Source of the DNA: Octopus vulgaris | Taxonomy: Eukaryota | Assembly (NCBI GenBank): GCA_951406725.2 | Contig: OX597823.1 | Span: 72,106,001-72,170,000, forward strand | Length of the DNA: 64,000 nt | Direction: 5' to 3' | In this document: one piece after another, positions 1-64,000 of the stretch | Layout: each line of letters begins with the position of its first letter | Position numbering within the stretch: position 1 is the stretch's first letter | The notes under the pieces: generated by a model | Seen by the model: the letters and a program-made list of their open reading frames with translations, nothing else | Database searches by the model: none | What the model was told of the DNA's origin: nothing | Made by a program: the position numbers and the translations under genes

Positions 1-189
1 GTGGTTTTCACATGGCACCAACACCAGCAGCAACATCAATGCTTTTTATATGGCACCTTGATTTTAGATATTAATTCTGTTGTGGAGGGCAGATCTTCTT
101 GAGCATATATATATATATATATATATACATCATACATACATATATATAAATATATATATATATATATATGTATGTATTTATATAATATT

Positions 190-520
190 TCACTTAGGTT
201 TTGTGACACTAATAGCCTGGTAGAACTCAGTATATGTATAAGAACGAAATGTTGGACGCCTATAGAGCGGTAGTGAGTAAAAGGGACGACAAAGGAATAA
301 ATGATTGTAACATAAACTTCATTAGCTTGTAGCTGTTTCTACTATTACATGCAGCGGACTCATAATTGAATGCCTGAATAATGCCCTTTAGTGTCATCAG
401 AGCCTCGAATAAGAAGTGCAATTTATTTGGGAAAGAATTATATTTGCATATATGTAGGGATCGGCATTATCAATGAGAAAATCAACACTGACGTATACAA
501 AAAAAATTGCATGCTCAAAA
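190..520 (-). mobile_element. Short Penelope-pLTR/retrozyme-like element with degenerate hammerhead motif, between (TA)n tracts
   Basis: Minus strand 403->324 reads GCT-CTGATGA-CACTA...TAGTA-GAAACAGCTACAAGCT: intact CUGAUGA core, stem II ACUA/UAGU, palindromic AGCU loop, but no valid NUH triplet. TA-rich tracts on both sides; boundaries approximate. Confidence 0.45.
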
Positions 521-813
521 GGTAATTAGATGTATTAGTAGAAATATATGTATGTATACGTACATATATATATATATATGTGTATGTGTGTGTATGTGTG
601 TGTAAGAGGGCGCGCATGTATATATGTATATATGTTAACGGTTATATTTAATTACTTTTTTCGCTGTAGCGTGTATTCGTTACTTTTTGCATCTGTTATT
701 TAATTTTGATCATATATAAATATGAGGCTGTTTCTTTTAATTTGCGGATTTTCTATACACAAACCGAGAAGTTATCTTACGGAATAGTCGTTATTTTAAC
801 GAGATACATCTTG

Positions 814-923
814 TAATCACCCGAAGAGACACATCTACACCGTCAGATACTCCTAAACCAATTGTCAAATATCCCACCTGTGAGGGATCGATGCTAGGTG
901 GGTCGAAACAATTGTAATGATTA
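814..923 (+). ncRNA. Type I hammerhead ribozyme motif with long stem II
   Basis: Stem I TAATCA(C)/(A)TGATTA; core CCGAAGA (821-827); stem II GACACATCTA/TAGGTGGGTC (9/10 pairs); GAAAC-AATT-GTA (905-916) with palindromic ACAATTGT; AATAAA immediately downstream. Confidence 0.7.
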
Positions 924-967
924 ATAAATATTCTCGTATGTTCCATTTTCCGTCTCTCTCATTAGTC

Positions 968-1022
968 ATATATATATATATATGTATACACACACACACA
1001 TACACACACATACACACACACG

Positions 1023-1118
<96 letters not shown>

Positions 1119-1200
1119 TACACGCATTTATATATATTAATAGATAGGTAGATAGACAGACAGACAGATAGATTGATAGATCGATCGATATATGGATATG
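968..1200. repeat. Compound (TA)n/(CA)n/(GATA)n microsatellite
   Basis: Directly visible; source of several spurious ORFs. Confidence 0.95.
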
Positions 1201-1621
1201 GAAGCAAGCACGTATGTGTGTTGTATGGATAGATGGATGAATGGATGGATGGAGTAAGCTATATAATCAAGTGATCATAGAGTTCACCGGACTAGACAGG
1301 TTACGTCAAATAATCGTTCAGCGTGATCCCTTTTCCGGGCGCTTGGGATCATTTATTGGTCTGGGACACCTGAGCTATCGATAGTTTTGCACAGTGAGCC
1401 GAGAACAGAAGGTGTGATTAACGGTTGAAGTACGCGTTGATATATTTGACTTTCGGGGGCAAAAAGAAAATGACCCTGCTTTACTGTCATGTAAAATGGC
1501 TGTATTAATGCAATAAAAGTGAAGATAGTTTAAGCGACAGCTGAAGTGTGCTTTTGGCACACTAATGACCCTACACACCCGGATATATACACACAAACAT
1601 GCATACGCACATACATGTGTA

Positions 1622-1686
<65 letters not shown>

Positions 1687-1774
1687 ATGTATGTATGTAT
1701 GCATGTATGCATGTATGAATGCATGAATATAACACATGCACGCGCGCTCACACACACATACGCACACACATATA

Positions 1775-1999
1775 CGTGGCACTGTTGAAAAGTTCCTGGC
1801 TTTGTGGCTTTGGGTAAAAGAAAATGGAGGGGGATCGGTTAATTATGATTTTATTCAACATATTCCCCTCTCATATCTACACACTAATTGCAGCGATCCT
1901 TCAGTTTTTCTAAATCCTGTGAAAGAACTCGGAATGCTGAGCCTCCAAGCAGACCTTTCACGATACCCTTAAAGCTAGGAACTTTTCAGCACCACCTCA
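1775..1999. mobile_element. Tc1/mariner-type MITE (~225 bp)
   Basis: Imperfect TIRs CGTGGCACTGTTGAAAAGTTCCTGGCTT and (revcomp of right end) TGAGGTGGTGCTGAAAAGTTCCTAGCTT; TA on both sides. Confidence 0.75.
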
Positions 2000-2804
2000 T
2001 ACATACATACATGCATACATACATACATACATACATACATACATACATACATACATACATACATACATACATACATACACTTAATAAACTTAGAAATATG
2101 TGAGCTATCGTACGCACAACCCTGTAAACTGGTCATGGATGATAACTGGAGGATTCTCTATAACTTATATTAGTTACCTGTAAAAGTTCAGGAACTACTA
2201 AATGTTTGTTTCAGGATATTAGTATGTGTGTGATATAAAACTAAATTCGACATCAATTTTATTTATTTCTTTTCTCTTATAAAGATGTCTTTTAGTATTT
2301 TACAAGGACATCTACATCGAAATGATAAACAAACTTAAAGAAACTGTTTGTAAATTGAGTTTGATTAAAACAAGATCGATGTTCCCGTCCCGTAGCTTCT
2401 CATATTGCATGTAACGACTACTTTCGCATGCAACAGCAGCAGCAAAAGACAGCAAGAACAAAATCTAGCACCGTTAGTAGTAGTAGCTGTTGCAATTTCA
2501 GTGAAGAACTTCAGCAACATACCATTAACAGCAACCTAGTCTGCACTAATAACTGTTTTGTTTTGATCATAAATGCTAGTTGCACTATTAGACTGTGCTA
2601 GTGGGTTGCATGGCACTGTTAAGTAGGAACCTTATTTCGACTTTATTGATAAAAACCACTCCTATTTGTTTACTGCACAGCTTGTATTATTATAATACTC
2701 ATGACTTGCTGTAAAAGTTTCGCTGTTTTAAAAAGAATCTATCACAAATTTCAAAGTGTTAGCATTTCAAACTTATTTCATTCCGTAGCACGAGATCTTA
2801 ACAT

Positions 2805-2997
2805 ATTGGTTTCAAATTTGGGAACAAAGCCAGCAACATCGCGCCCAGTGCTCAGCTGGTACTTACTTTATCGACCTTGAAAAGGGGATAAGACGAAAAG
2901 TAGGACTGGGTGGAATTTAACTCAAAAGATGAAGCCGAACGAAAGACCGTTAAGGATTTTTCCCGGCGTGTTAACTAGTCCGCCTGCTCGCCGCCTT
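2805..2997 (-). mobile_element. tRNA-derived SINE, family B, degenerate
   Basis: Similar to the family B copies at 12642-12874 and 40911-41124 (ctggtacttactttatcgacc ... cgccgcctt). Confidence 0.7.
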
Positions 2998-3429
2998 ACG
3001 AGACTGCCATATATTAAATATATTATTACATAAATGTGATCATTATTACCGATGGCTGGCTATAGAAATACCCGGGATACTGAATGTTCTATCCATATAT
3101 CTGTGAAGCTTCACAAAGGGAGCGTGTTTCCGGGCTACATTATACATTATTTACTTGATAAAAAACTTTGAAACAAAGCAATCAAAGAAAAAGAAACATC
3201 AAAGATGGAAATTTATACATATTTCGGTGGGTAGGAGTGGGGGTATACTTTGTCTTTAGAAGTTCTTGACTGGGAAAAAGTGTGTTACTATACTTAAGAA
3301 AAAAAAAAGAAAAAGCTCACAACTTCAAAGTTAACATAGAGACAAAAAACTCTAATTGGTGACATTAGAATCTCTATTTTACAAGTTTATGAGAAAACTG
3401 ATAATGGTGATGAAGAATACAGTAATAAA

Positions 3430-3467
<38 letters not shown>

Positions 3468-3650
3468 CGACGACGACAGTGTTGGTGATGGTGGTGATAA
3501 AGATGATGGTGATGACGATAAAAATGACGATGGTTATTATGATAAATAAGTTTGTAATTATAAAGAAATATATTTATGGTTTATAATAAAAGTTTACGCG
3601 GTTTCGGAAAGGTACATGCACATATCAAAGTAAATATATGCGTCTTAGAC

Positions 3651-3734
3651 CAGTGGTTCCCAAAATTTTCACTACCATGGAACCATTTTATTAAAACAAA
3701 TTTTCCCCACAGATACCATTTAATATGTTTATCC

Positions 3735-3796
<62 letters not shown>

Positions 3797-4002
3797 AGGA
3801 TAAACATATATGAAAATCATAGCATTTTTTCCGATGGCCGATAACTGAAGAGATGGCGGCATGGATTTCCACCCTAACATCCGAAACTCGGAGTTTTATC
3901 ATGGCTACCGAATAATTGTCACATATTATATTTACAGATAAATTCCTCTATTTACATAATATCGAGGTCTCTTTCATTCTTTTGTTGTCTTACCATTTCT
4001 AT

Positions 4003-4041
<39 letters not shown>

Positions 4042-4090
4042 TTTGAATTTAGTTCACGGACACCACAGAACAACCTATGCGGACCAATAA
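3651..4090. mobile_element. hAT-type MITE remnant interrupted by (TA)n and a hammerhead element
   Basis: Left end CAGTGGTTCCCAAA is typical of hAT/Charlie-like TIRs; gttcacggac/gcggacca near 4052-4086 resemble subterminal motifs; right TIR not identified. Confidence 0.4.
3835..3906 (+). ncRNA. Type I hammerhead ribozyme motif inside a ~210-bp element (3795-4005) embedded in (TA)n
   Basis: Stem I GATAA/TTATC with distal GCC/GGC; core CTGAAGA; stem II GATG/CATC; GAAA-CTCGGAG-TT with near-palindromic ACTCGGAGT; GUU cleavage triplet. Confidence 0.75.
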
Positions 4091-4191
4091 ACATTAGCAT
4101 ATGTATATAGCTATGTAACTATCTATGCATGTATGTACAAATATATATTTGAGCATATGTATATATATACATCTGTGTCTATATGTATGTA

Positions 4192-4265
<74 letters not shown>

Positions 4266-4814
4266 TACACACACACACATGTAGATATATAATTCTAATG
4301 TATAGTTAAAATTAACTATGTATATTACTTTCAGAAAAAGGATGTTTGAGATTATCATTGGGGCGTTGAGAGAAATAAGTTTCCTCTAGTTGTGATCTCT
4401 TTCGGATTAAGTTCGAAGGCCAGCGTGCCCTATTATGCACTAAACATTTTCGGGAATGATAATTATAATACGTTTTATGTATTGTAGTTGACTCTTCTCA
4501 CAGTCTCTGTTCTGTCCCTCTCTCTTTCTCTCCAAGTCTCTCTCTTACTTGTTCTGTGTGTCTATTTCTCTCACAAACATGCGTACCTGTCCACTTTACA
4601 TATCTATCCACTGTACAAGAACCTTAAATATATGTTTTTTTAAATGCTTTAGAAAGAAACAAAGTTATGTACGGAGAAAGATATGCATCTACACTCACAC
4701 ACACACATATTCATGTAATATGCGTACATATATACATATGCAATAATACATGCAAACATGTCTATATATACACATATATATATGTACATTATACATACGC
4801 ACACACTCACACAC

Positions 4815-4846
<32 letters not shown>

Positions 4847-4849
<3 letters not shown>

Positions 4850-5249
4850 CGCAGGAGTGGCTGTGTGGTAAGTAGCTTGTTTACCAACCACATGGTTCCG
4901 GGTTCAGTCTCACTGCGTGGCACCTTGGGCAAGTGTCTTCTACTATAGCCTTCGGGCCGACCAAAGCCTTGTGAGTGGATTTGGTAGACGGAAACTGAAA
5001 GAAGCCCGTCGTATATATGTATATATACATATATGCGTGTGTGTGTTTGTGTGTCTGTGTTTGTCCCCCTAGCATTGCTTGACTACCGATGCTGGTGTGT
5101 TTATGTCCCCGTTACTTAGCGGTTCGGCAAAAGAGACCGATAGAATAAGTACTGGGCTTACAAAAGAATAAGTCCCGGGATCGATTTGCTCGATTAAAGG
5201 TGGTGCTCCAGCATGGCCGCAGTAAAAGAGTAAAGAGTAAAAGAGTAAA
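4847..5249 (+). mobile_element. tRNA-derived SINE, family A (CORE-like, internal microsatellite), full length
   Basis: A box TGGCTGTGTGG, B box GGTTCAGTCTC, CORE-like CCTTGGGCAAGT, internal (TA)/(TG) tract, AGTAAAAG tail; multiple copies in window. Confidence 0.9.
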
Positions 5250-5346
5250 TATAATATATATATATATACACGTATATATGTGTGTGTGTTTGTGCATACA
5301 TACATATATATATATGTATATATATGTAAGTATGTATATATGTATG

Positions 5347-5384
<38 letters not shown>

Positions 5385-5905
5385 CTTGTTCATACGTATT
5401 TCGTATTACTATATGGCTCGGCAACCTAGAATGATCACCTGAAGTATTGTAATCACGTCCTTCCAACCTGAATTAATAACCACCCAATAAATGCTAATTC
5501 ATAAATTAAGGTGCCGCATAAACTCCCTTTTATTAAGTATCTTTATTAAGAAACCTGAGAATAATTACAAATAACATACACCGCCTTACAAAATTAGCGC
5601 TACGACATATAATTAGTAAATTAATTAATGCGAAAAATATTGTCGATTTATTGTTATATCAACAATGGTGTTTTCGATATTTTGTCTACTTTGACTTGAT
5701 TAAATAAACTTATTGTCAAAGACTTCATAACTTTGACCTGTCCTGTCTTTCACCAGGTGTTACATTCCCTATAATTCCATTTTCCTATACATGCCGTATT
5801 TCAGAAGATAAAAGGGAATTTGGGGGGAGATTAAGCTGCTATTTTTGGAGGGCGCGTAATTATGTAGATATATACGCGATTCATACCCGTGGAGCTGGTG
5901 GTAGT

Positions 5906-5921
5906 GGTGATGATGATGATA

Positions 5922-5958
<37 letters not shown>

Positions 5959-5978
5959 CGACGATGATGATGATGGTA

Positions 5979-6056
<78 letters not shown>

Positions 6057-6075
6057 TTTATGATGATGACGATGT
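5906..6075. repeat. (ATG)n microsatellite
   Basis: Directly visible. Confidence 0.95.
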
Positions 6076-6358
6076 AGAGGATGGTGTTCATGGTGGTGAT
6101 GTCTATAGAAATGCTGGGCAGTGAAGGTTTTTGAGGTAATCATGGTGGTGGTGACGGTAGTAGTGGTGGTGGAGGTGGAATTAGGTTCTTATTCGGAATT
6201 AATTTTTGACCAGCCTGTATAATCATTACCACAGGTTGGTGTTGCGAAAATGTCCTGCGAAAATATGAGTTGTAAAATGTCCCATATAAGTTTTTTTCAA
6301 ATATGTAAACACGTGCGTGCGCACAGGCCCACACAATAACACGCACACACACACACAT

Positions 6359-6404
<46 letters not shown>

Positions 6405-6455
6405 GTATTTATAAATATCTATATCGATATGCATATATATATATAAGTTTATATA

Positions 6456-6499
<44 letters not shown>

Positions 6500-7360
6500 C
6501 CTATATATGTATTTATATATATATATATATGTGTGAGTGTATATATATACATATATATAGCATATATATATATATGCATATATATATACATATATATTAA
6601 TAATGACAACAAAAGAATGTGAGTGTGTGTATATATATATATATATGCGTTCATGCAGATATATGTATAGAACTATATATGCCTATTCAACGACAAGTCA
6701 TTTTCTGTCAAATATCACGAACCACACACACCAACACAAAAAGAAACACACACAACAAAAAAAGAAAAGACAATAAACGTAATTAATTATTTCTAACAAC
6801 GAAATGATAAAAAAAAGAAAGCAGGATTCATCTAAATTATTCACCTCTAATAGCAAAGCAAATATAAAAGAATCGAATCAATGCCAGTCAGTACACAGTC
6901 AATAAGAAAAGACAAAACTTACAATAATATCCTTGCATTTTATGAACATCTTAGAAAACAATTCCATGTCTGTGTCTTTGTTGTTTCTTGTTTTTAATCT
7001 TTTTTTTTTGTTACTTTTCTGCTTTTATTTTTATTCTAGGTGCTTTCTTTCTTGGAGTTTTCATGCACTTTTTTGCGTCTTTCTTACTAGTTTCGGAATT
7101 CTTTCTAAATTCTCTCCCCCTCTTACTCCCTCAGTTCTACTCTCCCTCTCCTATCCTTATCTAATTCTCTCTCAAACACGCACACGCCGGCTCGTACAAA
7201 GACATACATACGCATAAACATGCAACATACACATACTCACACTTTCTCTCTGCTTCTCCGTGTATTTTGGCTAATTTCGTTTGGATTTATCTTGATACTG
7301 CTGTGTCATACATACACACACACAAACACACAAACAAACACATATATATATTTGTGTATG

Positions 7361-7422
<62 letters not shown>

Positions 7423-7644
7423 CATATATAATGTATACATATATAGTATATACTTATATGTATATACATACACATGCACATACACACGCACACATATACA
7501 TACATATATGCTCAAATATACATATACACGCATATACTTATACATACACATACATACATATATAGGTGCATATACCTACACACGCATACATATATGTGTA
7601 TATCTACATATCTATATCTATATATCTATCTATCTATCAATCTA

Positions 7645-7697
<53 letters not shown>

Positions 7698-7806
7698 TAC
7701 CTTTTCTTCAAGTTTTTGAGAGTTAAGGGAATGTATTGAATAAAAAACGTTTGGTTTTGACATATACTATTTACAACAAAATATCAAAATACATATTTCG
7801 TAAATA

Positions 7807-8402
<596 letters not shown>

Positions 8403-8414
8403 TACTTTGTAATT

Positions 8415-9465
8415 TTGGTACGGGGCCTGTAATTTTAAGTGTGAGAACAATGTATTACATGAGTCTCATTGCTACAATGGTACTCATTTCATCGATCTGA
8501 GTGGATGTAAAGAAAGTCGGTCTTGGAGGAGTTTGAACTCAAATGTGATGAGTCGTGAAGAAATACCACTAAGAGGTTTGTCCGACGCAGTAACGATTAA
8601 ACTCGCTCGCTGACTTGGTAGTGAGTATAAAAATAATTCGTTCTATGTTTAGAACAAGCCAGCAGTTTTGAGGGGAGAGGGCAAGACGGTTACGTCGATA
8701 CCTGTGCACAACTTGTATTATATTTCATTGATCCAAAGAAGATGAACAGCAGATTTGAACTCTGCGTTACTCGAAGAGACGGTGTAAGGAGCTTTAACAA
8801 GAACGAGTGTAAAGAGCTACACAACAACAACAACAACAACTATAATTATGATAATAATAATAATCCTTTCTAGTACAGGCACAAGGCCTGAAATTTTGGA
8901 GGAGGGGATAAGTCGGTTTCATCGACCCCAGTACGTAACTGGTACTTATATCTTCGACCTCGGCGGGATTTAGACTCGGAACGTAGCGACAGGCGAAATA
9001 CTGCTAAGCATTTCGTCCAGCGTGCTAACGATTTTGCCAGCTCGCCACCTTAATAATAACAACAACAACAACAACAACAATAATAATAATGATAATAATA
9101 AATTCCCTGATGCAGTACCAGACAGTGGCTCTCATGGCCTCTGATTTTAACTGATTGGAAGTGTTACTATGTACATTGTTTTGTCTTGGTATAAAAGATG
9201 GACTACAGCAAATATTCTGCTCAATACCACAGATTTGCTTGTCAGTTGTTTGACCTTAACCAGTTCACCATGTCCCTTAGTGGCTGACAATACGTGCATT
9301 TCTGAGCATGAGCAGAAGTAGAGAGGGAGCATCAATTTATCAACCCCGAAAGCATGAAACGCAAAGTCGACCACTGTGGAATTTGAACTCAGTACGTATA
9401 TACGAACGGAATGCCGCTAAATATTTTGCCAAGCATGTTAACGATTCTTCCACCTCGCCGCCTTA
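8415..9465 (-). mobile_element. Cluster of about four family B SINE copies (~8415-8615, 8650-8765, 8865-9051, 9335-9465)
   Basis: Recurrent segments ggcacaaggcc, ggtacttat..atcgac, gaatttgaactc, gctcgcc.cctt; all in minus orientation. Confidence 0.75.
9105..9333 (-). mobile_element. Probable LINE/SINE 3'-region fragment
   Basis: Non-SINE-B segment within the SINE cluster; resembles a cephalopod repeat from memory only; no coding motif seen. Confidence 0.35.
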
Positions 9466-10568
9466 GTAACAACTACAACAACACGCAAAGGAGAAAAGAA
9501 AGAGCTACAATGCTAAAAATCATCCAGACAAGTTTCTGATGCTAATCAATTTTAAGAGAAAAAACAAAATGTTCAAAGAAAACTAAGTCCACGGATAAAT
9601 ATCGGTCTCGATCAAGTTTTTTCAATTGTTTCAGTTTAGTTAATTAGACTTCGATTAGTATTTTGTTTCAATGACTTTTTTACCTCCTCGAACACTGGCT
9701 AAAATACACGAAACTAATTTTCTATTATATATTTTCTTGTGTAGTAGCATAAGTATTTATTTCAAATTGGATCTTATAAATATTCTTTTATAATATTACA
9801 ACTAACATTCTATTTAACCTACTTGCATTTTCGTAATTTTCTTCTCTTTTTTTATGCTTGTCAGTGTAATATTTCGAATACGAATAGTAAATAAATAAAA
9901 CTGAAAGCACTTAGGCACTTGAGAAGTAGTTTTCCAAGTTAATTGTTATATTTATAAGCCTGTCTCGTGTATTAACAGCGCATCTACCTTATTTTCTGTA
10001 ACCTCTCATGCATTCACTTACACTTGTTCATCTTTTTCTTCTACTGCCTCATCCACCTCCCCTTCCTCTTCTTTTCATTCTCCTCTTTATCTTCCTCTCA
10101 TCAACACAATACGTATCTTGCTTTATTCCTCAGCATTTATTTCGATCTCTCTTACTGGTTCTCTCACTATCATCATGAACATTCTAAATTTCTATGTATC
10201 GTCTAAGTAAATTCAGGTTCTTTCTTTAATTAACTTACATTTAAACACAATTACACTCTAAAGTGTAAACATATGTCAACAGAAACCCATCCATTCTCTC
10301 ACACACATATATTTGTGCATGTCCGTGTGTCAGTTTGTCGCGTGCATTTCTATGTCTATATATGCTTGTCAGACTACCATTGTATTACAACAGAGAAATA
10401 CTTTCGAAAAAGGTAATATATACAGGGCTGCGCTTGAAAGTGCATAATTATCATGTGGAGGAATATAAGACACACACTGATATATACATACAAACAGTTA
10501 TACATGCATACATACATACATACATACATACATACATACATACATACATACATACATACATACATACA

Positions 10569-10602
<34 letters not shown>

Positions 10603-10642
10603 GATATAAGTGTGTGTGTAAATATAAGCATAAACATATGAG

Positions 10643-10690
<48 letters not shown>

Positions 10691-10769
10691 AGAATCAATG
10701 GCCGTTCTCGAGCCATTGGTTCATAAATCCGACGGTCCGTCGAAGGATTATTTATTTTTGCTTGGTGAA

Positions 10770-10875
10770 ATGAAGTATTTTGCTGAAGAGCAGAACGCAT
10801 TGCTGGTCCAGGAATCGAAATAACAATCTTACCATCATAAGGGCAAAACCCTAAGCACTAAGCCACGCACCTCAC
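10770..10875 (-). mobile_element. tRNA-derived SINE, family C, head fragment
   Basis: ggtccaggaatcgaaa...ccctaagcactaagccacg matches 27300-27370. Confidence 0.7.
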
Positions 10876-10952
10876 ACGCGCGTGTGCACATATACATACA
10901 TATATAAAATAATTTTAATACGAGAAGATGGAATGAACATGCTTTATTACAA

Positions 10953-11060
10953 ATCCCTACAATTGTTTTGACGCATCAGCTGGTAATTGTTGAATGTTCC
11001 ATATATTATACACGTTAATGCGATCCAACGATAGCTGCATAAATGCACGTCTTCGGGTGA
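10953..11060 (-). ncRNA. Degenerate hammerhead motif of the same type as 814-923
   Basis: Minus strand: TCAC-CCGAAGA-CGTGCAT...ATGCGTC-AAAAC-AATT-GTA-GGGA then AATAAA; GAAA is mutated to AAAA. Confidence 0.5.
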
Positions 11061-11884
11061 GTAGACTCCACAGCACTACTAGATCATCTTCAGTTTGTCT
11101 TTGTTTTAATACCCACACCATTATGATAATCTTAACATTCGACTGACGAAGAACAACAGGGAAATACAAAGACATTCAAATGAGAAAAATACCAAATTTA
11201 AATCATTGAAAATACATAAAAAATAAAGAGACAGATATGTCTCGACTTTTAGGAAAATAAACGAACGTTCTAAGATAATAACGTCGTAAAATAATAAATT
11301 TGAGCAATTACTCGCCCCTTGTGTGTATTACTCATACCAGACTTTGTCACAGTTCCTCTACAAGTATTTAAGTGAGACTATCAAATCAAGAATATTTACT
11401 TCCACGCACCCTTATACATACATTTACTTGACACTAATTTACGGACATATATCTATTTAGACAAACAGTTACACTTTTCGTTCTCATGAGTGTATATTTT
11501 GTCAAGCTACTCCACTTATAAACCTCTGAATGCACTCATATAATTTTTTTTTCTATATTTATACCCATTCATTTAGAATTTTAAGTATATACTAAAGAAA
11601 AATAAACGATATATAACGTCCTGGGAGAACATTATTAAGTTTGATCGTTCCGATCTACATAGTTCTATAAATCGTGATATGTCTATTCACGTATGATAAC
11701 GTAACAATGGAAATACATGCCATATTCATGGTAGGTCTCGCAGGTTCATATATCTCAGAACATCATGATAAAGAAAGCTATCCTATAGCTCTTACACTTT
11801 TAACCAAATACTTTTACACACATACAAATTATTATGAAATTACATAATTTAGTTAAACAACAATATAATCGTACTAATACTAAT

Positions 11885-12077
11885 TTTAAATTTTGGCACA
11901 AGGCCAGCAAGTTCAGGGGAGTTGGGGATGAGCTGATTACATCAATCTCAGCGTTCAAATGATGGTTATTTTACCGACTCCGAAAAGATGTATGGTGAAG
12001 TCGACTTCGGCGGAATTTGAACTCAGCATGAAGTATTTTGTCCGACGAGCTAACGGATTTGCTAGCTCGCTGCCTTC
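11885..12077 (-). mobile_element. Family B SINE
   Basis: ttttggcacaaggccagc...gtcgacttcggcggaatttgaactcag...gctcgctgcctt. Confidence 0.75.
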
Positions 12078-12273
12078 GTAATCATATTAATAACGATAAT
12101 GAAAATCCCTCAATTAGTACATTTTTGAGTAATCTGTAGATTGATAGAATAGCAGAAGCCAAATGTTTCCTCTAAATTCCAAAAATGAACGTTTAAGTCT
12201 ATGGTTACATGTTAGGACAATTTCATATTGCTTGTCGATAATGACATTACATAATGTAATGTATAGTGTTTCT

Positions 12274-12874
12274 TATTTCTTTACTGCCCACAAGGAGATA
12301 CACACAGAGGGGACAAACAAGGACAGACAAACGGATTAAGTCAATTATATCGACCCCGGTGCGCAACTAGTACTTATTTAATCGACCCCGAAAGGATGAA
12401 AGGCAAAGTCGATCTCAGCGGAATTTGAGCTCAGAACATAGCAGCAGACAAAATACATATTTCTTTACTACCCACAAGAGGCTAAACACAGAGAGGACAA
12501 ACAAGGACAGACAAACGGATTAAGTCGATTATATCGACCCCTGTGCGTAACTGGTACTTATTTAATCGACCCCGAAAGGATGAAAGGCAAAGTCGACCTC
12601 GGCAGAATTTGAACTAAGAACGTAACGGCAGACGAAATACCTATTTCTTTACTACCAACAAGGGGCTAAACACAGGGAGGACAAACAAGGACAGACAAAC
12701 GAATTAAGTCGATTATATCGACCCCAGTGCGTAACTGGTACTTATTTAATCGACCCCGAAAGGATGAAAGGCAAAGTCGACCTCGGCGGAATTTGAACTC
12801 AGAACGTAACGGCAGACGAAATACCGCTAAGCATTTCACCCGGCATGATAACGTTTCTGCCAGCTCACTGCCTT
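12274..12874 (-). mobile_element. Family B SINE head-to-tail trimer (184-bp period) with 23-bp TSD
   Basis: Units start at 12274, 12458 and 12642 on the + strand; only the last carries the A-box head. Flanking direct repeats at 12252-12274 and 12875-12897 (21/23). GCCTTTCATCCTTTCGGGGTCGAT resembles the Deu/Nin SINE domain. Confidence 0.9.
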
Positions 12875-13009
12875 TAATGTAATATATAGAGTTTCTTCTG
12901 AGCTTTTGAGTATGTATTATATATGTGGTATCGAGAGTAAATTTTCAGCCTCTATACCTCTCTGATACCATAGATTTCTACCGTTCAATATCAAAATCTT
13001 TTTCTTTAA

Positions 13010-14300
13010 AGCCTCTAGATTTTGTTAAGCTATTATCCATGATCAGTGACCATGAGATCAAAATCCTGAAAAACACTAAGAAATCAGTCTTACTCTCGAT
13101 TATATATACCGGGCGAATGGTGGCACACAATTCAACCTATCCACTTGGATAGGTTGAATGGGAGTGGTGGTGTTGACTTCATGGGGCAGTTCATCCTGGA
13201 TAATCTCAGCAAATATACACAAACTCACAGTTCGGTACTATACAAGGACTATGGCCTGGCCATATATAACGATATGGGCGGTTATACACTGGACGAGTCC
13301 AGACTATTTGTTATGAACAATTTTAAAGTGTTTTGTCTATCCACTACTTTCACCACCAACTTAACAATATTTCACTTCTTGGATTCTACTCTGGACCTCG
13401 AAACGGAGAAATATTACCCCTGCAAAAGAAAAAACAAACACAAAAAAAAGAAACATTGAACAAGGAAACTGTTTACGTTCACAAACGACTATCCTCCTGT
13501 TGTTATCAGAAACTTGGTCACAGGTATCAGCAGAAAAAATTACTAACTTACCATCGCATAAAGAGATGTTTAAGAGGGTACCACCTGATTATAAGAGGTT
13601 CTAGTAGAATTGCTTTTGTGTACATGGAGAACCTGCAACTACTTCTCCAAACCTAAGAAATTTACGAAAAGATAATTTCATATAAGCTTCTACTATAGCT
13701 AGAACCTTCCTAATTTTAATTAAGCAATTTTCCAGGAAATCCATTGATATAAAGCTTTTCACATAATATTAAGATCAGTTATTCGTGTTTACATAATATC
13801 ACTTCCAGCGTTGAACAAACAAGCATCCACACAATGTCCATTCCACACTCCCACATGCAACTTTCGCAATCTATACAGATGTCCACTGGGAGGGATTTGC
13901 CTAACGAAAGCCGTAGTTTATAGAGAACCTTCATACTAACCGATGGTATTGCGCGCTATTAAATGGTCATAATGGCCAATAACTCTAAGGTCACATACTC
14001 TCTTCATATGTACTTCTTCAGAAGGAAGGAGAAGAACAGCTAGTCCTGATTCATCTTGAGAATCAAGACCACAGTTACACCTAAACTGACATCCAATGGA
14101 TTATAGATGTCATATGACATGATCTCGCCTTACACACGCAGTGCTCGAAAGTGCCAACTATGCCTCCGAGAAAAACTGCGCATACTTCAACAGCCTACAA
14201 TAACCATTAACATAGAGAAGGGTATTTTATATTGCTGTCATTGGAGATAAGCGCTTTTGGCATATTTCAAGTCATTGACCTTCGACAATCTCGATATACA
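13010..14300 (+). pseudogene. Decayed Penelope-like retroelement (RT C-terminal half + GIY-YIG region), Naiad/Neptune-like
   Basis: Broken-frame motifs VLYKDYGL (cf. GLYRDDGL), HFLDSTLDLETEKYYP, VYVHK, IKISYSC, CNFRNLYRCPLGGICLTKAVVYR (13856-13924), KCQLCLREKLRI; ends next to (TG)n. Confidence 0.8.
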
Positions 14301-14319
14301 AAAACTGTGTGTTTGTGCA

Positions 14320-14425
<106 letters not shown>

Positions 14426-14427
14426 TG

Positions 14428-14506
14428 TAGGAAATTAAAAGCTATGGTCGGTCATAGAGTAACCATTGGTTTCACAGTATGACCGACCATAACTTTTAAC
14501 TTCCTA
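14428..14506. repeat. 79-bp hairpin / micro-MITE
   Basis: 29-bp arms (27/29) TAGGAAATTAAAAGCTATGGTCGGTCATA / TATGACCGACCATAACTTTTAACTTCCTA; TA at both ends. Confidence 0.8.
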
Positions 14507-14529
14507 AAATATATGTTACTACCCTAATG

Positions 14530-14755
14530 CAGTGATTCCCAACGTGGGGCATACGCTCCAACAGTGGGGCCTAAGGAAAATTGTAGTGGAGCGTGGGATT
14601 CATTTTTTTAAATTTTTAGTAGGTCATGGAGTTGTGGAAATCTTTTTTTCACAGCAGATATACTATACCTCTACATTTTTTTCAACCACCGATATGGCAA
14701 ACATTTTTCTGGAATGTTATAGTGCTGCTTGGGGGAAATAGGTTGGGAAATACTG
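14530..14755. mobile_element. hAT-type MITE
   Basis: TIRs CAGTGATTCCCAAC / GTTGGGAAATACTG; 8-bp TSD not convincingly retained. Confidence 0.6.
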
Positions 14756-14871
14756 CTTCAGAGTGTTATTTTCCTTTGGATTTATGAACTACTGACGATA
14801 TATATATGTGTGTGTGCGCGTATGTGCATCTATTAGTTTAAAATCGGTAACGCGACAAGAATCTTTTATCA

Positions 14872-15214
14872 ATTTTCACTTGCTTTAGTCATTGCACACC
14901 AACTGTACTGGGACACCTGAATGGTTTAGTCGAGCAAATGGGAACAATACTTAATTTTTAAAGTCTGGTATTTATTCTATCGGTTTCTTTAGCCAAACTG
15001 CAAAGTTACAAGAACTTAAGCAACCTAACACCCGTCATTCAGTGTTTGCAAACACAAAAGGATATACAGATTTTCATATACAGAATGGGATTTCATAGAT
15101 TTTCCGTCAACCAAATTCATTATAAACGTATTAGCCAGGCCGCGATGAGAGACCGAAATCGAAACCCTGTGATTGCATAAAGAGCTTCTTTGCTATGCAG
15201 CTATGCCTGCACCT
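14872..15214 (-). mobile_element. Family A SINE, degenerate
   Basis: Colinear similarity to the reverse complement of 4847-5249 (ttttagtcatt...tattctatcggtttct...ttccgtcaaccaaattca...cctgcacct). Confidence 0.65.
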
Positions 15215-15221
15215 AAAAGAG

Positions 15222-15241
15222 AAAAAAAAAAATAAATAAAA
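15222..15241 (-). terminator. Pol III terminator (T runs) of tRNA-Gly
   Basis: TTTT about 9 nt after the discriminator base, followed by T11 on the minus strand. Confidence 0.75.
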
Positions 15242-15249
15242 CCATAATT

Positions 15250-15320
15250 TGCATCGGCCGGGAATCGAACCCGGGCCGCCCGCGTGGCAGGCGAGCATTC
15301 TACCACTGAACCACCGATGC
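15250..15320 (-). tRNA. tRNA-Gly (anticodon GCC)
   Basis: GCATCGGTGGTTCAGTGGTAGAATGCTCGCCTGCCACGCGGGCGGCCCGGGTTCGATTCCCGGCCGATGCA: canonical 71-nt cloverleaf, perfect acceptor stem, A and B boxes, TA-rich sequence about 25-45 nt upstream. Confidence 0.98.
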
Positions 15321-15854
15321 AATTGCTTCTGTTGCAGGCCTAAAATATATATAAATATATAATAATATACAAGCTAAGAGTTTTCTGCTCGCTCTTCACA
15401 GAAAGATATCAGTATTCTAATCTATTGAAATACTGAAATATATTGATCCTACTCTGTTCTGTTAACGTTTATCATAAACAGGCCCTTCCTCTATATTTAC
15501 GTGCATTGGCTGGAATTATCTAAAGATTTCCTTATGATTGTGTTTATGATACCTGTATGCTTCCATTCACACACCTCTATTTAAAAGCGATCATTTTTCA
15601 TTTCCATTAATGGCTGAAATATTGGTGAAAGTAGAAATGGTAAATTCGAATTACCCGCATTTTTTTTTATATCTGTTACTTTAGAAACAGGTACAGGCGT
15701 TCCTTCATTCTAACTCGACAAAACCATAACCAGATCTTGGTTGATTCCGTGTCAACTCGACAATTCACTTCGGATATGTTCGTGACCTCCATGACAGTGT
15801 ACGTGTTCTGTTTTCATGTATTTATGTGGTGTGGAATATAGATATAACGAAATT

Positions 15855-16150
15855 AGTGGTTAGGGCAGCGGGCTCGCGGTCGGAGGATCGCGGTTTCGAT
15901 TTCCAGAACGGGCGTTGTGTGTGTTTATTGAGCGAAAACACCTAAAGCTCCACGATGCTCCAGTAGGGGTGGTGGCGACCCCTGTTGTAGTCTTTAGCCC
16001 CAACTTTTTCTCACTCTTTCTTCCTGTTTCTTGAGTAACGCTGCAATGGACTGGCGTCTCGTCCAGCTGGGAGAAACACATACGCCATATAAACCGGGAA
16101 ACCGGGCCCATAAGCCTGGTTAGGCTTGAAAAGGGCGCATAAATAATAAA
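15855..16150 (+). mobile_element. Family C-related tRNA-derived SINE
   Basis: agtggttagggcagc...ggtttcgatttcc head; 3' part (tggactggcgtc..gtccagctggg..aaccgggaaacc...gcctgg.taggct) is the reverse complement of 27130-27215. Confidence 0.75.
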
Positions 16151-17233
16151 TAAATCAATTACAAACTAGTGATCCCATCCCTGTATTTTATCAATTCCGG
16201 CAGTTCTTTTTAATAATAACCCTGCTAGATGGATATTTGATTGAATACTTCAAGTGGGTTGTCAATGCTATACTAAATCCTTTAAAATCTTAGATATAGT
16301 CCTGTAATGTCTTGTTTTCTGTGTTACAGATTCTGCAGTATATATTTGTATTTGTGGGGAGCCATTTATTGCTGGGATGGTCGTTTCAAGTGTGTTTTCT
16401 TTTGTAAAGTGCTATGTTTATTTTATATGGTACATCCTGTTGTGCCACTTTCAATGATATCTGGTTGTTCAGTCTTGTTTGTTATTTACAGTGTATATTA
16501 CATTTCAATTTTCGGGTTATTGCTCATTACAAATCTCCATACTTTTGCAAATGTATTCGCATTTATACACTTCCTTACTTTAACAGTCCTCGAAGGTGAT
16601 GCTTAATTTGAATGGGACACATTAATACACTGTTAATTAATCCAATTTTATGTTTTTATTTTGTCTATATTTTAGAGGTTAGTGGCGAAAAACGGGCCCT
16701 TTTGTTTGGAGATCATGCTTTGTAATATAACGGCTTTTGTATCCTCTTTTACATTATTTTCGTATCAAAAACATATTAATCACCCGCTGCGAAATGCATC
16801 ACACATTATAACTCACCCTGCCATGTTTTTACTTAAACATGGTCATTGTTGATTTGTTTATAAATAGCGTTGGACTACGAAAGATTTGTTTAGTTTGCTT
16901 TGGAATGTTTCATTTTTTTTACTCTTGTTCGTGTCCAAATGGACATTTCGCTCTTTACTTTACCTTGAAAGTTAACGTCCCTTCAGTTTTTTAATTTCAT
17001 TATGAGCTGAAATATTTTAAGAAATATATTTTGTGGGAAGTAATAAAATTTAACACGTAGTTGATCTGTTTTTAAATAGCATGGTTAGTATTGTATGTCT
17101 CATATGTTTTATATTTCTCAATTTGTTTTATGTTATTTAAACAATACATTTTCTGCATAACAAACATATATGAGTTATGTACCAGATATCAATCCTACTT
17201 ACTGGGATTGTTTCTTTGTGTTTGCATTCATAT

Positions 17234-17378
17234 AGGCGCAGGAGTGACTGTGTGGTAAGAAACTTGATTCCCAACCACATGGTTTCGGGTTTAGTCTCAC
17301 TGCGTCTTCTACTATAGCCTCGGGTCGATCAAAGTCTTGTGTGTGGATTTGACAGACGAAAATTGAAAGGAGCCCGTC

Positions 17379-17409
<31 letters not shown>

Positions 17410-17422
17410 TATACATATATAT

Positions 17423-17470
<48 letters not shown>

Positions 17471-17695
17471 ATATATATGTATATATGTATGTATTTGTGT
17501 GTCTATGTTTGTCCTCCATCAACTCTTGACAACCGATGTTGGTGTGATTACGTCTCCGTAACTTAGCAAAAGGGACCGATAGTATAAATACTGGGCTTTA
17601 CAAAGAATAAGTCCTGAGGTAGATTTGTTCGACTAAAGAAGGTGTTCCAGTATAGCCGCAGTCAAATGACTGAAACAAGTAAAAGACTAAAAGAA
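17234..17695 (+). mobile_element. Family A SINE
   Basis: Head, internal (TA)n and tail as in 4847-5249; short deletion in the CORE-like part. Confidence 0.85.
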
Positions 17696-17913
17696 TATGT
17701 TACTTTTAACTTTAATTTATCCAAAATGCTTCTTCATTCGTTTATGCAATCGTTTAAAATTACTTAAATATCTCTTTTGCGTGCATAATAATCACATGGA
17801 GATATACGATAGGTTTCTGTTGTGCAGTTCTAATCATTCAAACTATATTTACATTATTTACATTTGACGGATATTTGTCCTCATCTTGTTTGTTGTTAAC
17901 ACAACGTTTCGGC

Positions 17914-17995
17914 TGAACTCGGAATCTTGGTTAAGAACGCGGGCTTCTAATCCCAACATTCCTAGTTAGATTCCAGGCAGTGACCTGAATAGTAA
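17914..17995 (+). repeat. Left arm of ~81-bp inverted repeat; tRNA-like head followed by (TAA)n
   Basis: Reverse complement of 20955-21035 with about 6 mismatches; ggttaaga and gttagattcc resemble A/B boxes. Confidence 0.85.
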
Positions 17996-17997
17996 TG

Positions 17998-18080
<83 letters not shown>

Positions 18081-18081
<1 letters not shown>

Positions 18082-20837
18082 TATGTTTGACTTTTGCTTT
18101 ATATTTGTACAAGTTGGCTCCAAGTCTCACCCAGAGACCTCAAGAGACAACAGGGTTGGAAGTTCATGTTGTTGTTATGCCTAGTGTGCCATATATTTGG
18201 GGGGTGGGGATGTTGTACTAATGAATGTCTAAAAAAAAAAAGTTTTTTTTTTTTTTTTTTTTTTTTAAACCGAAAATTATGTTTGTTTTAAACCTTGAGA
18301 TTACATAGAGAGTATTTTGCGTAGGATATGAGCAGTTCCCATGAGCACTATCTTTTGAACTTCTGCCATTTTGGGGTTTCCTGGTATCTGAGTTAGGTAG
18401 CTATCAGCCCCTTTTGCTATCATTCCCAGGGCACCTATGACAACAGGTATTGTTTTAGTCTTCAGCTTCCACATTTTGCTGATTTCTATTTCAAGATCTT
18501 TATATTTGCTCAGTTTTTGGTAGGTCTTGACAGATACGTTTATATCGATTGGGACAGTCATATCAATGAGGAGGCATGTTCTTTGTTTGAAGTTTTTCAA
18601 TATGATGTCTGGCCTATTTGCATCTATCTTCCTGTCAGTTTGAATGGTGAAGTTCCAGAGGAGTGAGATGTGGTCATTTTCAAGCACTGGGGGTGGTTTG
18701 TGTTCCCACCAGTTTTTTTCATGGGGCAAATCCAGGTTTTTACAGATTACCCAGTGAATATATTGTGCAGCTCTATCGTGCCTGTTGAGATACTCTGTAG
18801 GCGCTAGAAGACTGCACTTGGAGACCACATGGTCAATGGTTTCATTTTGTTGCTTGCATACACGACACGTTGGACTGCTTCTGATCTTTAATATGTTGGC
18901 CTGGTAGTTTCTTGTTGGTAGGCATTGATCTTGAGCTGCTATGATAAACCCCTCTGTTTCAGATTTTAAGCCAGAGGCCATTAGCCATTGATGGGTCAGG
19001 GCTTTGTCGATATCTGCATTATTCGCTCTCTTTGGGTATTTGCCATAGAGAGGTTTTTCTTGCCATTTATTATTCAGAATATCTAAGGCCGCAGTTTTGG
19101 CACGGGTTTTCATGCGCCTAGCTTTTTCTGTGCTTGTTTCTTGTATATCTATCTCTAATTCCGAAATTGGTTGTATTCGGAGTTCACTTAGATATTCCTT
19201 TGCCTGTTTTGTGACTGAGTATGATGCTTTCTTGTTTTCATGTTTTGAGACAAGTTTTAGCATCCAGTCCTCAGAGTTTTTCAGGTAGGTGTCTAGGCCA
19301 ATTGTAGCAATCTTCATTGTTATTGCCAGTTGCAAAAGACCACGGCCTCCTCTTTTCTTGGCAGATAGAGTCGTTCTGTATCTGCCTTAGGGTGGTGCAT
19401 TCTATGCATTGTCAACAGTTTCCTTATTTTTCTGTCGAGCTGACATATTTCAGTAATTGACCAGTTAACAATATTGAAACTGTAAGTCACGACTGGTATA
19501 GCTAATGCATTGATTGCTTCGATCCTGTTTCTTGCATTCAGCTCTGTCTTGAGTATTGCTCTCACTCTTCGATAGCATTCTCTCCTGATCCTTTCCTTCA
19601 TCTCTGAATGCCTTATTCCGTTCCCTTCAATTATCCCTAGGTACTTGTAGCTCTCCGCTGGGTCTAGTTCTTTTATGACATTCTGTTGGTCAAGGTTAAC
19701 GTTAGATGTTTCTGTCATTTTTCCTTTGATAAAGGTAGCCTTTGCACATTTATCGAGGCCGAATTGCATTCTGATGTCGTCACTGAATTGTTTGACTATC
19801 GCTAGTAAGCCCTTGAGTTGTTGATCATTTTTTGCAAAAGCTTTAAATCATCCATGTAAACGAGATGATTTATATTTTTATCAAACATTTTATACCCGTA
19901 CTGCGCATCATTGAGCAGCTTTGAGAGAGGTATTAAGGATAAACAAAAGAGGAGTGGTGACAGTGAGTCACCCTGGAAAATGCCACACGAAATTTTTACA
20001 TCACCAGCATTTAGGGATTCACTGTCACTGTTCAGAGTTAGTGTGGTTCTCCATGATCTCATACTTACAGTCAAGAAGTTTCGCAGAGTTGGTGCTATCT
20101 TATACATTTCAAGGCATTCCCTAATCCAGCTATGTGGTAGGCTATCAAAAGCCTTTTTATAGTCTATCCAGGCTATTGATAAGTTTTTGTGTCGTTTGTG
20201 ACAATCTTCTAAGATCATCTTATTGATGAGTAGTTGGTCTTTACAGCCGTAGGATCCACGTTTACATCCTTTCTGTTCATTAGGGAATATGCTGCTGTCT
20301 GTTAAAAAACTATAGGTATATTCCGTCAGGACAGATGTTAGTGTTTTGTACATAGTTGTTAAGCAGGTTATGGGTCTATAGTTTTTTGGTTCATTTGTTT
20401 CTTCACTTTTTGGAAGCAGGAATGTTAACCCATTAACTAGCCAAGGAGGCATCCTACTAGGGTGTTGCAAAACATCATTGTACAGTTCTGTTAGCAGTTC
20501 ATGGCTCTCTGGGAAGGCATTCAGCCAGAAGTTAGGAATTTTATCCTTTCCTGGAGACTTCCATTTGCTTGACCTCCTGAGAGCAGATCTTATATCTTCT
20601 ACCTTGACACCCTCCCACTTTTGCTCTTCTAAGGGGTCCAGTTCTGTAGATATTCTGTCAATCCAGGGGGCCTTTTCGTTGTGTGTTTTTTCTTCTGCCC
20701 AGATTTTATTCCAAAATCTCTGCACTTCTTCTTTTGATGGTACAGACCCTGCAGTAAACGCTGTTTTTCCTATCTTCCTGTAAAAATTCTTGGTGTTATT
20801 TTTGAACATGTTGTTGTCCTTGAAAAATCTAACACGC
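18081..20837 (-). mobile_element. R4/Dong-clade non-LTR retrotransposon (restriction-like endonuclease type), 5'-truncated, in (TAA)n
   Basis: RT motifs NYRPITCL, WIDYKKAFDS, QGDSLSPLLF, YMDDLKL; CCHC CRVC..ETIDHVVSKC; RHD, RPDI, IDMTVP, K..KY endonuclease motifs; ~220-bp 3' UTR; (TAA)n at both ends. Confidence 0.93.
18301..20836 (-). CDS. RT/zinc-knuckle/RLE polyprotein, N-terminally truncated, two 1-bp frameshifts (~19837, ~19349)
   Basis: Three ORF-track segments (20809-19802, 19769-19320, 19335-18301) join into one ~845-codon stop-free frame if one base is restored at each short homopolymer (gives KLFAKNDQQL and RKEGGRGL). Confidence 0.85.
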
Positions 20838-20860
20838 TATTATTATTATTATTATTATTA

Positions 20861-20948
<88 letters not shown>

Positions 20949-20954
20949 TACTAC

Positions 20955-21035
20955 TACTATTCAGGTCACTGCCTGGAATCAAACTAAGAATGTTGGGATT
21001 AGTAGCCTGCGTTCTTAACAAAGATTTCGAGTTCA
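20955..21035 (-). repeat. Right arm of ~81-bp inverted repeat, preceded by (TTA)n at 20838-20954
   Basis: Reverse complement of 17914-17995. Confidence 0.85.
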
Positions 21036-21640
21036 ACTGTATTACTTAAACAATATATTTTCATGTATTAATCACAGTAAGGTATAAAATAAGAATCAGT
21101 TGTGCTTACAATTTAGCAAATATTTCTTCTTACCTAAAATTTTGATTTTGTTTTGTTCTGTTTTCCAAAATGCTCAATTGTTATGCGTTGATCATTATCT
21201 TAAAGGCAGGTCAGCGACCACAAAGGCAAAGGTTTCTTCTAGTCTTCCCCAATGTTTCTCACAGCCATTTTTGAAGTAACCTTAGTATGAGGAGAGCGTG
21301 CGGAGAAGGTTGTGGATACTCTAATTCCACCACGTAGGTACTTCTTTCCTCTCTATAGGAGTATGTAATATTGGAGAGGCAGACATGAGAGTGAAAAGTA
21401 AAACTCGCATAAATCTGTTGATGATTTCAACATTCAGACATCGGCCATCCGTATCACACCATTATTAGATTAAATGACAGAGAACGATATAGATTATCCA
21501 CAGATTCAGTAGTTGGTTACAGAAACCACAAATTACTGACATGCACAATCATTATGAAGAAGTCTAAAACCTTGATACTCGAAACTACATTGGTGTGTCC
21601 TACATTGAAAGATTCAATGATCAGATTAGCAAAACAGTTA

Positions 21641-22161
21641 CCGGAAATCCTCGAGTATAGTCCGCCCTTGAGTATAATACGCAGGGGATTTTTAGGGGGA
21701 TGCACCTCTGAAAAACCTAAACCTTGTGTATAATACGCACTCTTCTCTAACTTGAGTCGTGCGTAATTAAGCCACCAGCACCTAGTCGAACAAACACTTC
21801 TGCGCATGTGTAATACAATAATGGTGATGTTCTTAACTGTTATATGGGAATGTAAATATGTTTGCAAATTGTTTTTGTTACATGTTATTCTGTGTTCTGA
21901 ATACTTTTACTTTAATAAATGTTGCTTACTGCAAGTTATGGATGATTCTTTTATTACTTCATTGCTTTCAGGCTTAGCTTAAGGTATTTTCGCGCCCGAC
22001 ATCACAAAATGCGTCTGAATAAACATTGCCGGACAGCAAATAGAGACTTGGACATTGCTTAGAAAATATTTTTCATTTTTAACCTCGTATATAGTACACA
22101 CTAGGGATTTTGACCTTTAAATTTTGGGGAAAAAATGCGGATTATACTCGAGGATTTACGG
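21641..22161. mobile_element. pogo/Tigger-like (Tc1/mariner superfamily) MITE, 521 bp
   Basis: 25-bp TIRs CCG(G/T)AAATCCTCGAGTATA(G/A)TCCGC (23/25), TA TSD, subterminal GTATAATACGCA repeats. Confidence 0.85.
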
Positions 22162-23116
22162 TATGCGGAAATTGATGGTTGCAAGTATTACTAACAGATG
22201 ATAGTCTGACTATTTGGCGAAGAAAATAGTAATTAGCCTAAAATATGTCTTTCGATTGTATATAGTGGCTCTCTTGAAGTAAGTGTGAGCCTGAATATAA
22301 AGAATTTCAACTGATTAACGTAAATAGAAACAATAAAAGCTGAAGAAACAATTTATTGCCTTCGTAAGCAAATAGTAAATACAAACAATCTGCAAAGGAT
22401 AATAAGTTAGTTTCCTGCAAGGAAAAATACAACACTGTTATTTCTAACAATCAGTGCCCTTGATGGATTGTACAGTGATCCTAACTTTATGCTTAAAATC
22501 ATTGCATTATTGATATAAAAATCAAGATCATACGTGTGATCAAATCTATCGTCACAAATAATCTATATTTAGATTAATTGAATAATCGATTTAATTTCAC
22601 GGTCAATCATGTCACATTAGATGTTCAAAATATCTTATATCTGGGACCTTTACCTTCATGTTACCGTAACAATATCAAGACAATGAGAGTTCCCATACCT
22701 GGTTACTCGACCTGCCAGAAATAGTTCTCATATGTTCCTAACAACATACCACCGTTTTCAAAAGTGACTAGAGTCATTAATTACACTAGGGTTCCCTATA
22801 ATTCTACTCTACACAAAACAAAAAAAGTTGGTTAGTACTAGAATGCTTTTAACGTAAGTCTGTTGGATGATGATTGTTTTAAAGTTAATCATCTTCAATA
22901 GTAAAAATTTAGAATACATCTACATACAGGATATGTGTCAGAGTGGAAAAAGAATTCACAAATATGCTCCAATGGCTCGCGTAGAAAACCAAATTTCTCT
23001 CTCATCTTCGTCTCTTACCTCTTTAACCCTGTATCCTCCCTTGAAATATTCAACTGCATATCTTCTCTATGCAGGCTCATCGCACTTAATACAATTTATC
23101 CTCTTCGCGTCACCGC

Positions 23117-23240
23117 TAGAATAAGTACTAGGCTTACAAAGAACAAGTCCTGGCGTTGATTTGCTCGATGAATGGCGGTGCTCCAGCATGGCCACATTCA
23201 AAATTACTGAAACAAGTAAGAGAGTAAAAGACTAAAGAGT
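23117..23240 (+). mobile_element. Family A SINE 3' fragment
   Basis: tagaataagtactaggcttacaaag...ggcggtgctccagcatggcc...gtaaaagac. Confidence 0.8.
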
Positions 23241-23379
23241 ATGTCAAAATCGTCAAAGAGCAACATATGAATTTATGATGTAAAATCACGATATATTGTA
23301 CATTAGGCTTTCTATCGAAGTAGAATATTCGAGGATGCTCTGAAGGAAGAATACGTGATATACAGGACAGCTTTCAATC

Positions 23380-24290
23380 AATGTGCATCAACTTGCCTAT
23401 CAATATGGTTTTGTGCTGTAAAAAGGTTCTCGTGATCTCTCTCCATGGAAGTACTGTTGGCCAGTCATGAAGTTATAAATTTGCAGATAGATGACGTCTG
23501 TACACGGAAAGTTAAGGAGTGACAAGTGATATTTTCTGCAGAGGAGTGTTGTGAGAAGTAATCACGTCCATATCGGATTTTATGGAATGTGAGTCTGAGG
23601 GTGCTCTGTATGAACACTTTACGATGGTGCGATCTAGTAGAATATCGAATGAATAAGAGACAAGTGATGATATACAAATAACGTATCGAAGTAGATATCG
23701 GACAAGACTCTGTTGAGTGTTTTCTTGGTGTCATGCTTTAACCAGAGTTCTCAACAAGAAATGATCACTAATGTGGCACAGAAGAACTAGCCCTCAGCAA
23801 ATCTGGTTCACAAGGAAAAAAGAGTGGGAGGCTGAAGATGATGATAAAGTTGACTGATTTCAACTGTTAGCATTAACTTTAAATTGTCGAATGTGCGATA
23901 AAACATATAATGAGGGAACTGTGAATGATTGTGGTGTACGAATGCATATTTTGCTTCTCTAATAATAATGCTGCAGGCATTGTAAGGTAAATAACAGTCT
24001 TCCAGCTGTAATGTAAGCAGTTGTTTTTGCATATAATAATGTGAAACAAACAGAAACAAAGTAAGAGAACTGGGAAGAGAAAGATGCAAACAGAATCATT
24101 GTTGCTGCTACGGAAATCCAGGCGAGAGAAATGAGTGATAGAGCAGAATATATTGAAAGTACACTTGGACGTTTTCGGACAAGACAAAATGTGGTCAGAG
24201 GAAAAAAAAGATAAAATAGATATAAAGAAGGGTGAGAGATTTATGTCTCAGATATATGCTACAATGTTGAACTGAAGTCCACGTGTAGAT
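23380..24290 (+). pseudogene. Possible heavily decayed LINE RT fragment (RTE-like)
   Basis: Only weak motifs (QYGFV..KG near 23401, YDGA near 23621); many stops. Confidence 0.3.
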
Positions 24291-24774
24291 GATAATGTAT
24301 AACCCAGGCGTGTCGGTCATCATTGAAGAAAATTTCGTAGATTTACCGGGAGTAAATGCAATAAAAGCAACAGCAGCAGCAGCGACGTCGACAACAACAA
24401 CATCAACAACAACAAGAGTGGTATGAATTGGTTCATTATGACATGTTTTACAGATCGATAAAACTGAATGTTGGCACGCAGTTCATTTCATGACTATCAG
24501 GCTTTATTTATTTGAACGGGTAACGAGCATGATTGCCTCGGCCAATATGGCGATTTTCTAAGCGAAAGAGAGTTTTAACTATTACGTTGCATCTTCGTTG
24601 TTTTACTTCGGAAACATTTATTTTTGATGTCACATTATTGGCTTGCACCTAGTGAGACACCGGGGAGAAAATATACATAAATTCCATTGACAGCAACGTG
24701 TCAGCTATTTTCCATAAAAAAAGCCAGAATCATTTTATTTCATTACATCATTTTCAATGAAACTAATGGAATAA

Positions 24775-26285
<1,511 letters not shown>

Positions 26286-26829
26286 ACTCACAAGTGTATA
26301 CTTAAACATTATATATTTAGAAGAATGAACGTGTTATGAAAAATAAAAAAACGAAAAAAAAGAAACCAAGTTCAATAAAACCAAAAGTATATACATGAGA
26401 ATTACGAATACAAACAAAATGTTAAAAAAGAAAATGGTGTAATCTCTCAGAAATTCCACTTTTCATGTAAAGTTCACTCTTTGACATTTATCTGTTACGT
26501 ACCAAAGAGAACTTTCAAGAGAGACAACTGCACATAATCTGAAACACGGAAGGTGGATTGTAGCTTTAAAGGTTGGGAAGGCAAAACCTAAGCCTTGCAC
26601 GCATTACAACGTTCACCCTTTTCTTTTATGTTGTTACTATTATTTATGTATTTATTTAGTGATTCGTTTATTTATTTTTAAATGTTCTATGCAGATAATT
26701 GTGACTTACTAACGATGAACCGCGTCTCGCCTCTTTTATTTCTTCGTCGATATGCACGATTGTGATGATGTTGTTCTTGGTCATGATGATGTTCTTGATG
26801 GTGATGATATTGATGTTGTTGTTATTGAC

Positions 26830-26860
<31 letters not shown>

Positions 26861-27110
26861 AACGATGACGACTATGCTGATGATAACGGTGATTGATGAT
26901 GATAATGTTGAAGACGATGGTGATGTGGAGATGGTAGAAGCAGTCGTCTTAACAATAATGGTGATATTGATGATTGAGGTGGCAGAGATAGAAATGGGTG
27001 GGATTATGAAATTGTCGATATCTTACTGGTGATGGAGCTGTTTAGACTTATTAAGTAGTGTTGTTGCTGTTATTGTTAAGGGTGCTCGTGGTGGTGTTAC
27101 TGATGTTGTA

Positions 27111-27373
27111 ACACACATATATATGCACCCTTTTTAAAGCCTAGCCAGGCTCATGGGCCTGAATTCCCGGTTTCAATGGCGTATGTGTTCCCCAGCTGGA
27201 CGGGACGCCAGTCCATCGCAGCGTTACACATTTTCGCCAGCTGAGTGGACTGGAGCAACGGGAAATGAAGTGTTTTGATCAAAAACACAACGCGTCATCC
27301 GGTCCAGGAATCGAAACCACAATCTTACGATCAGGATGCTGACACCCTAGCCACCAAGCCACGCGCCTCCACC
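27111..27373 (-). mobile_element. Family C SINE with 13-bp TSD
   Basis: TSD TACTGATGTTGTA at 27098-27110 and 27374-27386; tRNA-like head with A/B boxes on the minus strand. Confidence 0.85.
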
Positions 27374-27493
27374 TACTGATGTTGTACTTGTCGAAATTTG
27401 TTGTGTTTTAGAAGGTGGGCATAACGCAGAAGACGGGTGAATTGGTTAGAGCCGTAATTAATGGTAAGGACTGTGAAGTAATGATTATTATAT

Positions 27494-27698
27494 ACTCTTT
27501 TCTTTTTTTTTACTTGTTTCAGTAATTTGACTGCGGCCATGCTGGAGCACCGGTTTTAGTTGAGCAAATCGATCCCAGGACTTATTCTTTGTAAGCCTAG
27601 TACTTATTCTATCGGTTTTTTTGCCGAACCACTAATGTAACGGGGACATAAACACACCAGCATCGGTTGTCACGCGAAGTTGAGTGAGGACAAACACA

Positions 27699-27771
<73 letters not shown>

Positions 27772-27931
27772 GACGGGCTTCATTCAGTTTCCGTCTACTA
27801 AATCCACATACAAGGCTTTGGTCGGCCCGAGGCTATAGAAAAAAAATGGTTAAGGCGCCACGCAGTGAGACTGAACTCGGAACCATGTTGTTGGTAAGCA
27901 AGCTAATTACCACACAGACACTCCTGCACCT
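27494..27931 (-). mobile_element. Family A SINE, full length
   Basis: Reverse complement of the 4847-5249 type. Confidence 0.9.
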
Positions 27932-28045
27932 ATATATTTACACCAACAGTATAGTGATGGCTTGGAATGGTAGTATTTATAAACTATGATATGTGGAGTG
28001 GTAAAATTAAAGGTTTTAAACAATGAGGTACAGGAGTGGTTTTAT

Positions 28046-28208
28046 AGGCGCAGGAGTGGCTGTGTGGTAGGTAATTTGCTTACCAACCACATGGTTCCGG
28101 GTTCAGTCCTGCTGCGTGGCATCTTGGGCAAGTGTCTTCTTCTATAGCCTCGGGCCGACCAAAGCCTTGTGAGTTGATTTGGCAGACGGAAACTGAAAGA
28201 ATACCGTC

Positions 28209-28261
<53 letters not shown>

Positions 28262-28490
28262 TAAATGTATATATATGTTTGTGTGTGAGCTTGTCTCCCC
28301 AACATTCCTCGATAACCGATGTTGGTGTGTTTACGTCCCCGTAGCCTAGCAGTTCGGCAAAAGAGACCGACAGAATAAGTACTAGAATAAGTACTACAAA
28401 GAATAAGTCCTGAGGGGTCGATTTGCCCGACCAAAGGCGGTGCTCCAGCATGGCCACAGCCAAATGACTGAAATAAATAAAAGGATAAAA
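28046..28490 (+). mobile_element. Family A SINE, full length
   Basis: Head, internal (TA)n, tail. Confidence 0.9.
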
Positions 28491-28871
28491 AAATAACGAT
28501 AAATATAAGATATGTTCCTTACTTGCTGATTAACATATATATTTTTTCTCACTGCCTGTTTCAAATTTAGACTTATACTACACCAAGGAATTGACGTATT
28601 ATAAATCTAAATAATTAGTATTCAAGTAATTAATGACGTATTATAACATTTTAATCAACTGTATATCATGTCATTAACTTGACTAACGGAGAAAATTGTC
28701 AAATATTGAAGCAGAGATTGTTCCGCTTCGAGAGATCAAGTTCTCTTATTTTTGATATTCATACATATAAACAAATGCGTTGTACTAACATAGTATTCAT
28801 AACTTTTACTTGTCTTTACTTAGAATATGACACTAGCATAAAGAAATTTACTGTTAATATTTACAACTTAT

Positions 28872-29180
28872 TTAGAGCGGTGGGCAGGCAGAATTGTTAG
28901 CACGCCGGACAAAAATGTTTAGCGGCATTTCGTTTGTTTTACGTTCTGAGTTCAAATTCCGCCGAGGTCGACTTTGTGTTTCGTCCCTTCTGGTTCGATA
29001 AAATATGTACCATTTAAGCACTGGGGTTGTTGTAATCGACTTAGCGGATTTAGAAATCGAAAACTTTGTACCAATATTTGAAATCAATATTTAGAGCTTA
29101 TAAGGCAGTGAGCCGGTAGAATTTTTTTCACACCGGGCAAAATGCTTAGCGAGTCGAGCACTGCTAAATTTTGAAGCCAA
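28872..29180 (+). mobile_element. Two tandem family B SINEs (second internally deleted)
   Basis: gcggtgggcaggcagaattgttagcacgccgg...gttcaaattccgccgaggtcgac, then aaggcagtgagccggtagaat... Confidence 0.75.
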
Positions 29181-30159
29181 TATTAACAGCTCATTTTCAG
29201 ATAAAATGAAAGCCGCTATCTTTCAAGACTCGCTAATAAATCGGCAATAAATATGGACACGTTGATAATTTCGAACCACGAGCAATCTTTAAGAATTCAT
29301 CGATATTTTTCTTATGAAATTCAATTTTTCAAATGCACCATAATGATTTCCAAAATATCTGCCTTCTCACTGCCTGTACGTATTTAGACGGAATCAAATG
29401 AACTTTATATTAAGCAAACACCATGAGCAACATTATGTAGAAAAGCTGAAGAAAAAAAAATAGCAGAGAACAATTGATGAATTGCTATTTACGAATTCAT
29501 AGTGAAAATTAATTAAATAATACAAATTATTTAATGATATGTTGTTAAATATTTTCTCTAATTAGGACATATATCTTAAGCGATATTGTCCCGTCAACTG
29601 AGACTCAGAGGTACTTTAAACAGTGGATTATCAAGTGTATGAGAGACGATGTCATCAAATACAGTCAGTTTTGTTCTTCCTTTAGACACTTTCAGTGATT
29701 CGTTGACAAAAGTTAAATTAAATTTATAACTGTTCGGTTAACAAAAGTTGTCGACAACTTTTGTTTTAACAGACGAAAGTGCATTAAATTGAAGTTGGTT
29801 AGAGATTGTTCAAAGAACTTTATTGCAAATCATCTTTTTTTTCTATTTTATTTTATTTGTCAGAATCTAACAGAAACGAGATTTGATTAACGGTATCCAC
29901 AATATAATGCAGTTCGAATTTGTGGATGCCAGTAGTGAAACCTTGTGATTCTTAAACTGTAAAAAGAAATACATGTGTTTTTACAACAAAACACAATATC
30001 TGTATCAATAAAGAAACATAAGCTCAATGCAGGCAAATGAACAAACGTGATCTTAGTAAAAGGCCATGGCTTTAATTTCCCTCAACACAAATGACAGTGA
30101 CGTGGTATCTTTGTGAACAAGCATGTTAATACAAAACATGCGTAGATACACACATATAC

Positions 30160-30191
<32 letters not shown>

Positions 30192-33100
30192 CATACATAC
30201 ATGGATACATACTTACATACATACATACTTACATACATACATAGATATATACACAAACACACATACAGGCACTCAAATACATACGAATGGTGTGTCTATA
30301 TACCATGATAAGTGGTTTTGTGTTTGATGAGACGAAGAAGTTACCCTAATTCTGATGAGAGAGAAAGAGAAAGAGAAAAGAGAGAGAGAGCAGAAAAGTG
30401 AGAGAGAGGACGATAAAGAGGGAGAATTAACTTTTTTGGCATGGAAAATTTATCAGCTCACATTGCAAGAAAGCGTGTTCTATTGTCCATTGTAATAGAT
30501 CCATTCCGTACCTTAGACAACTTAGTTCTTTGGCAAATTTACCGCAGTTTTTCTTTCATTTATTTTTAGTTTTTGGATTAGATGTATTTCAAATTTTCTG
30601 CAAATACTTTAGCTACTCCAAAAAGAAAAAAAAAGAAATTCTATCCTACGAAGCGCTCCAGTAAGGTTGTTCCAACTTAGAGATCCTCCAATTCTAGTGA
30701 AAAAAAGATAAAACAAAACAATGTTTTAAAAATGTATTAAATATCGCTTAAATTATATTATAAGCAATTATTGAATTCTAAATCTAAAACTGCATTTCAT
30801 TGTTAGTTGTTGAGTTAGCGCTTAATTGATTGAACTATTATATTTTTATATATATATATCATTTAATACGCACATATTTTAAATTCGGGTTACTATTATT
30901 TTCGGTTTGAGAGTTTGAATGATTGACTGGAAATAGGTTATACAAGCTTGTGCAACCATCGTCTTTTCAGAGGCTTGAAACTAATAGCAGTTGTAATTTA
31001 AACCATGTGTATATTAAATGGTATTTATCTCACGCTTGATGGAGAACATTTATGTTGATTCCATTCAAGTATATATGTATGTATGTATGTATGTATATAT
31101 AAATGTATGTGTGTGTGTGCGTGTGTGTGTGTGTGTGTGAATGTACGCATATATACATATATACGTACATACAATCATCATCAGCAAATACATTTTACAC
31201 AATATATGTGCCACAAAACATGGTCGTTCACTGATCTCATCGATTTCCAACTGTTATGAGTAGTAAAAGCGACACGTCTTTTATTCATTTATAAATTCAT
31301 TATTCTACCTCCATCTTCTAGAAAATTTCCTGAGTGCACTAATTTCTTCCGTCTCACTGATAGTAACAATATTTATTTTATGTTGGTACAACAACACTTA
31401 TTCAGATGGATTGTGTAGTCGTTTAAATATAAATAACAGTGAAAATGATAATATCAATAATTATGATAAAAAAACATTACTAATACTGTTTATAATTTAT
31501 TTTAGAGGAAATATTAACTTGTTGACAGCTAACTGGTTTACATGAAATTATTCCGTCTCCATAAAGAAAATATCTTGTACCCTTACAAGGGCTGCTTAAT
31601 CGATTCTATCCAATTCAAGAATCACATGAAGCAAATCACTTGATTTATTCGTTGATTGATTGATTGTCGAAGGGAGATCTTTGAGAGGTAGCGTTCGCTT
31701 TCTGTGACCGTCATCACGAAGATAAACAAAACGGAGACATGCAACTGCTTGCACAATCTCGTTCTATGGCATATCAAATATTGACAAAGATGGAAATAAT
31801 ATATGCAGTGGCAGTGGTGATATAGGTAATAATCTTAATAATGATGAGTTTGCTGAGGCAGATGTAGACAGCACTTATAATTATGATGGCACGACTACTG
31901 CAACTGTTCATTTCGCAATAAAAGCCATAGTTGTTTGAAGTATAGTGTGTAGTTTACGCATTTCTCAGCTAAAGAAGTTACACATACTAGATGGTAAAAC
32001 CGTTGTGTAATCTCGATTTTCTGAAGATTACTTCTTAGTAGTCCGATCTTGCTAATATCTGCTCCATGTTTTATAGATTTATTGTTAAAAAATGCAATAA
32101 ATAAAATCAAAAATAGTATCTACCTTTTGTATGACTCTATTGGGAAATACAGGAACCGAAACATAACCTTCAATTAATCTATTTAATGGGATTAAAAATA
32201 AGCAATACACACAACATGCTGCTGCCACTATGGATCTAGGATCCGGTTTTGTTTGCATCAGTTTAAAGCTTTACTTATATCATTATCGATCTTTCAAAAC
32301 TGCGTAAATTTTGGTGACTTCTTATACATTGTACACGAGAAGGAAGATTGTATAAGAGAGGAATACGAGACGACTCTGAGTTTTAGTGAAATGCAAGATA
32401 CAAGTGTTTTATTTTGATTTGTGCAAGAATCTTTTCAAACTAAATATTTTTCCTGCGTTTGTATGCATTCTAAATTGCTTGTAGAAACACATCCTAATCG
32501 CCGTTTTATATTGAACCAATTAAGAAAGTATATAGGCAAGAAATACAATAATCCAATGCTTTGTGCTAGTTCCATGTCTTCTATATTTTCTACGTGTATG
32601 TCGATATATAGTGAGAGTTAGTAGCTACATATCAGCTCATTTTATAGTTTATATGAGAAAATGACAGGCGTAAGTAAAATCATTTTATCAATCGAGGTTA
32701 GCTTGATTAGTTTACTGTGAACTGAAAATGATTATAAAAGCAATTCACATTTGAATTCGTTTCCAGAGATTTGCTATTTACCATATCGCAAATTTATATT
32801 GGTGCAGTTACGCAGACTAGCTTTAAAAATAAATTGACAGTAAATCCTGCTGTATCAGTTTACCGCATTAGCTGAATTATACTGCGGCTGTATGAGGTGC
32901 AAAATGTGAGGATCTAGGATGTCCAATAGTAAATGATGTTTATGCAGTGGGAAAGAAGAAGGCAAGTGAAAATTTAATGTAAAAATGTGAGATAGAATAT
33001 TGCTTTTAAAGCTCACTTCAATTAATCTAGAGAACTCATACACGGAAACCTCTGTTATCATTTCATCAGAACGCATTTATAGGTTTCAATTTCGAGACAA

Positions 33101-33700
33101 ATTGAATCGATGTCCTTCATAACTTTTGGGTTTCAGTTTGCAGATGAAAATCGAGACTAAAGAAAATGGCGACAACGAAAACAACTGCCTTAACTTTTAT
33201 AGGCTGAATATTTGTTATTGACATGTTCAACTGGCTGCCATCTTGTTTGTTATTGATGTGTTTATAGGAGAGCTATTTTGTTTGTTATTGAAGAGTTCAT
33301 ATGATGGCCACCTTGATATTTTATGAATATCTTCACATAGCAGATTAGTTGGCGGCTTTCACTTAAGTGTGCGTTCTTTACCTCAGAAAATACATTTTGT
33401 ATTTGGTAAGTATAACATACACACAGACACAAGCACACACACGCACGCACGCGCGCACACGCACGCACGCGCACACACACGCACGCGCACACACACGCAC
33501 GCGCACACACACAAACATACGTACGCGCACACGCACTTTCTCTGTCTGTTTGTTATACATTATATATGTCTGCTTGTATAGTGTGTGTGTGTATGTATAT
33601 ATTTATGTATGTATACATGCATATATATATATATATATATTCATATATATTTATTTTTATATATTGTGAAAACACACACACAAACACACAAACACGCACA

Positions 33701-33780
<80 letters not shown>

Positions 33781-34139
33781 CGTATGTATGCTTCGTACGT
33801 AATATTTAAGATGCATTTCATCCTATTCAAAACGTTAAGATAATGTATATTCACACATCTACGATTATAGTATACTTGAGATAAATGCTCACATTACGTA
33901 TATATTTGGTAGACTTACAACTTAACGACAGTTAATGTCGGTAATATATTTCATTATTAGTTATAATGCTAATACATTTTTTTACAAAGTAAAGCACTAC
34001 TACACTAACAATTACATACCAGCCACTAACTCTATTGGATTTCATTGGGGGCCTACCTCATCCAATTGGAGTTATAATCTCCTGAAAATTGAAAATTGCT
34101 CTTTAAACTCGCTATATCTGGCATTAACTGACAGTTCAG

Positions 34140-34277
34140 TGTGTGTGTGTGTGTGTATTTTCTTTGTTTCTGTGTTTATTCTCTACCACCGCTTGACAAC
34201 CGTAATCTAGCGGTTCTGCAAAAGAGACCGATAGAATAAGTACCAGGTTCCGCATAAATAAGTACGAGGGTCGATTA
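34140..34277 (+). mobile_element. Family A SINE fragment
   Basis: ccaccgcttgacaacc...tagcggttctgcaaaagagaccgatagaataagtacc. Confidence 0.75.
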
Positions 34278-36444
34278 TATGTGCGTGTGTATGTGTGTGT
34301 ATGTATATGCATGTATGTGTGCGTGCGTTTGTGTGTATGTCTGTGTGTGCGCGTGTTTGTGATTATGTGCATGTGTACCCAAATCTTCTAGTGTAAATAT
34401 TCCAGGTACATTAGAGTTAAATGCAGCATGTTAGAATTTCAAAGAATAAGATATATGATAAGAAGGAGAGTGAATATAATACAACTTTATTATTAGTTAC
34501 AATTATTTCCCTACCTTTCTATTTCTAACCATTTTTCACGTAAATGTATACACACACAGACAGACAGACACACAGATTCACTCGCATGGCGCGCGCATGT
34601 ATACACGCTTATAGCATTGTGAACAAACCAATGTGAACTTTGCATCGAAGAAATATACCAAATTCTTACGTAAAAATACAAATTAATCAGCGCTAAAAGA
34701 GAAAGTGGTTCCTGTTGTGTTCATAAAGTTAAATATACATTCAATAAACTAAAATAGATATGATTTAATAAGCACAGTGGGAATAACACTTAATAATACT
34801 TAAGAATTGTTCTTACCTTCTATAAATTTTGAATAGTCTTAGTTGAAAATAAACACCGTGTATATAATACTTAGGAATTACGCTTCTATACTTTAAGTCA
34901 AATTGACTAATATCTGTAGGAACCCAAAATATCATTTATATTAATAGTAACTAATATAAATTTCAATAATAAACAAAATAAGTTAAAGTAGTAATTGAGT
35001 ACATACCTAGGTTTACTTTATCAATAATAAGAGAATAGAAGAACGTATTACGGACATAATGAATAGTAGGAATGGTAGAGGCAGGCCTGGAAGGTGATAT
35101 GGTCAATAATTTAACAGGTAGAGTAGAATAGAGAAGTGAAGAATGTGTTATGAACATACTGAGTAGGTTGAAAAGTAATGGCTAGCTTGTAAACAGCTGT
35201 TCGGCACTATTGAAAGGGTAAATAGTAACATCACCTAGTTCTGAAATATACCTGTCCCTTGTCCAGTAAGATCAAAATCAACTTCTGACTATTTTTAGAA
35301 CAGAATCCAAGACACATATGCTACAATTCAATTGGAATAAACCCTCCATCTTTTAGGATGTGAAAAAATGGAAGTCAATTTGTTCTGGAGAAGTTTTTGC
35401 TTTCAACTTCATAATACATTTAAATGTGGAAATTTGGATGTCTCAAACATTTCTGAGCTGAGCATATCAACAATAAAGTGAATATTCTCTGAATAGAAAT
35501 ATACTATGTGCCATTATATTATAATACTATTTGCCTTGAACATAAATTTAATATATACAGTACTAATATACTATTATGATAATTATTTACTTTGAACTTA
35601 ATTATTCCTGATCCTAATATAGTATTAATATATAATTATTGTATAACTCAAAATCCTGACGTGCTACAGCATTTCTGAGTTCATATTCGGAATCAGTGTA
35701 CTCGATTTAGTTTAGTACGGCACCATTTGTCAGGGTAGCAGGCAATAAATCTTTTTTTGTTGCGCAGTGTTATTCTATAAATTCAATATTAATGATATTC
35801 TTAATTCTATCTCGAAAAATTAAAATAAAGTATATAATTTAATACTCAAACTTTATTAAGAGTCACATTAAAATTAATCCAAATGTCTAAACCTACAAAG
35901 AGAGTACATTATAATAGTTTATTAAATGACCGAAATTGCAATAAATGATCAAACTTGGCAGCTACTTTCGATATTTTCGAATGTTTAGATTACGAATCAT
36001 TTTGATAATCAAGCAGATATTAATACAGTTAAAAGCTTCCTTTAGGATAACTATCTTTCTGGGTTGATTCATTGTAGACTGCGGACTTCAGAAGACCTTA
36101 AGGAAAAATCTAAAAGTTTCAGGTTTGGATAACTAAGTGATCGTTTAACCAAACTTCGTTTCCCACATTACATTCCTGGTTATTTTTTATCCAAATAATC
36201 ACACACCTTGATAATAAAAAGTGCAATCTGCGTCTTTCGAACCAAGGAATATCATCAAAGTTAGAGATAGTAACTTACGGATATATTAATTCTCTTCTTA
36301 TCAAAAATGTAGATCTATAAATGATTCACTAAAATACCCTTACCCAAATCCTAATAAATTTATCAGAAGTATATTCATAAAGGTAAATTATTTATTGAAC
36401 TCAGACATTTACTGAAATCTTTCTATCTTCCAACCTTCTTCCGC

Positions 36445-36509
<65 letters not shown>

Positions 36510-37294
36510 GATATACATCACACACACTCGCATACACACATACACACACATACACGAGATGTGTGTACGCAAATAATTCAGTGTAGACGAGTGGGTCCCA
36601 AACAAGTAATGCTGATATAATTTGTCTGTTTCTGAGTAAATGTAAATAACTATTGCTTATTCAGCATTTAAGAGATCTAAATTTGATTTATTTAGAGAAT
36701 TTTTTTTGCTCCATTTTCTCTTTTCAATAAAGAACTCGTATATAACTTGTATACCTCTTGTTGAAAATGGGCGAAAATTGTTTTCCTTCTCGAAATGAAA
36801 CGTTTACAGAACAAAATTTTGTAAGTCCGGATTCTCACAGAAAATATTTATTGCTTTTCTTACATTTTCGCTAATCGTCTCCGTGTACATTTGGAGCCAT
36901 TGTGCATTTGAAGTAGATACATAACATATTGGCTATTCATAGTTTTATCAAATACGTGCAACCTCCCGAAGATAAGTGTTGCAAAATATGTCATTTTTTT
37001 CTTGCAGTGTTCTGCCTAAACTGCAAGGGAGTTTACAAATAACACTAGCTGCATTTCCCATGCGGGTGAAGTACAAAATCGTTTTCGACATTTAAGCAAC
37101 CACATATCTCAGCACACTCCTAGTTCAAATAAATGTAGATGGTGTTACCAAACATGCAAATAATATATATTTAAGATAGTCTTTCATAAATAAATACGGT
37201 ACGTATGTGTATGTATGTATGCATGTATGTACGTATGTATACCTAACTCCCTACCTGCCTGCTTACCTACCTATATAAACCTACCTACCTACCT

Positions 37295-37348
<54 letters not shown>

Positions 37349-40300
37349 GCACATGCACCAATACATTTACATTTGTCAACAAGCTTGTTCCCTTACATAT
37401 TTATTCAAATTCCGTATGTTGAAGCAATCATTTCTCTCTTATTTAGTTCTCTCAATAATGCAAACCTTTTGAATCGCTTTCGTAAATATGATTACATTGC
37501 CTCAGTTTGCGCTCTCCACTTGCTCTATATCTCTGTTCAATGCACGGTACTCACTAGGAAAAAGCAATTTTTCATTTTTTATTTTCTTCGTTTCTCTTCC
37601 ATTTCATTCCTAATTTATCGTGTTAAGTATTACGAGAGCATAAAAAACGGTCGGTGATAACAGTTCTACCTTAAGCGCGTTACTTAGTTCTTGTTTAGCT
37701 CCTGCTAACACTGTAAAGAAAATAGATTTTCTTTTTGCATCTTTGTAGTGTTAAGTAAATAATATTTAAATAAATCAGTATAAAATATTAGTCTTATTGC
37801 TGAGTCTCACACGCTTTTTTTATTTTTGTACAACGTAGTTTTTCACTGAACGATATAAAACTATTTATCAAGAAAAAAATTAAATCAGTACTTAGATTTA
37901 TGTTGCATTTTTCTTTTTGCTCTTTTTTTTCGCCTTGATTCAGAAAATAGCCAGAATTCTCTAAAGAACTAAGTTGCAAAAGAGCCGGGGTGGGGTGGGA
38001 TTTAAATTTACAAATACTTCATAATTTGCACTTATTACTACAAAGCAGAACTCCAATCTGAATTATCTCGCATTGTAATGTGTTTGTTGATTAAAATAAA
38101 ATTCGTTAAAAATCTAGAAGTGTCATTGATTGAAACCCAAACTGTTTGGAGTTGCTTTATAAGATTTTTGGATAACCTGTTGTAATTACGTATTAGAAGT
38201 ATATCACTCATTGTATGTTCGGAAATATTATTTCTATTTCATGAATTCTATCAGTAAACATTAAATTAAGTCGAAATATTTTCTGTTTATCGTATTTACT
38301 TGGTTTTGTGAGTTGGCGTATGTCTTTAGTTTAAGCAAAATTTAAAATTCATTGAAGTGTCGGCCCGATATTTAAGAGAAATAAATCGACAAGTTCATTA
38401 AATAACGAAATAATATTTTCTTTTTTTTTAATAATAATATTAAGCAAAATGAGGTTTATCTTCGATCTGTTCAGTTGCACCAATAAAAGCAGTGATAATA
38501 TCATTGAAGTAATGTTGGCGTGGCTTTTGAGATATTATCTCTCCATACTTCTATTAATATTTCATTAATGATATTTTCAGCATATAAGAAATTTTCGTCT
38601 CCCTTGACATCACAATCATCACTAGATCTGATATTCTCAAGCTTGCTGTCAACATCTATAAAAGCTCGTTTCCTTGATTTAGCGGACGACATTATAAAAC
38701 GTTAAGTGGGTGGTAGAGCATCTGATCAAATATCTTGTAATACTGTGCTACGTTCCTTTACGTTCCGAGTTTAAATGCTGACTGTCAATTTCGAAAGGAT
38801 AACATAAGGATCTATCAATAAAATACACACTGGAGAATGATGTGATTCGTTATAAAGCGGTGCCCTGCACAACTAAATAACTTAAATACGTTTGAAATAT
38901 TCTTTGACTGGTTCAAATGCACCATTGAAGGTTAAACGTATATTCCCTATGATGGCTGTCTCGTGTGAGCCCTGTCAAGATATCTTTAATCAAACACTGC
39001 CATATTTAACAAGCTGGATTTAGACACCCAGGGATAATAGTTTTGTATAATTGTATGTAGTTAAGGGACGTGTGAATTTATCAATCATTCTGCGCATACA
39101 GCGACAGACACAATATACTTTATAGTATTTAAAATGGGTTTCTTAAAGATAATTATGTTTATCACAATTTTGCAAAATGATGTGAGCGTAGAAATTTCAA
39201 ATCAATTTTCAGTCAAATCCAATTTTCTCTGTACTGCTTCTCTATACTGTCTCACCCTATAAGAAAATTGATGTTGTTCTCTCCATTGAAGCAAGATGAT
39301 TCATGTCAGTTCCAATGAGAAAGCCTCATAGTGTTAACTTATCCTGCTAGAAATAGCAACTAAATATGCATATGCTGCTGGACAAGAGACGGTATAGCTA
39401 TGTATAGAAAGTATTTGAACATTGGTTTGCTTGATAAATGTTGACGAGGATATGAATAATTATAGCAATCCCTCTGTCAGGATAGTCAGGAATACTGCCT
39501 CACTTCATCCGATAAATTTTTCCAAATATCCAAAGAAAAAAGTAAACATTTATAGATTGCATATACTTCATTTATTAAGTATCATAGTTATAAAATTCCT
39601 TGAATATATAAATGTTTATCACTTGGAGAATATGAAGATACCCATAAAATGGATTACGATGTAGTCAGGCTATGAAACTTGTTCCAAAATGTCTTGTCCA
39701 ATAAATATCTAAGCTACTGACACAAGATGTTGTTATTACAGTTATAAATCTTCAAACTATTTAGTTTTTACTTCTGTACTACGTTTCCATTCTTTTCACG
39801 TATGTAAGCCAGAAAAGCTTGGGTGATAAATCCTCTCCTACTCTTAATTTAGAAATGAAGGCCCTTGCTTCAGATCCAGCTCAGTGCTACACGACTTATC
39901 GTCAGACATATACAACAGGGATAGATTTGAACGACGGATCTTTCATTTCTTCGTAATCGACTAATCTCATTTAGAGTTAAATACTTGACTATTTAACAAA
40001 CGGTTCTGCTTCAGCGCAATTCACAGGCTGAATCAGTGTGACAATGCATAACAGACCGAATTTGGTAACCGTTTCAATTCCAGAAAAAGGACGGACTTCC
40101 ACACGTGTTCCGTCCATGAAATTTTGCCCACAGAAGCTGGAATGACACGCTGTTCTTGTAAAAAGCATCTACCCAATGTGCCACACAGTGGAATCGAACC
40201 CGGAACTATTGATAGTAAAGTGGTCTTCATATTCATGGGACCAACCTACGTCCGTTATTTTCCATATACCCGGGAAGAAGATACATGGTATCGTGACTGG

Positions 40301-40910
40301 AGATCGTATTAACGAAATGTAGTGTAGATGTAAACAAGGAAAATATTTCGTCTCTAACAATGACGTTAATTAAAACTGTACCGTTCAGCTTCAGTCATCT
40401 ATTTTTACAATCATTCTTTTTAACTATGCACACAAATAAGGAGAAAATGAGAAATATTGTTTGAATAGTTTTACATTTATATGACTGACACAGAGCCAAG
40501 GAACAAGTGTTGGGGCGGAGGTGATCCGATACTCTAATAAAAGAAACCAAATAGGTGCAATATGAAGACAGACGCGAAAATAATTCTCTTTGAATTGGTT
40601 CATAATAATTCATAATAATTCATTCATTGATTCTTAATGTGTGATATCATTACTTAATTTATCGATTCTGGGGAATTAAATATCAAAATTAAGAATCTAA
40701 GGATATGAATCCGGAATCTACAGTCATTTAAAAACTGCAATTTTATAATTTTATTTTTAATAGATATAGAATTCCTTAGAAAGGAACCGATTCTTAATGG
40801 AGAGGAAATGCACACAATTTTTGGCAAGTAAAGCTCTATAAACATGGAATTGCAAAAGAATTAATGATAATATATTCCAGAAACACATGTCTCTAGGAAT
40901 AAGAAATATT

Positions 40911-41124
40911 CTTTTCTACTCAAAGCACAAGGCCCGAAATTTTTGGCGAGGGGGATAGTCGATTAGATCGGCCGTAGTACGCATCTGGTACTTAATTTAT
41001 CGACCCCGAAAGGATGTAAGGCAAAGTCGACCTCGGCGGAATTTGAACTCAGAACTTAAAGACATACAAAACACCCTCTAAGCATTTCGTCCGGCGTGCT
41101 AACCTTTCTGCCAGTTCGCCGCCT
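40911..41124 (-). mobile_element. Family B SINE with perfect 17-bp TSD
   Basis: TSD TAGGAATAAGAAATATT at 40894-40910 and 41125-41141. Confidence 0.9.
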
Positions 41125-41213
41125 TAGGAATAAGAAATATTACATACACATACATGCACTACAAATTCACATACACATACATGTAATACAAAGGTAAACA
41201 ATAACACAGAAAT

Positions 41214-41429
41214 GTTGGTTTCAAGTTTTGGCACAAGGCCAGCAGCTTCGGGAACGGGACTAAGTCGGCTACATAGACTCCCCAGCTTGACTGATACTTA
41301 TTATATTGACCTCGAATGGGTGAAACGCAAAATCGACCTCGGTGGAATTTGAACTCAGAACATCCAGACGAACGAAATGCCACTGCCCTTTTGTCCGGTT
41401 TTCTAACGATTGTGCCAGCCCACCGCCTT
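41214..41429 (-). mobile_element. Family B SINE with 14-bp TSD
   Basis: TSD AATAACACAGAAAT at 41200-41213 and 41430-41443. Confidence 0.85.
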
Positions 41430-42354
41430 AATAACACAGAAATTTAGAATTGACAAACAATTATGCAAAAGACTTAAACCTGTGTATTCACAATTATACA
41501 TCACATCAAATTGGTCAGATATATACACAGATTAATGCAAACTCATATTCATAATATATATACGGACGCACATCAGCTTTCTAATTTAGACAGGACAAGA
41601 ACTCAACAAGCCAAGTGCCGTTTCACACCTTCAGACTGCAAAATAGGGATATTTAAATTACGTTGATATATAGAGTTAATAGAGCGATAAAGACCGGTGA
41701 TGTTGAAATCTAGTTGAAGTGGATCTAGTAATGAAACTGAAAAGGTAAGTGAGATTTATGAGAAAGATAGAGGGATGCTGATTCCAACGATTTCTTCATA
41801 CAAAATGAAATGAAAAGTTGAAAGTGAAAAGCTGAAATAATTAGTATGTATGTAGTGGAGCAAATCTATTCAGTACCGGCAATTAGTGATTTTACAGAGA
41901 GATCATAGACATATAACAAAATTGTAAGCGTTTCGCTCAACTATTCAAATACACATACACACACAGGCATGCACACATACACACACACACAGCGAGACGT
42001 AAATGCAAACATTTACACGCTCAGATGTACACATACATTGACACAGAGAGAGCACATCACTGCACTTCTGAATTTACAAGTAGTCCTCTTCCTTTTCTTT
42101 CTTCTCAAAGGTGACATCTTCATACTTGAGCAGAGTACAGAAATCAATAATGGAACTTTGTAAAAGCAGTAGGAAGGTACCACCTTGTTTATTGATTCAT
42201 CTTACATATTTCACTATCAGCAAGCTCAAGGCTGAATTTTTCTTTTTCTTTTTCTTTTTCTTTGTATATTTGTTAGAATATTTGTCAAATACATATACAA
42301 AAAGAATTTTTAAATGTAAATTTTGTCTTATTTTTTTGCTTTACAAATATAACA

Positions 42355-42388
<34 letters not shown>

Positions 42389-42450
42389 GTAAATATGTAT
42401 GTGTGTGTACATCATATACATACATACATATTTGTATATATAAATACACA

Positions 42451-42501
<51 letters not shown>

Positions 42502-42656
42502 GTGTATGTATGAATGTGTGCACATTTTTGTATATGTATATACGTGTACGAGGCCCATCTTGTATAAAATTGCTTCTCTCTGTGTTACTATGTATAGGCA
42601 TGAGAATTATTTTGCTGCTGTATTTGTACATGCATATTTGTTTCTATGTGCTCACA

Positions 42657-42711
<55 letters not shown>

Positions 42712-43454
42712 TAAACACACGCTAACAGACAGTTACATACACACATACACGCGCACATACACTGCCCTATGAAATCATTATTGAAATAATTTCATTCTTT
42801 CGGGATCGATAAATCAAGTACCACTGGCCCCCACCCCCAAAAGTTTGGGCCACGTGCCTCGAGTAGAAAAGAATAATATCTGATATTACAGAGTGGCAGA
42901 GACACAGAGATATTATTACTAACCTATATGTCTCGATTGACCCTTTACAATTTAGTAGATTTCTATTGACAATTAAACGAAACATGCATTGTTTAAATTC
43001 ATTTAATGCTTTTTGCTTATTCTATTGTTGTATTTGCTTGATTCTTACATATTGACAACTTATAGTCATGCACTTTAATATCAGTAGCCAATTCATATAC
43101 AAATATGAGATGAACAGTGAAAATTCTAAGTGTTTATGGGACAAATAATCACATGAAAATTAAGCTTGCTTGGTATAGGTGTGTAATAGGCTTTTATCCC
43201 GTTTTCTTTTGTTTTCAGGCGCTTTTTGTTTTATTTTTACTTGTGATGTTAAGTTACATTTGTTCTGTGAAAATATATGGAATATTTTGACTCTATAGCC
43301 ACGCTGAATAGACAAATGTATTTCGCAGATTGACAAGTAGCTGTAATTTTGAAGATACGAAAAGGAATTCCAGTTGTCTTCTTGCTTCTGTTCATCAAAA
43401 CTTCCTAGACAATAATAATTCATTTAAATACGTATCTAAATTTCTAAATGATTC

Positions 43455-43590
43455 CCGGACCAGGCTGTATGTTGTGTTCTTGAGAAAGACACTTTAACTT
43501 CACGTTGCTCCAGTTCACTCAGCTGTAGAAATGAGTTGCAACGTCACTGGTGCCAAACTGTACAGGCCGTTGCTTTTTCCTTGGATAATA
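43455..43590 (+). mobile_element. Family C SINE fragment
   Basis: gttgtgttcttgagaaagacactt...cacgttgctccagttcactcagctgtagaaatgagttg; reverse complement of 54600-54700. Confidence 0.75.
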
Positions 43591-43894
43591 CACACACATA
43601 TGTACCAGGGCTGTTGCTAAATCCCTGCAAACCCTGTGGTCGCAGGGAGGCCTCTGCGGTTGAGGGGTCTCACGTTAAGATCAAAGTACATAGATGAGCC
43701 ATCTATTTACTTTGGTTAAGATGCTAACAGAAAATTTCCAGCCAGACGAAGAAAAAGATACGCGGTGTACTGTAAATAAATTTAAAAGAAACGAGAACAG
43801 TAAAAGAAACGAAAACAGCGAATTCCCTAGGCAGATAAAAGAAAAACGAAAGAAATCTCAAACAATGAAAATAAGAACAACTTAAACAGAAAAG

Positions 43895-44530
43895 ACAAGC
43901 TGATAGAGCCGCTAGATCACAGGACAAAATGCAAAGTGGCATATTCTCCGTCTTTACATCCTGGAATCAAATTCTGTCATACATCATGCCTTACATCATT
44001 TTAGGGTCGATAAAATAAGAACGATTGAAGCACTGGGCTTGATGTAGTCAACTAGCTCCCTCGCCTAAACACTGTTGGCCCTGTGTCAAAATTTAAAAAC
44101 ATTATATTAGTAATGTCTCCATCAGAGGAGGTCTTCAGTATTTAAGGCGGCGAGATGCTAGGATCGTTAGCAAGTTGAATAAAATATTTAACGATATCAT
44201 TTTCGGCTTGGTACGTTCTGAGTTCAAATACTACCGAGGTCAGCTTTGTTTTTTATTCTTTATCAAGCGACAAAATAAAGCACCAGTTAGATATGGGGTC
44301 ATGCTGGCCTTGTGCCAAAATTTGAAACAATTATTGGATAATTAGTTTTTGTGTATCACCTTTATTCTATGTGGAACACATGGCTTAATACTTAAGATGT
44401 TGGACTCATGATCGTAAGACACGTTTTATTCATGAGCAAAACACTTCACTTCACGTTGCTCAGATCCACTCAGCTGGTAAGCTTTAGCAATCCTGCAACT
44501 TACATACGTAAGAGAAACCAAGTAACTGGT
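43895..44530 (+). mobile_element. Two degenerate family B SINEs followed by a family C fragment
   Basis: gggtcgataaaataag, aaggcggcgag...gttctgagttcaaat, gctggccttgtgccaaaatttgaaac; then gagcaaaacacttcacttcacgttgctc. Confidence 0.65.
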
Positions 44531-44779
44531 CCTATACTTCTTAAAGAGTATTGTGGACGAACCGACCTTTAATGTATAAATGAATCACAAAATGTGGCAG
44601 TAATAGCCAATGCGGAGAATTCTAGGGTAAGCAGATTTATGCTTAATGCTCCGACGCAGTTACATAGCAGTAAACAGAAATATACGCAGTTAACAGAAAT
44701 GAAATTAGACAAACTGATGTCTACTAAGCAGGAGCAGTTAATAAAGAAAAGCGACTTTGATCCGTTAGTTCATCGTTTA

Positions 44780-45250
44780 TTGTTTCTTGTTTACTTGCTT
44801 CAGTCATTGAAATTCGGCCATGATAGGGCACTTCTTCGAAATATTTTAGTCGAATATGTCAGCCCCAGTACTTACTTTTTTTGCGCTTGATATTTACTGT
44901 ATCGTTAAATTTGCCGAACCACTAAGTTACGGCGACGTAAACAGACCAACAGCGGTTGTCAAGCGGTCTGGGGGACAAACACAGACACAAAGACTCAAAC
45001 ATAGATGTACACATATTTACATACCTTCACACAGACACACTCACACACACATACTCACCACACACGCACACACACACACACACACACTCATACACACACA
45101 TATTTACGACGGGCTTCTTTCAGCTTCCGTTCAGCAAATCCACTCGGTCCAAGACTATAGTAGGTCACTTGTCCAAGGTGCCTGACAGTGGAACTCAATG
45201 CAGAACTATGTGGGTGGAAAGCAAATTTCTTACCACACAACCACTTCTGA
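44780..45250 (-). mobile_element. Family A SINE, diverged
   Basis: tttgccgaaccactaagttacgg...gggggacaaacacag...gacgggcttctttcag...cttaccacaca. Confidence 0.8.
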
Positions 45251-46367
45251 ATACGTCAACAGATACTGTATTGTCATATTCCTGTTATATACAAAAAGAA
45301 AATGTCTATCGTTGTGTGATTGTTGAAAATGCCTGTCCTGAGTTTTTACACTGACTACTGAAATCTATATGAAAACACTGTCCATTTCAACTACGAATTA
45401 CTCTCAAATTACTTCACCTTATATGAGGCATATGATGAAAATTTGTCTGATTCTCACTGAAATATTTACGTTGCTTTTAATTAAAGTAAATTTGTTATCA
45501 TGAAAGATGTTTGTCGCATTTGATTTCTTACTTTCCGTACATTTCTTGACATCTATCTTCACACTCATTCTTATAAAATAAGGTGAATAAGTTAGCATTT
45601 ATCATAAATATAGCAATGAAATCAAACATATTTGACATTTCTTTCTTCAAAATTATCTCCAGTGGTTCTATCTGAATTCTTTGGTTAGTTTTGTTTTATC
45701 TAATTGATTTTATTTTGAATTTTATTCGCTGGGGATGAGTAAATTTTGTGCTTATATCATTAAATAATAATAACTAAATTAATAATTAAATGAAAACAAC
45801 AAATATATCAGCAGAAGTCTATATTAAATTTAAGATGTCAACTTTTTTATGACTTTCATTTTTCATTAAAATCTAATTAGAAATCCATCTCGAAACTGCA
45901 ATAATTTTCGTTTGTCCACTTCATAACCTTATTATTCACAAAGTGACTTGTCATATTTTAGTTTTGTTTTGGTATCTCTTGATGTATTCTTAGCTTTTTT
46001 TTTTTTTCAATGCAAGAGTAAATTTAGAATCACATAAAGAGTGAAATACGCATCTATATTTCTGGAGAAAGTGACTTCAACAAAAATGTGTTAACAACAT
46101 TTACACCGTGCAATAAATCTGCTTTCAAAATGACGGCAACAAGAATAATAGAGAAAAAAAATGGCGTCGGATATAATTTGTAAATTAATAATAAGGAAGT
46201 CAGGAAGTGTCTTGAGAAAAAATATAATGAAACTTATGGAAGCAATATCAACCACGAAGAAAACATCTGCAGGGACAGCTAAATGTGCAACGAATATAAT
46301 TAGGGTAAGACGATCAAATTTAATCCCCAACGCATAAAGACACACACTCACACGCATATACGCACAT

Positions 46368-46456
46368 ATGGCATATTATAGACGGTATAATCGCACGAAC
46401 ATGGCATATTATAGACGGTATCATTGCGCAAACATGGCGTATAGACGGCATAATCG
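46368..46456. repeat. 33-bp minisatellite, about 2.7 copies
   Basis: ATGGCATATTATAGACGGTATAATCGCACGAAC at 46368, variants at 46401 and 46434. Confidence 0.8.
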
Positions 46457-46883
46457 TTTGCCACCACTATATCATATTAAGACCTCCTTCTGTCTCACAG
46501 TTATGACAATGTTCTAATTTCGCAGAGTATATTGTCTTCAGGATCTACTCATCTAAATAAACTTAATAACCTTCTGTCGTTACAAGGTCGCGCATTCAAA
46601 ATTAAGCGTTTTATTCAAGGCAACTGCATAAAGGTTGCAAAACTAAAAAAAAAAAAGAAAAGAAACATACACATGCTAAAAATGCTGAAATTCGTTTAAA
46701 GACCACATTGTATTGTCTTAAAAAGTGGAATGCCAAGCAGCACAATGTGCTGCTGAAAAAGAATAATGCCTGAAATGGAAAATAACATTGATACATCTGG
46801 AACCTATCTAATCAGAATTCCAAAATCTCAAAGAACAATAGACTACATACATACATACATACATACATACATACATACATACA

Positions 46884-46914
<31 letters not shown>

Positions 46915-47746
46915 GTGCATGCATCCCTACATTCATACATAGATACATGGCCCAAAATCTGTTTGCAGTACCAGTACTCATACTAACATTTGGACTGCTT
47001 GAATGGACGCTTGGTGAGATCCGAGCCAATGATGTGAAAGCCCGAAAGGAATGTTACAGGTATCTAAGAGTGGATGAAAATATATCTTACAATGGCACCT
47101 GTAACAAGACCCGTTTCAACAAAGGATAGTACAGCCGAATAAAGAAAATTTAGACCTCAGAACTATCTGCATTCAATAAAATAGTGGCCCACAATGTGTT
47201 TGCAGCTATTGATGTGAAAATCTGAAAAATACTAACAAGCACACATAAATTCCTTATAAACAGTGATTTAGACTGCTTCGAACTAAAACGAGAACAAGGT
47301 GGAAGTGGGTTAGCATTGATCCAAATTGTCTTTTGATGTTGCATCATCCTTTCACCTGATGAGTTATGTGATCTCTTTCATAGACTTACACCTGTTGTTT
47401 TCCATATGAAAACGTGCACCCAGAACTTTCATGCAGATCATAACTTCCCCGGAGCTATATAAATGATGTGCGTGTGTGTTTTTAAATGATTTCCATAATA
47501 AAGGTACCTCTTCAAAATGGCTCCCAGCAAACTGTCAAATTCTGTTTGAGCACTCAGCCCTGATTGCACACTTATTTATGGAAAAAACAGCGGTGCGTTT
47601 ATTAAAGTGATTACGTAAGTCTAGTTCTTATGTCATTCATAAATTCGAACCTCATTGTTTACTATAAAGAATGAGCATACTGATTTCTTTCTACTGGTAT
47701 ACATATGTACATACATAAATATATACATACATACTTACATATGTGC

Positions 47747-47888
47747 TAAGTAGATTGCTTACCAACCACATGGTTCCGAGTTCAGTCCGACTGCGTGGCA
47801 CCTTGGGCAAGTCTCTTCCACTATAGCCTCGGGCCGACCAAAGCCTTATGAGTGAATTTGGTAGACGGAAACTGAAAGAAGCCCGTCG

Positions 47889-47924
<36 letters not shown>

Positions 47925-48149
47925 GTGTGTGTGTATACGTTTGTGTGTCTGTGTTTGTCCCCCCAACATCGCTTGACAACAGATGCTGGTGTGTTTACGT
48001 CCCCGTAACTTAGCGGTTCGGCAAAAGTGAGAGATAGAATAAGTACTAGGCTTACAACGAATAAGTCCTGGGGTCGATTTGCTCGACTAAAGGCGGTGCT
48101 CCAGCATGGCCGCAATCAAATGACTGAAGCAAGTAAAAGAGTAAAAGAG

Positions 48150-48150
<1 letters not shown>
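47747..48150 (+). mobile_element. Family A SINE (slightly 5'-truncated)
   Basis: High similarity to 4866-5249. Confidence 0.9.
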
Positions 48151-48195
<45 letters not shown>

Positions 48196-48949
48196 AAAAG
48201 AATTGAGATAAAATTAAAATAATTATAATCGCTGGTATTTCTAACACAAGCCATATATTTTCCATATATCAGTACATTAAGGCGAAATATGTGCTAGGAA
48301 CACAGAAGCTAGATAAATTTAGTGAAATGAAGATAAAAACATTTACTAACTCTGTTACTCTCAGACTGCAGTTTCTTTTTTTCAGCAATAAAAATAATTT
48401 ATTTGCTCAGGGAGAATTCATCAGTAAGAGCCCTGTTGTTCTGAGATCCTAACTCACTAGAAGCATGTGCTTCTAATGATTTACTCTCTCTAACTATATA
48501 TATAAATTCAGCAAAAACAATTAAGATTCAAGCGAATTCCAATGAATTCAAATGAATATGGTACTTAACTTAGATGCACCAGAATTCTTTACGATATTAA
48601 CCATAAAATAATGTGGGGTGATTACAACCAAGAAAAAAGCAACAAGAATGGATTAGTAGTTTAGTACAATTGTTTCATACTAAGAGCAATTTTATTTGAA
48701 GCCGCAAATATTGCAGCAAATACAAATGTCCAGTATTCATCAGCTAAATCACATATATGTTTTCCAAACATCCTAGAGGGTTTGATTATCCTCATGAAGT
48801 ATTAGGAGTGAGTTCTATGAAATTTACAGTCAAATTATAAGCAGACTTAAAATGCTTTCTAATGATGCACAGTTTTATAAAAAGTTTTTAAAAAGATTGT
48901 TAACTTCCCAGAGAAGGTGAATCCATCCATAAAAATGTTTTTTTCTTGG

Positions 48950-49954
<1,005 letters not shown>

Positions 49955-52129
49955 AGGAGAGACAGTGACAGAGGGAGTAAGAATGGGCAGGTGAGATGGA
50001 GTTGCTCAGATTGATAAGTGGAATCTTTAGACGTCTCTTCATAATCTTGTGTATGTAAACTCTGTATCAGGCCCACATACATAAATGCATACACGTACGC
50101 ACGCGCGTGTACGCACATACGCACGCATGTAGATACACATACGCACATGCACACCGTGTGTATGAGTGTGTGTATATGTGAGTGTTGTGAGAAAGAAACA
50201 AAATGTTAAGAAACAAACAGCAGAGAAAGCGAGAGACATACAACTATATTTATGTAAATAATATTTTATTTATAAGCTACACACAAAAACACACACTTAT
50301 AAAAAAAAGAATGCGAATATATTCGTTTAAAAGTAAGCATACTCTTTTGCATCCATATATACAACTGTGCGTATCTTTATAGCTTTTTATCAGAAGCCTA
50401 TCCTCTGTCTCTCTCTTTTTTTCTCTTTTTACTCAGCCATCTTTGTGTTCATGCATATGCATAGATTTGACTTTCTATAAAGAATCTTTAATTATTTCTC
50501 TGTAAGTGTATGGAAACAATGTATCTTAGAGGCATTGAGAAAAGTTTTATACAGAAACGTTAATATATCTGTCTTGGTCGTGTAATAATCCACGCCACGA
50601 ATACTCGACTCCAATATATGATACATATTTTAGTTCTACGCTGATCTCTTATGGTTGGTTGAGGTTATTAAACAAAATATTGCTATGGCAACTGCATAAT
50701 AACTAGTAAGAGACAGTCTATATTGTCACACAAACTACATAAGCAAACTAACTGAGTATTACTTACTGTAAGGCGACCACGTTCATCAATTCTGCAATAT
50801 AAAACAATTTGATTACGATGTACAGCAACTGAAAAAAATCGGCAGAAATGCTTATTGTGATCACCCGAACTAAGCTGTTATCATATAAAGAGCATACTAT
50901 TTTTTATACTAGGCATGAGAACTAGTGCCTATGTGTCTGTGTGTGTGTGTGCATGTGTGTGTGTGTTTCAGTATGTGTATAAATATATGTTCACAAACAC
51001 AAACATACAACTCACACACATGCACGCGCACGCACTTATAGGCAGAATCATATCCCTGTGTTTCACTATGCAAAATACATGGTTTGGGGCTTAATTCCAA
51101 TGCATTGCGTCTTGTAAGCTCAGGTAGGCCTTTGAAGTTTAAGCAGCGTTTGGTTGACAGTTGAATGATGCTACATATTATAAGATCGATCTTGTAAGAG
51201 CCTGAATATAGGTCGATGATCCCACATATAAATAACAGCCAATGTGGTCAGGAGGTCAGGAGCTTTCTATGATTTGACGAGGATTTGGTGGCCATAATTC
51301 TTCAGGCATTTAGAGACCATCACCTCGCTCATTTAGGTCAATGATTCGAATGTTATCTTAGATAATCAACTCGATGGTGAGACGATGTGAGATTGTAGCT
51401 CTGAATAAAAAAAACAGGACAAAACACCAAAGACCTGGTTTCAGGGAATGCTGTTGATCTAAAAAAAAGTCTATAATATCATAAAACGCAACAGTGACAC
51501 AGATTCAAGCGACAGCAAACCATTCCTGATCGAAAACGATCTGTAAGGACAAAACAATTGGTGGATGTACAAGGCAGTTTTCTTTCTATCCTATGATCTA
51601 AGGAATTAAACTGATAAATAATAGCTAGCCTGTGTAGTTATGTTAAAAATTGATTAAAGCAATATTTTTTTTCAAAAAGAAAATTTAAAAAGAAGCTAAT
51701 AATATTGCATGTTACTGTGATTGGAGATGTAAAAACTGCTTACCAAGATTTCAAGCTTAAATAGAATTACATGATATTGATTATATAAATCAATGAAGAT
51801 TCGTCTACGAATTGACAGTCCCAAAAATAAGTCAGTGAACACTGATACCAAAATATATATATAGATAAGGATGTATAACCTCTCAGCACTAATCAAGTGT
51901 ATTCATACAAATAGAAAGACATTCAATACATGTATCAATACTGAAGTCAATAAACACGCAGAGAAAGGCGGTGCTTATTAAATCACATATATGCTCATGT
52001 CTGGTTCTGTCATAGGAAAGGTAAACCCTGTAAGAAAAATTACCATAATGTAAAATAATATTATTTCTTTTTAATCTTTGATGTATTTTAGTATAGGAGA
52101 TCCTCTACATGTGCTCTAGAACATGTAAC

Positions 52130-52175
<46 letters not shown>

Positions 52176-52615
52176 AAAAAGATTGACGTAACTCTTCACA
52201 AATAAGACGAAGAGCGCGATTCGATTGTAAGATATTTTATTTGAAAATGATCTCATTTCACTCCTCTGGAGGGCCAATTTCTATTTCAAGATCTTTATAC
52301 TTGCTCAGTTTTTGGTAGGTTATGACAGATACATTCATGTCGATTGGGAGAGTCATAGTAAAGCGGAGGAATGATTTTTGTCTGAAGTCTTTCAATATAT
52401 CAGAAATATTAAATTTCTAAATATCTCATAGAGATATGTACGGTGGTGGGGCGATAGAGTGGTTGTGTACTGTCAACTTAACGTGACAGTAGGGGATTAC
52501 ACCACCGCTGTTTAGCCCTAGGAAGCATCGACGCTTCCTGTCGGCTTCGACACATTTCCTGTGTCCTTATATATTTACGAAGGGGAGACAAATACCCCCA
52601 ACAGCTAGGCCTGCA

Positions 52616-52662
52616 TCTAGAGACACGCATGTTTCAGGGTCTTTGCCCATCATCGGTCTAGA
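52616..52662 (-). ncRNA. Type I hammerhead ribozyme motif (left arm)
   Basis: TCTAGA-CCGATGA-TGGGCAAAGACCCT-GAAACATGCGTGTC-TCTAGA; distal stem I CTGC/GCAG; GUC triplet. Confidence 0.7.
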
Positions 52663-52763
52663 GTAGCAGAAGTCTGGTGATCAGTGAATAAACTTCACTG
52701 AAAATTAGATATATATATTTACGAAGTCGAGACAGATATCTTCAAGTACCAGGCTTCTGATAC

Positions 52764-52810
52764 TCTAGATCGATGATGGGCAAAGACCCTGAAACATGCG
52801 TGTCTCTAGA
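52764..52810 (+). ncRNA. Hammerhead motif (right arm), core C3 mutated to T
   Basis: Same as left arm but core reads TCGATGA; probably impaired. Confidence 0.55.
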
Positions 52811-53194
52811 TGCAGGCCTAGCTGTTGGGAGTATTTGTCTCCCCTTCGTAAATATATAAGGACACGGGAAATGTGTCGAAGCCGACAGGAAGCGTCGATG
52901 CTTCCTAGGGCTAAATAGTGGTGGTGTAATCCCCTACTGTCACGTTAAATTGACAGTACACAACCACTCTTTCAATATAATGTCTGGCCTATTCGCATCT
53001 ATCTTTCTGTCAGTTTGAACGGTGAAGTTCCAGAAGAGTGAGATGTGACCATTTTCAAACACTGGAGGTGGTTTGTGTTCCCACCAGGTTTTACCATGGT
53101 CCAGGCTTTTGCAAATTACTCAGAGAATATACTGTGTTGCTCTATCATGCTGCACATGAAGACATGATCATTGGTTTCATTTCTTCTTCTTCTT

Positions 53195-53274
<80 letters not shown>

Positions 53275-53743
53275 CGTTAGCACACCGGGCAAAATGCGTG
53301 GCGACATTTCGTCCAACTTCGCGTTTTGAGGTCTAATGTCGATCTCGCTGACATTCGAAGCTTATTAAGAAGGAATAATTAAAATAATTAAAATTAATAA
53401 AATTAAAATACAATTATTAGAATTTATTATTTAGGACTAAAATTAGATGATATAATATATAATAACTAAATACTACCTCTTTCATTACTAGATAAACCAG
53501 CACTACACTAGAATCAATAAGTAACTCTAGATACATATAGTAGTACTCATACATCCAAGTGAACACAGTGGATTTTCAGTCCCTGCAAGCTCGGTGGTGA
53601 GTTGGATTGCCGTCAATGTTCCATGTAAACTGTTGTAATTCAACACTTGCAGCAAAAATATAGTCAAGGGGATAGTCAATATTCTAGAGGGCAAGTGCAA
53701 GAGATAGTAGTTAGTCTGGAGTTGGGACGAACTGCTTGAGTGA

Positions 53744-53811
<68 letters not shown>

Positions 53812-53816
53812 GTTAG

Positions 53817-54796
53817 TAAGTTTGTTTGCCTGATAAACTCTTTCGTTTTTGCAATGTTATTTGAAATAACATGACAACTACATTTTCTCGTCTTATTCAA
53901 GGAAGCTCTATCTCCCCCCACCCCACCCCGCGAAGCTTTATCTTTCCTTTGCAACTTTTAGTTATCGTTTTTGAAGTTCGAATAAATTTTGCATGTTCAC
54001 AGGCTAGTGGATGGAATGTGAGGTAGGAAAAAAATGAGAAGTTCTAACACCTGCTACTCTTCGCTTTGATTCAACGTTCCAAATCTGCCTTAGTCGCTCG
54101 AGACATTTGCGATGTGTACAGAGAAGGCGCTATTTCGGAAAGATCAGTACATATATGATGTTCGTGATTCAAGGAAGGAAAATTCGGCCTCACAGATTCA
54201 CCGTACTCCGGCCGATCTGTTTAGTTTAATCCATAAATTGCAGACATCCTCAATTGGTTTTGCATTAGAAAACAGCAAACATCATCAATCGATGTTTCAA
54301 AAATTTCACATATTTCGCAAATGTCACAAATTTCAAATATTTTACTGCACTTTTTTGATAACGAGATTGTAATTTTTTATCGTTCGAGAGACTAACAGTT
54401 ATAGATTTTGTACTAAATTGTAGGGAAATTAAAAATAAAAATTGCACTTAAGACATATATATATATATATTGCACCTAGAATGTTACCCTCCTAGGCACA
54501 AGTCCGGGCAAAGTTGTTTATAGAAGACCAGTAGTCGCCCATGCATACCGGCCTCCCCTCTCCATGCCACCAGTATTATCCAAAGGATTGGCAACAGCAG
54601 ATACAGCTTCGCACCTGTGATGTCACAACTCCTTTCTACAGCTGAGTAAACTGGAGCAACGTGAAATAAAGTGTCTTGCTCAAGAACACAACACGCAGCC
54701 CGGTCCGGGATTCGAACTCAGAACTTCACGATCGTAAGCTCGACGCACTAACCACTCAGCCATGTGCTTTCACACACACACACACATACACACACA

Positions 54797-54833
<37 letters not shown>

Positions 54834-54844
54834 TTATATATTTT

Positions 54845-54892
<48 letters not shown>

Positions 54893-55410
54893 CACACATA
54901 TATATGTGTATATATATATATGAGGATCTATTGAAGGAGCTCATCCATGAGTATTCGCGTCACTCCACGAGGGAACTGGCTCTGCAAGATGGAATGCTCT
55001 CATGATACCCTCACCCGTCACCTTCATACACAGTGTGACATGGTGTGTTTCTGTCAACACGACTGCATTCGCTTCCATGTCGCAAATTTGAAATAGAATG
55101 TCATTCAAGAGGCTAGCCGGGGAGTTCTATTACACCCATCGTATTTCCCAAATGTAACACCTTCAGATCTTTATCTTTTCCAGTTGTTTCCCATCAGCAA
55201 CGACGTGGAGCTGAAACGTGGATCAATGAATTCTTCAAATCAAAACCTGATCATTTCTACTGTCAAGGCATTGACAAGCTTGAAGATCGTTGACAAGAAA
55301 TCATGAATAATGAAAGAGAATACATTATTGACTGATCTATTAATATTGTTGATAAAAGGTTAAGATTTAAATAAATATAAAAACGAACGAATTTATTTGA
55401 CAATCCGATT
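53817..55410 (+). mobile_element. Decayed, internally deleted mariner element interrupted by a SINE and microsatellite
   Basis: From 54011 MECEVGKNEKF*HLLLFA...ARDICDVYREG..SERSV...FKEGKFGLTDSPYSGR (HTH region); STRELA at ~54964; HPSYFPNVTPSDLYLF (cf. YSPDLAPSD); C-terminus ..FYCQGIDKLEDR*QEIMNNEREYIID*; TIR-like ends. Confidence 0.8.
54475..54770 (-). mobile_element. Family C SINE
   Basis: cagctgagtaaactggagcaacgtgaaataaagtgtcttgctcaagaacacaac...ggattcgaactc...taaccactcagcca (A/B boxes on the minus strand). Confidence 0.85.
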
Positions 55411-56593
55411 GACAAGTATAAATTATATTACATATTTTCCGATCTTGTCATGGTCATTTAGCCACAAGCAGTAAAAAACCAAGATGTCAAACAGTTAAAC
55501 ACTTCAAAGCCATTTATAGCGGCATAACTTCATACAAATAAAAGCCGTTCTTATTCTATTTAGTCCAAACTATATCGTTAATGTTTGTAACACATTTCGG
55601 CTAAATTTTACTAATTTCTGTTCTATTTTTTTTTTTCAGTCTTTAGTTAATCTTATATCATTATGTTATAGTATTCTGTTTATTTGCTTCTAATCCTATA
55701 TCAAGTTAATTTTAATTTCATTTATATAATGTTCTCAGCACTATATGACTAATTCACTTTACTTGGTTTTTCTCTTCTACTATTCTATTATTTTTATTTC
55801 TAATCTTTTAGTCTAACCCATATCGTTAAATTGCATTTAATTTCCATTACAATATTATTCCTTCACACGATGCGACTGAATTATTTATATAATTATATTA
55901 AATTCTGTTAAATTCTGTTCTATTTATTTTTTTGATCTTTCAGTTCAAGCCATATTGTTAAATTACTATTAATTTCTATCGTTATTTTCGTCGCAGTATA
56001 AAACTAAATTATTTATACACTCCTCTTCCTCTTCCTCCTCCCTTCTCTTTCCTCATACTGAAATATAGTAAATAGATATCTCTCTTATAATTTCTCCTCC
56101 CACTTTCGTACAAAAGCATCGCATTTATACGAAAGATAAACTGCCTCCCACTCATCTCTCCTTATTCATTCCTCTCTCTCTCTCCCCCTCTCTCTCTCTG
56201 TTAGAAGAAAGTCTGTATCTCATTTTTCTGTCTCTTCATTGTGAGATGAATTAATATCTACAAAGCTGTCGGTGTACTCTCTACTTCTTATTACTGTCGT
56301 ATTTCTATTCTCTATCTTTCTTTATTCTGTTCATAAGTAAAATAGATTAAACTGAGATCATATCATAGCTACCCCTTTTCTCTCTGCTTCTTACTCTTTC
56401 TCTCCCTCCTCTCTTTCTAATCTCTCTCTCCCTTTCCTCCCCTCCCTACCGTTCCCTCTCCCATATCCCTTTCTCTCCTATCCTACTAACTTTCTCTTTC
56501 TATCCTTCTACTTCCCTCTCATCAGTGTTATAAATTAAATCGACACTTATACTCTGCCTGCTTCTTTCTTTACTCCGTTGTTGCAAATACAGA

Positions 56594-56652
<59 letters not shown>

Positions 56653-57778
56653 CTGAGAATCGAAATTATTTCCCTTATTAAACAAAAATGAACAGATGGA
56701 AGCTGACAGAGCCAAGCTTATTAAAAAAGTTCTATGTGAATAGTTTTAAAACATGAGACGGAACTGGGATTCGCATTTTTTTTTAAACGGCATGGAATAT
56801 GACGACACTATCTCCCAACTAATAAGTTTTATTTCAGAGGCCCTACGGATACCACAGACCAATGACTCAAATAAAGAAGAAAAAGAATGAATTTACTCAT
56901 TCTTATGTTCTTACCATCCACCGTTGCTTAGCAACATTAAGAAAGACGAAGGTGAAAGCGTGGAAAAATGAAAGAAATAGTAATGGTTGCCCCACAGACT
57001 CCGTAGAGTTTCGGATGAGTTAATTTAGCAATATTAGTTGGAAACATAGGCAGACGGCTACCACAATCACTGCAGATCACAACATTACCAATGAAGAAAG
57101 CAATGTAAGTGAAAGAAATAAACAAGGCAACGTTGTATTAGCCACAAAGGCCAAAAGGTAGATAACCGACTGAGGTGCAAAAGAGCACACAGATACAGAT
57201 TAAAAATCCACGAAACTAAACATGACAAAGTCTATTTTAGACAATTGTTTATAATTTCTACCTAAAAGGGTCCTGTTACTACAGAGAGAAAAGAATTTCG
57301 TGTAACAAAAAATGCTTCCATAATTGCATGCTATGCATAAAGTCACCGATCTACATTCGGAGATTTAGTCATTCATTGAATGTGCGTGTGTGTGTGTGTG
57401 AAGGAATATTTGTGTGTAGATGTATACATGGAAGTATGTGCACGTGTGTATGCTTGTGTATGTGTAAAAGAAAGCATTCGGGTACATAAGCATTTTTTTC
57501 ATATTTTCATTTTAATTTTTATAGGTTCCTGTGCACACTTACATAAACGCAAATATGTATTTTACACACAAACACTCATATGAAAAATGACTATTCCTAA
57601 CACCCAAAGATTTTCGCAGTTTTCATTCCTTGACACCACCCGAATATGGAAACATGCAAGTCGGATTAGTAACCTTTCAAATTTCACTTTAAAATATATT
57701 GGATAAAACTCTGCACTATATATTGGGAATTCTTTCTTCTTTTTATTTGTGCACATCTCTGTGGCATAATTTATATAA

Positions 57779-57826
<48 letters not shown>

Positions 57827-58792
57827 ATGTAACTCCATATCATTACGACCATCTTCTGTTACTGTTTATCTATCGATAATCTTTCCCGCTCTCGTTCACT
57901 TTATATCGGTTTCTCTCTTACATTACATCACTATCATTCTCATGATCTTCTTTGTGCTTTATTTATTATAAAATTTAATGTTATTTTTTTTTTCGTTCTT
58001 CTTTGTTTCAATCTATCCTCAAGTAATTAATAAACTTGTTTAATTTTTATTGATTTCACGGCTTGATAAAAGATTCAGCTGGTGCAATCAACATTTGAAT
58101 TTATTAAATATAGTTTCATCCGTAATGCTTCAGGCCATTCGAGAAGTAAATATGTAACAATAACAAGAATACAGCGTTTGAGGATTCTGGATCAAAACTA
58201 TTTGAAGTATGTTATTCTATTGCTCCGAGAAAAATTAAATTTGTCTAAGTGAAAAGGTGGCCATTTCTGCTAGAAGGAAATATCACAAAACAATTTTTCA
58301 CTTCCATCACTCGTAAATTTACTTATATCTTCTTACATTTATTTAGCGGTTATTTCTTCACAACTTCAGAAATTAACATCAAAGCCACTGTTTCATTGAG
58401 AGAATCAAACTAAGGCAGAAACATGTGCCGTATTATCTCCCTTACTTGTCCACAAAAAACTGTTAACACTGATTTGCGTTTTATGTATAAGCCTGTATTA
58501 GGTTTAAATATAATAGCGTAAATATAATAGCATAATATTAGTGTTCTTGAATTATGCTCCTCTTTTCAAGGATGCATTTATTAATTCTCATAATCTGAAC
58601 TTGATATCAATTTTTTAAATAAAATTTTGCCTTCTCTCTTTATAGTAATTTATCCACGACAACGTACGTATATCAAAGAAGGCTAATTGTCCCCCATAAC
58701 ACATTTATACAAGCGTAGACTTAATATTTTCTTGTCAGTCCAAGGAAATAAACGAAGACGAGAATCCATTTAGATGCTTTGTTGCATTTCAT

Positions 58793-58856
58793 TTATTCTT
58801 TTATTCTTTTAATGGTTTCAGTCGACGAAATGCGGCCATGCTGGAGCACCACCTTA
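58793..58856 (-). mobile_element. Family A SINE 3' tip
   Basis: ttattctttt repeats + gtttcagtc...tgcggccatgctggagcaccacctt. Confidence 0.7.
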
Positions 58857-58899
58857 ATCTTTTTTTTTGTTTTTATTTATCTATTTATTTATTCTGTTG

Positions 58900-61830
58900 T
58901 CGCTTTAGATGGTCGATGATCGTTTGCAGTTGCTGATCTCCCTTGAGTGTATCCTTGAATGGTTGGTTGGTCTGGTATCGTCGTTAAGACTGCCCCCAAT
59001 GCTTTTTTAAAGTTTCAGGAGAAGTCTCTTTTGTATTTCAAATTTCTTTGGGTAAGTAGTTGAATACTTGAGGACCTCTGAATATTAGACTGGTACAGTA
59101 GAGTGTTATTGCTCGCGTATTTGAAGATGGTATATGTGGAAGCTGACAGTACCTGCCATTTCGAGCATTAAAATTCGTTTTAATGCCGATGTTTCGAACA
59201 TTCCTCTCCAGGATCTTCCACGCGTATGTAGTAGTATACCTCTCTCTTCGGCGTTCAAGAGAACAGAGACGCAGAGCTCTCGGGCGTTCCCAGTAATTAA
59301 GACCATTAACCGAAGTTATTTTACTGGTGAATGTTTTTTGAAACCCTTCAATTTCTTCTACGGTATCGGGTGAATTTAGAGACCAAATCTGTGGGCAGTA
59401 ATCTAATCTGCTCAGATCTAAGGTTTTCCATAGAGTTACCATAACTACCGGTTCTCTTGTCGTGAATGTTCATAGGATCCATCCTATGTGATGTCTGCAT
59501 TTAGAGGTCAGTTTGGTGATGTGGCTGAAAAAAAGATGCATTATTTGGACATGATTATTCTTAAATCCCGTATGTTGTCAGTGCTCTGAATATGGCGCCA
59601 AATAATGGGATTTGTGTCTATTCCCTCCATAATGAGGGGCCTGAAATCTTTATGTATTAAATTTCATATTATTTTTATCCACCCATTGATAAATTATATT
59701 TAGGTCATTTTGGAGTGTGATGGCATCTTCTGGAGTTTAGATAGCCATTGATATTTTTGTGTCGTCACCGTAACTCATTAGGTTGGCCGATTGCACATAT
59801 AAGCTTATGGTATGCCTGATAAGCTTATGGTAAGTAATGATAGTCCTAGAACCGTACCCTGAGATATACCACTTATTACGGGTGACTTTGCTGAGATGTA
59901 ACCGTTTTCAGCAATAGGGTGATTCCTATCCCGTAGGAAGTCAAAGAGCCATTCTCTAAGTTTTCCTATGATACTAAGATCCCTTATCCTAAGATAGATG
60001 ACTCCATGATCAACCTTGACAAACACTTTAGCAAAATCAAGGTGTAAGCAGTCAGTGTCCTTTCCATTTAGGAGATTATTGAGAATAGTGTTATGGTGTT
60101 GTTATAGTTGTGTTAGGCAACCACGTCCAGTCCGAAAACCATGCTATGTGTTATCTAAGAGGTTGTTTTCCTCAAGATATGCAGTTATTCTTTTTCGATG
60201 TTTGAGACGTGAGAGAAACTTGTCTGTAAATGTTAGCTTCTGCCCTGCTACCTCCTTTATGGATAGGTGCCATTGTTGCTTCTTTCAACAGTTCTAGGAA
60301 TATGCCGGCTTCAAGCAGCTTTAGAAATAGCAACTTTAATGGCTTAGCGACGCTGCTGTTCCATTCACTTATGGCATATTTAATGTCTCTCATTATTTTA
60401 TCATCAAGTAAGGCCGCGAGCTGGCAGAAACATTTGCACGCCAGGCGAAATGTTTAGCTATATTTTGTCTGTTTTTACATTCTGAGTTCAAATTCCGCCG
60501 AGGTCGACTTTGCCTTTCATCCTTTTGGGGTCGATAAATTAAGAACCAGTTGCGTACTGACGTCGACCTAATCGACTGGCCTTCCTCCCAAAAACTTCGA
60601 GCCTTGTGCCTAGAGTAGAAAATATTTGTTAGCACGCAAAGCGTCTGTCTTTGCGTTCTGAGTTTAAATGCCACCGGAGTCGACTTTGCCTTTCATTCTT
60701 TCGGGATCAGTAAAATAAGTATCAGTTGAACACAGGTGTCGACTTACCCCCTCCCTCGAAATAACTGGCCTTGTTCCATACAATCCGATTGCTCATACTG
60801 TTTTTAAAGTATCAACAATCTCAACTCCAAACCTATCATTCAAGGGCATTATATCTATGTGATATTGATGTTCGTGCTTGTTTTTCTGTGATGGTCAGGT
60901 TTGCATTTTTAATATGTTTTTGATACATCATCGTTGAGTTTTTTTGCTGTGGAGATATTTCGTTGCTCCATCGGTGCATCTTTTATAGGTTTTAATTCTT
61001 TAATTGTTTTCAGATTGCGATTATCGTCATGTTTATGATTTCTACCATTAAAATTTCTTATTTATCTGCTTTTTCCATATTTATTTTATTCCTATTTATT
61101 GGGGTTTTGTGGTTCTCTTACTGTTTTTGTTGATCCGTATCCTGTTGTTGTATTTTAGTTGTTCCCAGGCATTCATTCTAACTCCGTGGCTTGCATGCAC
61201 AATGTCTTTATTTTCTTTTTTATATTTATATAAAAAAAATTTTTTACATGTTCATTATATGCGTTTTCGCTACGTATCCTTCTTGTTAAATGTTATATTT
61301 CAATGTTTCGATATATTTGACTTTCAGAATATTTGATGCATTTTTAAAGTTTGCTCGTCTGCGGTAATTATTCCTGTCATCCTCATCCACCACTTCCTTC
61401 TCCTCCTCGTCGTCGTCGTCTTCGATCTCCTCCTCCTCCTCTTCGTCTTCGTTCTCTTCCTCCGTCCACTTCCTCCTCTCCGTCCTCTTCTTCCTCTCCG
61501 CCCTCTTCCTCCTCCTCCTCACCACCACCACCACCACAACCACTTTTACCCAGGATGTTGGTAGTTCCAAGAAGTACCGAGATCTGTAAAATTCAATGAT
61601 TTGAATGACGTTAAATTTGTTTGGAAAGGAACCAAGGCCATCAATACTAATTGAAATAACTTTACTTTCTTCTTGAAAGTATTCAGTAACTTCATTGTAA
61701 GTTTTAACTTGACTACCAAGCAGAGCTCTGTGGGCTTTGCATATATGGATCATTTTGTTTTGGTTTTGTATTTTCCATTCTGTTGACAGTATTATGCGCA
61801 CTGTCTATACAATGTTTTATAGAGCTGTGT
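58900..61830 (-). pseudogene. Decayed CR1/L2-type LINE ORF2 (RT, probable endonuclease remnant), interrupted by SINEs and a simple repeat
   Basis: PIHKGGSRAEANIYRQVSLTS, KVDHG, SGISQGTVLG, YGDDTKI, SRLDYCPQIWS, LNYWER..L.L.SLERRRERY over 59040-60390; upstream extension to ~61830 is less certain. Confidence 0.8.
60410..60775 (+). mobile_element. Two tandem family B SINEs inserted in the LINE
   Basis: aaggccgcgagctggcagaa...gactttgcctttcatcc...gccttgtgcctagagtagaaa, then a second truncated copy. Confidence 0.85.
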
Positions 61831-63619
61831 ACCGTTTACTGGGCTTTTGTGTTATTGAGTTTACAATAAGAAATTGTTGGGATCCGTGATTTAAGGCCTA
61901 TTTAGTTGTTATTTTTAGCACACCTTACAACGAGTAAGCAACACATGTTTTGTAGTTTTAACATTCAATATGCATTTAATGCGATAAACTGCACGTTTCA
62001 AATTAAATATTTCTCAAAATAAGAAACTTATAACACAAACTTAGAAGATTAATCCAAGAACAAAAAAAAACACATTACAAATTAAATATTTAAAAAAAAA
62101 CAAACATCTCAACAATCTTCCCAGGGCCTCGAAATCGCATCCTCCTCTGGTGCAAGATTTAAGGCCTATTTGGATCGTATAAAGTTTCTCGTGTAGAATA
62201 CAAATTCTCAAAAATTTTCTAAAAATTCCAAAAGATAAAATAGTTATATGGTGCATAATTCATGTGTTTACGGTTTCTTGTAAAGACATTAGTGCTATTT
62301 TCAGGATGTTGAAAAAATGTGCAGAAAACCCTGTTTTCTGACTAGATGAAAATTTTCAAACTTTAAACCTCTATAATTTAAAACTAAAAAAAATCGGGAA
62401 AATTGAAATAACTCCAGCAATTCAGCTTGGAAAACTACATAATTGTACAAAATTTTAAAATTTCAATAAAATTTGATTTTTGAAATCTTGGCATCCAAAC
62501 AGAAAAGATCTATTTTAGCTAAGTATTTAGAATTTTCATAATTTCAGATGTTGCTTTTTCTTACTCTTTCATTTCAACTTCCTTCTTTAGTTATTATCCT
62601 GTTCATGTTTTTTAGTTACTTCGGGTTATTTTAGGCGTATACAAGCATTATTTGGGAAGTATTGCTCTTTGGTGCTGGTGGGAAACAGAAAGGCATTTTC
62701 AGAATCATTATCTGGTTTTGGTAGATAGGACGAAGGATAGAGAAGCTTCGCAATCTTGCTCAAACAGTTCAAAATGTTTGGTGAGTATTGGAAGGAGTAC
62801 ACTAACTTGGGCATAGACCAATCGTATCCAGATTGCACAACGACAGACTTTTGGGTTGCTTCATCGACTAGTTGTGGTGCAGTGATAGGAACACCTTTAT
62901 AAGTAGCTGGACCCGTTACTTCTGGCATAGAACCGGCTCTAGTTTCGACTATGGTCCTTGGTCAGACTTGTTGTCAAGAAACTTGAAGGTACCTTGTTTA
63001 GAACTAAGACACATGCAGTAAAACACAATAAAATGAAGTCGACTCGATCGTTCTCTGTGGCAGAGTTGCATTGTACAATCAAAGCCCTATTCACGTTTTT
63101 ACGAACAGAGACAGATATGTGCTAGATGTGTGCGAGTTGTCTGCCTAACGAGCTTTATAAAGAAATACCAAATTTGTTCTAGATGCTTTGGCGAACATCC
63201 ACTGCAACTGGCTGCAGAACCAGAGAATTGCCAATTATGTGAAGCGCAGAGTAGTAGCGACAAAAGTAAATGTAGTTCCTAATTTCTCATTTACAGCTCT
63301 GTGTACTACAGAGTTTAATATTTTAATCAATTTGATAAAAACATAGTTTCCGATTTGTTATTGGTTGTCATTGGTAATGTGGTTGGCAAACCTGAGCATT
63401 CAAGTGCAGACCTATCCATGACAAACTCCATGTCATAGGACACCAAATCATCTCGAAGGAAGTTTAATGCCAGTTCAGTCATTTGGAGTCAAGAATCTGC
63501 AGTGTTTGAAGGAGGTTGAAGAGGTGGGGTAGCCTTTTTGCCGCACCTGTTTTCCACTACGAACATTCAGTCACCACGAAAAGTAAAACCCCATTCACCA
63601 CCGGCTTCCAACCACAGAC

Positions 63620-64000
63620 ATCAGCAATAATATCGGCATCGCAATCGAACAACGCAAGCACCACCAACAACATCATCCCACCACATTACAGCAATAAACC
63701 ATATGATCCCACCATCACCAAGGCTACAACAAGCAACCACTACTTGCAAACTTCTACCGACAAATGCTATCAACAACACCATCATAACCACGCAATTACC
63801 AGCATCGAACCACTGCCAACGACATTGCAGTAAGCAGTACCAGCGTGGCCAAGATTGCTATCATGCTCATCACTATGTTTAACACGAGAGTCCTCGGGAT
63901 CAACAAGAACATCATCATCATCATCCTCATCCTCATCATCGTCATCTCCATCGCCATCGTCGTCATCGTTGTCGTCTTCAACGTCATCGTCGTCATCGCC
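63620..64000. repeat. Degenerate (CAA/CAC/CAT)n low-complexity region
   Basis: Directly visible. Confidence 0.75.

What the first reader, a model, noticed from the sequence alone, without database searches (positions are those of the whole stretch)
814..923. Hammerhead ribozyme with CCGAAGA core and ~75-nt stem II insert in a non-coding element ending in (TA)n
Seen: all three stems pair, stem III is the palindrome ACAAUUGU, and AATAAA follows. Established: Penelope-like pLTRs and non-LTR retrozymes carry type I hammerheads with palindromic stem III that act as dimers. The U4C core and the very long stem II would likely evade standard descriptors. A related motif at 10953-11060 shares core and stem III but has a different stem II, which suggests the structure is conserved.
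Basis: partly seen in the sequence, partly recalled or inferred. Interest (0 to 1): 0.7.

Follow-up and report, generated by a model that had tools for sequence, protein, structure and literature searches.

The report
Long-loop hammerhead in Penelope-like repeat
This is a mutated copy of a high-copy repeat whose common form is predicted to fold, in pairs, as a self-cutting RNA (hammerhead ribozyme) with an unusually long extra arm, likely the tail of a Penelope-like jumping gene; the kind is known, the long arm looks like a new twist, and cutting is untested.

Summary
The motif is real, but this copy is a damaged relic. 814-923 lies in a dispersed repeat: 596-1414 contigs per run align in four DNA runs. 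In them position 822 is T in 69-78% of depth, so the usual core is canonical CUGAAGA; U4C is a minority state, already known from a viroid. The window copy has a C-A mismatch closing stem I and two stem II defects, and misfolds (stem II probability 0.0). With the nine majority letters it folds as a type I hammerhead: 10-bp stem II carrying a 57-nt branched insert (z -3.26). Two such molecules fold as the double hammerhead through ACAAUUGU. I found a third motif (48658-48750, minus) with a canonical core, the same stem III, and different, still paired stems. Core layout, cut site 52 nt before (TA)n and likeness to Hydra-1_Obim point to the 3' end of a Hydra-clade Penelope-like element; no ORF could be tied to it. 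Published Hydra loops II are 3-10 nt, so the 50-66-nt inserts are the new part. Cleavage is untested.

The parts
657..968 (+). Likely 5'-truncated 3' end of a high-copy retroelement, between two microsatellites
   Evidence: depth starts at 651-661 and rises towards the ribozyme; two multi-copy contigs (X2 record 17, X3 record 25) span 657-962, carry 742 and 2012 more bases upstream and end 26 and 22 bases after 962
814..820 (+). Stem I, 5' strand
   Evidence: pairs 6 of 7 with 917-923 in the window, 7 of 7 with the majority G at 917
821..827 (+). Core C3-A9; CCGAAGA here, CTGAAGA in most of the family
   Evidence: 822 is T in 69, 78, 74, 74% of depth
828..837 (+). Stem II, 5' arm (10 bp with 895-904)
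   Evidence: 8 Watson-Crick, 1 G-U, 1 mismatch in the window; all Watson-Crick with majority letters at 898 and 901
838..894 (+). 57-nt loop II insert, predicted three-way junction: hairpin 845-851/868-874 with a 16-nt loop, hairpin 877-879/884-886 with a GUGA tetraloop
   Evidence: pair probabilities 0.95 and 0.96 with majority letters, 0.0 in the window copy; lowest-depth part of the motif
859..866 (+). Loop segment complementary to core/stem III strand 907-914 (possible lock)
   Evidence: -7.6 kcal/mol, 11 of 1000 shuffles with majority letters; -6.4, 14 of 1000 in the window copy; noticed after the fact
895..904 (+). Stem II, 3' arm
   Evidence: 898 A in 96-98%, 901 T in 72-77% of depth
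905..916 (+). GAA, palindromic stem III ACAATTGT (908-915), H17 = 916; predicted cut after 916
   Evidence: 916 is C in 34-41% of depth, GUA and GUC both fit the NUH rule; self-duplex of 8 bp, -6.4 kcal/mol
917..923 (+). Stem I, 3' strand; A at 917 breaks the closing pair in this copy
   Evidence: 917 is G in 82-90% of depth
923..928 (+). AATAAA in the tail; no poly(A) follows
   Evidence: also after the hammerhead in Hydra-type loci L136 and L139
969..1120 (.). (TA)n/(CA)n microsatellite, likely the insertion target
10951..11063 (-). Second, more decayed motif: CCGAAGA core, 80-nt stem II span, G12A, stem I 4 of 7
   Evidence: (nhmmer E 0.06-0.11 against motif 1)
48658..48750 (-).
   Evidence: its stem II domain folds as a long hairpin, z -2.62, 3 of 200 shuffles
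12964..14280 (+). Separate, broken Hydra-type Penelope-like RT-to-endonuclease ORF remnant (context; not joined to any of the three motifs)
   Evidence: tblastn E 1e-15 to 709-aa P0120; profile hits over positions 253-693 of 701

Best explanation
814-923 is a decayed copy of a high-copy repeat whose common form is predicted to fold as a type I hammerhead ribozyme with a long branched stem II, and it likely marks the 3' end of a Hydra-clade Penelope-like retrotransposon that inserted into (TA)n. Shown: the motif, its multi-copy family in four runs, the majority letters, two more motifs with the same stem III in the window. Predicted: with majority letters the monomer forms stems I and II, and two molecules form the double hammerhead, ACAAUUGU pairing between them and stem I strands swapped; each RNA would be cut after GUA/GUC (916), about 50 nt from the element's end. 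Inferred: the cut would free element RNA from read-through or tandem transcripts before reverse transcription; the 50-66-nt insert would be tolerated cargo because stem II closes below it. This copy is likely dead: U4C, the lost C-G at 820-917 and two stem II changes make it misfold.
For: Multi-copy: 1414, 1352, 1149 and 596 contigs laid in 4 of 4 runs from four organism labels; depth peaks on the two core-plus-stem II arms (816-837, 893-914) and dips in the insert (849-870). Of 14 listed differences inside 814-923, 8 fall in helices: 7 improve pairing, 1 turns A-U into G-U; the 3 in stems I and II all restore Watson-Crick pairs; 916 varies to C. Nine majority letters: MFE -30.7, z -3.26, 0 of 200 shuffles; same nine changes placed at random reach this in 1 of 500. 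Two-molecule MFE is the double hammerhead, -71.2 against 2 x -30.7. Third motif keeps core and stem III while stems I and II change on both sides (closing pair G-C against C-G). Hydra link: Hydra-type ORF loci carry CTGANGA(G/T)-stem II-(C/T)GAA-ACxx..xxGT-H 114-217 nt after the ORF match (4 of 10 by scanner; one more by eye, one cut by the contig end); cut site to (TA)n is 45, 48 and 117 nt in 3 of 7 sites, 52 nt here; L134 has a CTGAAGA core and a CAC/GTG stem I end like this family; Hydra-1_Obim shares CTGAAGAG, a TCTA/TAGA stem II and GCTAGAT (by eye); Hydra elements are <3 kb and insert in (TA)n, and a multi-copy contig of 2340 nt ends with this tail; 5 of 15 joints shown are strand inversions, as in PLE insertions.
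Against: No ORF remnant lies upstream of any of the three motifs, so the clade is inferred, not shown; the upstream 2 kb of the long contig could not be read. Depth shares are sums over contigs, lean towards the window's letter and are not copy counts; only 40 of 280 difference rows were shown, so linkage between letters and true covariation among copies were not measured. Inner helices of the insert were drawn with the majority letters in view; the insert alone is not unusually stable (102 of 300 shuffles). All 26 Hydra rows in Craig et al. File S2 have loops II of 3-10 nt. 4 of 7 Hydra-type sites show no (TA)4 within 260 nt; motifs 2 and 3 lie 273 and 160 nt from (TA)4. PLE hammerheads cleaved only weakly in vitro. 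No cleavage data.
Confidence: 0.7

Rival explanations
1. The repeat is a non-autonomous, non-coding hammerhead element (retrozyme- or SINE-like) moved by Penelope-like enzymes rather than the tail of a coding element.
For: No ORF beside any motif; the part seen is about 310 nt, within the retrozyme size range of 170-400 nt (PMC7229834 abstract); a 2-bp stem III with tetraloop is like invertebrate retrozyme hammerheads.
Against: No tandem unit at 1-2200; none of the 15 joints shown (of 45) goes back as a tandem or circle would; multi-copy contigs run 0.7 and 2.0 kb further upstream; depth falls off towards the 5' side as in truncated copies.
Confidence: 0.13
2. It is the terminal hammerhead of another Penelope-like clade (Penelope/Poseidon, Neptune or Nematis).
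For: All these clades carry type I hammerheads with palindromic stem III; O. vulgaris has 190 Penelope-like families, 6.83% of the genome.
Against: Stem III ACAA-TTGT matches the ACAx..xTGT type of the Hydra table and of loci L133, L134, L136, L139, not the shorter ACGCGT or ACGT types also seen in those loci; likeness to Hydra-1_Obim.
Confidence: 0.09
3. One reading: this very copy is an active ribozyme with a selected U4C core.
For: Motifs 1 and 2 both have CCGAAGA; the non-T share at 822 (22-31%) is above that at 898 (2-4%) and 917 (10-18%), so a C4 sub-lineage may have spread; a viroid U4C variant stays active in vivo.
Against: This copy's hammerhead fold is 12 kcal/mol above its MFE (-8.5 against -20.6), stem II probability 0.0, stem I closing pair lost; two window copies do not fold as a hammerhead; T is above 50% in all runs, more than symmetric CpG decay of CCG could give, and G823A is not among the 40 rows shown.
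Confidence: 0.05
4. Chance arrangement of short motifs in AT-rich DNA.
For: Window copy folds no better than shuffles; GAAACAATTGT with one mismatch occurs 7 times against 3.1 expected, 4 of 100 shuffles; the descriptor was written after seeing the motif.
Against: 0 of 40 shuffles and 0 of 72 viral controls match as well; majority letters repair the stems; depth follows the structure.
Confidence: 0.02

Closest known systems
Hammerheads of Hydra-clade Penelope-like elements, incl. Hydra-1_Obim of Octopus bimaculoides (Craig et al. 2021, PMC8557442, File S2)
   Same: Type I; CTGANGAG core with G-C or extra base at the foot of stem II; (C/T)GAA ACAx..xTGT H; about 50-100 nt from the 3' end; (TA)n target; Hydra-1_Obim shares CTGAAGAG and TCTA/GCTAGAT (compared by eye).
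   Different: Loop II is 3-10 nt in all 26 Hydra rows, against inserts of 57, 66 and 50 nt here; stem III here is a loop-less 8-nt palindrome; ORF link not shown here.
Minimal and palindromic-helix-III hammerheads in pLTRs of metazoan PLEs (Cervera and De la Pena 2014, PMC4209133)
   Same: Dispersed single motifs from truncated elements, longer than usual helix II, palindromic 15.2-16.2 region, dimer model, high variation among copies.
   Different: Helix II there is 6-8 bp with a small loop; here 10 bp plus a predicted branched domain; stem I 7 bp against 4-5.
PLE-X1_sMoe and PLE-X1_sTam hammerheads of spike mosses (same File S2)
   Same: PLE hammerheads with long loop II (35 and 29 nt), marked as deviating from the canonical structure.
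   Different: Plant, endonuclease-less, rDNA-targeting elements; loops about half as long; other stem III.
Non-LTR retrozymes (PMC7229834)
   Same: Type I hammerhead, low GC, weak palindromic helix III.
   Different: Retrozymes are tandem 170-400-nt repeats giving circular RNA, with canonical loop 1/loop 2 contacts; no tandem unit seen here.
U4C hammerhead variant of a viroid (cited in Perreault et al. 2011, PMC3088659)
   Same: Same core change.
   Different: There it is slower in vitro but viable in vivo; here it is a minority state in a retroelement family and comes with broken stems.

Membership tests
Type I hammerhead ribozyme | Core CUGANGA ... GAAA ... UH | tested here: met
   Met by family majority (822 T) and motif 3; window copy has U4C, motif 2 has U4C and G12A.
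Type I hammerhead ribozyme | Stems I and II paired around the core, open end in stem I | tested here: met
   Majority letters: stem I probability 0.92, stem II 1.0. Not met by the window copy itself (stem II 0.0).
Type I hammerhead ribozyme | Stem III, in cis or between two molecules | tested here: met
   8-bp intermolecular duplex in the two-molecule MFE; the in-cis 2-bp hairpin is unstable (+1.4 kcal/mol).
Type I hammerhead ribozyme | Compensatory changes among copies | tested here: inconclusive
   Stems differ on both sides between motifs 1 and 3, but only three motifs and per-site shares were available; no linked pairs.
Type I hammerhead ribozyme | Match to an Rfam hammerhead model | tested here: not met
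   No hammerhead family at E<=10 for 700-960 or 48600-48850; expected with a 50-57-nt insert, so this lowers Rfam filing only.
Type I hammerhead ribozyme | Self-cleavage after NUH | not testable with these tools
   Needs a bench assay.
Hydra-clade Penelope-like element | Single ORF with RT (RWK, DKT motifs) and C-terminal GIY-YIG lacking CCHH, upstream of the hammerhead | tested here: inconclusive
   None next to the three motifs in the window; the copy is cut at 657 and the longer contigs cannot be read. A separate remnant lies at 12964-14280.
Hydra-clade Penelope-like element | Hammerhead near the 3' end, insertion into (TA)n | tested here: met
   Cut site 52 nt before (TA)n; 45, 48, 117 nt in 3 of 7 Hydra-type sites; section 11 of PMC8557442.
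Hydra-clade Penelope-like element | Length under 3 kb | tested here: inconclusive
   A multi-copy contig of 2340 nt ends with this tail: a lower bound only.
Hydra-clade Penelope-like element | RT phylogeny inside the Hydra clade | not testable with these tools
   No linked ORF; no genome held.
Non-LTR retrozyme | Tandem 170-400-nt monomers each with a hammerhead | tested here: not met
   Only microsatellites at 1-2200; no go-back joint among 15 shown of 45.
Non-LTR retrozyme | Abundant circular RNA | not testable with these tools
   Only contig runs were laid.

The most novel reading that the evidence does not exclude
An octopus-like lineage of Penelope-like elements carries a self-regulating hammerhead: a branched domain grafted on stem II presents a loop (859-866) that pairs 8 bp with the palindromic core strand (907-914) and locks the monomer until a second copy displaces it, a natural riboswitch-like control of retrotransposon RNA cleavage; a sub-lineage spread with a CCGAAGA core. 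Long loop II domains arose in at least three sequence-distinct families and are invisible to Rfam and to short-loop descriptors.
Probability: 0.12. Interest if true: 0.65.

Novelty: new variant of a known kind. Interest (0 to 1): 0.33.

Why it matters
The role of hammerheads in Penelope-like elements is still open (PMC7761336, PMC8557442 passages). Published descriptors use short spacers (7-17 nt between core halves in the core search of PMC8557442), so a class with 50-66-nt stem II inserts would be undercounted, and some families called ribozyme-free may not be. If the insert only rides along, this widens the known shape of a known motif; if its loop locks the core, it offers a natural switch to test why these ribozymes cut so slowly in vitro.

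Tried and rejected
No whole genome is held, so copies could not be aligned; contigs of 4 of the 24 listed runs were laid instead. Pattern scans: 9 metagenome matches showed no hammerhead fold; 1 viral match lies in a repeat-protein gene; 0 in genome contigs; 120 viral loci served only as a chance control, 48 of them dropped for lacking a 7-nt core at the tested spacing, and 3 of the 72 left (one identical sequence) reached stem I 5/7. Hydra-type ORF searches in viral contigs found none; word-index protein search of the remnant found none; Pfam has no hit for the remnant or for full-length relatives. Four other GAAACAATTGT-like sites (9622, 34499, 44324, 57241) have no fitting core and stems. 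The loop-to-core complement is not above chance in motifs 2 and 3 (284 and 191 of 1000). A CTCCT..AGTT..GAG hairpin in the tails of L133 and L139 resembles a minority form of the insert hairpin, but the pattern was fitted afterwards and has no match in the window: lead only. An attempt to name the host from a LINE ORF gave no usable names; 'octopus-like' rests on recalled likeness of the SINEs and microsatellites and on the by-eye match to Hydra-1_Obim. A covariance model from Hydra-type loci was not built: the three well-aligned rows were 86% alike. Earlier-findings look-ups by sequence, place and the first word set were blank. Paper searches showed no report of long-loop-II hammerheads in cephalopod repeats; Lunse 2017 and Arkhipova 2017 are not held and may describe such forms.

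Full report
Observation. But the copy is not intact. The stem I pair next to the core (820-917) is C-A, stem II has one mismatch and one wobble, and the RNA is predicted to misfold: part of the insert (859-865) pairs with the palindrome, MFE -20.6 kcal/mol, no better than shuffles (85 of 200), stem II probability 0.0 and the hammerhead fold at -8.5. Rfam gives no hammerhead at gathering score or at E<=10. The arrangement is still beyond chance: a descriptor written after seeing the motif gives two hits in the window with stem I 6 of 7, and 0 of 40 shuffled windows do so (7 of 40 at 5 of 7); of 72 viral loci that hold both core strings at a similar spacing, 0 reach that pairing.

It is a repeat family. 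No genome is held. Public runs of five organism labels share words with 640-960. I laid 4 of the 24 listed runs at 80% likeness: 1414, 1352, 1149 and 596 contigs aligned, most under 90% identical. Depth starts near 657, climbs, peaks on 816-837 and 893-914 (the two core halves with the stem II arms) and dips over 849-870 (the insert). So the cores and stem II are shared by more relatives than the insert is; two single contigs replace about 50 nt of the insert by 6 or 10 letters (table 5c). Two contigs at roughly four to five times the depth of their neighbours span 657-962, carry 742 and 2012 more bases upstream and end 22-26 bases after 962, which suggests a young family at least 2.3 kb long whose 3' end is this tail (inference; the contigs cannot be read). 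Caveats: depth sums are not copy numbers, lean towards the window's letters, and only 40 of 280 difference rows were shown.

The family's common letters repair the ribozyme. Fourteen shown rows lie in 814-923. 822 is T in 69-78% of depth, giving canonical CUGAAGA. Of 8 rows in helices, 7 improve pairing and 1 changes A-U to G-U; the inner helices were drawn with these letters in view, but stems I and II were proposed beforehand and 3 of 3 rows there restore pairs. With the nine letters above 50% in all four runs the MFE is the type I hammerhead (-30.7, z -3.26, 0 of 200 shuffles; same changes placed at random 1 of 500), with stem II branching into a 7-bp hairpin with a 16-nt loop and a 3-bp GUGA-capped hairpin. 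Two such molecules fold as the double hammerhead: both stems II intact, an 8-bp ACAAUUGU duplex between molecules, stem I strands swapped (-71.2 against 2 x -30.7); two window copies do not. This is the dimer model of PMC4209133 (parts 1-2 of 4 read) and PMC6765202 (passages). Monomer activity is not excluded: invertebrate retrozyme hammerheads with a 2-bp stem III cut as monomers (PMC7229834 and PMC7761336 passages).

U4C. T above 50% cannot come from symmetric CpG decay of an ancestral CCG alone, and G823A is not among the shown rows, so U4 is the main state. Yet the non-T share (22-31%) exceeds that at 898 and 917, and the second motif also reads CCGAAGA, so a C4 sub-lineage is possible. 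U4C is known from a viroid, slower in vitro but viable in vivo (PMC3088659, passage).

Other motifs in the window. The second motif (10951-11063, minus) is real but more decayed: G12A and stem I 4 of 7; it shares a TTCCATCTT-like tail with the family and is motif 1's best non-self nhmmer hit (E 0.06).

Which element. No ORF remnant adjoins the motifs. A separate broken ORF at 12964-14280 matches 700-aa proteins with the RW(R/K)AF, DKT and CxCX5C marks of the Hydra clade (clade marks from section 11 of PMC8557442). Using those proteins I fetched 10 Hydra-type loci that sit as likely host contamination in bacterial bins. In 4 of 10 a scanner found a type I hammerhead 114-217 nt after the ORF match, one more (L134) was seen by eye, one (L131) is cut by the contig end, three have 20 bases or fewer after the match and one match ends mid-ORF. 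Their layout, CTGANGA(G/T), stem II, (C/T)GAA, ACxx..xxGT, H, is ours, but with stem II spans of 13-24 nt. The cut site lies 45, 48 and 117 nt before (TA)n in 3 of 7 sites (none within 260 nt in 4), and 52 nt here. In File S2 of PMC8557442 (supplement parts 2 and 52 read, searches) all 26 Hydra rows have loops II of 3-10 nt; Hydra-1_Obim of Octopus bimaculoides shares CTGAAGAG, a TCTA/TAGA stem II, GCTAGAT and an upstream AAC(G/T)GTTAT with this family (by eye; no alignment was run). The longest loops II in that table are 35 and 29 nt, in spike-moss elements. The host looks octopus-like (recalled likeness, not tested; one search gave no names); O. vulgaris has 190 Penelope-like families, 6.83% of the genome, and that paper's main text does not mention ribozymes (PMC13282606 passages and supplement search). 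Retrozyme membership failed its tandem test.

Mechanism. Most likely: transcripts that run through tandem or neighbouring copies bring two hammerheads together through the palindrome and are cut after GUH about 50 nt from the element's end, which frees element RNA for reverse transcription and insertion at (TA)n. The fold and dimer are predicted; cutting and its role are inferred from the cited work, where PLE hammerheads were weak in vitro. The insert is most simply tolerated cargo above a strong stem II. One hint of more: its 16-nt loop is complementary over 8 bp to 907-914 (-7.6 kcal/mol, 11 of 1000 shuffles), which could lock the monomer; this was noticed afterwards, could equally be an old duplication of the palindromic core half, and does not hold for motifs 2 and 3.

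Verdict. A real but dead copy of a Penelope-type hammerhead; new variant of a known kind because of the 50-66-nt loop II domains. Nine paper searches showed no description of such motifs in cephalopods, but the library is partial and two key papers (Lunse 2017, Arkhipova 2017) were not held and were seen only as citations; supplements of PMC4209133 were not read and may list long-loop forms. Interest 0.33.

Noticed in passing
   Followed up: partly
window 12964-14280 (+): Broken Hydra-type Penelope-like RT-to-endonuclease ORF, ending at a (TG)n tract with no hammerhead behind it; Pfam misses both it and full-length relatives.
   Followed up: partly
window 18301-20836 (-): Nearly open non-LTR retrotransposon ORF in three frames (RVT_1 E 1e-20, zf-RVT; endonuclease-like tail), flanked by (ATT)n.
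   Followed up: partly
window 52453-52973: Inverted repeat with 226-nt arms, 96% complementary, 69 nt apart; MITE-like or fold-back.
   Followed up: no
window 15249-15321 (-): tRNA-Gly(GCC), 66.7 bits, the only Rfam hit at gathering score.
   Followed up: no
L131-L140 (MAG contigs JAAEPJ, CBDDTI, CBDDBN, JAAESD, JAKROC): Animal Hydra-type Penelope-like elements with hammerheads sit in bacterial genome bins, likely host contamination; L136 holds four hammerhead motifs within 1.3 kb and L133 an inverted pair.
   Followed up: partly
L133:4041-4066, L139:4240-4266: Shared small hairpin (GCTC-CT..AG-TT-GAGC) in the tail behind the hammerhead, resembling a minority form of the insert hairpin at 845-874; pattern fitted afterwards.
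   Followed up: partly
window 59038-59469 (-): 143-aa open frame that looks like the C-terminal end of an RTE/CR1-type LINE ORF (recalled likeness; no Pfam hit).
   Followed up: no
window 47353-47410 (+): CACCTGATGAG followed by a short hairpin but no GAAA; possibly a decayed hammerhead half inside a LINE fragment.
   Followed up: no

Follow-up and report, generated by a model that had tools for sequence, protein, structure and literature searches.

A 64-kb stretch of Octopus vulgaris DNA, referred to here as the window, contains a LINE retrotransposon that is enclosed by trinucleotide tracts and by two inverted arms. This arrangement raises the question of whether the locus represents a new kind of mobile element, a special landing site for the LINE, or an accident. 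As described below, the "cage" probably reflects nested insertions that came together once by accident, not a new kind of mobile element. The account that we favor, with modest confidence, is that a Dong-like LINE resides in the (TAA)n tract of a single Penelope-associated, tRNA-headed insertion, the front of which was copied backwards once, before the LINE arrived.

Architecture of the locus

On the plus strand, the locus comprises an arm, (TAA)n, (TTA)n, the LINE on the minus strand, a (TTA)n/(CTA)n tract, and the arm again in inverted orientation. This is the layout given in the initial annotation, arm-(TAA)n(TTA)n-[LINE]-(TTA)n-inverted arm, and it is present in the sequence, as are the ~93% arm identity and the common odd outer junction reported there. 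The arms (17914–17991, plus strand, and 20958–21035, minus strand) align without gaps and are identical at 72/78 positions (92.3%), far above chance, with mismatches at left-arm positions 17922, 17929, 17941, 17946, 17962, and 17968. Both arms open with the same 16-nt piece (17915–17930 in the left arm), which is the reverse complement of a stretch within the head of the arm, with 13/16 and 12/16 matches. A third copy of the arm was not found in the 64-kb window (blastn, word size 7, E ≤ 1).

The left copy of the 16-nt inverted head piece, the "odd junction" (17915–17930, minus strand), is the reverse complement of head positions 17953–17968. It is followed by the left arm proper (17930–17991, plus strand), a decayed, 5′-truncated tRNA-like head that would be the fold-back copy. 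The putative fold-back center (17992–18080) reads on the plus strand as (TAA)n to 18033 and as (TTA)n at 18034–18080, and the (TTA)n half can also be read as the (TAA)n tail at the 3′ end of the LINE or as its target. The LINE occupies 18081–20837 on the minus strand, and a (TAG)n(TAA)n tract (20838–20957, minus strand) lies upstream of its 5′ truncation point. The right arm (20958–21019, minus strand) is likewise a decayed tRNA-like head and would be the 5′ part that the host repeat had originally, and the second copy of the 16-nt inverted piece (21019–21034, plus strand) lies at the 5′ end of the host insertion, adjoining a putative target-site duplication.

Identity and state of the LINE

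The LINE is a 5′-truncated element of 2757 bp with features of the Dong/R4 type of RLE LINEs, as judged from RVT_1, zf-RVT, tblastn tiling, and motifs. Three stop-free frames (20836–19829, 19847–19350, and 19359–18304) tile without gaps onto full-length relatives of ~1150–1250 aa with 52–68% identity (tblastn), and each of the two frameshifts falls at a short homopolymer run. With respect to these relatives, the 5′ truncation has removed a median of 368 residues. The 3′ UTR spans ~18300–18081 and contains an A11-G-T25 run at 18231–18267, a homopolymer hairpin that is possibly an assembly error or a small fold-back.

Pfam identifies RVT_1 with an E value of 1.3e-20 and zf-RVT weakly. RLE LINEs are defined by an RT that is followed by a CX2-3CX7-8HX4C knuckle and a PD-(D/E) endonuclease with a KX2KY helix (PMC5678591), and the CCHC knuckle and the RPD..D and K..KY motifs are found in the window LINE. 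Among the 31 RLE rows printed in supplement 6 of PMC5678591, which were compared by eye and without a tree, the RT motifs YRP[IL]TCL, DY[KR]KA[FY]DS, and MDD[LI]KL occur only in the four R4/Dong rows; the corresponding motifs of the window RT are YRPITCL, DYKKAFDS, and MDDLKL. The closest of these 31 printed rows, again by eye, is Dong of Bombyx mori, which also has WKSPG.DKI.NFW and MQFGLDKC (PMC5678591). R2 structures match the LINE only at E values of 1e-14 to 1e-19, a PDB search with the RLE frame gave 0 matches, and in a protein-cluster atlas the LINE matches unnamed eukaryotic clusters only, the names of which supply no element name. An N-terminal C2H2/CCHC-like motif upstream of the aligned part is found in 0/76 relatives of at least 1100 aa, the window copy itself being without this region. 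The lack of N-terminal zinc fingers sets Dong/R4 elements apart from R2 and NeSL. The clade scheme of RLE LINEs, including the N-terminal fingers of Utopia, is given in PMC4640811. Together, RVT_1, the RLE motifs, and the Dong-like RT motifs support the proposed membership of the LINE in the Dong/R4 clade, with the motifs compared by eye and not placed on a tree.

Similar to Dong elements of the R4 clade (B. mori Dong, DongAa, and DongAg), the window LINE appears to have a single ORF with RT, CCHC knuckle, and RLE, the same RT motifs, sense-strand (TAA)n on both sides, and a 5′ truncation. The LINE itself is no different from these elements; this copy has lost ~370 N-terminal codons together with the 5′ end, at which a self-cleaving ribozyme is located in B. 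mori Dong (PMC3774820), and its TAA target happens to be the center of a local palindrome. Dong-R4 elements are abundant in O. vulgaris, for which 51 families and 1129 recently active insertions have been reported (PMC13282606).

Insertion into (TAA)n

TAA microsatellites are the target of Dong (PMC3812793), and (TAA)n is present on the sense strand at both ends of the LINE, consistent with the earlier proposal that it inserted into (TAA)n. Sense-strand (TAA)n also lies just 5′ of the ORF match in 5/11 related metagenome loci (four of them distinct); three of the other six are without a tract, and three are without upstream DNA. None of the 11 loci matches the arm; they come from other organisms, in which the arm is not expected, and cover only 5′ junctions. 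A distant R4-type relative (39% identity) lies on a contig that starts with a tRNA-like sequence (L003:1-60) ~450 bases upstream of the first ORF match, and it is possibly a tRNA-adjacent element.

The window contains a second Dong fragment (52130–53276) that is 86% identical to the first, covers the RLE region, is rearranged, and lies between TTA tracts with no arms. A (TTC)15 run precedes its right-hand TTA tract. A palindromic insert within this fragment (52399–52973), which may be MITE-like or another fold-back, has 226-nt arms that are 96% complementary, a 69-nt spacer, and a short flanking direct repeat. In addition, a (TAA)18(TTA)15 junction is found at 7871–7969 without arms or a LINE, so a (TAA)n(TTA)n center is not special in itself. 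The surrounding region, 7807–8368, holds compound microsatellites of the types (ATG)(ATA)(ATT)(TAG) and (CTA)(TAA)(AAG). The suggestion that a palindromic repeat had served the LINE as a special landing pad finds no support in these comparisons, in which arms are absent from the plain TAA tracts that contain or precede the second Dong fragment and four distinct relatives. Ordinary (TAA)n targeting probably brought the LINE here.

tRNA-likeness of the arms

The arms had been called tRNA-like, and the right arm had been suggested to place Pol III-like boxes upstream of the LINE ORF. ARAGORN finds no tRNA in the arms, nor does Rfam at E ≤ 10 when given the arms alone. Scored against the A- and B-box consensus sequences, the head of the arm contains a B-box-like 11-mer with two mismatches (zero in the control), which lies 37 nt from a GG, a near-tRNA spacing given the 35 nt of the control; the best A-box match has two to three mismatches and is out of place. 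The control was an intact tRNA-Gly(GCC) gene of the window (15249–15321, minus strand). The description as tRNA-like thus holds for the 11-mer and its spacing and fails for a tRNA that ARAGORN or Rfam would recognize.

Runs of T stop Pol III, and the sense strand of the LINE carries one T5 at base 11, another at base 52, and twelve runs of at least four T. With the A box absent, the B box damaged, and a T5 as early as LINE base 11, a functional Pol III promoter in the right arm was rejected. The sense orientation of the LINE behind the right head follows from the polarity of the TAA strand, and no further cause is needed.

The host repeat and a probable target-site duplication

The left arm is not the end of the repeat to which it belongs. 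The host repeat extends 64–68 bp further to the left, and this extension and the target-site duplication outside the arms had both been missed in the initial annotation. The contigs of four sequencing runs (X1, X5, X7, and X9) were aligned to 17500–17990; the depths of single contigs were taken by eye from a single table, and summed depth does not equal copy number. In all four runs (organism labels A–D), 17846–17916 is very high-copy, with a summed depth of 1–11 million. The family contigs end at 17846, and in all four runs the family continues past 17916 with a single loose end. By contig depth, 17850–17916 (minus strand) would be the 3′ tail of this very high-copy repeat, carrying the 3′ half of a candidate hammerhead: the 3′ strand of stem II at 17915–17911, GAAA at 17910–17907, CG, and the 3′ strand of stem I at 17902–17899, all on the minus strand. 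On the minus strand, the sequence of the loose end contributes ACAC, CTGATGA, one extra base, and GGCTG. Taken together by eye, the window bases and the loose end form a minimal type I hammerhead with a 4-bp stem I, CTGATGA, the extra base, a 5-bp stem II starting with G-C, GAAA, and a palindromic CG. The locus itself holds the 3′ half only, the 5′ half coming from the loose end of the family, and Rfam gives no hammerhead match for the half motif in the window. Minimal type I hammerheads with such features have been described in Penelope-like elements (PMC4209133).

A 9-bp direct repeat with 8/9 matches (17841–17849 and 21035–21043) abuts both ends of 17850–21034 and resembles a target-site duplication; the last four bases of the left copy also fit the repeat tail. 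Among random window pairs, an 8/9 pair arises by chance in 65/20000 cases with narrow freedom of the ends and in 545/20000 with wide freedom (0.3–2.7%). The best direct-repeat pair around the arms alone is 4/5. Since the 9-bp pair bounds 17850–21034 and the left tail is high-copy, the unit is most simply read as one minus-strand insertion that runs from the right arm to the tail. The head, the (TAA)n tract, and the hammerhead presumably belong to one Penelope-associated repeat, as the target duplication suggests. Penelope insertions with inverted pLTRs have 8–10-bp target duplications (PMC3846280; compare PMC8557442). The unique flank at 17738–17822 has no cover in three of the four runs, which proves nothing.

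The host behaves like a Penelope end repeat, a provisional assignment with the hammerhead compared by eye. As in the pLTRs of Penelope-like elements (PMC4209133; PMC3846280; PMC8557442), the candidate hammerhead has the core boxes, a 4-bp stem I, an extra base before stem II, a G-C first pair, and a palindromic stem III remnant, and the insertion has a short inverted 5′ piece and a 9-bp duplication. The main differences are that the host repeat has, in addition, a tRNA-like head and contains a (TAA)n tract and that the locus is without a Penelope ORF, has half of the hammerhead deleted, and carries large arms placed tail to tail.

Two further repeats were observed in the window. A separate, very high-copy SINE-like repeat occupies 17517–17703, with a depth of up to 44 million and a second copy at ~23134–23234, and 12274–12825 consists of three head-to-tail copies of a 184-bp unit with 92% matches.

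Origin of the inverted arms

The summed depth of the head family over 17959–17990 is 0.05–0.7 million, and the majority letters of the family differ from the left arm at 17946, 17951, and 17957. Both arms have the minority letter at 17951 and 17957, where the family majority accounts for 95% and 97% of the X1 depth, respectively, and at 17963 both heads differ from the inverted piece. These common rare letters and the common difference at 17963 argue for one template for both arms, which probably arose as sister copies when a fold-back template switch took place once at this site.

The junction between tail and left arm is rare. At 17920 its depth is 323/125/31/13 in X1/X5/X7/X9, corresponding to ~2–7 contig-equivalents and lying 1400–5600-fold below the depth of the head family (summed depth, not copy number), which excludes a family and leaves room for a few copies. 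The left junction is not peculiar to this assembly, since one X5 contig (label B) spans 17888–17990 with three differences. The left arm lies where the repeat would be expected to have its middle part and the 5′ hammerhead half, and TCA, common to hammerhead stem II and the right boundary, provides a 3-base microhomology. As single strands, the arms and tail fold no better than shuffled sequences (z values of −0.5, 0.7, and −1.0). A 23-nt motif of the arm has 0 matches among metagenome contigs, a result that says nothing about an animal repeat.

MITE or foldback DNA transposons with terminal inverted repeats also exhibit a spacer between two inverted arms. The arms here are not terminal, the repeat continuing left to 17846–17850, and they were rejected as terminal inverted repeats because no target duplication flanks them, the best pair being 4/5. 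Nor is there support for a MITE, a foldback element, or a composite bounded by the arms, the last of which had been raised as a possible composite mobile element: in addition to the missing duplication, the junction is near-private.

The locus also resembles short-range template-switch mutations, of which a single inverted repeat is the main product under a two-switch, four-point model (PMC7954356). In both cases a reverse-complement copy of nearby sequence replaces the original, and one inverted repeat is left. The locus differs in that the ancestral state is reconstructed and that the copied piece would be ~120 nt.

Order of events

The LINE has 0 stops in 2532 coding bases. In simulations, this outcome has a probability of ~0.02 if the LINE had decayed as the arms have by point estimate (3.8% per arm) and of 0.20–0.24 if the lower 95% bound for the arms (1.4% each) is used instead. 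In all probability the LINE is younger than the palindrome, although the order of the fold-back and the LINE is not firm. Together with the common rare letters of the arms, the stop-free LINE is consistent with the earlier suggestion that a fold-back site with a microsatellite center probably preceded the LINE.

The favored account, a Dong-like LINE within a single tRNA-headed Penelope-associated insertion that had been copied backwards once, would comprise three steps. First, as the 9-bp duplication and the family depth suggest, a minus-strand copy of the repeat would have inserted at what is now 17850–21034, consisting of the short 5′ inverted piece, the head, (TAA)n, the middle part, the hammerhead, and the tail. 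Second, during later DNA synthesis, the new strand would have folded back within the TAA tract, copied the tract, the head, and the inverted piece in reverse up to the 5′ edge of the insertion, and then returned to the template at the TCA microhomology in hammerhead stem II. This would have removed the middle part of the repeat along with the 5′ hammerhead half and left a palindrome with a (TAA)n(TTA)n center. Third, a Dong/R4 element, for which the target is evident and the timing conjectural, would have entered one half of the tract by target-primed reverse transcription, in the orientation set by the TAA strand.

Alternative explanations

The strongest competitor, possible although we regard it as rather doubtful, places the fold-back within the insertion of the repeat itself. 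A Penelope-type RT would have jumped between templates and its cDNA would have folded back, such that the palindrome and the 9-bp duplication arose together and the Dong element came later. Penelope insertions often form inverted and tandem structures (PMC3846280), and a mechanism of self-priming and template jumps at trinucleotide repeats has been put forward (PMC3846280; PMC8557442). At this locus, the end of the palindrome coincides with the target duplication: the reverse copy ends at most one base from the edge of the insertion, which would be a coincidence if the fold-back took place after insertion. In addition, among the rows listed, the family majority agrees with the 67-nt tail throughout, compared with three shared changes in the head (P ~0.08), so that the tail seems, in these rows, less decayed than the head. 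A consensus-like tail next to a changed head hints at a template that had already diverged at the time of insertion, and the clean tail and the position of the copy end both fit a fold-back during a Penelope-type insertion. This explanation, however, packs at least three switches into a single event and needs a head template that had diverged although the tail and inverted piece are consensus-like, and the usual Penelope pairs described in PMC3846280 are head-to-head, whereas the arms here are tail to tail.

It is quite improbable that the 3.2-kb unit, LINE included, was copied from elsewhere by Penelope machinery acting on repeat-derived ends, and no observation calls for such a transfer. The 9-bp duplication does enclose the LINE, capture of unrelated DNA flanked by pLTRs with an 8-bp duplication is known in Adineta (PMC3846280), and the ~7 contig-equivalents of the junction in X1 give space for a few more copies. 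In X9 and X5, however, the junction is near the level of two arms, at ~2–3 contig-equivalents; the duplication is already mismatched while the LINE has no stop codon; half of the hammerhead is deleted; and TAA targeting alone accounts for the position of the LINE.

A history in which two heads inserted independently, in opposite orientations, to the left and right of a TAA tract and were evened out by later gene conversion, or a collapsed or chimeric assembly, would be very improbable. The head family is abundant and the homopolymer frameshifts could be consensus errors, as such readings would have it, but the whole unit is bounded by one target duplication and the outer edges of the arms have no separate ones. 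Moreover, the arms differ at 6/78 positions, unlike a palindrome made by a chimeric read, and the X5 contig spans 17888–17990.

Least probable of all is that the Dong enzyme itself reverse-copied its upstream flank while joining ends, an idea to which the position of the fold-back center directly at the 3′ tail of the LINE lends some appeal and against which stand the 7.7% divergence of the arms beside a stop-free LINE (P ~0.02 at the point estimate) and the other Dong fragment, which has no such copy (the related loci hold only 5′ junctions and say little).

Implications

The locus is best described as known kinds of element, nested once, plus a local fold-back, and no part of it is predicted to function or to move as a unit. 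In the titles and abstract openings searched, a range outside which most subscription papers fall, a Dong element nested in a tRNA-headed Penelope repeat was not found.

A broader connection between the two elements, in which Penelope moved the whole 3.2-kb unit with its 9-bp duplication or Dong prefers the internal (TAA)n of the tRNA-headed Penelope repeat across the genome, is improbable. If the preference were true, strand polarity would always set the LINE in sense behind the tRNA-like head, and the LINE would be carried or transcribed by the Penelope end repeat. Enrichment of Dong in the TAA tract of the repeat, or movement of the unit as a whole, would link two unrelated classes of retroelement. 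As it stands, the locus is a worked example of how a fold-back switch at a microsatellite can mimic terminal inverted repeats, and it calls for caution in repeat annotation.

Follow-up and report, generated by a model that had tools for sequence, protein, structure and literature searches.

A palindromic insertion interrupts an old LINE relic in the 64,000-nt stretch of Octopus vulgaris DNA analysed here (GCA_951406725.2, contig OX597823.1, positions 72,106,001 to 72,170,000; hereafter the window). Inverted pairs of this type resemble MITEs and would be misfiled in annotation. The question is whether the locus is such an element or a product of reverse transcription, and how its two arms came to face each other. 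We consider it quite probable that one insertion consists of two 5'-truncated copies, placed head to head, of that end of an abundant repeat which bears the hammerhead. This end is likely the pLTR of a Penelope-like element (PLE), and both nicked strands likely primed reverse transcription. The formation of tandem and inverted PLE insertions is still an open question (PMC8557442 and PMC3846280).

Structure of the insertion and its target site

The features of the locus are summarized in Table 1. The insert (52400–52967, 568 bp) lies between exact 12-bp repeats, which are the sole exact match of at least 8 nt between the two end regions; the chance expectation for this match is approximately 4 × 10^-4 (100 × 50 offsets used). 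The arms (52456–52678 and 52748–52970) are 223 nt each and differ at 8 sites, 7 of which are transitions. A repeat finder extended them to 226 nt at 96% identity, with 69 nt between them. Since the arm homology extends 3 nt into the right repeat (3-nt microhomology), the target site duplication (TSD) is 9–12 bp and the tail is 56–59 bp. The tail is one-sided and is longer than the 30–40 bp printed for PLEs. The left copy carries the tail and lacks the 69 nt, while the right copy carries the 69 nt upstream and lacks the tail. The target site is AT-rich (10 of the 12 positions of the TSD are A or T at this locus). A second copy of the insert was not found elsewhere in the 64-kb window.

An earlier note on this DNA, made from the letters alone, had described arms of ~223 bp, a 56-bp tail on the left, and an exact 12-bp TSD. 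These dimensions were confirmed, with the latitude of 3 nt given above. The 69-bp spacer of the same note is correct in size; it is not a neutral spacer, however, but belongs to the right copy, of which it forms the upstream part.

Table 1. Features of the inverted pair and of its host LINE relic (positions in the window).
Feature	Position	Strand	Remark
Host LINE relic, left part	52277–52399	-	Paralog ORF aa 262–302, C-terminal endonuclease-like region; tblastn, blastn 87%
Left TSD, 12 bp, host LINE sequence	52388–52399		Empty site in the paralog and in contigs of 4 of 4 runs
56-nt 3' tail, left copy only	52400–52455	-	Common 3' terminus of the family at ~52399–52404
Left copy, pLTR-like end, minus-strand sense	52456–52678	-	5'-truncated 16 nt upstream of the hammerhead
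AUG frame starting at core position A9, closed in both arms	52567–52650	-	
Left type I hammerhead-like motif	52616–52662	-	Descriptor match; cleavage predicted between 52622 and 52621
69-nt centre, upstream part of the right copy	52679–52747	+	8-bp hairpin at its start, on the inversion junction
Long imperfect stem extending hammerhead stem I, 41 pairs (5 G-U)	52712–52858	+	Predicted fold
Right copy, plus-strand sense	52748–52967	+	Tail-less end lies in A/C-rich sequence that follows a stem-loop
Right type I hammerhead-like motif	52764–52810	+	Predicted cut between 52804 and 52805
Right TSD	52968–52979		Exact 12-bp match
Host LINE relic, right part	52968–53152	-	Paralog ORF aa 202–266; blastn 86%

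Without the insert, the flanks align with a LINE paralog at 18482–18781 (257 of 300 nt, 86%), gapless at the insertion point. The empty site in the paralog is 18593–18604, identical at 10 of 12 positions, which is one base off the ~18592–18603 proposed in the earlier note. Public sequencing data were also considered. Part of the stretch is contained in 20 of 24 runs (11 studies, four organisms), three of which hold at least half of the sampled words; the source organism of the window may differ from the organisms of the runs. Contigs of 4 of the 24 runs, aligned to 52185–52747 (left flank, tail, left arm, and centre), provide the evidence on the family. The joints, pieces, and variants quoted below are those among the matches listed, and most joints rest on one contig each. 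The empty site was present in contigs of 4 of 4 runs, in which 52399 continues directly into right-flank sequence. Judged by sequence divergence, the insert is younger than the host relic because the arms are 3.6% apart and the relic is 14% from its paralog.

The insert splits the C-terminal coding region of the LINE at aa 262–266. The paralog (18301–20836, minus strand) extends over three frames and shows Pfam matches to RT and zf-RVT, together with a C-terminal zinc-knuckle/endonuclease-like region. Relatives of this LINE in shrimp, fish, cnidarians, and starfish are 46–61% identical, and none is named to clade. The host relic may be an R4/Dong LINE, as the earlier note has it; the RT and zf-RVT domains and the (TAA)n flanks of the LINE are consistent with this assignment. 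A different inverted repeat (17914–18078 and 20871–21035; 165 nt aligned, 84%, ~95 nt of it non-microsatellite), possibly another foldback element, surrounds the near-complete paralog, which lies in its (TAA)n/(TTA)n centre. At the left edge of the relic, 52240–52270 is a 31-nt inverted copy of 53029–53059 (87%), a small inversion at the truncation point.

Hammerhead motifs and coding capacity

A relaxed type I hammerhead descriptor was run on both strands of the 64 kb and gave exactly two matches, one in each arm (Table 1). In comparison, 40 block-wise dinucleotide shuffles gave 3 matches, or 0.075 per shuffle. The two outward-facing hammerheads of the earlier note thus stand as predicted type I-like motifs. 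Rfam did not report a hammerhead, either in the whole window at the gathering threshold or in 52300–53100 at E ≤ 10, and its SCARNA7 match was dismissed as a chance hit (19 bits vs 65). The cores depart from the canonical set (C3, U4, G5, A6, G8, A9, G12–A14, A15.1–U16.1, and H17): U4C is present in both arms, and the right arm also carries C3U. A 2017 study by Lunse et al. is said to deal with PLE hammerhead variants and may already cover U4C and C3U cores.

Apart from the C3U of the right one, the two motifs are built alike. Both have a 6-bp palindromic stem I and a self-complementary stem III, and their 3-bp stem II is made up of G-C pairs with U-U or G-U at its base. Each arm, as a terminal repeat, carries a type I hammerhead-like motif with a small palindromic helix III, as PLEs do. 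The minimal or atypical PLE hammerheads described in PMC4209133 resemble the present motifs in being of type I, with a small palindromic helix III, an extra nucleotide after A9, and a dimer-type fold; they act as dimers and cleave weakly. The present motifs differ from them in U4C in both arms, C3U in the right arm, a short stem II that is closed by U-U or G-U, and a stem I extended by ~41 pairs. According to the same source, dual minimal hammerheads lie on opposite strands, 100–700 bp apart, in Schistosoma (PMC4209133). U4C is a natural variant that lowers activity in vitro (PMC3088659), and a U-U base of a short stem II, one of the two forms seen here, is known in axolotl HHR_Amex2 (PMC7229834).

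The active fold is predicted to occupy only 10^-3 to 10^-4 of the ensemble of the monomer, and in the dimer it is the minimum-energy cofold (-27.9 vs 2 × -9.1). The self-complementarity of stem III is kept in family variants, namely 52626 C>T in 4 of 4 runs and a shorter palindromic variant in one X5 contig. On the plus strand, the 3' half of the centre pairs with sequence downstream of the right hammerhead (Table 1), and the plus unit 52679–52967 has a fold z of -7.2, with 0 of 200 shuffles being as stable. In a head-to-head pair, transcription always passes through the antisense arm ahead of the sense ribozyme. Imposing the ribozyme fold on read-through RNA would cost a predicted 83–86 kcal/mol, so that cleavage of a read-through transcript is not expected. 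The earlier note had envisaged a read-through RNA with one sense ribozyme plus a long hairpin; the ribozyme instead lies inside the hairpin, where it is predicted to be buried. On the reading preferred here, the hammerheads are passengers of the pLTR, with an active fold predicted only as dimers and blocked in read-through RNA. Because of this predicted behaviour, the present copy is likely inert apart from being a potential source of 223-bp dsRNA.

The AUG at core position A9 opens a frame that reaches a stop after 27 codons in either arm; from the hammerhead to the tail, all frames are interrupted. The early stop may reflect a non-coding source, an intron, or decay. In Adineta vaga and in Poseidon of Anolis carolinensis (PAc), in contrast, the ORF starts in the pLTR and runs through the tail. 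Frameshifting indels are common to many copies of the family: a 2-nt insertion behind 52567 (3–9% of depth), a 1-nt loss at 52496 (4–7% of depth, three runs), and a 7-nt insertion behind 52490 (42–53 loose-end contigs among the matches listed, three runs). Therefore, the region is non-coding in at least some sources.

Pfam, at the curated cut-off, was applied to 144 stop-to-stop window frames (142 of 291 non-repetitive frames of at least 45 aa, plus two arm frames) and gave no match among them; it thus identified neither an RT or GIY-YIG domain linked to the family nor a host gene around the locus. When the AUG frame, read through its stop, was compared with "longer" proteins, a weak search, none of the 73 candidates reached E ≤ 0.01. 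The second arm frame (50 aa) had 0 matches among 1.84 billion protein representatives. The exact tail pattern had 0 loci in metagenome, genome, and viral contigs, and the exact arm pattern had 0 in metagenome contigs. The centre contains a TATA-like run similar to the pLTR promoter of Adineta; it was rejected as evidence because the motif occurs 658 times in the window.

Depth and junctions of the repeat family

Summed contig depth peaks over the tail and outer arm. It falls 7–28-fold by the hammerhead (tail/hammerhead ratios of 23, 7, 10, and 28 in the four runs) and 22–41-fold by the centre (tail/centre ratios of 34, 22, 25, and 41). Part of this fall is subfamily divergence; contigs continue past 52570–52572 with arm-like, diverged letters. 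The 3' end is fixed, with the listed pieces beginning at 52399, 52401, 52402, 52403, and 52404, one of them with 503 nt of flank. The family thus displays the fixed 3' end and heavy 5' truncation of PLEs, the latter partly confounded by subfamily divergence. Depth divided by long-piece depth gives ~1.1–1.5 × 10^4 tail ends in three large runs, bearing in mind that summed contig depth is not equal to copy number. Depth drops to half across the hammerhead's 5' edge in all four runs, and two contigs start near the cut site (52620 and 52625, 1–4 nt from the predicted cut). Neither was accepted as evidence of cleavage; the halving is confounded by the reference's own junction, and the starts are two single contigs. 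The change spectrum of the X13 contigs, which are RNA only by guess, was no different from that of the DNA runs.

The inner junctions vary among copies; the geometry assigned to them from contigs is an interpretive reading. Inversion-equivalent junctions on opposite strands occur elsewhere at 52433/52625, 52490/52529, and 52529/52570, and further ones at 52553>52715 and 52607>52709. Direct go-back joints also vary (52549>52501 and 52620>52503). An inverted 5'-truncated copy accompanied by partial tandems with variable junctions is the pattern of PLEs, here mostly with one contig per joint. One 2,104-nt X1 contig departs from the family at 52459, near the tail-less end, and a TA run ahead of 52395 terminates two X13 contigs. 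The centre (plus strand) is joined to the arm in sense at opposite-strand joints 52670–52676/52740–52744 in 4 of 4 runs, at depths of up to 310. Because contigs run from the centre into the arm in this manner, the order of the family unit is centre, hammerhead, arm, and tail. A different joint, 52609/52741, was found in one contig each of X1, X3, and X5; here the centre meets the arm without the hammerhead region, and this copy has apparently lost the tip of the long stem.

These data bear on whether the locus is a MITE or a Mutator/Foldback-like DNA transposon with long inverted ends and a chance hammerhead-like motif. The long inverted arms, lack of coding capacity, 9–12-bp TSD, and high abundance agree with such an element, and MITEs as described in PMC8969392 are likewise short and non-coding, with inverted arms, a TSD, and many copies. 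However, a MITE predicts a tail depth close to the centre depth and junctions at fixed places, both of which the data above contradict. Moreover, the ends of the locus are asymmetrical by 56 nt, the family shows a 5'-truncation gradient and a variable centre, direct joints occur, and the hammerhead is of the dimer type with conserved stem III palindromy. Contig depth and junctions largely refute the MITE reading, which we regard as very improbable. The locus, a young inverted-pair stub, is very likely a PLE insertion, and it behaves like one. The earlier note had preferred a Penelope-type inverted-pLTR retro-insertion to a MITE, and the fixed tail end, steep 5' depth fall, and variable inner junctions support this preference. 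That note had also proposed the palindrome itself as an undescribed element. This proposal was not supported: the inner junction differs between copies, and the layout is already printed (PMC3846280, PMC8557442, and PMC4209133).

A false palindrome may also arise when an assembler misjoins a high-copy repeat. Among the matches listed, no contig spans 52185–52747 or bridges the LINE-tail junction, and the best run contains only 0.58 of the sampled words. However, another 12,930 pieces lie beyond those listed, and contigs drop rare variants. The 8 differences between the arms and the exact TSD with its empty site in the paralog fit a real insertion, and similar junctions occur in other contigs. 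An assembly artefact is hardly credible on this evidence.

The source of the two copies is a separate issue. A non-coding, non-autonomous pLTR derivative (retrozyme-like, ~350 nt or longer) may have been moved in trans by a Penelope-like RT, with the locus as an inverted-pair insertion of it. This reading differs from the one preferred above only in the source, and the two are not exclusive; we find it possible, if somewhat doubtful. The absence of a frame open from the hammerhead through the tail and the shared frameshifting indels favour it, although the pLTR, 5'-UTR, or intron of an autonomous element may be non-coding too. The plus unit is very stably folded (see above), as are retrozyme RNAs (PMC7229834), and the preprint 10.64898/2026.07.22.740005 derives retrozymes from pLTRs. 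Non-LTR retrozymes resemble the locus further in being related to pLTRs and in their unit, which is non-coding, ~350 nt long, and highly self-paired and carries one type I hammerhead (PMC7229834; 10.64898/2026.07.22.740005). According to the same two sources, they are tandem and pLTR-derived. In contrast, the locus is an inverted pair with no tandem array, and most copies of the family are 3' stubs that lack the ribozyme. In one X1 contig, positions 52402 and 52673 are linked on opposite strands, which may be read as tail-to-centre tandem continuity; however, the joint rests on this single contig, has single-copy depth (31.7), and is also readable as a deletion. The depth of the hammerhead and centre is far below that of the tail, and whole-monomer arrays are therefore ruled out as the main form. 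A diverged-subfamily X13 contig (712 nt; 52491–52572) extends 613 nt past 52572 on the 5' side, against 175 nt in the present unit, which also counts against this reading. This contig could contain the upstream sequence of the parent. A retrozyme array as such was rejected: depth should then be even along the monomer and the tail-to-start joint strong, but neither was found, and the sole candidate for that joint among the matches listed, 52402/52673, is one ambiguous contig.

Formation of the inverted pair

The general scheme of PLE insertions in PMC8557442 (Fig. 2) includes an inverted 5'-truncated copy with a one-sided 30–40-bp tail, and the inverted layout also appears in PMC8969392. The closest parallels are Pen2 and Pen2a of Adineta vaga, with head-to-head inverted pLTRs of ~200 bp, one of which is shorter at its 5' end, a one-sided tail, a junction palindrome, and insertion into a non-LTR retrotransposon (PMC3846280). 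Their TSD is 8–10 bp, compared with 9–12 bp here. Unlike Pen2/Pen2a, the present locus has no ORF between the arms, and its tail is 56–59 nt rather than ~31 nt (PMC3846280).

PAc provides biochemical counterparts. The PAc protein cuts and extends both strands, two RT start sites bound the tail, one start is A/C-rich, and the hammerhead is dispensable for insertion in vitro (PMC11167929). The locus resembles PAc in an AUG at the start of hammerhead stem II, an AT-rich target, an A/C-rich site beside a stem-loop at the tail-less end, and two 3' termini that bound the tail (PMC11167929). In PAc, the ORF continues through the tail and RT starts 111–118 nt into it (PMC11167929), whereas the termini of the locus are ~195 and ~251 nt from the AUG, with no frame open.

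From these features, we infer the following course of events. A GIY-YIG endonuclease would have nicked an AT-rich site in the old LINE relic on both strands, 9–12 nt apart. One 3' end may then have primed copying from the end of the tail, and the other from the A/C-rich site 56–59 nt further in. Both cDNAs would have stopped early, after ~280 and ~290 nt, and would have been joined 5'-to-5', and gap filling would have produced the TSD. Each arm carries sequence that the other lacks; therefore, neither is a plain fold-back copy of the other, and priming on both nicked strands is favoured over fold-back copying.

In fold-back copying, an element of Penelope-like origin would have gained its second arm when one cDNA or an antisense template primed itself, and the loss of the right tail would have followed. 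The 8-bp hairpin at the junction suits this route, and self-priming at junction palindromes is favoured in PMC3846280. Two bases rare in the family are also common to both arms: at 52467, ~99% of reads carry another base, and at 52548, ~92–95% do so. These rare bases imply one source lineage or homogenised arms. Furthermore, the 3-nt microhomology at the right end indicates that the tail-less end could represent a later microhomology deletion, which would reopen fold-back copying. Such a route, however, requires a further, exact deletion that leaves the TSD intact. PLEs ordinarily give rise to tail-less ends (PMC11167929 and PMC8557442), and the X1 contig that departs at 52459 hints at another tail-less copy. 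Fold-back copying thus appears unlikely to us, and we retain priming on both nicked strands as the preferred explanation.

The locus is a clean case in that each arm carries sequence the other lacks, as expected from priming of both target strands. One locus alone contributes little, and an abundant young family would allow twin priming to be counted genome-wide. In O. vulgaris, 30 Penelope families have been active recently (PMC13282606, Table 1). A literature search, with Repbase/Dfam, subscription papers, and bioRxiv supplements outside its scope, found no description of this family or of octopus hammerheads. We speculate, with considerable reservation, that the family is a non-autonomous, non-coding pLTR derivative present as ~10^4 dispersed 3' stubs (a crude depth ratio) without retrozyme arrays, with a 40-pair rod tipped by a U4C dimer-type hammerhead and with inverted pairs, one arm bearing the tail and the other the longer 5' part, that record twin priming from the two RT start sites in vivo. 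If so, Penelope elements would have a SINE-like partner in this family, which would also offer a large natural data set on the formation of PLE inversions.

Apart from the locus, the window contains a tRNA gene (15250–15320, minus strand; Rfam 66.7 bits), a 184-bp tandem repeat (12274–12825; 93%), and two interspersed repeat families with many window copies (e.g., 4820–5279 and 47698–48174 for one, and 40900–41126 and 60409–60631 for the other).
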